Source of the DNA: Xylographa opegraphella
Taxonomy: Eukaryota
Assembly: GCA_022813865.1 (NCBI GenBank)
Contig: JALDZX010000031.1
Span: forward strand, 62,001 to 126,000
Length of the DNA: 64,000 bases
Reading direction: 5' to 3'
Part shown: positions 1 through 64,000 of the stretch, one piece after another
How the letters are laid out: every line of letters starts with the position of its first letter
Numbering within the stretch: position 1 is the stretch's first letter
Made by a program: the position numbers and the translations under genes
The notes under the pieces: generated by a model
The model's input: the letters and a program-made list of their open reading frames with translations, nothing else
Databases searched by the model: none
What the model was told of the DNA's origin: nothing

Positions 1-2
1 AG

Positions 3-1860
3 ATGAATGGAGATAATTACTATGGCCGACAGGAGGGACTCAAAGCCGATTCCCCACCCCCGTTGAACCAACAACCCACCGCTCCAATGGTCAATGGGAC
101 AGTTGGAGCAGACTCTCTGCCTAGTTTTGCTAGCTTCGATACTAAACAAGCCGGTCGGATGAGCGAGGACGACAGAATTCCTCTGAACAGGAGGACACTG
201 TCCAATCCTAGCACATCCAATGGTACAAGGCCTGGTGATGATGGACTGGACAGATACGGAGCTCCGGTGCGAGGAGGGATGGGGGGGATGCGAGGTAGAG
301 GTGGCAGAATGTATAATGGGCCTCGCGATGAGTTCGGAAATCCCCTTCCACCTTCACCTGCTTTCGGTCCTGGTCCTGGTGGCCGGCGATCCTCAGACGA
401 GCAAGGCATGCGACACCAATATTCGAACGAAACTATGAATTCTCAGACTTCGCGTGGGCGTGGTCGTGGAGGTTATCCACCTCGTGGCTATGGGCGAGGT
501 GGACCCTATGGTGCAAGAGGTGGAGGATTCGGAGGGCGAGGAGGACCGGGAATGTATGGGAACGGTCGTGGTGGAATACCTTTGGGTCAAATGGCTGCTG
601 GTGTGGGGGCAGGTATGGTCGCTGGCGAGATGATGGACCATGACCGGCGAGGTCCCCCGCCTGGGTACGGTAATGGGTATCCACCTCCAGGAAGAGGCGG
701 GATGGGTCGGAACCAGTCACCTGCCGGATATGGACCGCCAGGAGGATATGCTCGAAGACAATCCCCAGGACGACCACCACCTCCAGGCTATGGTCCACCT
801 GGCCAAGGCGTATTTGGATATGGCCGGGATCGATCAGCATCAAATGGACCTCAATACAGACGTGAATCGCCTCCACAAGCATTGAACTTACATCCAGATG
901 AAGCACCAGGTATTGGTCAAGCTGTAGAAATGGATGCTACAACTGGAAGCCCATCTCAATCAGCCGGCTTCCCTGGCCATCCACTTCGTGAAAGCGACAG
1001 CGACGTCCAAGGACTCGTTGGACTACAGCAGAATAGGATTGGTAGTCCATTACGTGACATCCCTATGAGCCCCACAAGCCAATACAGTGCCCCTGGGTAA
1101 GTTCCTCCGCTCGCAGGAGTTTCTCCTCAGCATCGTATGTCTTTGGCTAATTTAATATAGCGAGTATGTTGCACCCCGTGCTGCTTGGGCTGGTGGTCCT
1201 GGCCGTAATGGTACTCCCCCACTCGCTCAACGGCTTAACCAGTCTCCGATAGAACTGACAGCTCGACATTCGCCACCCCAAATCCAAAACCAGCCGCAGA
1301 TGCATTCACCTACCCATGCGCGTATGAACTCTGCCGATAACTACTATGAGGATGTTGATCCACGATTTGCGGAACCACCCACCGACAACCAAACTGTGAT
1401 CCCAGCATTACTCATGCCAGGTCGAACCGATGATCACCCTCCTGCTCATGGAATAGGCATGCAGTACCAACCACAGGAGCAGCAGCCACACCACCTTAGC
1501 GTTGCTCAAAGCCAAGGCCCAAGGCAACACCTCGAACCTACTTCGTCGTACGAGAGTTTTGAAGACTCGCGCTCGCCAGCCGAAAGTGACATGACCAGTA
1601 TCAGTCGGCGGGGAGTGAATCCGGACTGGAAACCAGGGCCCGGTCCAGGACAAGGAGGTTCAGGTGCAGGGGGACCTCCAGGACCCGGAGTTTATGGTGG
1701 CAACAATGGAGCCAATGGTACTTATGTCATAGGTGGAGGCCCCCTACCAAATAGGAGACCCATCGGACAACCACAACGACCGGATGTTCTTGCTGGAAAT
1801 CCAGACTTCGAGCTTGGGCCGAGGCAAGGCACTGGCGTAGCGAGGAGGGGATTGATGTAA
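3..1860 (+). CDS. palI: 3' part of pH-response regulator PalI/Rim9-like protein (long Gly/Pro/Arg-rich cytoplasmic tail); 5' end outside window
   Basis: Starts (E)MNGDNYYGRQ, recalled as the post-TM segment of PalI. RGG/PPGY-rich tail. Intron 1097-1160 (GTAAGT..GCTAAT..TAG) joins in frame to EYVAPRAAW and ORF 1300-1860 with YYEDVDPRF and SDMTSISRRGVNPDW. TM domain not visible in window. Confidence 0.65.
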
Positions 1861-2588
1861 GAGAGGTGAAGCTCGGGAAAACAGGGCCCTCCAGAGAGGT
1901 GTGTGTGTATTAAGTGTGTTCAATTCTTTCAAATATGGGTCGGTTTCATATATCGTATGTCGTGGCTTGTAGTTGGCTATGGCTAACGCTAACAATGCCT
2001 ATCACTCCCGGGCAACCAAATGCGCTCGAGGCAGTATTTTAGGGTTAGGCTCTGCGTGAAAGAGCTAATTGTATATAGATAATAATCTTGATATACTTTG
2101 TCTCGAGAATTCTCGGCATGTTTCACCTTTCAAATCAGAAGTGATGCCCGATAACGGTTATGCAATCATTGAGTTACGTCCCCTTAGTCCTTAGCATTGG
2201 TCAAAGTACTATTATTGGATGACAGTCAGGTAGGTATTTCATCTTGCCAAAGCTCGGAGATCCCTCGCATTGCGCCCAATTAAAGTTTCAATATCGACTT
2301 CCAGTGGTTGGAGTAATTTCTTCGAAATAATGTTACTACCATGACATGAATTCACGCGGTGAAGTCTTCAAGTGAATGACTTCGGGGTTGATTGGAAGGA
2401 TAGTTTCCTCACCTGAGTCAACGAGCTTCATGCTTGCAAGCTCACTACACACGGCCATTCAATCTGGAGACTCAGTAAAAGCACTGAGAACTCTGGAGTG
2501 CTATATTTTCATTCATCATTGCTTGGTATACAACTGTATCTGATCTGTATTAGGATTCAGCTCTCTCACATCCCGAGACATCTTCGAT

Positions 2589-4211
2589 ATGGGTAGTCTT
2601 CAAATGCTATTAAGGAAGCTGGGCCTTGGGAAACATGGTCAGGATACAGCGCAAAGTGTATCATTGCGTCTGGAAATTAGGAAAGCCATCAAGAACTGTG
2701 TCCTACCATCCGAATTCTCCCAGGCTTCCGTTTCCACTATCGCCGAATCATCTCAAGTTGAACGCATGGTAACAGATTATCTTGAGAATTGTGGAGTAAG
2801 AGGAAGAATACGCAGGTCACAGTTTCCTAATCTGTATGGTGCTTTGGTCAGCTACGTTACAGTAGACTGGATGAGGTTGATATCTCTAGTATTATGAGCC
2901 TTATGCGGGAGGCTTTTGCTCGCTAGATTCAGAGTACAATCAACGCTGCCACTCACGGGCCACCTCCCGATACATCCGTATCCAAGCCGCCTTCTACACG
3001 TTTAAACCCTCAAGTTCACGAGAAACATAATATCATCGATCTTCAGGGCTCGGATTCGGATTCGGATTCGGATTCGCATTTGGTTTTGGCCTCGGACCAT
3101 GACACGGAAAACTCCTCCATCAAATCGTCCGAAGAAAATCCATCAGTGGACCAATCAGAAGTGTCCTCACAGTAAAGAAGTACATGACTGTAGTCATAGA
3201 ATTCTGCTAATGGTTCTTTCCAGATCTCCCCTTGCATTCAGACCAATGAAGGCCGTTGTCAATACTCTCCGGCGATGGCGAAAAGAGAATGACGACGACG
3301 TTCCTCCGGGGGCTTCCAAACTTGTATCCAGCGTGCTCAGAAGATCGATTGTTAAGAGAGCACGGATGTGTGATGATCAAGATGTTGAGGTCGCGCGCTT
3401 TAAGATCGATGAAGAGTACATGGGATGGTTTCTGAAAGAGCCGGACGGCATGCTCTTATACGTAAACGTATCTAAGGGCCGTGGACCGGAAGCGGCAGTC
3501 ATGCATCATGCTTGGCTCGGTGATGATCGAGGATTTCCCAACGACCATGTTGCAAAATCATGGGGACGTGCCCAGCCCTTGAAAGATGCTATCCGAATGC
3601 CTGGACCTCAACCAGTCTCACAAGTAACTCATGCAGGTAAGTCTATAGCAGCTTGCAGGATTATCGGGAAACTAACTGATTGAAGCATCGCCCGATCGCC
3701 CTCAAGTATCGCACTCCATTTCTCACCGAGCTAGTACAGGCGTCTCATTCTCTGAGTCAATCGCGGAGGCTAAACCCAGACCCAAAGTGCTGAGCCAAAC
3801 GAAACCCAGACGGAGACTCTCGAGCCAACCTTGAAGAGGAGCCGATCGCCAAGCATTGAGAAAGTAGACGTGCCTTCCAAATGCCCCAAGGAGTCGCAGC
3901 GAAATGTTACCTTCCTATTCTACGTTTGTGATCCCACCCTCGGTGCGATTCCAATGTCGTCTTCAAAATGCAATACCGTCAGCGCATTTTGTGATGCCGC
4001 GTTAACCGCTTTCAATATAATGGCCAAAAGCCGAGAACATGACCCAACGATCGTCGCTCTGCAAATATCCTGGGAACGTGCAAGGACGGCACTTGTCATG
4101 CCATGGAGAGATGCAGAAGCTTTTGAAAGGATCATGAAAGCAATTCGTGAGACAAATATGAAAAATCCCGCGGAGATAACTGTAGAGGTAAGATGTTTTC
4201 TTCAGAATTAG
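2589..4211 (+). CDS. Orphan multi-exon gene A with C-terminal ~98-aa domain shared with the next gene; possible in-frame TAG at 2924-2926
   Basis: Predicted introns 2834-2889 (or 2847-2926), 3172-3223, 3637-3685 and 3706-3779 link ORF fragments 2589, 2927, 3225 and 3780-4211. Contains IIDLQGSDSDSDSDS. C-terminus aligns without gaps to gene B. Confidence 0.55.
3046..3077 (+). repeat. (TCGGAT)n hexamer microsatellite encoding SDSDSDSDS in gene A
   Basis: ggctcggattcggattcggattcggattcgc seen directly. Confidence 0.85.
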
Positions 4212-4753
4212 AGGAGCTACAATGCAATAGACGTTTCCTCTTTTATGCCTTTATGGTCATAGAATCGTGGTCTTGTTTTACCAAAGTCTTCGAAACAATA
4301 AGAAGCGAGCGTCCTCGATGCAGCATTCTGGCTAGCATAATTGAATATCGATTTGAGCCGCTTCTTCTAGACATGCTGATATCAACAAGTTAATGACTCT
4401 TGTTCCAGTGACTACCTTAGTCCTTTCTGGGTGCAAGCTGCCCGAGAAGTGCTGAGCGAGATACGTCTTTACTTTAACACAGTGTGTTTCGTACAGGGTT
4501 CGCGGACTTCGTGACATGGCCTCAATAACACTGGGCCCATCAACACAGTCTGAGATGTGGCCTATGCACGCTACGTATATGTATGTTGAGCTTTTACACC
4601 CTGGACTTCTGGACAGCATGAATATACACCTTGTCATCCGACTCGTTGGGCTCAATACCATAGCTTCAGAATCAACCGGGATTCAATCTATCTAAGTAAT
4701 TATCAAGCCTGCCTTCATACCAATGGGCGGACACCAAAAAAAATATCCTGCAG

Positions 4754-6218
4754 ATGGCTATGGCAACAGCGAACCACCTTAAACAGGGTATCGAGTGGTA
4801 TCTCGATCAACTGCAGCAATCCAAAAGTAACATGTTCAACGGGTTGTCCGAACTTGTTGACCACCATGGAATGACCTCCTTCGATGCTTGGGTCGAGACA
4901 CAGCGCGGGTCTCCGCTTGCTAAATTTCTCCCGGCCGGAAAGCTGAAGAATGTTGTCGAAGACTACCTTCAAAAGGGGGCTGGGGAACTGTTCTGGCCTT
5001 CCCACTCCTTAGATCCATCGTTTAAACAGCTGCAGTGGTCCGCAGAGACTGATAGGATAAAGTAAGAATTATTTATTGGATGGGGTTATGACCGCCAGTG
5101 CTGATTGAGTGATAGAATTACCACACTTGTTCTGGGGTTGACGTGTTTGATAACGTTTCACCGACTGCAAAGCTTTTACAACGCTGCCCCATATGCTCAC
5201 TATGCTCGTCAGTCCGTTGTCACTAATGACAGCGCCACGAGTGGAAATATCAGTGAGAATCAGGTAAATCCGTCGGCGCCTCCTAATGATACACCCGTTC
5301 GCTACGTTTCGCCTTACGCTGAGCGTAACCATCCCGTAACATTGGCCACTGCGGGAAACTCCGTTGTCCAAGGCGAGTACATTACTGATAAACAATCATC
5401 CAATCCACCAAGCACATATTGGGTAGGCGAAACTAGCAATCGACGCTTCTCCGATTTTCCTCCGTATCTCCAAGGGGATAGTCGTCACAAGTACGAAGCC
5501 CGGAGGATGCTACAAATTTCAGAGCTAGCCATGGTATCCTGTACGAGATGTGTCAAGGCTGGTGTGGATTGCTACATGAAATATGGTAGAAAGACTTGCG
5601 TCTACTGCACTGCCCGTGGACTGCGAGTCAGAGATTGCCAGCCGTGCCAGACTAGTGTATATGCTGTTCTCCAAGGTCGATCTGATATGAGGTTAGCACA
5701 AAATCTATTCTGATAGTAGCGTGAACTAAAACCATTGAATTAGCACACTTGATGCCTCACCTATACCGTCTCTGTCGAACATCGGCGAAAGCTTCACCGG
5801 CTCCGATGTTCCCACTAACCATGAACTCCCGAGCCACCCAGACCTACCGGCAAGGCCACGTACGCCAATCAAACAAGAACAAAGCGTACCAAAGATAATC
5901 TTCCTCTTCTTTGCCAGCCATAGCGGAGAGGTCCCGATTGAAGAAACGTTCTCGAGCCACAGCACTATGGATTCCTTCTTCGACGAAGCGTACAAAGTGT
6001 GGCACACCGTCGATCAAAGTTTAGCTGGAGAGCATTCCATGACCGGCGTGGCGGTAAGCTGGGACCAGAATGGTAGTGCTGCTACCATCAAGTGGCGAGA
6101 ACAGTCAGGCTACGATTCGTTGATGTCCCAAGTAATGGGAGCGGTGCCGAACAGGTACGGAGAGGTCATTGTCGAAGTCAAGTGTATCAGCCAAATGTCA
6201 GAGAACGAGGCGGAGTAA
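4754..6218 (+). CDS. Orphan multi-exon gene B with Cys6 (Zn-cluster-like) motif and C-terminal domain shared with gene A
   Basis: Introns 5062-5115 (GTAAGA..GCTGAT..TAG) and 5692-5743 (GTTAGC..TAG) join ORFs 4754, 5105 and 5745-6218 in frame. Motif CTRCVKAGVDCYMKYGRKTCVYCTARGLRVRDC. Start codon uncertain. Confidence 0.6.
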
Positions 6219-7232
6219 GTTGGTCTAGTATCTTCTGATTTTGAGGTACCAATGGATAGAATTTTGCGAGCACAGGGCTTAAGAACCTGACAGGCAAGCG
6301 AGAGTTTGTCGAACAACATCAGAGAGAGATCGAGACTTCTTAGAACTCCACTCTCGAAGATATCGCTGGGGGTGCAGATAAAAAGCTTGGCCTTTGATCG
6401 TTACGATAGGCGATTCGTTTTAGAGGTTTTGCACGTTTGATGACGACTTTGATATTACAAATTTCTCAGATGCTCGTCGTTGCTAGTTTCTGCTCGTGAG
6501 TCGATCAATCATGCCCGGTGCCTGGAAACTACGATATTCTTCCCATATTGCTGCCCTAGTTTATTATCACAGCCTTCGATGCGATATCTCAAGAAAGTAT
6601 TAATATTGTTTCGTTCGATCCTCCTTCACCTCGCATTCCCATTTTTAAGGTAAGCGAGAGCTAATGCCAGCCGCTAACTTGGAACTAAGGGTTTACCCCG
6701 TAAGCTAAGTACTTTCTTATGATCTTTACCGATCTTATAGAACTACAATATATGTGTGAATAAGGTAAGAGACGCAGACTCTCGTTTGTGTACCAAATAA
6801 TCATCATAAAGAACCTACGCGAGCGTAGTTCACTATTCGGCCGTAGCGTTGGAAAGGATGGATGAGGTGGATGTTGAAAACGATCTGCGTTTGGCCAATT
6901 GACGACTTAAGGCATGCATAGATATTATTGGTCTCGTTATTTCGGGTATTTCGAGCACAGGATGCACAGCCGGCGACTCAGATGCAGTTAAAGCGTTGGG
7001 CGTCGGATATTCGAACCTCGATAGCAAGAAGTGATTAAGACCAATCAACCTCGCCGTGGGTGGAATGCGGCATTGGTACCATACAAGATACTCATATAGC
7101 CTATCGAAAAATGTTCATAGAAGCAACTCCGCTAAACAGTCAGTTTGCTACCGCGCGTTAGTCCTTCGCCCTTCTCCATCGTATCTCCAGGCCATGCCTA
7201 TCCAATATCCCCACCATCTTCGCCTCCGCCCC

Positions 7233-8524
7233 TCAAGTCCCCTTCAGCCGCCCCCACTCCGGCCTAGTCTCCACTCCCTCCGCTCCAACCACCTTCCCAC
7301 GGTCCCACTCCCTCCCCTCTCCACTCCCTTTCCATTTCACATCTTCCTCCGTCTTCTCCCCGCCCTTCTCCCACTTTCCTACTTCCTCCTCTGTAAACCC
7401 CGCCGCGCGCAGTCGGTCCGCTCCTTGCTGCTGCCACCGTTGCCGGTCGCGCAGCGCCTCCAGGGCTTGGTCCCAGTCGTTCTCGGAGTCGGAGTTCGGC
7501 CGCACGTCAATTGTCGGGTCGTACGTAGATGAGAAGTGCGCGTCCATTGCTGACGAGGAGGCGAAGGTGCCGCGGCCACGGGGGCGAACTTTCGGTGGAG
7601 GTGGAGGTGGAGCGGGTCCGAGTATAGTTTCAAGGGGGTCGGAATCTGTGTCGTTGGGATTGCTGGGTGACTTTGAAGCTAGGATTGGAGAAGATGCCTT
7701 GGCGGTCTTAACAAGCATTTTGGAATCTGGGGCTGGTGAGCGGGAGGTTTTCCTTCGATGTGGTCTTCGTTTCTCGTAAACCCGATCCCGATCTCGGTCT
7801 CGGGATCGACTTCGTCGTCTGCGTCTGTCTTTATCTCTGTCTCGGTCCTTGTGATGCCGGGAGCGGTCCGCTGACTGGTCCGCGCTGCTACTTCTACTAC
7901 GGCTACGACGGCTTCGATGATGGTGCCGCCGGCGCCTATGGCGTGTGGAGGGCTCAGAGTCGCTGCGTTCAGCTTCGGAGGATATATCTCGACGATGCCG
8001 CGGCCTCTCGTTCTCCGAATGATATCTCTCCTTTGCACGAGTAGAAGTTTGTAGGCTTGTTGGATCGCGTCGGTGATTTCGCCTATGTCTTGATTCGATT
8101 TCTTCATCTAGTCGTCTTCGTTTCTGCCGCCCTTCATCCACGACATGGGTATCCTCGTAGCGGAACAGCCTTCCCTCCCGCGAATTGTCCCGTTTCCTGT
8201 CTCTTGAGTTACGTTGAGCATCTCCGACGCTCTGAAGTCTCCTTAATCGTAATTTTGCTTCCTCTGTCTCCTTAGACTTCAAGGCCGCGTTGTGGCTGTC
8301 GGTTTCGCGGATGATATTCTTTAGGAATCGGGTGTTAGGGCGGGGCGCATTGGTGGTAGGTCTGGACGGAGTCAGCACTCGCAAAGTTCCGTATTGCGGC
8401 ATACGGACCGTTTCGGCAAAAGCCCTTGAATGCCTAGGGTATTGTATTTCATGTTAGTATCTTTCGCATCTTTGCTCATGAGCTTCGCGATGTACTCATC
8501 GGACATGTAGTCTTCCGAGGGCAT
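7233..8524 (-). CDS. Conserved fungal RS/RD-rich nuclear protein (often auto-annotated as splicing-factor-like)
   Basis: ATG 8524 (MPSEDYMSDEYIAKLMSKDAK); intron 8362-8408 joins to PTTNAPRPNTRFLKNIIRETDSHN; RSR/RD tracts; C-terminal WDQALEALRDRQRW..GEGREWDRGK. Confidence 0.8.
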
Positions 8525-8794
8525 TGTGATTCTTCCCCGATAAGTAAGACAAAATTAGCAACTCTGGTGAGAGATCATGCCATACTTTGTCCGCTTCAGA
8601 TCCTTAGACTGCCAAAATGATTCCGCCCATGCTGCTGTTCATGGGATGACTGTCTGGATCGTGATGAAGTGACGTCGGCTTACCCCGGATTTAAAGTCAG
8701 ATCTCGCTTCTGACGCCTCGTAAGGCGCTCAATGTAAACACAGGGCAAATGCCCACGAGACACGCTGTCTCAACTCACTTCCTCGGGAGAAGCA

Positions 8795-9754
8795 ATGCCT
8801 CAATCATATGAGGATATTCTCTACACGCTCTCTGAGCTACAGAGCCGAGAGCTATCTATCATTCGTCTCAGTGAGCCCATTTCTGCTGCGTATGCGCCTG
8901 GCGCGCCGAAGCGGACTTCTGATGTCTCCTCCGATGCCTTCGAGAACCCTTCACCTGCCAGTCTAGCCGCTGATCTGGGTCACTATAAAGTGTGAATATC
9001 TGTAAACCACTTTGACCAGACGCGAATGCTGATCTACTCTAAAGGAGCTCTTCTCCAAACTCCGCTTCTCCTACCTCGAGCAGGTGACGAAGGAGAAGTT
9101 CCTCCGTGCTATAGTCGGTGATCCACCGCAGATCATTGAGCAAAAAGAGAACGTGGAGTTGGAAGCGCAGCTGGTGGCTGTAAAAGCAGACCTCAAGGTA
9201 CAGAAGGCGGACGTTGCGAGTATGGTGGAGGAGCTGGAAGCTCGAGGACGAGATTTAAGCCGGCGTGCGTGCTCGACCAACCCTGCCGCCTTTGCTGGTC
9301 TAAGTTATCGCTGACGTGTTCGATAGGCTACGAGAATATATCGCTGCAGACCGCCCAGCTCTCCGCCCTTCCAGCTCAGATTTCCTCTCTGCAAGATATT
9401 CTTGTCGACCTCCGGGCCCGACAGACCAAGCCATCGAACAATCCTTCTCTGTCCTTGCCTCTTCCAGCTACTCTCGAATTAGTCACCACTCGACAAGCCG
9501 AGTTGGATGAGTTGAACAAGCAGCTCAGGAGCCTGCAGCAGTTCCTACCGCGAAAGACGAGGGAACTTGAACTACTGGAGAAAGAGTTGAAACCCTTGGA
9601 AGTGCAGAAGGCAGCAACCGTAGCGGCAGCACAGGAGGCGATGAGAAGGAAAGATGAGGCTGAGAGAGGGTTCGGTGATGAGTTGGAGCTCAAAGGGAGG
9701 TGGTATAGGAGCGTGGAAACCGGATTGACAGAGATGCTGGGTGTTGAGGTTTGA
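8795..9754 (+). CDS. sos7: Kinetochore protein Sos7 (Kre28/Zwint-like, Spc7/KNL1 partner)
   Basis: Introns 8990-9044 and 9265-9326; signature DLGHYKELFSKLRFSYLEQVTKEKFLRAIVGDPP followed by coiled coil. Confidence 0.85.
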
Positions 9755-10173
9755 TGTAGGAACTTTGGGAGGGGCATTCCAGGTGGGGCGTCGGCGAATT
9801 TTTGATATACCCGGACATAATGGCGTGGCGCATCATATGGGATGTGGGGCTCTCGCAGCTTGAGTACGCGATTTCTGGGGAATCTGTTATATATGCACTT
9901 TGTGATGCCTCTGAATTTGGACACAAGAGAACGGTGGCTGAGCTAGAAGACCACTTTGTTTTGGGCATGATACCAAAATCATCGCAGTAGCACTATATTC
10001 GTTCGGCTGAATAGAGGGGTATTGAGTATATTCATCGACATGTAGAGCCAAAGGTCCTTTCCGTGACTATAATTATATTTACAGAAACATTGTAGCAACT
10101 GCACGCAGCAGGGTATCCTATGAAATCACAAAAGAAGAACGCAAGAGACGCATGAACGACGAGAATCTTCCCA

Positions 10174-12958
10174 TCAATCTTCTTCCTCTTCTTCATCTGG
10201 CCGAGAAATACCTCGAGCGGCCAGTTTAACCCAATCCGCCTCTTTTAATGGAATTAAATCAAAGTTCATTGGTTCAGTCACCCCAGACCTAGATTTTGAA
10301 TGCCCTTAGCCTACAGACGACATGATCAGAAAATATGGGAGCTTACGTGAGAAAATCAACCTTCATGTTTCTTGCCTTGTCCTTCAGTGCAACCTGATCC
10401 CGATAAGCTAGGACGCTCTGCGTGTCCATTTTCTTAAGAAGTGACCAGCTAATGCCATACTCTCCAATAAGATCTATGAACACTTCCGTCTCCTCGTCTG
10501 TCCATGCCCTCCTCTTTTGCACACGTTTAGGTCTATGTATGGCCGCGACGTTCCTAGATTGCGTCCGTGCAACGCTGTATATCTGTGAGTTTGATAGAGG
10601 CGGTGGGGCATTGGCCTGGTTAACCGCAGCTTCAATATCTGGGTCTACACTGATAGTTCTTTCTCTATCTGCCGCTAATCGGACTCGCTTATCGGGCGAT
10701 TTGGGAGCTGATGCAGATACATGCCGCTTAGCAAGGTTGGATTTTGGCAGATTAAAACGACTGTCCTGCTGAAATCCTTCATCCTCGCTAGGATCTGTAA
10801 TCTGTTCCTCGTCCAGTTCATTTTGTAGAGGTCTTTTGGATGCCACGTTCGATGCACGATTCCGTGGTGCTTCCTCCTGACTCTCGAAGGATATCTTTTC
10901 AGCGTTGGGTTGTCGATCTATAAAGAATCGATTTTTACCAGGTCTATCAGAGACTGAAGACGGTTGAGGACGGTTCTCTTTGTCTTCCTCGTCTACTGAC
11001 TTTTGGAAAGTTTGTATTATGGAGTCAATCCTTTCATCGCGTGGCAAAGGATCTATTTGAGGCTTATTGTCGTCCATAAGGGGCCGACTGTCATCCATTT
11101 GGGGCTGGTAGTCGTCGCTGGCTTCGTCCTGGAGAACTCTTTCGTTCGCGAACTTGGCAGGTGCTGATGCCGGCAGTCGATTCTCAACGAGTTTGCTCCT
11201 CGGGGTCGAAGTAGTTTTCGAAGGTCTGGCAGTAGCTGGTATTGAGCGATCATTGATTTTCGATTGGGGCTTTCCTGTGTGGGGAAGCTTATCTGATTGC
11301 CAGGCTGTACCAGCAGCGAGTTTCCGTTTCACAAGATTTATAGCACTGGGACGATCAAATCTGCATACGATCAGTGACCTGACAATGCGCAACAGATCGT
11401 TGATGGGATTGCATTGAACCCTTACCCTGGGTTTAGTCTTGAGGCCCTCCTGGAACCCTGCTTGACGGCTGAATGTGGTTGTTCAGGCCGGTCCGATGGG
11501 TAATGTGAGAGTTCAGACGGATGGAAATCCAATTGGACGTTGAGCGGGCTATCATCTCCTCCCCCTTTAGCTGCATCTTCAATTGGTTGAGCTGCTCTTC
11601 GCGTTATTTCTGCTGCCAATGCACTAGTAACCCTCTCAATACCGCCAACCAACACCAACTGAGCTTCCACCTCCACTCTGCGGGATTCAGCCCACCTCAC
11701 AAGATGGCTTACACAAGTAGACCATGGGTATTCTGAAATTAGGGACTCCACATCCAGAACGTCTTGCTCATTAAAGAGTTCCTGGATCACACCCAGCCTC
11801 TGCACTATCATTTTCTGATGCCGCCCGATAAGGTCCTTACTTCTAAGGCCGTCAACGTCCCAGCCCTTGATAACTTGCGGGCCATCATAAAACATCTCAC
11901 TTAGGAGGATATCAGGATCAAAATTGGTGTCTTTGAAATGCTGCTTTAGCAAAGAGATAAATAGCTGCATACGTATGTGGAATACAGCTTCCAGAGTCTC
12001 ATCGAGAAGATAGCTAACACCAGGGAGCTCAACTTGCTGTTGAGATTCAGAGAGTTTTGAGAGAAATGGGGTGGGAAAGTCCCGCTCCATTTTCTCCGCC
12101 CAAGGCAGTATTGATTGTGCAGAAAGTGAAAACAGACTTGTCATTAAATGGGCAATATTCGCTCTATAGAGGATAGCATCCGGCCGCCATGGACCGAGTC
12201 CCACTTGTCTTGAGCGTCGTACTGCGAGAGTGCCTCTGACTGCAATAGAAACATTGATATAAGGTTCATTGCCATAAACCTTTCTAGTCGGCTCGAAAGA
12301 CCCAGTGAGTCGGGCGAGCTTCTTGGTCAGCAAACTTGTAGGATCCTGTAGTTGCTTAAAAATTGTTTCTATGTTCTCGTTTGATAATTCTTCTGGTAGG
12401 AGAAGATTCAGGATCTTGTCTGAGGCATCGGCAAGGTCTGGGAGTGCATCCACCATTTCGGCTTTATCTAGCTCTGCAAGCTCTTGTGCGGAGTGAGAAG
12501 TCCTGGCAGTCATCCCAGAGATAACTGACAAACTCCTTGGTGATCTTTTTACATCTGAAGGACCGGAAACTTCGGTACCACTGACTTCAACTCCAGAATT
12601 ATCATCCTCGGCATCACTTTCAGTAATGCCGATAGCTTCAATAACAACAGAAAGATCTAGACATAATTTAGTAGTCAAAACAATAATACTTTAGTACGGA
12701 TAATATACCTTGTTCAGGCTTTATTCGGCCGCCAATCTTCTTCCTGCGGCCATCGCGAACGCCATTGCTTTCTGCACTTGCTGCTCTTGTGGTCCGCCGA
12801 AGAGTCAATGCTGTAGGTTCTCCATCGCTGATATCGCGACTTTGGCTTCGGGTTGTCCGTTTGCTCTGTTGCGCTTTAGCAGCCGGTTGTCGAACTTGAG
12901 GAGGGGATTGGGGTGTAGTCCGCCGGCTGGAGGACCGCATGCCTGCACGTCCTGCCAT
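10174..12958 (-). CDS. Telobox Myb-domain protein (Taz1/Tbf1/TRF-like)
   Basis: Introns 12657-12708, 11361-11425 and ~10290-10346. Helical central region. C-terminal Myb RRAWTDEETEVFIDLIGEYGISWSLL..RDQVALKDKARNMKVDFL. Last exon ends DEEEEED-TGA at 10174. Confidence 0.8.
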
Positions 12959-13395
12959 TGTATTTCGTTGTGATTCAAGACCTCGTAGTCGTCAATGGCG
13001 CAGCTTGCGCCGATTTTGGAATGGCAAAGCACGACCTGTTGTTGTTATTGTGAGGGTTCGATAACAAGCTCCAATCGCGATCGCGAATCTCACTCGTAGC
13101 ACGTGACACGAACTTCCGCCCCCTGCCTGGGTGCAGGCTGTTCAAAATATGATCCGAACGTGAATACGGTAATGTTCCAATTGCTGTCGCATGTCGAGGC
13201 GAGTTGACAGAAGGTGACTAGCATTATAATTTGATGAAGTATTAGCAAACTAACCATTATTCCAATTCTTTGTTCTTCACAGGCAGCTGTCGCATATTAT
13301 TCACACATATCATCAATTACACACGAGCTGCTCAACTCATCTCCTGAGCTTTCCTATCAGGCCAGGTGATAGAATTTCTTCACTCAGCCTGCGCA

Positions 13396-15181
13396 ATGAA
13401 AATCAGGCGAAGACCGCTTCCAGCCTCACTTTTACTGCTTCTATATGCTTTACCTCTGGGCTATGTCGCCGCTTCCTCGAAGGAAGCCCAAGACCTTGCA
13501 GAACGAGAAGTACCGCGGCCTAGCACTCTGAATCCTGGCCTGGACGTCTCGCTGGCGACAACTTTGCTGCTCAAACCGACTAGCGTTCCTACTCTTGGTA
13601 CAAAGGACGCACCGGTCGATGGGAAGGATGGTAGACCTCACAGCGGTCCTTTCGTGGAGACCGCCGCAGAGAGGGATCGGAAGAAGGCAAAAACAAGCGG
13701 CGAGGATGAGATAACGATGCCAAGCAAGAAACCGGCACCGAAAGATACGACCAAGGGTGATACTCTTGTAGATAGCTGGGATGCTGCTATGCCAGAATCG
13801 AACGACGGGGTAATGGACGATCCAAACAGAGTAGGGCCTAAAGAGGGTATGCGGGGAATGGCGGGAGGAATATCCGAGAAAACCAGAGACCAAAAATTGC
13901 AAGAGGGACAAGATGGTGTCAAGTCGGAAAAGGTGCCGGAGAAGCCAAAGGACGCACCTCCACTACCTCATAGCGACCAAGAGGAACTCCGTCTGAAGGC
14001 AGGCGAGAAAGCTACGGAGTCGGAGAAAGAGGCCATCAAAGGTGATGAGCAAAAGTCGAAAACCAGAGAGAAGGAAGTCGGAGGCCTTGAGGTATTTTTT
14101 ACTGACCCAGTTGGAGAACGGTCAATGAATGCTCACGCAAGAAATATAGAAACCGACAGATCTTCCCGAAACGCCGCATAAAGGCGATTCCTATCCTCCT
14201 CCCACAGGCAGTACCAAAGACAATGCTCTAGAGATACCAAAACCGCAAACCCCAAACACCCGTCTGCCAGTTTCCGAGCCCGCATCTCTAATACAACCAC
14301 TACACTCCTTCGTACTTGCCTTTACCATGATCATCTTCTCCGAAATTGGCGACAAGACATTTCTCGTCGCCGCCCTCATGGCCATGAAACACTCTCCATT
14401 ACTTGTTTTCTCCGCCTCTTTCCCAGCTATGATCGTCATGACCATACTCTCCGTCGTCCTGGGCCACACCGTACCCACGTTGATATCCCCAAAATACACC
14501 CACTTCGCAGCCGCTGCACTATTCCTTGTTTTCGGTTTCAAAATGCTAAGAGAAGGGTACGCGATAGCTCCGGGTGAAGGAGTAGGCCAAGAGATGAAGG
14601 AAGTCGAGATGGAGCTCGAGGAGAAAGAAGAGCTCGCCCGGCAGATGGGCCGCAGGCGATCCTCCATTACACCATACATGCTTGAGTCAGGCCGGCGCGG
14701 CGGCCGCAGCTCGCGATCGAACTCTCGACTGCCCGCTCCGCCGGAGTCTCCGCCCTCCTCACCGGGCTCGCGCTCCCCTTCACCAAGTCGAACCTCCACT
14801 CTTTCGAATATAACCACCGGAGTGAACAACCTGTTCTCGCTGCTCCTAAGCCCTGCGTGGGTCCAGACATTCGTGATGACGTTCCTCGGAGAGTGGGGTG
14901 ACAGAAGCCAAATCGCGACGATTGCCATGGGGGCTGGCTCAGACTACTGGTGGGTCACGGGCGGCGCGCTTGCAGGACATGCGATATGTATAGCGATAGC
15001 CGTGATAGGAGGTCGGGCAATAGCCGGAAGAGTCGGCCTTAGAGTTGGTACGGCCAGCCCTCATATTTTTCGAGCTTTCAGATTCCTCTTGCTGACTGCG
15101 TTCAAAGTGACTCTTGGCGGTGCTTTCGCGTTCCTCGCTTTCGGCATCATCTATCTCCTCGAAGCGATTTACTACGGGTAG
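13396..15181 (+). CDS. GDT1: GDT1/TMEM165 (UPF0016) Ca2+/Mn2+ transporter with signal peptide and long N-terminal extension
   Basis: Two family motifs SEIGDKT and GEWGDRSQ; introns 14092-14149 and 15048-15107. Confidence 0.93.
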
Positions 15182-15636
15182 AATGATCAGGCATTAACGG
15201 TTGGCGGAACTTACCATTTTGTGCGTTATGGAGTCCAAGGCCGTGGGGGTAGAATTCCTAAATCGATTTATAATGGCTATACCGGCGGTGGAGGAGTAGT
15301 AGCGGTACGAAGCGGCATTGTTTGTCGGCGCTAGGCATCTCGTAATTGGGATTTGTGTACAGCGTGGGAGGAGCGTGCTGCGTCGAGTCCGACGTCCTTG
15401 TACAACAACACGAAAGCGGCTTGCTGGGATTCCCGATAGCACTTCTGAGCACAGAGGGAACTCTCATTCCTTGAAGCACTGCAAGCTCTCATGATAGTGC
15501 TCAATCTTATTAAGAAGATAATTTATAATTTTCAATCTGTACAGTAACGCGGTCTTCTATACATGACAAAACAAATCTTACACTAAGGGTATCTGAACCG
15601 TGACAAAGGCAAAAGAACAACATCGCAACGAACCAC

Positions 15637-17303
15637 TCACTGGTCAATCTCGACCTCAATCCGCGCAATATACGCGCACCGCTCTCTCTGTCGCTCCTCC
15701 AACCCCTCCATCGCACTCCCATTGGCCACCAACCACATCCTCTGCCCCGCGCCCCACGGTTTCCACTCCGGCGTCCCCTTAGCACGATAGGGATTCGGAT
15801 CGAAGCCCCTGATGAAACTGGTCCAATAACCCTGCATGACCGGCACAATATTCCGATTCGTCGTGGAGTAGCTCGTCGGCGCTGGCCAGCCGGGCGCCCA
15901 GAGGGCCGGCATTTCTGCCCCGTGCTGGACGTTCAGTCCAGCGGCAACTGCCACAGGATCCAGCACGTCATAGCGGTAGTTCCAGGTCGGGACATTGTAG
16001 GCTGTCATGACGGTGGAGAGTACGACACCGGGGCAGATGTAGCGGGTTTCCCCGTAAGCGATGGAGACGTGGTGCCAGTACGGGGATGGAGATGGGTCGT
16101 TGAGTGCGTATAGGGTGTTGTATTGTGCCAGCTGGGTGGAGTTGAGGGCGGGGAATTGGTCGACGAGGAAGGCTTCGGAATCGGCGGCTGTTTTGACCGA
16201 CTGGTCGGCGAAGATGGTTCCTTCGTTGGTGTCATCCCCGAAGATGGTAGGCACTTTCACGAATTTGCCAGAGGTGAAAGACCGGATCGGATAGTCGGTT
16301 ACGAAGTCGTGGTCGAGGACGGGGTTGTAAGGGAATATAGGCGCTTTGGTAGCATTGGGGAAAGGTTCGTTGAGATTGGCGGCTTGGAAGGCGGCGATGG
16401 GTAGAGAGCGGAGGCAAGCTAGGGTGTTGGACGAGGAGGAACAGTTTGCGCGAGTAACGAGGTGGTCGTATTGGTATTGGCTTTGTGCTACCGTGCGGAC
16501 TGCTGGGAAAGATTGCGATTGAGCGACGGCAGCGTGGAAGAGATTGTCATTCCGACCGCCATATGCAGCTAAGTGCTGTGTTACAGATCCTGCTCCAGCA
16601 CTCTGGCCACCCAGGGTGACATGATCAGGATCCCCACCGAACTATAACCTTGTTAGTAGACTTTTCTTTGGGACTGAGGAATATGCTAACACACTTTTGC
16701 GATGTTTGATTGGATCCACTCTAGAGCCTTCCTCTGGTCTTTGAGACCATTGTTAAGACTGGCACCACTTTGAACTTCGGCGCTTGCCAGGAAGCCCAGA
16801 GCTCCGCCTCGGTAAAGGAAGGTGACCGTTACAATATTCATTCCAGATGCCTCAATTAGGCCGCTGGCATTCGGGTGTGCCCCGTCGCCATTGAAGCCTC
16901 CGCCCTGGATGAAAACCTAAACGGGTAGTTTCGAGGACTTGTTGGCTTGCGTGGATGCATAGACGTCGAGAAAGAGACAATCCTCTGAACCTCCCACATG
17001 AGGGCCAAGACCCATACATCCTGGAGCTTGCTACACAAGTGGTCAGCTAACATTTTACACTGTACTCGAAGTGATACATACGCTATTCGCAGCTTCGGTT
17101 CCGTCATGGCTTGGTGGGTCTTGAGGGGCCGCAAACCGTAGACTACCCACCGGAGCAGCCGCATAGCGTATTCCTAGCCAGGAAGTCAGGCCATTGCTTA
17201 GGATTGTGCCTTGATATTTGCCGTTTGTGACTGAGACAACCCTGTCGACGGCGTTGGTGAATGGGAGACAGAGAGCAACAAAGAGAATTATAATGGGATG
17301 CAT
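15637..17303 (-). CDS. Secreted type-B carboxylesterase/lipase with a single in-frame TAG at 16917-16919 (pseudogene or recoded)
   Basis: Signal peptide MHPIIILFVALCL; LGIRYAAAPVGSLRFAAP; SEDCLFLDVY; KLPV*VFIQGGG; GLKDQ; FGGDPDHVTLGGQSAG; TNEG; HGAE. Introns 17031-17081 and 16642-16694. Confidence 0.88.
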
Positions 17304-18399
17304 TATTTTAACGATAGGACTATCGTAATGAGATAGAAGAGATACTCGAGAATGATACACGATGTTCGTGACTGTTTGAAGAAAAGTTCGCACGGATGAA
17401 CGTGCGAACTGAGAGCTGGTGGTGCGATAGTGACTTAACGGTTTAGAGAACGGTAGAAGCTGAACAAAAACCTTTAAGCAGACTTCCGGGGTTTGTCCTT
17501 CGAAGGACAACATTGCTTGTCTCTTGATAACATAGTACAATGGATTTTATGGAAGTTTCTTTGAGGATGTAATACAAGAGATACACAAAATCGATATCCA
17601 GCAGCGGCTTAGGTACAACGAGCAAAGCAAGGGTCTAGATCACTCCATAAGTCGGCCGCCAATTGATCGTAGCAGAACTGATTGACAACGCCGCACACGT
17701 GCTCTAGAATAAATAGCTGAAACCCAATATGACGGAGGCATTCATTCATGCCTGTGTGAAGAAGATTGAACATCGAAGAACTACTTATCCTGGCAGCTTA
17801 CCTTAAGAGTCCGACAAAATGATATAAGAGTCCTGGAGGACTCGGCTAGGAGAAGTGCTCCCCTCGCTTTGTATAGTCGAGGTATTCAGAGATACAAAGA
17901 ATTGGGTGTGGAGAGTGGGTTGAACATCTGTGCTGAAATATACGTCCATGCTCACGTATACGCTTGTAGTATTCAAATGAACGAGATCCGTGACTACGAA
18001 GTAGAAACAAACATTTCTCTGACATCAAACTCAGGTCACAATAGAGATTCTGCAGAATAAACATGTCCACTATGTACAGCCATCGATTTAAAAGCAAGAT
18101 AGTTAGTTACTGTGTTCATTGAGTGAATTTTCGGAGCGCAAAGACAGGCAGCTATATATTCTCAAAACCTGACATAGCAATTGATGGCCACGTGATAGAA
18201 TATTCTACGGACCTGTAGTTCTATACATCGAGATAAGACAGATATGTACATTCATGAGTTGAGGTAATCCAGGCACCAATACTCTCATATGCGATACCCA
18301 TACTGATGTCCCGATTGTTTCATGCCGATAGTGTAGAAAGCTTTCTTTCTGGAAAAGAGTCGCCAGGAAACCAAGAAATTGTATGAGAGTACGTCTAGT

Positions 18400-19614
18400 C
18401 TAAACAGTCATATTCCGATCATCAAAATCTTCCATGGCACTGTTCGCCGTACTTGCGTACGGCGTTCTGCCAAACTCTTTTATCTGCTCACCCCCAAATC
18501 TAACCCCCTTCTTCGTTTCTGATGTCATTGCAGATGTAAGTTCCTCTCGTGAATCTTGGTAAGACGTGTTATCATTGCGCTTGATTGGGCTCCTCAGAGG
18601 ACTCTTCTGTGGGCTTCTCATTGGGCTGTTGAGCAGCTTTCTGGCTGAGTCCTGCTTTAATGGCTTCATCTGTGCGGATGACGGAGAGATAGGGAGGTCT
18701 CGGCCGGCAGAGAGAGGTTCTGGTATTGAAGTTCGCTTCAGGATGGGCGGCAACGGCACCATCGTAGCGGACCGTGGCCTAGAAAGCCAATCCATCGGGT
18801 AGTTCTTACTGATAGGACCAAAAGATTTGCCATTGAATCCATAACTCGGCGATCGTACCGGGCTATGGTTTCTTCTGAACAAACGGTCGAGTCGCTCCGA
18901 TCGTACCTCTGCGGTCTCCTGGTAGCCGCCGCCCGAAGCTATGTCATCACCGGTCGGAGATTCCGATACCGTGGAGGGAGCGAGAGAGTCCCGGAACGGA
19001 TCTTCGTGGTCTCTGAAGCTGTCTCTGATATCATCCCATAGGGTAGTTTGAGTAGAGCTTGATTGCACTCTACTCGTTGCAGACGACCATACAGCCTTGA
19101 GCCTTCGGTTGTCAAGCCTGTTTCGGTTTGTTGACTTGGGCCTTTGCTGTTTGTGAAGTACACGCTTCCATAAAAACCAGAATAGAGCAATAGCAAGGCC
19201 ACCAAGCAAACATCCTCCGATGATAGCACCAGTAAGCACGGCTGACGTTTTTGGATCCGCGGAGGTATTTAAGCCTGGTGCGGAGACAGATCCATTTGAT
19301 GCATTGGTTGGACTAGCTATAATCGTGGAGATAGGCTCTACCCAGGGAGAAGTCTGCGATGAGATCAGGCTTGATAGAAATGCACTCTGTAGGTCGGTTG
19401 GGGTAGTTGAAGCTGTCGTGGGAGATGCTGAGAGAGTCGGAGTCAAGTTGTAGAGGGTAATGGTTGTCTTGGTAGGTTTATGCAAGTCGATTGACCATGC
19501 AGACGTTCCATCGTATATTACAGTGGCAGCAGTGGCAGCAGTGTAAGTAACTATGACTACAGACACAGTCGGCGAAGCTGTAGCAACAGTCAGTAGAAGA
19601 AAGAGGATAACCAT
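18400..19614 (-). CDS. Single-pass membrane protein, Mid2/sensor-like architecture
   Basis: Signal peptide, Ser/Thr-rich ectodomain, TM (AVLTGAIIGGCLLGGLAIALFWFLW) followed by KR, SP-rich cytoplasmic tail; single 404-aa ORF. Confidence 0.75.
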   Translation of the reverse strand: MVILFLLLTVATASPTVSVVIVTYTAATAATVIYDGTSAWSIDLHKPTKTTITLYNLTPTLSASPTTASTTPTDLQSAFLSSLISSQTSPWVEPISTIIASPTNASNGSVSAPGLNTSADPKTSAVLTGAIIGGCLLGGLAIALFWFLWKRVLHKQQRPKSTNRNRLDNRRLKAVWSSATSRVQSSSTQTTLWDDIRDSFRDHEDPFRDSLAPSTVSESPTGDDIASGGGYQETAEVRSERLDRLFRRNHSPVRSPSYGFNGKSFGPISKNYPMDWLSRPRSATMVPLPPILKRTSIPEPLSAGRDLPISPSSAQMKPLKQDSARKLLNSPMRSPQKSPLRSPIKRNDNTSYQDSREELTSAMTSETKKGVRFGGEQIKEFGRTPYASTANSAMEDFDDRNMTV

Positions 19615-20871
19615 TCTGATACCCTTTCAATTCCAGAGCTGTACTCAGAACAATCTCCAAGAAATACTTAACAACAGTATGGATAGCATGTGAGTAAAGC
19701 CGCAGCTGAACTCTGGGTCCAGAAATTCGCAGCGAGCTCGGACTGGAGCGAGCCGCGGCTTGAAAACTAAGCAAACGTGAATCACAGTGAGTGAAGAACA
19801 TGAGACTTTGGTTGAGGGGTCAGGAGGGCTGGAATGTTGGTCCATATTGTGAATATGGAGTAAGGACATAACCACCTAGGCGGATTTCCGCTGGGATTTT
19901 GGCCCAGTGACATTGAAGGACAGACCAGCAAGTTCAAGAACCAGCAGTACTGCGAGTTATTTTTTTTATTTCTGGATTTTAATGAAACATTGTGGTCCTG
20001 CGACATGGCGTACTCCTGTAATATGATGCCCCAAACATGAACGATATTTGTGTGCCTTCAAAACAGTCTACAAATTGAATGGCATCACGGAAAAGGACTT
20101 AGAGCGAAACCCGCATATACTAAGAAATCAAGCCACTATACGCAATCAGGTATAACTACAGGATTTGCGAGACAGTATCGAAAGCTCCAAGACCGCAGAG
20201 TTCCTTCGTTACAGCACGGGTCGGGTAGCACTTGCAGTAAAAAGTCGTCGCAAGCGTGAAGAGAGCGAAGGCCATGCGTCGACGACTTCAAAGGCAAGAT
20301 GTAGATTTGGATCTAGGACATCCTTCGTTGAATATAGTCTCCTTGTGTTTCCGTAGTGTTTTCAGAGAATCTGTTCCACGTGGTCTCTTGATATATCACG
20401 CGCAATATCCTCATCAGCGGACCGCGATGGTTTCGAGCTGGCGGGAAATGCCAGTGGCCAAATGTTTGTGGTCGGTGCTGCCAACAAGCCAACGGCAACT
20501 TGCAAGGCGTTGGGGCATCAGCTACGGTCTTGGCGTCAGTCGTACTCCGTCCCGTCACCGCTCTGCTGCAGTCTGGCAATCCTGCCAGCACTTCCCCCAA
20601 TGTGCTTCTCTGACATGCATATCCTTGATATCGCTTAGCAGTTTGTATGTATCGTGATTGCTTGCGTCCTATTCCGTACGAAAGCAGCACAATCACGACG
20701 GCCGGAGACCCAGGACCAAGGGAACCGGTATCTAAGTTCTGGCCATTCCTTCCGTGGCTGATTGTTTATTTGATATGCGTGATGCGGTCTCGCGCCTGCC
20801 AACAACGGCTCTACCAGGCGCAGTCAGCTCCATGCATCATATCATCCTGGAACACTGCAGAGCCGCTCCTC

Positions 20872-20982
20872 ATGCCACCTAACATCATTCGCTACTCCAT
20901 CTATTCGTTATCATTAACCAATCCTATAGCTTCCTACCTGTTTGTCTCCTCTTCCCCACCCTCCTTCGTCGTTCCTACCTAA
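20872..20982 (+). promoter_or_regulatory. Candidate uORF (36 aa) ending Pro-Thr-TAA upstream of HOL1-family MFS gene
   Basis: MPPNIIRYSIYSLSLTNPIASYLFVSSSPPSFVVPT*; stop ~100 nt before the main ATG at 21085. Confidence 0.45.
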
Positions 20983-21084
20983 GCTCCTTCTTCTCTTCTC
21001 TTCTCTTTGAGAGAGATCCTGCGAAGCCGTTTACCATCAAGGCGCGACGTATGAGCATTAAGGTCACCGCCTCCACTCTCGAAG

Positions 21085-23786
21085 ATGTCCGCGCCGACTA
21101 CTGCTACCGCTGGCGGCCTTTCTATGCAGCCCACGGAGAACAACTTCAGCGTCGTGGAACAAGATAATTCGACTTCGGCACGAGGATGGAGGAATTTTAT
21201 AAGTCGTTCCAAGGCTGCTCAGGAACCGCCCAGCGCATCGGATTCGTTGAGCAACGGCGGAGATTATCAAAAACTACCTGTGAAGTGGAGTATGGGAGTG
21301 TTGAACGACAAGCAGACAGATGAGGTTCCAGGTAAGGGTCATCGTTAAGCATGGAGCCTGGTGATGGGACAGGACTGACGGAACATGAACGAGTAGGTTC
21401 GATTCTACTGATGCCCAAGGAATCTTCCCGGAACGAGCCCCTCGGCCTTCGTAATGCCCCCGCAAGAACGTCGGCCTCTTCATTACCGTCGCCATTTCCA
21501 CCTGGACTAGAGTCTACATCTCGTGCTCTTTCGCATCACTCCATCCCCGAAAAGAAGAGGACCAAAAATGGGCAAATCATACTCGAGCCACAACCAGAAG
21601 AATCATTGAATGACCCTCTGAATTGGCCTTCTTGGAGGAGAGATATTGCTTTGATTTCTTTAGGATTCTATTGCATGGTTGGGGGCGGTATGACCCCTGT
21701 TCTGGCAGCTGGGTTCAATAATGTGGCCGCAACTTATAAAATTCCGGAGCCTAAGGTTGCGCTTACGACTGGGTTCTACATGATGGGACTTGGATTGGGC
21801 TCCGTTGTTGCGTCGCCGACTGCCATACTTTTCGGCAAGCGGCCAGTGTACTTGGCTGGGATCATTCTGTTCTTGTTGAGTGCCATTTGGTGTGCTTTGT
21901 CTCCAAACTATGCGTCTTTAGTCGTGGCTCGTATACTCATGGGCGTTGCCGTTAGCCCTGTAGAATGTCTGCCATCAGCTACTATTGCCGAAATCTTCTT
22001 TTTACATGAGCGGGCTTTCCGGCTCGGGATATACACACTTCTCTTGCTTGGCGGGAAGAACCTGGTTCCTTTGGTCAGTGCAGCAATCATCCAAGGTTTG
22101 GATTGGCAATGGGTATTTTGGTATGTTAAATCCAGACTTCGCTAGCCTATTCGACTGACATCCCTAGGGTCGTTGCCATGATTGTTACTTTCTGCTTCGC
22201 TCTGATTTTTTTCTTTGTGCCCGAAACTTTCTGGGATCGAACGCCTCGACCTCATGCCCATTCCAAAAGTAGGAAGTCAACCCTAGGTTCGATTAGCGCC
22301 TTCTTCGGTTCAGTAAATCATACGAAAACTCTACCCAAGGACGAGGGATATCATGGAGGCGACGCCACGAATGAGATTAGGAAATACGCGCTCGGAAATT
22401 CCATGAAATCCGCCGCCCCAGATCCTTCCGCTGGTACAATAGCTCAAAGACGACAGCAGAAGAACAAGCATCATGTCGGTTTTGCTGACGGTCCTGCACC
22501 AACCCAGGAGGAACTTTCCGAAGGCGTGCATCCTGGAAGTCCCGAGTTTTATGATGCGTCCTCCAGGGCGACGTCTTCGCTAGCTACGCCTGTATATATC
22601 TCTCATGATCGTCCGGGTCCAATAGTACCACCAAGTGGAACACACTTAATGGTTCCTGGTGCGCCAGCTGCCAGCAACAACACTTCAATACGACCCCTGG
22701 CCACTCATGCAGACTCCTGGAGGGTAGAGCCTCGTGGTGAAGGTCCTCAAACACCAGGTCTTCACAATTTCAACTCGCCATCTTACCTGACTGAAGAATC
22801 TCCTTCCACAGATTACCTCCGCAATGAGCATGATCTCGAAGCTCCAAACTCTGGAATTACAGCACCTGGCTCCCTTGTGACACAACCTGCCACAGCTGTA
22901 ATGAGCGAAAAGTCCACAGATTCGAGAGCTGTTACAGCTCTTGCATACACCCATCATCTCCGAACACAGCCTCCCAAGACGTTTCGTCAGACTCTTAAGC
23001 CCTGGAATGGTAGACTCCGGCATGATAAGTGGCTCAAAGTTGCCATCAGACCTTTCATCCTCTTTGCATATCCTTCAATACTGTGGTCAACCTTGGTCTA
23101 CTCCCTTAGCGTAGGCTGGCTCATTGTCCTCTCGGAGACTGTATCCGCCATCTACCGTTCTCCAGCATACACATACAACTTCAGCCCTCTTGGCACAGGT
23201 CTCGTCTACATTTCGCCTTTCATTGGCGGCATCCTCGGAACCGCCGTTGCGGGAAAACTCAGCGATGTCATCGTGCAGTTCATGAGTAGGAAGAACGGGG
23301 GCGTTTACGAGCCCGAGTTTAGGCTCGTAATGGCGCTTCCGGTCGCAATCACTACCTGTATTGGACTGATGGGTTTTGGTTGGAGTGCTGGGGAACATGA
23401 CAGATGGATTGTACCGACAGTGTTCTTTGGTATCATCAGCTTCGGATGCTCTCTGGGAAGTACTACTGCGATTACATTCGCTGTGGACAGCTACCGACAA
23501 TATGCCGGCGAAGCGCTTGTGACGATGAACTTTTCCAAAAGTAAGCCACCGACCTCCAATTCAAAGTGCTCGGAAATAAACGCTAATAACATACAAAGAC
23601 ATCTTTCACGGCCTTGTGTTTTCCCTATTCTTTCCGAACTGGCTAGTTGCAGACGGATCGAAGTCGGTATTCATCGCCATTGGGTGCATCCAGCTGGGTT
23701 GCCTGACCACCACAATACCCATGTATATCTACGGAAAGAGAGCCCGGATGTGGACTGTGCGAAAGAACATGATGGAGAAGTTTTGA
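21085..23786 (+). CDS. MFS transporter, DHA1/HOL1-like family, with large central loop
   Basis: IILEPQPEESLNDPLNW, FGKRPVY, IFFLHERA, VPETFWDR, YEPEFRL; introns 21332-21396, 22121-22167, 23541-23598. Confidence 0.92.
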
Positions 23787-24379
23787 AGCGTTTTGCATAA
23801 ATCGAGGCGTTGTGTGTGGGAAATGGATAGGGAGGAGCTAAGACTGTATACGATACCCTGAGCTGGCACCCTATTATTAGGAGTAGATTAGCATTATTGG
23901 ATATTCTTACACTGATGCTCTACTTTGCTATTATTTTCAGCTATAGGAAGCGAAGGATTTCCGACTCGAGATACGCTAGGGTCTGTTCAGCCTAGCACCA
24001 CGACACTAACATTTAAGGGCTTAGTGCGTCCGAAGCCGTCGTGTTCAGTTGTCAGCACAGGAACCAGCGACAACCAGCCTCAGCAAAACATTACGACAAC
24101 TCAGCCAGTCAGAAGCAAAGCCAAGAGATTCGTGTGGTGCGAGATAAGACATGAGATACCGTGGCACTATACGGTAGTTTGTGGTCCTGTTGACCTTGGC
24201 TCGTGCCTCGAAGTTACAAAGGAACCTGCTAGTGTCGTTATAGAGACACAGGTGCAATAGTATCCGGATCTGAGGTAGATGACTGTAAAATAGGGGATGA
24301 GAAAACCATTCTTTCTGGGTATCTATGATTTTTGGGTGATATCCATTCTTCCAATTCCCTCGGACTCACAAGAGTATAC

Positions 24380-24990
24380 TCACTATTCGAGCTTTATGAC
24401 ATCTAGTGTGAACTGCCTTTGTTTACACTACCGCATATGTTTATTCGACTTGCAAAGAGAGGTTGGAACATTCTTTCTTGATCGTATGCTTACCTATCTA
24501 AGGATTTCTGCAGTTGTTCGTATTCTTATTCTATGTAGATGCCTCTCATTTACGTAATTTTGTTGCCTCAGCGTAATTATCACTATCTTCGCTGCTTTGG
24601 TATCATTTCTCCCGAAGCACAACAAAGTATGTTATGTGGGTCAGCATAAGTCCCGTGGATGGTTTGCGACTGGTTCGTGCTATCTTGACCCTCACGTGAG
24701 AGCCTCTGAGTTCCAATCTATCATGTACTCTGAGGTTGTATTTCGGTATGCTTCAGCTGAAGGTTTCGATATGGCATATACAATGGGATTACTAGAGTCA
24801 AGCCAATACGTGAGCCGTGTGCCGCCTGGTTTCTTGCTTTGTTGATATTGTTTGAGTGATGAATGGGGGAGCTGTATCTCAAGTCCTCAAACACCTTGTT
24901 ACTTACGTCTTTAGGGGCCATGAAAGGAAAATGCTTTGCTGCATTGTTGGGCAACAATAGCGTTGTTCTCTCTTTGTCTTTTACTACATG
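24380..24990 (-). pseudogene. Possible decayed F-box-like gene relic
   Basis: Fragments KHFPFMAPKDVSNKVFEDL and AEILR*VS../IKKECSNL resemble the fungal FPFL.LP.EIRN.IY and ILRVSK.I..EA patterns; interrupted by stops and frameshifts. Confidence 0.2.
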
Positions 24991-25221
24991 TCTGTACTAT
25001 GCTCGGCTGTTCTATAATAGCTTGGAATTCCCAAGTATGCTTCTAGAACGACTCACTCTAAACGTCTTGACTGACCGGATCTTCGCCAAATCTTCTTGAA
25101 TTGCACCACTCACCGCGGTAGACATCCCTTTGAAGCAACACAATCGTCTATTCTTAGGCAGGACCTATTCCAGGCGAGTTAGTTGTCTCTCAGTCTCCAC
25201 CAATTTTACCGTGCGAAGATA

Positions 25222-26340
25222 ATGGGCAAGCTCTCGGGCTTCCTCGGAAAGAAGCTTACACAGTTGAAGGCTGGATCGGAGGCAGTGGTGGCGGGCTTGA
25301 ACAATATCATGTTTTCCAAGAACAACAAATACTCTGCCTATGATGCAGATCTACCTCATAAACTTCGTCATCAAAATCATCCTGTATGTCCTTCAGCAAG
25401 CGACTTGTCGTCTGGTGATTACCCATTCGACCCGAGCGCCTTTCAATTGGAGGCGAACGAAGAGGGAGTTTTGGTATTGAAAAGGACTTCCGGTTATTCC
25501 GCCGAGTACCACAAACAAGGTCAAGAACAGCTGGCTTCTGCGAACCCACTCGGTATAGTATCGCTTGGAGAGGGCGATCAGCCCGAGATAGCCGAACTCG
25601 AAGGCGACACCTTACCAGAGCGAAAGGAAAAGCAGTGGTATACGAGTCTACAGGGCGGACCTTTTCTTGCCCGTCCCAACTTGGTAGATAACTTTTCGCA
25701 GCCAAGTACTTCATCACCTCCTCACTCGAAGGAGTCCTTGGTTCTTGACCCGGACATCAATACTTGGCCACCAAGTATGCAAGGACCAGGAAGCCCGTAT
25801 CTCCAAGTACCGCTCCCCTCAAGTACCTCCGTGGCTCGTCTCCGGCCTATAGTTCCAACCAAAGATCAAGCCGCCCGAGTAATCAAGCGCAAACCAGTCC
25901 CCAAACCCAGTCTCCCTGAGCGCTACTCGCGAAATAAACCCCTTCCAGAACTTCCTTCCGACCAGCGGCGACATAGCCACAAACCATCCTTTCGTAAACG
26001 GATTGAGAACTTCGTTGGAAGACCGATGCCATCCTTGGAATCGTCTGCCGATCGGATCTCATTTCATGCGGCTGCTGGCAAGGACATCCTCTGCATATTT
26101 GCAGAAATTGACCCTGTCGCCCCGGGATTCACGAACAAGGTCGTTGCAAAAGTACTGCGTGGGCGCTCCAAGGAGAGCGGAGATTCGCGCCGCACGAACT
26201 CATTTGAGCGAGCAGCAGACCTGGCTGATCCGGTCGAACGGCTGAGAGAGTTGCGAGAAACCGTCAAGCTCGACAGAATGTTTGTGCAAATATCGGAGCC
26301 GTTGTTACACATGGGCGAGCCTTTCAAGATTTCATTCTGA
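25222..26340 (+). CDS. Hypothetical protein (Pro-rich, no recognised domain)
   Basis: Uninterrupted ORF from ATG 25222 (MGKLSGF); IAELEGD and RKPVP/NKPLP motifs typical of fungal disordered proteins. Confidence 0.65.
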   Translation: MGKLSGFLGKKLTQLKAGSEAVVAGLNNIMFSKNNKYSAYDADLPHKLRHQNHPVCPSASDLSSGDYPFDPSAFQLEANEEGVLVLKRTSGYSAEYHKQGQEQLASANPLGIVSLGEGDQPEIAELEGDTLPERKEKQWYTSLQGGPFLARPNLVDNFSQPSTSSPPHSKESLVLDPDINTWPPSMQGPGSPYLQVPLPSSTSVARLRPIVPTKDQAARVIKRKPVPKPSLPERYSRNKPLPELPSDQRRHSHKPSFRKRIENFVGRPMPSLESSADRISFHAAAGKDILCIFAEIDPVAPGFTNKVVAKVLRGRSKESGDSRRTNSFERAADLADPVERLRELRETVKLDRMFVQISEPLLHMGEPFKISF

Positions 26341-27600
26341 TCTGCTGCGTTCGATGTTGGCGTCGAACGTATAACATGACTCGTTGTACCAAAATCGGTA
26401 ATTTGTTCTGGGATGTTTCCTGCAAGACGCAATACGGAGACATAAAGTAGGTACCCGGCAATGGCGCGTTGGAATTCGGAAAGAATTTTATTTACTATGA
26501 TACTGACTCTAATACTAATGAGAATAATAACAGTTATGAGATATTTCGTCTCTCCTCTACGTGTGTTGGTACATTAGATGGAATCAAGAGTAAACTTGCA
26601 ACATTAATTCGAGGTATCGTACCACACTTCTTCTTTGTCTGAGCATTGTCTCTTCATCATACTCCTAGTCTTACCATAATCGTGGAGTTTAACAATGCCC
26701 TCGTATATTCTTTGCACCATCCAGCAAGGATAGGAAGTCGATGGTCATCTCAACGTGCGAAGATCCGCGCACAGCTTGGATGGCCGACTACTCCAGGCAC
26801 GAACTACCTCCCTTAACGCCCCGCAACCACAGATAAAAGATATGTATGAAGACCATTGTGGCATTTACCCATTCAGGTCGGCTAGACAACCCTTTGGCTG
26901 ATTTCCACCCAGACCAGTCTTGATCATGGGAGCTAGTACATCTAATTACGGCAAGTTGGTGAACGATACAATGGCTGATAGCATCATGTCGTCCAGCGAC
27001 TGTTCATCGGGTCGTGCCCACAGCTCCGACGATCTCACAATGTCTTCTTGATGTGGACGACGGAAACCTGGCGACTGCTATCACTTTGTGATCTCTCCGT
27101 ACCCAGCAGGGATTCAGAGCAGCACACTGTGAGTGCGTATGAAATTCCGTGTACTTTGGATGAATGGCAATGAAAGGTTGGGCGGCTTGGGTGTCGTCTA
27201 TTTCAGAGTCTCGTAACCACTAGTAGCTGCTCAATCAGAAGTACTTGAAAGTTACTTCCGATAACAGACTGTGGTACTATGATTCGGGGTATGTTGTTTC
27301 AATGTTTGAGAGCTGGGTGAACCAATATATAGATAAAAGTGGGTACATAGTACATGTAAGTATAAATCGTAACCATGATACAGACGCCGCGTTCCTAAGC
27401 CAATGGAATAATTGATGACAACGTCGTGAATATTAATGGCGATACCAGTTAAAAATGATCATAGACTATCACAGTGTATCCTCCCTGAACCGAAACGTAC
27501 TCCCCACTTCTCCCACTTCATCTTCCCTACAAGATATGCTATACTATATACCATCCCAAGATCATTCCAACGCATACGCACTTCTGAAGTCTCACCATCA

Positions 27601-30600
27601 CTAACTATGATACATTGCACCGGGCCTGACGTTCGTAGCCAGGAGTCGCCGAGTAAGTGTAGGACTCAACAGGATGTGTTCCAGAATCGTAGTCGACGCT
27701 TCGCTAGACCCCACGCTGGACGGCTGCTGCGCGGAGCCCGGACGCACCGGCGTCGCAGGGTCGGTGCTGGGTACGAAAAGCGGCGTCACGATTGGGAGTT
27801 CCATGTCTTGGCGTGCGAAGAAAGCAGCCCTGCGGTGGAAGTACCTCGTCGTCTCGTCGTCCAGCTCCATCTCCTCGATGAGATCGAAAACGCTCATCGA
27901 GTCGTCCCACTCGGCAAAGGGGAAGCCACGCGCGCGGAGGTCTGGCAGTCGGTCCGTTCGCATCAACGGTGTACCAGTGCCCAAGCGATCAGCAATCTGC
28001 CTAGCTGTCAGATGACGCCAAACGGGGTCGTCGTGGGTGGCGGTATCAGGGCTGGTGTCCGGCATCTGCAGCGCCTGGAAGTGTGCATGGTGGTTGGCAA
28101 GGCGGAGCAGGCCGGCGCAGAAGCGGACCCAGTGCTGGATCATCTCCCCACTGAGAACCGATTCGTGCTGGCGGAACTCGATCGTGTGTGGTCGGACGGG
28201 CTTGCCCGGCTCATCTTCGAGGTCGGTGAAGTTCACGGCGCGTTCCTTGTCCCCGCCGCTGAGGAATATGAGTCCGCTGAGCAGGCTACCATCTCCGTCG
28301 AAAATGCTCGCACGGACGTCTTCAAGGGGTCTTTCGGTAGCTGGATACGCTTGGTCCGGTGGGGATGCATGATCGTCGGGGTAGTGGATGTTTATGTAAT
28401 TGGAGCGTAGTTCGTTCTGGGCAGTATCGCTGGTGGAGTTGGTGCGTCGATGGTGGGGCATGATGGTGTTGATTTGTTTTTCGTACATTACAAGGATGTA
28501 GAGCAGGTTCTGGAGTGTCTTTTGATCTATGTCTTCATGTGTATGCTTCATGCGGATGTGGAGCCCCGTCTTGGGACCCGCGGTTGCGCCATGCAAATGG
28601 CATGGCTGGCCCTTAAGCCTATTGCATAGGTCGTTGATTTCAGGAAATCCGGTGTCGTCTCTTGTGAGTGTGAAAGCTCTGGAGACTAGCACGGCGCCTT
28701 GAGAATCCCCTAGGCGAGAATGCTGTCAGTAGTCATTATCAGGTAATTGACAGAAATTATACTTACATTCGCTGGTTTGTGGTAGCCTAGCCGGAGGTTC
28801 TGGGCTTATTACCCGGCCTGCTGTCACAGCAGACAGTTTAACTGTTTCATCCACAGTCCTTGGGGGTCTAGACGAAGTAGTCCTGTCTGGGGTTGTTACA
28901 GTAATAAATGAGGTCTGTGCAACTGGCGCAGTTGTATTGGGTTGCCCACTGGTAGCGGAGGTCGTGGTCTGTTTCCATCCAAGAAGAATAGGTGTGTTAC
29001 TGGGGCCGGCAGCCGGAGAATTTGCTGGCACAGTTGGTGATATGCTGTAATCTGGCCTCAGGAAAGGATGAGTTTCTCGCAAGTTCAGAGTGGAGATCCC
29101 GCCAAAGAAGGTGCTTGGTTTCAGATAAAGTGGACCTACAGCGGCCTCCAACCAAATCTTCCTTGCCTCCTGTCCAATAACTGTGACGCGAGCTAGGGTG
29201 TAGTAAAAGTAGAATGCCTCTCGTGGGAGTCCTAGAACGCGGAGGCAACGTATGATTCGCGTGGCTCGGGCATGATAATCTTGCCACTTACTCTGGAAGC
29301 GCTGAATTGCGTGGCTGTAGTCTGCAATTCTTTCAACTGACCCGTGCTCTACTCGTTGAAAGCCGTAAAATTGCCAGATACGATCCAGCAACCGCAATAG
29401 TTGAGATCTTAGGTCTTGCCGAGTATTGAACGCCACAAAGGTCGCCTCATCAACACCCGGCATAGGACCAGAAGAATGAGGCCCATTACCCTCAGGCAGT
29501 GGGAAAAGTGATTTAAAGCAGCGGCCTTCACGATCGAGTCTCTCATCACCCCACTTCAATAAATCATCAAGAGTGCGGTTTTCAGGGTCCCGACCTCTTA
29601 TGTTTGGATCATAGAACTCAACTATCCCGTAAAAATCGTACTTTGTATTTCCAATATAAGGAAGATCACCTTTACTTGAACTCAAACTGTGGTGCCCTGG
29701 ATTAGGGCGCTCCCACCGACCATGTTTTGGCTTATCTATCGGCTGCAAAAGCCTCATGACTGCTTCGAATGACTCCGTCGGGTCAACGTCCACGCTTTGA
29801 TCTTGTACTAAGAGATCAGGACCTAGTGGGAAGTCAAGCAGACTGTGTGAGAAGCGGTTTGGACCCTTCTCAAAGGGGTCCTGAGAGAGGGTGGTCTCCT
29901 GATTTGAGTCATTTGCTTGGGAGGACGATGACATGCTGGCATTACTCCGTATACTGATAGCGCCAGTTGAGTTCGGAGGTCGGTTTTCTTGGTCCGTATC
30001 ATTTGATTGGAAGGACGAAGACATGCTGAAATTGCTCCGTACCCTAAAAGCGCCAGTTGAGTTGGGAGGTCGGTTTTCCCGGTCTGTATCATTCGATTGG
30101 AAGGACGAGGACATGCTGGCATTTCTCCGTGCACTAAGAGCACTAGTTGAGTGGGGAGGTCGGTTTTCCTGGTCGGTATCATTCGATTGAAACGACGAGG
30201 ACATGCTGGAAGGTGATGGTGGTAGTTTTTGCTTCTTTAGCGCGGATCCGCCTGCACCAGACGTCTCTGGTGACAACGACCTTTTGTTGTGCTGCCCAGA
30301 TGTAGGGCCATCTCGTTGAAAGCATCTCTTATAGGTCACTAAGTAGTGCTCGAGCTCAGTTAGTGTCAGAGCTTCGATGATTAATTCCTTGATGAGATGC
30401 CAATTCTCGAAAGTGGTTGGCTTGTCTAAACAGACATCGACAGTAATATCGGACGGCAAGGCCGCGTCCCAGTACTGGAGGTGTTTACTCTGATCTGCAG
30501 ATCGCAGTATCTCTCTTGCCATATGGAGATGTTCGCGTTTGTACGTTCGAAGCTTCCCGTCCGTTGCATATGTGGCCGCAGTACGTTCACGTGTCTCCTC

Positions 30601-30867
30601 TGCACCAACTCGGAGACCCCAAGCTAGATATCGAGGTCTGCTGTGACGGTATACTTGAGGGACTGGATTTAGCTGCATCCGCAATTCAGGAGTGAGGTTC
30701 TTCTTCAAAACCGCAATGATCTGGGCCTCAGTGACTCGAAAATCGGTATTACATATGGTTGGCCTGCCTGCTTCGTGCTCTAATTGCGCGAGGATAAGTT
30801 TTTCATGGAAGACTAGAACGAACTCGATCTCGACCTCATAAGTCAGCTCGTAGTCGGAGTTCTTCAT
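27601..30867 (-). CDS. Amidoligase_2 (COOH-NH2 ligase)-like protein with nested OGFr-like domain and 30-aa tandem repeats (~1069 aa)
   Basis: TYEVEIEFVLVF, WDSQGAVLVS, TGLHIR, AVNFTDL, TIEFRQHES..WVRFC; intron 28710-28766 joins the two long ORFs in frame; internal IVEFYD..RTLDDLLKW..LFPLPE..QFYGF..TRIIRCLRVLG. Confidence 0.8.
29893..30207 (-). repeat. Coding tandem repeat, 90-nt/30-aa unit, ~3.5 copies
   Basis: acatgctg recurs at 29931, 30021, 30111 and 30201; unit SMSSSFQSNDTD(Q/R)ENRPP(H/N)ST.A. Confidence 0.95.
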
Positions 30868-31297
30868 CCTCCCCGTGGCAAATTGATGCCCTCAGATGAT
30901 TACGGCGCAATAGCAACAACGCTAACCCGAGTACCCGTGCACAACTGTGCATGAAAAAGCCATATTTAATGAGCGAAGCCGATGCAGAATATCGGTAAGA
31001 AGGGCATATTATGATAATCAAAAAATCGTTTGCACAAAGACGAAATAATAGAGATGCCATACACATGTCCCTGTTTTCAGATACGCATTGTAGTATACCG
31101 GATGCGGCGAACGCTATCCCAAACATTGCGATAAAGAAAGCAACGTCAGAATCCATCCGCCACAGCTTGCCACCTTGGACATCTTCGAGGATGAAACCGA
31201 AGAGCCGACTGAAATTCTGTTTAAACAAGCAATCGGCCTTTATAGTTTAACCGTGTACATGAAATCGTAAAAACATAACAATCTCACAATGCTCGTA

Positions 31298-33169
31298 TTA
31301 CATCGAAATACATCCGTCCTGGACTCCTTGCCGAATACTCTCTTCTATATCATCCAAATTCTTCTTGGCCCAGAATGACTTGACCCCCTCCACAAACCTA
31401 TGGCTCGTCTTTGACACATCTTCCTCATCCACAGCCGCGAAGCAAAGCCGGAAATAACCCCAGCCTTTATCATTCCTGATTGAATCAGTTGGGCTGAAGA
31501 TAGTTCCCGGGCTGACTAATATCAGATACGGCTTCGTGGTTAGGTGAATCCATAGCGCGTGAGCCAATTTATCGTGGCTGGTCTTTTTGTAAAGGGGATG
31601 AGTAGCAAGCTCCACTTTAACCCATATAAACATACCTCCTAAAGGCCAGATGAAATCATACATGAGAGATTTCTCAACCACGCTCCATTCGTCGGAAATG
31701 CTTTGTCGACGGCCACTCTTGACGAGATATTTGCCTTCTTCAAGAATAGAGCACATTGTCTGCATTCGGCGCTCGTAATTGCCACGCAATCCTTCAAGCC
31801 ACCGTACCCAGCCATGCATTTGCCATCCCTTTCCATCTTGAGCGCCACCGCGACCTTCGTCATTTGAAGGTTGTGGACCCATGATAAGTTCAGCTATCAT
31901 GGATTGCACAAATCCAGAGGGTTGCTGCGTCGACGTTTCCGTGATTCTAAGAAAACGTTCACAGAGCGCTGGCTGAGCTGTCAACCATCCCAAACGACAT
32001 CCAGGAGCAACAGTTTTCGAGAATGTGTCGATACGGACAACTCGTCCCTCTGTGTCGACAGATAAATACGAAGGTACTAGTGAGTCAAGGAACGGGTATC
32101 CGGAGGATTTTGGAGAATTATAGTTGTGTTGGCCGGGTTGAGCATCAGTGGAAGTCGGCTGACCACGTGCAGCCATCGAAGAAGTATTGGCCGAAGGATA
32201 CTGTAAATACCAGTACGGATCGTCCTCGATGATGATAACATCATACTTGACACAGAGAGCATATATATCCTTGCGCCGCTGAACGCCAAGGGTTCCGGAT
32301 GTAGGGTTTTGTCCAATTCTGATTGTGATGTGAGAAATGAACGGCCTCGCTTGAAACACTCAACTTACGTTACTGTGTAAATCAAGTGAGGTCTCTTCCC
32401 CTTACTTTCGTCCCAATTCTCCAAAACATCCTCCAGACCTCCCTTTCCTGATGGTAACATGCCCTCAGTATCAATCGCAACTGGCACAATGTTTAGCCCT
32501 CTTGGCCTGGCTGCTTGTACTGCATTCATATAGGCAAATTCCTCGACTAAAAGGCCTTCTCTGTCCCTGATCCAGTCCCTGTTTTCGATCCATGTGTTAC
32601 TTAATGCCTCGAGAGTTTTCGCAAACCCGTCGGTAGAGCCACATGTCAAAATGATTTCGGGACCTCCAGCATATGGAACATTCGGATGCAGATTTTCTCG
32701 CGTGAATTGCCTGAGAAACGTGTACAAAGGAGGATAGCCCTGTGCTGTTCCATATTGAAGGGCAGATTTGAGGTCAATCTTGCGAAGAACATCAATGCTT
32801 TCCACAGTCCCTGGCACGATCACTCTGGTTGCGGCTGGCTGCTTTGATGAATCATTTTGTTTGTGAAGGCTTGGCGGTGGGTTGACAGGGTGATTTGGGG
32901 TCGGTGCGAAGCGATTGGGAAGAGCAACAGTTGCTTCTAGAGTGTCGAAAGGAAAGTTATGGTTGTTTGGTAATCCTAGAACACGTCAGCTCTAAAGCTT
33001 CAACTTCCCCCGCTAGCTTACCTCCTGCAAGATTTCCTATGCCAGGAATTGCGAAATACTTGTAAAAGTCCTTGATACTACTAGCAGCACGGTTCTTCGT
33101 TACGCGTGAGTAATGGTGAGAAAGGTCAACTGGGGCCTTGATAGAATCCATCACTGGAATAGTGGTCAT
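31298..33169 (-). CDS. PLP-dependent aromatic amino acid/2-aminoadipate aminotransferase (Aro8-like, class I/II)
   Basis: GNLAGG/LP, ALQYG, GQNPTS, IIEDDPY, PLP-lysine motif RIDTFSKTVAPGCRLGW, YFRLCFAA; two introns (~32977-33021 and ~32320-32368). Confidence 0.92.
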
Positions 33170-33227
33170 TGCGAAATATTCTATCAAGAACGCTTTAGAG
33201 ATCGAAATAAGAGCGGACGATGGACTG

Positions 33228-33396
33228 TGATAACGAAGGGTTGATTACAATTCCAAAATATTGCTTCAACGCCATTCCATGACGACTTGCTCGTTGGACC
33301 TTCACTGGCCAATGACGGCGAAGCTTGGATAGCGCCTTGACTGATAAGGAAGGCCGATAAGATCACGGCAAGCTTGTCGTCCCGAGCCCCGGGGCT
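33228..33396. promoter_or_regulatory. Bidirectional promoter with clustered GATA sites, CCAAT and palindromic AGCCCCGGGGCT
   Basis: TGATAA 33228 and 33342, CGATAA 33355, CCAAT 33309, perfect palindrome 33385-33396 (SYGGRG on both strands). Confidence 0.4.
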
Positions 33397-58245: not shown

Positions 58246-61200
58246 CGATGGACAGGACCGCGCGAGAACACTTTCCTCTGGACTATAAGAAGGACGGCAT
58301 CAGTGCCCGAGTTGCGAAGCCGACGAGGAATTTGAGGCGGAGCGCTCTCCACCGTCGAGTGAAGCACTAGCGAATGTCACTGCCGGGGGAGGAAGGGGGA
58401 GGGGGTGGGTGTGGGTGTGGGAGGGGTGGTCCGAGGTGGTGATGGCACTGCAACAAACACAAGAGACATGCAACGGTATGGTCGTGAGTCAGCGGAGCAG
58501 TCGGTCGCGTACGTCAGTTGCGATGGGGCTGGTGGGCGACGGTCGAGCTGCAGAGGCTGGAACGAGCTTGGTGCGGCATGGACGGCCTTTTTTGGTTGGA
58601 TGCCAGCGCTTGGTGTTGGTGTTTCTTTTCTATCCACCGCTCTGCAGAACAGGCATGGGACGGGATTGCGGCATATGCCGGGCCTGGAGGAGAGCGCAGC
58701 AGAGTGGCAGCATGTCACGCATCGGGTATGGCACCGGGTCACAAAGTCAACGACGTCGTCTCGCAGGCTCCACTCGCGCGCGACAGCTTTGGGACGGGGG
58801 GGGAGATCGATCTGATAAGTAGCCGGGAGGGAGGGGAAGGCGTCGGCCACAAGTCAGGAAGCGGAAAGTGTCTAGAAGAAAGTTCCAGGTGAGCGAGAAT
58901 AATGGATTGGTCGGTGGACGAGGCAGCGCCGTCAAGATCAAGCCACGGGAAGGCCGGGCTCGATCTGGAGAACAGGCTTAATTCTTTGAGCAGACGGGGG
59001 AGCGGCCCCACGGTGATGTAAGATCCCAAGATCCCAAGATCAACAGAAGGCCCGGTACTCGTAGTCAGGGAAAGATGAGAGTAGGATCAGGGGCGAGTCT
59101 ATCGGTGCAAGAGGGCGGAACGGGGCACGGTGTGGGCCTCGGTAGTCCCGTAGTCCGGTAGTAGTAGTAAGGAAGCCTTTCGGTCGATACTTTTGGTAGA
59201 GCAGATTGAGCTCATCGACGACCCAGCTGCCGGTAAGGTTACAGCTTACAGGGAGCGATGTACCGGGGCGACAGCAAGGCCCGTCCAGACGGCCCGACGG
59301 CCCTGCACCATGACTTCGATCTCGGGGGGAGGAGTGGCGACCAAGTGTCCTTGGAGGATGGGGATCCCTGTGACTGAGGTTGTTTGGTGGTTGTGGTTGC
59401 GGTTTTGGGGTCAAGGGTTAGGGGGGTTATTGAACTAGGGACGAGGGATCTGTGACGGAGTAGGTAGTAGGGGAGAAGAGGACTCTCCCGCCCACTGATA
59501 TAAATGGCCGGATCGACAGCTTGGGGAGGGGTCTTGCTATTGGGCACGTCGTGCATGTAGGCCCGGCGGAGGTCAACTGTAACTTCGACGCTATGGAGGC
59601 CAAAGGGGGACTTGGGAGACAGACCAGAGCCAGAAGCGCGGACGAGATCTGGGAAATGGCTGCTTACCACGAACTCTCTTGCCTTTTCAGCCCAGATGCA
59701 GGCCCCGAACCGCCGACCCAAGAATTACGACCTGGTCCCGCGGTGGCACGGCGGTGGTGAACTACAGGGAGAGGAGAGGAGGGAAACAGTGGCAGACCAG
59801 TTTACTGGCAACGGCGGTAGCTTTTCGGTTCGTGTTCATGGCCCAGCCAGTCCGTCGACGCGCTTTGATGCCCCTTCATCTCACGCTCCATCGACCGATG
59901 AAAGCGGGATGCGGATCCTCCATTCGCGCCCAGACTGGAGGAAGTGCCGGCATTTAGCGACGCTACTCCTTCTGTAAGGTAGCGCTTCTTCTCCAAATGC
60001 ATTGCTCCGAATGACCGTGATTTCCGATGCTTGGGAACCCCAAACACCACTCGTCGGCCGTTGAGGAAAAAGCAAAGGCCGAGAAAGGGACGATTCAATG
60101 GCGGAGAAAAAAGCCGAGTGCGAACGGAAGCCAAGTCGCACTAGCAGGGACAGGCAGGCCATGCACGGTGCAAGGATAAGCCCTGTAGATAATTTAAGGT
60201 TTGGAACGCAGCGGAGGTGCAGGAGAGCCGGGGGCGAGCATGAGCAGGGGTCAGGGGCCGAGCTTACCGCAACGGGGGGGCTCGAAGGGTGGGCGGCAGA
60301 CACGAAAAGTGGGTGGGGGCACAGACGGCAGAAGCCAAGAGAGAGCGACAGGAGGCGGGGGGGGAGCCACGACGGGCGGGCATCGGGCAGGTGGTACTCT
60401 GTAGGTCGTCTCACGAAAGCGGTAGACGAGGCATCGGACACGTGAGATCCTCCCCGTGCAGGTGTGGGAGGAACACTCATCTGCAGCCATGCAGAAGGGG
60501 CGTGTGTCGAAAGATGAGACGAAAAGCGTGAGGGTGTGTGTTGCGTGGTGGGCAAGTCGGAGTCGGGGTGTACGACGACCAGAAGGGCGAGTAAGGTGCC
60601 TCTCTCGCCCCAATCGTTTCAGTGTCGGGGTCCGTGGTGTGGCTGGAGACGGCCAGCCACGAAACACGGTCCGCTACCCTCATCCGTGGACAAAGGCGTG
60701 ACGGGACAGCGTCGAGAAAGATGCCGTGGAGGGCATGGGCTTCAAAACATCGGATCTTCGTTGCATTGTTATCCTGGCCGATGCATCGCCCGTCACCACT
60801 CTCGTGCTCGATTCGGGTGCCACAACATCGTTGCATGAGAATCGATGTTGCCTTTCCCCCTTTGCCTCCTTCTCCCTTCTCCCTTCGTCCCATCTTTCCC
60901 CGTGCTCCAGCCCTACGCGACCAGCATTTGATCCGTGCTGATGCCATTACTATTCCACTCGGCACCATCTCCAGAGCTGCCGCTCGGCATCTTTTGGTGC
61001 CTTGATCGGCAAGGGACATGAACACTCCGAGGCCCGGTCGTCGCCTCGGCTTCGATGATGGACCGCCTGCCTAGTATTGCTGCAGCGCTCATCCCTCCCA
61101 TTCGGCAACAATCGTCAAAATGGTCACAGAAAATAGTTACCCGATGTCTGTCTCCCATCAAGTGCACCGGCCGCCCCCCCCAGCGTGGTACAGAGCGTCC

Positions 61201-64000
61201 GAGCCGCCGGCTTGACAAGTGCCCAACGTTACATGGCCCAATGCAGGCCGCGGTCTTAGACTTCTCTGGACGACGTGGGCGGGAAGGAATGATGTCGTGG
61301 TAAGGTCCCACGACTATGCGGCCAGGCTGTTCGTTGCCGGTTGCGCGCTTCCCCTCGGCGCGGCGCTGGTGTTTCGTGGCCGCCCCCCCGTTGAGGTCGC
61401 CTCGGCGTGGAGCGGCCCTACGTGCACCTTCTGCGCCGCAGGCCGCAGCTCGCACCGTATTGCGCTTTTGGGTAATGGCATCGACGTCAGGTTCGAACGA
61501 CGGAGCCAGACTGCGGCAGCGTGGACGTTGACGCGCACTGTGTGGGCCTGTTGGAAGCGTACGTGATCGCATCGTGGGAAAGTCGGTGGGCGGAGTCGGT
61601 GCTGGCGGTTGGAGGTCAACGTCGGCATTCCGCACAAGATTTCGCACGGCCGCGCCATCGAATTCCTCAGGGTGCGCCCTTCCGCCACGGGGATGCGAGG
61701 AGCCAAATGCGCGGCAGGCGTTCGTGCGCGGACGGGCAGCAGGTCTTGCTCAAGCTTCATCGGCGCTCTCTTTTGACCTTCCCACTGATTGGTCGCCAGG
61801 AATGCGTGCAGCACTAAGAAGTACCTCTCATGGCCCGTCTGCGACGGAAATTCTCCACTGTGCTGCAGTCGACAGCGCATGATCGAGAATGCCGGACCCG
61901 GTTTCCTCATTCCTCTAATGCCATTGACCAACCACCTTAGCTTACGTCGTCCGTTCTAGGGGTTTTGGGCTCTGCCTGAAGCATTCATTCCACGACCAAG
62001 CAAGGCGAGCACCGTCGCTGTGTCTCTTTTGCTATCTCACACCGCCGGCTCTAGCGTTTCCAGCAGTCCCGCACCACGCGGCAACATGTCGGTGCCACCA
62101 AGGCATGGTCAAGGTTCCATGCCGTCGTCGCAATGATGGGGTGAAACAATTCGAACAAATGGATGTGGAACAGCAGACCATGCCGACGGACGTGTTCGAC
62201 AGCTTGACGCTACGAATGAATAACGCAGACTCCACTCCGTTTCAAGCAGAAGCATAAGTACTCTGTACGGTCTACGCTCTAGTCGCTCCATGCCGTGCCC
62301 TACTCCGTACCTACCGATGCCTGCGGTCACCAGAGGCAATATTGCCTACCGTGGACGGAGTTCGAGGTGGACCGGTTCTCCCAGCTCATCGTCGGCAGTG
62401 TGGCAAGCGACCGCAGCTCATTCGAGCAATTCGAGTCCGCTCTACAACAAGGCAAGATGTTCCTGCCCCCGTTCGAGCACAAGGCAAAAGTGTATCGAGC
62501 CCGATGCAGCGTCTGGGGGGTTTATGCGCGCTTCATCTGATGCTCGCCCTCGTTTGGGGGATTAAGGTTCGCATGACTCTGGTGCGACCCGCGGCCCAGT
62601 CTTGCCTTTAATCCTAGCCGCTGCTGGCTTGGCACACGACGGCGCTGTCGATCTCTTGCCAAGGCTCGGAGCACGGAACTTTTCACAGCGAATCAGTCCC
62701 GACCGTTGACAATCCCAGCTGGATAAGGTAAGGGAAGGGAGTGAAATAATAGGCGGGCTGGATGTCGAAAGAGGAAGCTGCTGCTGATGTGTCAATGGCG
62801 CCGGCAAAACTCCTCTGTTCTCTCGATCCTCTTTCACGCGCATCTCTCGGGGCAACAGTGCTCCGAGCATCACGGTCGCCGGGGACGAAAAGAAAGAAAC
62901 GCACCAAAAGACGGCAGGATACGAGTGCTGGGAGCGGTGCGGGCGCCACCGAGGGAAGGGAAGGGAAGGGGATCCCCCGCTCCTGCTGCGTCACCCCGTG
63001 CTCGACCCCGCAGCGGTGCGAGCAGCGAAAGGCAAAGCTTATCGTCTTTACACTTTCCGCCTTCTCTTCCTCCCAAACCTTTTTCTGTCTGGATCGGTGG
63101 ACGAGGCGCGATGCGGTGGGAGAGACATCGGGCGTGACGGCCGTGGTCGAGCGGTCTGATAGGGCCGGGAACGTCTCGCTCGCCTGCCCGGCGGCGTTTG
63201 ACTTCCCGCCCCCGGTGCCAGCGCGCAGTGGTCAAAGTGCCGATTGGTGTCGTACAACTGGCCGGTCGCCTTACGCGCACAAATCATACGTCACGATTGG
63301 AGGCTCCTGTCTTTGATCACGGAAGCTCTCTCGTCAAACAGGATCGAGCTGGCATCAGGGGAGTGATGCTGAGTCGGAAATGATGCATTGGATCATCATC
63401 GTGGGCAATCACGGCGGTGGGCATGGTGGAGGGGAGCTGGAGTCCGCAGTCTCGAGGCGTCTTCGTCGACGACGGACGACGGACAACTCGACTTCACCTG
63501 CTGGACCGACCCAATCAAGCTGGACTGCTTGTAGGCAGACTGGAACTTTGGGGCCGAGAGCAAGCCACCAGATGCGCCGTCAGCGTGATTGATCTGGCGC
63601 TTCCTGCACGAACTCTCCATCGGGACCGCAATCTGACTACTGAACAAAACTGACTAGATACTAACACATAGATGATCCGTATCGCCGGGCGTCCATCATC
63701 CTCACCAATGCCCGCAAGAGTCGAAGAGCCGCAGGCAATGGCAGGCATGGTATGTCCGTGGAATGTATCTAATATTTGGAATCCAGCGGAGGTACATCCC
63801 TTTAGGACATCCCCCAAGCATCAGCATTCCCTCCCCTCTCAGTACCATCATCCCATCCAACGTCGCCATCCATTCGCCTCCGCCAACAGTGCCAACCGGT
63901 GCGAAGAACCGAGCATCCGGGATCGCTGCACCCAAGCCGGTAGCGAACGTTGCTTGCCCTGCCGAGATCTACCCTCGATACCTTGCCTCGTCGACTCGCT

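What the first reader, a model, noticed from the sequence alone, without database searches (positions are those of the whole stretch)
3906..6188. Tandem orphan genes share a gap-free 98-aa C-terminal domain (possible uncharacterised beta-grasp/PB1-like module)
Seen: gene A 3906-4199 (VTFLFY..TVSAFCDAA..ISWE..PWRD..FERIM..EITVEVRCF) and gene B 5895-6188 (IIFLFF..TMDSFFDEA..VSWD..KWRE..YDSLM..EVIVEVKCI) align over 98 aa with no gaps and 21 identities by my count. Their N-termini also echo each other (MVTDYLENCG vs VVEDYLQKGAG), each followed by a phase-2 intron and an amphipathic helix, while the middles differ. Inference: the hydrophobic pattern suggests beta-beta-alpha-beta-beta-alpha-beta, like PB1/ubiquitin-type folds that heterodimerise. 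An old, divergent tandem pair between housekeeping genes could be a two-component module (regulator plus partner, allorecognition, or poison/antidote).
Basis: partly seen in the sequence, partly recalled or inferred. Interest (0 to 1): 0.72.

Follow-up and report, generated by a model that had tools for sequence, protein, structure and literature searches.

The report
Lichen-fungus gene pair with PB1-like tails
Two neighbouring genes in a lichen fungus are old duplicates from an undescribed family of probable gene regulators that end in a PB1-like protein-docking domain; each copy kept different parts, and the first copy looks broken in this genome.

Summary
In detail: 21 of 98 identities without gaps, 0 of 10,000 shuffles as high. 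The fold guess holds too: AlphaFold2 pLDDT 92.6, best match MEK5 PB1 at Z 10.0, and the top 11 rows are all PB1. The genes are not orphans: the domain profile hits 106 clusters, lichen fungi where named. There is no Pfam match and no OPCA motif (0 of 101), so this is a PB1-like family, not canonical PB1. (1) Gene B carries a six-cysteine zinc-cluster-like motif (5540-5638). (2) A Stictis protein holds all four modules in one chain; A and B hold complementary subsets. (3) Gene A looks broken: an in-frame TAG at 2924 and a frame change near 3770 upstream of its PB1-like domain. The public model bypasses both with poor introns and fuses A to B. B lies next to a family member in 4 other Xylographaceae gene sets. 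Best reading: tandem-duplicated nuclear regulators that oligomerise through the tail, with A now decaying. A-B binding is inferred only; poison/antidote or allorecognition is unlikely but not excluded.

The parts
2589..2833 (+). Gene A exon 1: most of the helical N-terminal domain; about 11 residues shorter than the ortholog, lacking the family's G-x-x-Y/F-W-P motif
   Evidence: Aligned to P0008; family alignment
2834..2889 (+). Gene A intron 1, phase 2, same position as B intron 1
   Evidence: GTATGG..TAG with branch-like site 14 nt from the end; register matches relatives
2890..3171 (+). Gene A exon 2: last helix of the N-terminal domain, then acidic linker
   Evidence: Helix matches P0008 in register, 0 of 20,000 shuffles as high
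2924..2926 (+). In-frame TAG at codon 94 of gene A, aligned with Gln in the ortholog
3224..3636 (+). Gene A exon 3: uncharacterised alpha+beta middle domain (about 3249-3555, W-L-G-G-x-x-G-F motif in relatives), after intron 3172-3223
   Evidence: Profile hit E 3e-32; folded with pLDDT about 90 in the ortholog model; in 27 of 114 family proteins
3686..4211 (+). Gene A last exon after canonical intron 3637-3685; the entering frame stops at 3832-3834, and the conserved frame opens only at 3774 (frame change near 3770)
3906..4199 (+). Gene A PB1-like beta-grasp domain
   Evidence: AlphaFold2 pLDDT 92.6; Z 10.0 to MEK5 PB1, rmsd 2.2, 84 aligned
4754..5061 (+). Gene B exon 1: own start codon and helical N-terminal domain
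   Evidence: Start matches residue 1 of P0004; profile E 2e-41
5116..5691 (+). Gene B exon 2 after phase-2 intron 5062-5115
5540..5638 (+). Six-cysteine zinc-cluster-like motif C-x2-C-x6-C-x8-C-x2-C-x9-C in gene B
   Evidence: Same spacing in 8 of the 10 family proteins with the motif, x7 and x10 last spacer in the other two; 0 of 11,400 shuffles match the pattern
5744..6218 (+). Gene B last exon after intron 5692-5743; B reads as 452 aa without internal stop
   Evidence: branch signal of this intron is weak (35 nt from the end)
5895..6188 (+). Gene B PB1-like domain (fold inferred by homology, not modelled with an alignment)
   Evidence: Family profile 86.6 bits; alignment

Best explanation
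A and B are old tandem paralogs of an undescribed Lecanoromycetes protein family. The full architecture is helical N-terminal domain, alpha+beta middle domain, six-cysteine zinc-cluster-like motif, basic disordered linker, C-terminal PB1-like beta-grasp domain. Shown: homology, the predicted fold, the modules, adjacency in relatives. Inferred: the proteins are nuclear DNA- or chromatin-associated regulators whose tail mediates homo- or hetero-oligomerisation, as the PB1 tail does in plant ARF and NLP factors. After duplication B kept the zinc motif and lacks the middle domain; A kept the middle domain and lacks the zinc motif, so tail-to-tail binding could bring the modules back together. In this genome A is most likely a recent pseudogene and B works alone or with itself.
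For: 106 clusters at E<=0.001; 14 of 30 looked up carry names, all lichen-fungus genera (class checked for 5 species). Fold; language-model neighbours are also ubiquitin-like, though under 0.9. Architecture of 114 proteins: 1 with all four modules (Stictis P0119), 5 A-type, 4 B-type. The zinc motif occurs in several separate branches of the tail tree. AT-hook-like motifs in 4 relatives and basic clusters in 9 of 10 checked. Adjacent locus tags: trunciseda 810/811, carneopallida 5164/5165, bjoerkii 6350/6351, Lambiella 2129/2130, Trapelia 7895/7896. A's lesions.
Against: No OPCA core in 0 of 101 rows and no conserved beta-1 lysine (His in 60 of 101), so the usual PB1 pairing code is missing. 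The zinc motif scores below Pfam's cut-off (best E 0.97). The four-module ancestor rests on one predicted gene model, which could be a fusion like P0003, although it has only one N-terminal domain and one tail. A's domains are as conserved as B's against the same species (56-59% vs 45-65%), which fits only a recent loss, or real use of unusual splicing. B's neighbour in three gene sets is a deeper branch ('C', 29-36% identical to A), so the pair is not shown to be one-to-one orthologous.
Confidence: 0.55

Rival explanations
1. Independent paralogs: the tail is a self-association or ligand-binding beta-grasp domain, A and B never bind each other, and adjacency is only the trace of local duplication in a birth-and-death family.
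For: PB1 charge signatures absent. Copies elsewhere are unlinked (Pseudocyphellaria 4572 and 6741; Trapelia 2765). Damage also shows in relatives' models: an out-of-frame stretch in P0113 (95 vs shuffle maximum 82, 0 of 300) and a cut tail in P0007. B is intact without an intact A.
Against: Both types are kept side by side across two genera; the module content is complementary; B-type tails have their own conserved charges (Arg at column 4 in 78%, Glu at 16 in 89%).
Confidence: 0.25
2. Gene A is functional here: unusual introns remove the stop and the frame change as in the public model P0003, possibly with read-through into B, or the lesions are assembly errors.
For: The middle-domain and tail frames are open and 56-59% identical to the ortholog. 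A strong donor GTAAGA exists at 2796 and at 4188.
Against: The three rescue introns have no branch-like site in their last 45 nt, whereas 6 of 6 ordinary introns checked do. The DNA they remove encodes ortholog-like protein (p<1/20,000 and p 0.001, register chosen after alignment). The fusion intron cuts the conserved last strand. B orthologs are stand-alone in 4 species. Three separate lesions are unlikely as sequencing errors (inference).
Confidence: 0.13
3. Conflict module: allorecognition or poison/antidote, with the PB1-like tails as the recognition surface, A and C being ancient alleles at one locus and A (the poison) decaying first.
For: Fast divergence; A is 29-36% identical to the C copies of congeners, which are 48-54% identical to the Lambiella copy; no C copy found in this genome; A broken while B is intact.
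Against: No HET, NLR or toxin family hit at curated cut-offs. A third paralog or a faster rate in A explains the tree as well (p-AU 0.12 and 0.33). The zinc motif and basic linkers point to regulation.
Confidence: 0.07

Closest known systems
PB1 domains (MEK5, Cdc24, NBR1, MEKK3, p62; Pfam PF00564)
   Same: Five-strand, two-helix beta-grasp; Z 10.0 (rmsd 2.2, 84 aligned) to MEK5 PB1 and 8.2 to Cdc24 PB1; the first non-PB1 row is at Z 5.8. C-terminal position as in Cdc24 (recalled).
   Different: No Pfam PB1 hit in 99 proteins; 7-13% identity; no OPCA core, no beta-1 lysine; longer loop after helix 1. Not among the four fungal PB1 families (Bem1, Cdc24, Mug70, NoxR) listed in PMC7051960 (section 9).
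Plant ARF/Aux-IAA and NLP transcription factors with a C-terminal PB1
   Same: Putative DNA-binding module plus a C-terminal PB1-type oligomerisation tail; paralogs with and without the DNA-binding part. ARF5 and ARF7 PB1 appear at Z 5.1 and 4.6.
   Different: No sequence relation; different DNA-binding module; oligomerisation not tested here. The analogy is partly recalled.
Fungal Zn(II)2Cys6 (Gal4-type) transcription factors
   Same: Six cysteines in C-x2-C-x6-C-xn-C-x2-C-xn-C order (motif quoted in PMC8079791).
   Different: Spacers are 8 and 9, not 6 and 6; central position; below Pfam cut-off; lacks the basic residues usually found between Cys2 and Cys3 (recalled); no fungal TF middle-homology domain hit.

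Membership tests
PB1 domain | Ubiquitin-like beta-grasp fold, five strands and two helices | tested here: met
   Models of A's tail and of ortholog P0008; top structural matches are PB1
PB1 domain | Conserved lysine in strand 1 (type II) | tested here: not met
   Column 4 is His in 60 and Lys/Arg in 9 of 101 rows; Leu in both window copies. Position judged from the alignment and secondary structure, not from a superposition
PB1 domain | OPCA core D-x-D/E-x-D/E (type I) | tested here: not met
   0 of 101 rows in columns 51-76; definition from PMC7051960. Scattered acids remain at columns 57, 69, 71, 74, 78
PB1 domain | Pfam PF00564 match | tested here: not met
   0 of 99 proteins at E<=0.05; 0 of 26
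PB1 domain | Front-to-back dimer or oligomer formation | not testable with these tools
   Needs a binding assay or a co-folding run that uses the alignments
Zn(II)2Cys6 binuclear cluster | Six conserved cysteines in the cluster pattern | tested here: met
   10 family proteins incl. B; 0 of 11,400 shuffles; spacers differ from Gal4
Zn(II)2Cys6 binuclear cluster | Pfam PF00172 above cut-off | tested here: not met
   Best 10 bits against a cut-off of 21; none for B's own motif
Zn(II)2Cys6 binuclear cluster | Two zinc ions bound; sequence-specific DNA binding | not testable with these tools
   Needs biochemistry
Fungal allorecognition or poison/antidote loci | HET, NLR or known death-effector domain | tested here: not met
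   No such Pfam hit in window exons or relatives
Fungal allorecognition or poison/antidote loci | Balanced or trans-species alleles; presence/absence within species | tested here: inconclusive
   A and C are deeply split but allele vs paralog is unresolved; no population data

The most novel reading that the evidence does not exclude
A and C are ancient alternative alleles beside a conserved partner B, and non-canonical PB1-like tails act as the self/non-self or poison/antidote recognition surface in lichen fungi, with A decaying here after the conflict lapsed. A milder novel reading (about 0.25) is a split regulator in which two duplicated halves of a four-module protein reassemble through their tails.
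Probability: 0.07. Interest if true: 0.8.

Novelty: new variant of a known kind. Interest (0 to 1): 0.42.

Why it matters
It adds a candidate further family of PB1-fold proteins in fungi, invisible to Pfam, beyond the four listed in PMC7051960, and the only one seen here joined to a zinc-cluster-like motif. It also defines two folded domains without a Pfam match (N-terminal and middle). If the tails oligomerise without the lysine/OPCA code, that is a different PB1 pairing mode, and the family is a lineage-restricted candidate regulator in lichen fungi, where few regulators are characterised (own knowledge). It also shows a public gene model that fuses a probably broken gene to an intact one. 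Function remains untested, which limits the score.

Tried and rejected
Co-folding of the two tails gave no answer (score 0.00 twice, alignments not used, partner fold uncertain); this is not evidence either way. No RNA holder was listed, so no reads could be laid and neither expression nor the lesions were checked against raw data. Two metagenome scans found no relative's locus, so adjacency rests on locus tags only; order and strand are unknown. Word-based searches were insensitive (3, 4 and 3 hits). Sequence profiles found nothing meaningful in the PDB. The N-terminal and middle domains were folded only inside the 513-aa model, where the tail filled the match lists; their folds are barely tested, not shown to be new. 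The viral fold search was uninformative (best TM 0.13, rmsd 35). The Atlas search for the middle domain had low recognition and no usable family. No RIP-like dinucleotide signature in A. The bacterial promoter scan does not apply. Earlier-findings look-ups showed nothing. Literature: 'PB1 domain' with 'lichen-forming' gave 0 papers; listings showed no description of this family; subscription papers are not searched. The careful 99-row tree did not finish, so one search is the quick tree. Rows dropped from the 106 hits before alignment A3: P0003 (fused model), P0083, P0107, P0109 (short repeated matches), P0098, P0103, P0104, P0105, P0108, P0111 (partial).

Full report
Observation. The score is 102 against a shuffle mean of 23.0, with 0 of 10,000 shuffles as high (BLASTP E 3e-13). 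Searches of the own genome found the domain only here. The pair lies between a SUR7/PalI gene and, two genes on, a Sos7 gene. A public protein 100% identical over A's tail, P0003, is named Xylographa opegraphella by its source, a lichen fungus of the Lecanoromycetes.

Not orphans. A profile from A, B and two B orthologs, run over 1.84 billion representatives, gave 106 hits at E<=0.001. I aligned 96 of them with five further rows (101 rows); the ten dropped rows are listed under Tried and rejected. Of 30 hits looked up, 14 carry names: Xylographa, Lambiella, Trapelia, Stictis, Pseudocyphellaria, Circinaria, Pleopsidium. Class was checked for five species and is recalled for the rest. The seed was narrow, so more distant relatives in other ascomycetes are not excluded. 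None of 99 proteins scanned reached a curated Pfam cut-off.

Fold. Against 48,161 solved chains the top 11 rows were PB1 domains: MEK5 Z 10.0 (rmsd 2.2, 84 aligned), Cdc24 8.2, NBR1 7.6; the first non-PB1 row was 5.8. Foldseek ranked the same proteins first but at E 0.1. A second model, of the A ortholog P0008, repeated the result (Z 9.9). B's tail was not modelled with an alignment; its fold is inferred from the shared profile. The sequence signatures of PB1 pairing, a strand-1 lysine and the OPCA core (PMC7051960, passages), are missing: 0 of 101 rows have the core, and column 4 is His in 60 and Lys/Arg in 9. Partly conserved basic columns (17, 96) and acidic columns (57, 69, 71, 74, 78) lie on the same elements as the p62 interface residues K7, R21, R22, R96, D69, D71 and E82 (PMC6821454, passages). 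That correspondence is by secondary structure only. The domain works like a PB1 by fold but fails membership by motif. It is not one of the four fungal PB1 families in PMC7051960 (section 9).

Architecture. It is found in 10 family proteins and in 0 of 11,400 shuffles. It resembles the Gal4-type cluster (PMC8079791, passages) but scores below Pfam's cut-off. A carries instead a middle domain of about 105 residues, and both share a helical N-terminal domain. The ortholog model shows three folded domains joined by disordered linkers. Among 114 family proteins, one (P0119, Stictis) has all four modules, 5 have N+middle+tail like A, 4 have N+zinc+tail like B, 21 middle+tail, 4 zinc+tail, 77 tail only and 2 other. 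Many are fragments, so missing modules there mean little. The zinc motif appears in several branches of the tail tree, which favours an ancestral four-module protein with complementary loss. P0119 is a predicted model and could be a fusion, but unlike P0003 it has one N-terminal domain and one tail.

Age and linkage. B-type genes have a family member at the next locus tag in X. trunciseda (810/811), X. carneopallida (5164/5165), X. bjoerkii (6350/6351) and Lambiella (2129/2130); the neighbour of the X. soralifera B gene was not found. Trapelia has an adjacent pair of non-B type (7895/7896) and an unlinked copy; the two Pseudocyphellaria copies are unlinked. B-type tails form a supported group (98/96). 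B's neighbour is a true A ortholog only in trunciseda (59%). In the other three it is a branch I call C, 29-36% identical to A-type tails. Whether C is a third paralog, the ortholog of a fast-evolving A, or an old allele is unresolved (p-AU 0.33 and 0.12).

Gene A looks broken. With ordinary introns (2834-2889, 3172-3223, 3637-3685; each with a branch-like site) A has three lesions. It has lost about 11 residues holding the conserved tryptophan motif of the N-terminal domain. It has an in-frame TAG at 2924-2926 aligned with Gln in P0008. It enters the last exon in a frame that stops at 3832, while the tail's frame opens at 3774 with no ATG before the domain. The public model avoids these with introns 2796-2932 and 3706-3779 and joins A to B by 4188-4786. 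None of these three has a branch-like site in its last 45 nt, and the first two remove DNA that encodes ortholog-like protein (0 of 20,000 shuffles and p 0.001, the second with a register chosen after alignment). Against this, A's domains are as conserved as B's (middle 56%, tail 59%; B 46%, 45%, 65%), so any loss is recent. B reads through as 452 residues from its own ATG, though its second intron has a weak branch signal. Relatives' models also show damage, which fits a birth-and-death family or poor annotation.

How it most likely works. Shown: homology, modules, predicted fold, adjacency. Inferred: nuclear regulators (zinc motif, AT-hook-like motifs in 4 relatives, basic clusters) that oligomerise through the PB1-like tail, the duplicated copies dividing the zinc and middle modules between them; here A is decaying and B remains (0.55). 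Rivals: independent paralogs that never meet (0.25), functional A through unusual splicing or assembly error (0.13), conflict module (0.07).

Verdict. A real, well-spotted homology and a correct fold call. It is a new PB1-like variant in an undescribed lichen-fungus family, not an orphan pair, and probably not a working two-part system in this genome. A search for 'PB1 domain' with 'lichen-forming' found 0 papers and the listings showed no description; supplements were not read. Interest 0.42.

Noticed in passing
window 2589-6218: The public 870-aa model P0003 fuses genes A and B and cuts off the last strand of A's tail; very likely an annotation artefact.
   Followed up: yes
P0113 and P0007 (X. 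carneopallida models): P0113 has a 25-residue stretch that fits its relative only in another frame (0 of 300 shuffles), and P0007 ends before the last strand of the tail: both neighbours may be damaged or mis-annotated.
   Followed up: partly
window 2796-2851: A second canonical-looking intron (GTAAGA, branch-like site, CAG) overlaps A's intron 1; it also leads to the TAG at 2924.
   Followed up: partly
P0020 and P0115: Two family members of different branches share the same longest-contig length (338,460), hinting at another linked pair; the locus could not be fetched.
   Followed up: partly
P0045, P0047, P0051, P0070: AT-hook-like motifs in the linker of relatives that lack the zinc motif.
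   Followed up: no
window 3049-3078: Short hexamer repeat encoding an Asp-Ser run in A's linker; a similar run is in the ortholog.
   Followed up: no
window 7233-8554 (-): Next gene encodes an Arg/Ser-rich protein with no Pfam hit; then Sos7 (9033-9311) and a protein with a weak Myb hit (10343-11482, E 0.0024).
   Followed up: partly
L006 1-1992 (-): An ordinary-looking Zn2Cys6 transcription factor was the only match outside the locus (E 0.002), through the cysteine motif.
   Followed up: partly
L007 658-2829 (-): Gene upstream of palI looks like an ABC1/UbiB-type kinase (label recalled from motifs, not scanned).
   Followed up: no
window 40001-41000 and 47001-64000: GC skew of 0.41 in one kilobase, and GC up to 0.63 in the last quarter of the window.
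   Followed up: no

Follow-up and report, generated by a model that had tools for sequence, protein, structure and literature searches.

An OGFr_N domain nested in the loop of an amidoligase-fold protein of the lichen fungus Xylographa opegraphella

On the minus strand of the 64-kb window (the whole stretch of Xylographa opegraphella DNA that was analysed) lies a two-exon gene at 27601..30867, with its ATG at 30867 and its stop codon at 27601-27603, whose predicted product of 1069 aa holds an OGFr_N domain between the two halves of an amidoligase. The gene draws on two minus-strand ORFs, 28726..30891 and 27601..28725. Exon 1 (28767..30867) provides 700 codons and the first base of the Trp701 codon; exon 2 (27601..28709) provides the last two bases of that codon, residues 702-1069 and the stop codon; and the 57-nt phase-1 intron between them (28710..28766) runs from a GTAAGT donor past a branch-like CTGAC to the acceptor TAG, and splits the Trp codon into T and GG. 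The spliced exons measure 3210 nt (1069 aa and a stop), and their translation is identical to database protein P0003, the NCBI hypothetical protein MMC26_004753 of X. opegraphella, which bears out the first-pass annotation in its joining of both ORFs into one frame of about 1069 aa. The position of the intron is conserved: nine database models of relatives (P0004, P0007, P0012, P0017, P0021, P0022, P0132, P0020 and P0162) end in intron read-through with the sequence '..E/D-C-K/E/M..', and in X. bjoerkii two neighbouring locus tags, MMC18_006340 and MMC18_006341, represent the two halves of the same gene. Because of this conserved phase-1 intron, gene predictors split or truncate the gene in many lichen genomes, and the Xylographa-type ligase gene is thus an example of a systematic annotation problem.

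The N-half of the amidoligase (residues 1-190; 30298..30867, minus strand), recognized by BLASTP, contains EVEIEF (residues 11-16, from 30837) as the first strand of the fold, together with the WHLIKELIIEAL strand; WHLIKE occupies residues 156-161 (from 30402). The C-half (residues 701-1003; 27802..28709, minus strand) contains WDSQGAVLVS, GLHIR, VNF and TIEFRQHE. All motifs read from the sequence beforehand (EVEIEF, WHLIKE, WDSQGAVLVS, GLHIR, AVNF and TIEFRQH..WVRFC) are present where they had been placed. Eukaryotic COOH-NH2 ligases are termed 'chromatin protein amino acid ligases' in one paper (PMC2938197); papers on a Klebsiella 'amidoligase', CfmP, were set aside as irrelevant because they concern ATP-grasp enzymes.

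Exon 2 matches the Pfam profile Amidoligase_2 (PF12224) at 33.4 bits (E 5.6e-8; the gathering cut-off is 22 bits for both Amidoligase_2 and OGFr_N) over profile positions 110-244 of 245, and the whole protein does so at 30.8 bits, likewise in the C-half and over profile positions 110-244 only. The split Amidoligase_2 match that had been anticipated was therefore obtained directly for the C-half, whereas the N-half, which gave no direct match to this profile in the Pfam scan of the protein, is tied in by homology: it resembles residues 1-135 of the Lasallia protein P0025 (BLASTP E 3e-11), residues 8-249 of which match profile positions 3-152; the BLASTP matches to short-loop amidoligases, P0025 among them, have E 3e-11 and 1e-6.

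In the AF2 model both ligase halves reach pLDDT >90 (the C-half mostly), and VIA-align matched the model to glutamine synthetase, GmaS, YbdK and Dop, with Z 12.3-8.5 and 216-275 residues aligned over the model range 1..980-1011, a range that gives the first and last aligned residue only; all 50 matches listed were chains of the glutamine-synthetase superfamily. The two halves are thus predicted to fold into one glutamine-synthetase-fold domain, and their closing into a single domain, raised as a question at the outset, accords with the joint alignment to glutamine synthetase catalytic domains at Z of about 12. The best Foldseek E for the ligase model was only 1.1e-2, and a sequence search of solved chains returned no sequence-level match to the amidoligase; glutamine synthetase, GmaS, YbdK (GCS2) and Dop have the catalytic-domain fold in common with it at sequence identities of 7-13%. 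We know of none among these four enzymes with a domain in the loop considered here. The full-length alignment of the fold (A4) comprises 38 rows; another alignment (A3, 92 rows) was dropped, half of each standalone OGFr protein having been misplaced in it onto the ligase C-half.

Short-loop fungal Amidoligase_2 proteins, such as the 'Putative amidoligase enzyme' of Lasallia pustulata (SLM37669.1; P0025, 436 aa), have the same fold and the same order of motifs (G.E.E, W.l..D.S, WDS.G.ELVS, GLHVH, VN and TIEFRQHE), and the X. opegraphella C-half is about 35-40% identical to them. The X. opegraphella protein differs from them in lacking the Asp and Ser of W.l..D.S, in having Val for Glu and Arg for the second His, and in the length of its W-to-W loop, which spans 29 residues in P0025 but 544 in X. 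opegraphella (W156 to W701). Across 25 full-length relatives, this spacing is 29-34 residues in 16, 48 in one, 146-155 in four and 530-551 in four. The insertion site follows the W..D.S strand and precedes that of E.VS, exactly where the first-pass annotation had seen a normally short link replaced by a long insert (544 versus 29-34 residues).

The loop opens with a stretch that is predicted to be disordered (residues 191-411; 29635..30297, minus strand; pLDDT <50) and that carries a KR..KKQK basic cluster and SSFQSNDTDQENRPP repeats; the 30-aa repeats already noticed in the insert were recovered by Tandem Repeats Finder at 29909..30209 (period 90 nt, 3.3 copies, 86% matches). The OGFr_N domain follows (residues 412-585; 29113..29634, minus strand), degenerate and all-alpha in an AF2 model of pLDDT 85, and then a Ser/Thr/Pro-rich stretch, again predicted to be disordered (residues 586-700; 28768..29112, minus strand; pLDDT <50 for residues 581-685). 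We picture the ligase halves as still forming one domain, from which the OGFr module would hang on floppy tethers. The predicted complex of the ligase N-half and C-half with the OGFr block scored 0.07 (mark 0.34), which speaks neither for nor against their association.

When the OGFr_N block was scanned alone, it matched PF04664 above the cut-off (E 4.3e-6, 26.8 bits; 26.4 bits in a second scan), and no OGFr_N match appeared when exon 1 or the protein was submitted to the Pfam scan in full. With residues 415-585 as the phmmer query, more than 100 standalone OGFr_N proteins were matched at E 1e-27 to 1e-14, and all 66 of the 66 aligned OGFr members match PF04664. Judged by these comparisons, the block is a true, complete OGFr_N domain, in agreement with its original recognition at 29140-29625. 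Proteins of Lophium mytilinum (BU16DRAFT_529430) and Xylaria (KAI2631212.1) and the N-terminal region of vertebrate OGFR/OGFRL1 belong to the same family (PF04664) and are 31-41% identical to the X. opegraphella block. Standalone OGFr_N proteins are free-standing, 200-400 aa long, and keep the motifs HDYIQ and HNH, both of which X. opegraphella lacks. To our knowledge, binding of opioid growth factor ([Met5]-enkephalin) has been reported for animal OGFR only. Structural searches with the OGFr module found nothing in the PDB at E <= 0.001 by Foldseek (best E 1.1), a best Z of 7.7 in a wide VIA-align search (RopB; 136 residues aligned at rmsd 4.8), a value within the noise for helical models, and no usable match in the ESM Atlas; a PDB sequence search gave nothing meaningful and no solved family member. 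The 64-kb window holds no second copy of either the OGFr or the amidoligase domain.

The same nesting, intron and repeat motif occur in X. soralifera (MMC17_005105), X. trunciseda (MMC11_000821) and X. bjoerkii (MMC18_006340 and MMC18_006341). Both PF04664 and PF12224 match in X. soralifera and X. trunciseda, and in X. bjoerkii PF04664 matches in P0007 and PF12224 in P0011. These congeners bear on whether the architecture could be an artefact of annotation, with the OGFr block separate or spliced out to leave a pallens-like protein, or with the two ORFs belonging to separate genes. The public gene models of these genomes are all ab initio (PMC9098629), and predictors disagree with one another, as in the split P0007/P0011, the differently spliced P0167 and the read-through models. 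However, a single frame stays open as far as the intron, and over the insert's 500 codons it contains 0 stops, compared with 21-36 in every one of the five others; a collinear open frame (N-half, linker, OGFr, linker) is also present in X. soralifera and X. trunciseda; the join exactly restores the conserved WDS motif; and the C-half by itself would be without the first strand of the fold. An artefact is therefore very unlikely, and comparison among the species points to a single mRNA, probably with no splice form that skips the insert.

In NCBI nr, three Xylographa species have hypothetical proteins with the nested architecture, and the annotation of two of these includes both Pfam families. 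No nested form was found outside Xylographa in the sequence searches made; a search with the X. trunciseda OGFr domain among proteins of 570-1815 aa, covering only proteins that share words with the query, returned just 3 Xylographa proteins among 361 candidates. In our searches, the architecture is limited to this genus. The remark in the first-pass annotation that it knew of no described fusion of the two families stands for the literature searched, in which no paper contained both 'amidoligase' and 'opioid growth factor receptor', but not for sequence records, where the architecture was already deposited under hypothetical Xylographa proteins. The nested arrangement is real and so far undescribed.

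In the OGFr tree, the five Xylographa inserts form one clade (SH-aLRT 99), and the domain was thus gained once. Other members of the same orthogroup, X. pallens MMC27_006626, X. parallela MMC32_007586 and Ptychographa xylographoides MMC19_001529, share the intron and the linker motif but have no OGFr domain, with a loop of about 147 residues in X. pallens and of 531 disordered residues in Ptychographa. Even with every filter switched off, the long loops of Ptychographa, P0017, P0022 and P0027 and of the paralogs yielded no OGFr remnant, the best scores not exceeding 0 bits. In the C-half tree, X. pallens and X. parallela together (support 100/97) nest within the OGFr-bearing Xylographa clade (98/98); the ENA model P0012, a straight read-through of the short loop, clusters with X. 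parallela P0167 at an identity of at least 90%. From these sequence relationships we conclude that the insert was deleted later in X. pallens and X. parallela.

Both modules of the X. opegraphella protein have lost residues that are otherwise conserved. In the ligase, Val707 (codon GTG, 28690..28692, minus strand) replaces the family Glu of G.ELVS, which is present in 24/24 relatives outside the orthogroup, and Arg753 (codon CGC, 28552..28554, minus strand) replaces the second His of GLHVH, which is present in 26/26 relatives outside the orthogroup and in eight of nine orthogroup members; the first His, H751, is kept. The first strand, G.E.E, retains E13 and E15 but has Glu for Gly11 (Gly in 23/24 relatives outside the orthogroup), and W.l..D.S reads WHLIKELI, with Glu and Ile in place of the Ser and of an Asp shared by all 20 members aligned from outside the orthogroup, in the order Asp, Ser; Asp and Ser are replaced as well in the orthogroup members aligned there. 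The VN and T.EFRQHE motifs are kept (N860, T876, E878, R880, H882 and E883). In enzymes of the glutamine-synthetase fold, Glu residues on the strands serve as ligands of both catalytic metals. Within the orthogroup, Glu707 is kept in 3/8 members, Glu15 in 9/13 and Glu13 in 12/13; by these counts the whole orthogroup is eroding its metal-binding Glu residues.

In the OGFr module, the polar motifs E..HDYIQ.LFPLPE and W...DHNH.R.TRI read GRCFKSLFPLPE and F...QDYHARATRI, with GRCFK for HDYIQ and QDYH for DHNH, and 39 of the 51 conserved columns are retained; the three congeners retain 45-47, and the median of the background is 49. Unlike X. opegraphella, these congeners keep HDYI(Q), HNH or HND, and His753, and X. 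soralifera also keeps Glu707. On the alignments, the X. opegraphella copy is thus best described as degenerate, family-invariant residues having been lost from both modules. The codons of E11, V707 and R753 are each one nucleotide away from that of the family residue, and assembly error or strain polymorphism may lie behind these three.

Compared with X. soralifera, the ligase halves are 76-79% identical, the linkers 47-58% and the OGFr block 51%. The terminal branch of X. opegraphella measures 0.25 in the C-half tree and 0.23 in the N-half tree (X. soralifera 0.08; X. trunciseda 0.21 and 0.24), and since this resembles the branch of X. trunciseda, the ligase of X. opegraphella shows no special acceleration. 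X. opegraphella and X. soralifera are separated by a path of 1.8 in the OGFr tree as opposed to 0.35 in the C-half tree. Such fast evolution of the insert is the only observation in favour of an integrated decoy or sensor, as raised in the first-pass annotation. On such a reading, an effector from a pathogen or symbiont would be lured by the OGFr block, with signalling left to the ligase fold. The fast evolution coincides, however, with the loss of conserved polar residues, so that relaxation fits better than an arms race, and neither the protein nor the scanned flanking ORFs yielded an NLR, HET, TIR or other immune-type domain; we give the decoy almost no credence and have abandoned it.

The two families are joined in a second arrangement. 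The ENA proteins P0020 (581 aa) and P0162 (521 aa), which have a mutual identity of 59%, contain OGFr_N at about residues 40-180, followed by a Gln/Glu-rich linker and a ligase N-half that belongs to the same orthogroup as the Xylographa gene (support 96/97) and has no Met where other N-halves start. They show the same intron read-through end as relatives of the Xylographa gene, but their OGFr_N is N-terminal and not nested in the loop, and they are known from protein records that lack the C-halves. A free OGFr tree separates the Xylographa inserts from the domains of P0020 and P0162, yet a tree that unites all seven of the ligase-linked OGFr domains is not rejected by the AU test (p 0.737), and two independent fusions are thus not established. 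A metagenome scan for relatives of P0020 yielded two short contigs only, both with standalone OGFr genes. The recurrence of the pairing hints at a functional link between OGFr_N and the ligase, which we consider plausible, and the joining of one ligase orthogroup to OGFr_N in a second arrangement suggests that the two probably have, or formerly had, a common partner or substrate. Of the domain capture first proposed to link the two families, the presence of a complete OGFr_N in one amidoligase loop has held, and functional linkage is plausible only, by way of P0020 and P0162. In bacteria, a prolyl oligopeptidase gene is paired with OGFr_N at 31 of 80 loci; an amidoligase ORF was found at 0/80, with a fungal-built profile of low sensitivity.

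This pattern of retention and loss could also arise if a duplicated OGFr_N gene had landed by chance in a tolerant loop as a neutral passenger and were now decaying or being deleted, with no tie to the ligase. The loop is long and disordered in relatives already, as in the 531 residues of Ptychographa that contain no OGFr domain; the insert has been lost in two species and has decayed in X. opegraphella and in P0004; and the bacterial loci add their lack of a detected amidoligase neighbour, subject to the low sensitivity of that profile. We nevertheless regard a passenger as quite improbable, because in three lineages 45-47 of the 51 positions survive, HDYI(Q) and HNH or HND among them, and because the ligase orthogroup has OGFr_N at another position in P0020 and P0162, where the ligase part has no start Met of its own.

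At the other extreme, the protein could be a working bifunctional or regulated enzyme in which OGFr_N recruits or gates substrate and in which V707, R753 and the loss of HDYIQ/HNH are tolerated or compensated. The ORF runs unbroken through 1069 codons, and TIEFRQHE, VNF, H751, E13 and E15 are retained, so that some ligase activity may remain; the ligase halves are better conserved than the linkers, three congeners hold most of their conserved OGFr positions, and the pairing recurs in P0020 and P0162. Against this, the residues at 707 and 753 are without exception Glu and His in relatives outside the orthogroup, strand Glu residues bind both catalytic metals in enzymes of this fold, the OGFr block is about as diverged from that of X. 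soralifera as are the disordered linkers, and the insert has proved dispensable in X. pallens and X. parallela. A working two-activity enzyme in X. opegraphella is therefore possible but doubtful.

We consider it reasonably probable that the locus is one real nested-domain gene, in which OGFr_N was captured into a surface loop of an amidoligase and of which the window copy most likely encodes an impaired binding or scaffold protein. With V707, R753 and the orthogroup-wide replacement of metal-binding Glu residues, catalytic impairment is the most likely state of the X. opegraphella protein, to judge from its residues. In the course of events that we propose, which is largely demonstrated, the loop of the host ligase, a member of a lichen-fungus orthogroup, had already grown from about 30 to hundreds of disordered residues, and a copy of a fungal standalone OGFr_N gene was captured once into this permissive loop in a Xylographa ancestor. 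The insert was then kept under constraint in X. soralifera, X. trunciseda and X. bjoerkii, removed in the lineage of X. pallens and X. parallela, and stripped of its conserved polar motifs in that of X. opegraphella.

Both are widespread families that await biochemical characterisation in fungi; a sequence search found no solved structure for either, and hardly any literature was found on them, and the recurrent fusion is a rare computational clue that can tie the two to one process. It is possible, though not probable, that OGFr_N and the lichen amidoligase clade act as a two-module system on one peptide-like or amide-linked target, for instance with OGFr_N as reader or eraser beside a ligase fold that writes or binds. 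If this is true, the two fusion architectures would give genomics its first access to what OGFr_N, a domain to which no activity has been assigned since it was discovered, does biochemically, and the bacterial pairing of OGFr_N with prolyl oligopeptidase would point the same way, toward small peptides. A concrete test pair is at hand in the X. soralifera ortholog, with both modules intact, and the degenerate X. opegraphella copy. Cumulatively, the Xylographa genes provide a natural example of how a disordered enzyme loop accepts, keeps, erodes and loses a whole domain inside one genus.

Two long minus-strand ORFs, 28726..30891 and 27601..28725, adjoin each other and are bridged by a 57-nt intron (28766..28710, minus strand; donor GTAAGT, branch-like site CTGAC, acceptor TAG) that splits a tryptophan codon between T and GG. 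Scripted joining of exon 1 (30867..28767, minus strand; 700 residues) to exon 2 (27601-28709, minus strand; 368 residues past the split codon) yields a coding sequence of 3210 nt, and its 1069-aa product is identical to a database protein, P0003 ("hypothetical protein MMC26_004753 [Xylographa opegraphella]"), which assigns the window to a lichen-forming ascomycete. The join restores the family motif WDS.G.(E)LVS exactly, and the 500 codons between the ligase halves contain no stop in the gene's frame, as against 21-36 in each of the other five. Together, the intron, the restored motif and the open insert frame show the two ORFs to be one predicted gene joined across the intron, as the first-pass annotation had proposed for a frame of about 1069 aa. 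Public gene models of Xylographa appear to have been predicted ab initio: PMC9098629 describes annotation by funannotate with Augustus, snap, GeneMark-ES and GlimmerHMM, and the X. opegraphella genome is presumably from that study. That the join or insert is an artefact of splicing or annotation is, set beside the open frame and the restored motif, very improbable.

Database models of nine relatives (P0004, P0007, P0012, P0017, P0021, P0022, P0132, P0020 and P0162) end a few residues past "...E/D-C-K/E/M", endings best read as read-through of the same intron as the window gene's, and in X. bjoerkii the two gene halves carry neighbouring locus tags (MMC18_006340 and MMC18_006341). This conserved phase-1 intron in the WDS tryptophan codon leads predictors to truncate, split or mis-splice the gene in many lichen genomes, giving N-half models that end in "..ECK..", separate C-half models and, in X. 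parallela P0167, a splice to "RDTQG". Such mis-annotation at this intron recurs systematically across the family and affects those nine models along with P0011 (listed with P0007) and P0167. The GC content of third codon positions reaches 0.65-0.68 in the C-half and tail that make up exon 2, versus 0.40-0.52 in every part of exon 1; a 326-aa antisense ORF that overlaps exon 2 (27430-28410, plus strand) has no Pfam match and is probably a by-product of the GC-rich frame.

Exon 2 scores 33.4 bits against the Pfam Amidoligase_2 profile (cut-off 22) over profile positions 110-244 of 245, a match to the C-half only. The N-terminal 190 residues have no Pfam match of their own; they are collinear with residues 1-135 of the 436-aa Lasallia pustulata "Putative amidoligase enzyme" P0025 (SLM37669.1; E 3e-11) and also align with a second relative, P0057 (E 1e-6), both of which match the profile from positions 2-3 on. 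An AlphaFold2 model of the full protein, built on a 38-row alignment, has pLDDT mostly above 90 at residues 1-190 and ~690-1000, 70-90 across the OGFr block and below 50 at residues 192-412 and 581-685. The best Foldseek matches in the PDB are all glutamine synthetases (GS) and their relatives and are weak (best E 1.1e-2); VIA-align on the Foldseek list gives Z 12.3-8.5 over 216-275 aligned residues and model ranges of 1..980-1011, with GS, GmaS, YbdK or Dop as the target in 50 of the 50 matches listed. Judged by these ranges and by the high model confidence of each, the two ligase halves are predicted to close into one domain, in keeping with the first-pass idea of a split fold around an insert.

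The insertion point had also been correctly placed. The loop falls into four size classes: of 25 full-length relatives, 16 have 29-34 residues between the Trp of W.l..D.S and that of WDS and one has 48, four have 146-155 (X. pallens, Trapelia and one paralog each of X. opegraphella and X. trunciseda) and another four 530-551 (the window's copy, at 544, X. soralifera, X. trunciseda and Ptychographa). Its first part holds a 90-nt tandem repeat of 3.3 copies (29909-30209) encoding units of the SSFQSNDTDQENRPP type, which are present in the loops of the lichen-fungus ligase clade to which the window's copy belongs (the orthogroup) and absent from paralogs. The linker motif S-S-F-Q-S-N-D-(S/T)-(D/N)-Q-E-N-x-P-P, repeated at 29909-30209 and ~30180-30290 (residues 195-330), is conserved in loops of Xylographa, Ptychographa and two further proteins, P0022 and P0027, and not in paralogs. 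A KRSLSP...KKQK cluster in the linker looks like a possible bipartite nuclear localisation signal.

Within the loop, the OGFr_N domain predicted at 29140-29625 is matched by Pfam when residues 405-585 are scanned alone (E 4.3e-6, 26.8 bits, cut-off 22), and not when the whole exon or whole protein is scanned. A phmmer search of 1.84 billion representatives (E <= 0.001) returned 751 matches in three separate classes, corresponding to the N-half, residues 415-585 and the C-half; the middle class comprises over 100 stand-alone proteins, 200-400 aa long and 35-45% identical, and all 66 of its 66 aligned members carry PF04664. These results show the loop to hold a true OGFr_N domain. AlphaFold2 predicts the module to be all-alpha (pLDDT 85, pTM 0.82), and structure and sequence searches found no convincing solved relative. 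In P0164 (JGI, 417 aa), which looks bacterial, a CheY-like receiver domain (PF00072) precedes OGFr_N and is a further fusion partner for it.

The window's copy of this domain is degenerate. Among 51 columns conserved at >=85% in 100 background proteins, it keeps 39 and the ENA protein P0004 32, while X. soralifera keeps 45, X. trunciseda 47, X. bjoerkii 45 and the background a median of 49. The losses fall on polar positions (HDYIQ to GRCFK, W..DHNH to F..QDYH), and the hydrophobic and Arg-rich scaffold is retained; that such a block serves as a decoy or sensor, as the first-pass annotation suggested, we find scarcely credible.

The ligase has changed as well. Position 707 is Val in place of the Glu found in 24 of 24 relatives outside the orthogroup, position 753 is Arg in place of His (26 of 26), and Gly11 has become Glu, each of these three codons lying one nucleotide from the family codon. 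In GS-fold enzymes, Glu residues on these strands bind the catalytic metals. Across the orthogroup, Glu707 is kept in three of eight members (V, G, K, D and K in the others), Glu15 in 9/13 and Glu13 in 12/13, and the Asp and Ser of W.l..D.S are replaced in every member aligned there. Because Glu is eroding on the metal-holding strands, we infer that the orthogroup would no longer be under selection for canonical catalysis. The window protein retains T.EFRQHE, VN, His751 and the overall fold, and its branch is not unusually long compared with that of X. trunciseda; weighing these retained features against the lost residues, we consider an active bifunctional enzyme unlikely. Viewed across the lichen orthogroup (Xylographa, Ptychographa, P0013, P0014, P0017, P0022, P0020 and P0162), metal-binding Glu residues (positions 13, 15 and 707) are repeatedly replaced and the W.l..D.S Asp and Ser (positions 161 and 163) are absent, whereas all other family members examined keep these residues; judged by its residues, the orthogroup looks like a pseudo-enzyme clade.

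The nested form occurs in X. opegraphella, X. soralifera, X. trunciseda and X. bjoerkii and in the ENA proteins P0004 and P0008, and searches found none outside Xylographa. The model of the Xylographa-like ortholog P0008 (456 aa) breaks off inside the OGFr block ("...NLRSRCCAH"), perhaps at the end of a contig, through a frameshift or by genuine truncation. In a tree of 108 OGFr domains, from which truncated P0008 was left out, the five Xylographa inserts form one clade (SH-aLRT 99). Ptychographa, the sister genus, has an equally long loop with no OGFr trace even with all HMMER filters off, and in X. pallens and X. parallela the loop is 147 residues and lacks the module. This short loop is read straight through in an ENA model from the same cluster as P0167, so the module is missing from the DNA itself and not just from the gene predictions. 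The C-half tree pairs X. pallens with X. parallela (100/97); the pair joins X. opegraphella and X. soralifera (90/92) within a Xylographa clade (98/98) in which X. trunciseda and X. bjoerkii are sister to those four. The simplest history would be a single gain at the base of Xylographa followed by one deletion in X. pallens/X. parallela. Identity to X. soralifera is 76-79% in the ligase halves, 47-58% in the linkers and 51% in the OGFr block; a neutral passenger, free to diverge and be lost, is an improbable reading of an insert whose domain type recurs in fusion with the same ligase clade.

That recurrence is seen in two ENA proteins, P0020 (581 aa) and P0162 (521 aa), which share 59% identity and place OGFr_N at the N-terminus, followed by a Gln/Glu-rich linker and the ligase N-half, both terminating in read-through of the WDS-codon intron. 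Their ligase part lacks the Met where other N-halves start, which speaks for a genuine fusion and against a merger of two genes. The N-half tree puts them in the same orthogroup as Xylographa (96/97), with the OGFr-less P0017, P0022, P0027 and Ptychographa in between. Their OGFr domains lie apart from the Xylographa inserts in the free tree; a single clade of all seven ligase-linked domains is not rejected (AU test, p 0.737), and the tree holding them together has a log-likelihood 14 higher. With either a single origin or two, this ligase clade would be joined to OGFr_N in two architectures.

The literature searched held no paper naming both "amidoligase" and "opioid growth factor receptor", and the few on OGFr_N/PF04664/"OGFr conserved region" or Amidoligase_2/PF12224/"putative amidoligase enzyme" do not concern their fusion. 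The first-pass remark that no described fusion was known stands for the papers searched, and is qualified by the Xylographa nested proteins already in NCBI as hypotheticals; the architecture is new, built from two known families, and so far confined to one genus and one further lineage.

Genes around the ligase encode an aminotransferase, an MFS transporter, a carboxylesterase, an LCCL protein and a DUF1996 protein, among which no cluster was recognised. The aminotransferase class I/II gene (31301-32985, minus strand, at least two ORF pieces) lies directly upstream of the ligase on the same strand, ~430 bp from its start, and we know of no link between the two. Bacterial OGFr_N was confirmed in 407 stretches, and none of the 80 loci taken from these had an amidoligase ORF detectable with a profile built from fungal sequences. 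OGFr_N is followed on its own strand by an S9 prolyl oligopeptidase gene, often at a gap of ~50-700 bp, in 31 of these 80 loci, most of them from Acidobacteriaceae MAGs (loci L012-L082 among L003-L082, with OGFr at ~8000-8500); this could be an operon hinting at small-peptide metabolism, or may be plain synteny within one family.

Our analyses show one ORF system, a split GS fold, an OGFr_N insert with a single gain and later loss, and degenerate residues; from these, the window protein is probably a scaffold or binder with a ligase fold, impaired in catalysis and carrying an OGFr module in decay. Only the two architectures speak positively for a functional link, and that OGFr_N and this ligase clade share a target has, in our estimate, slightly less than an even chance.
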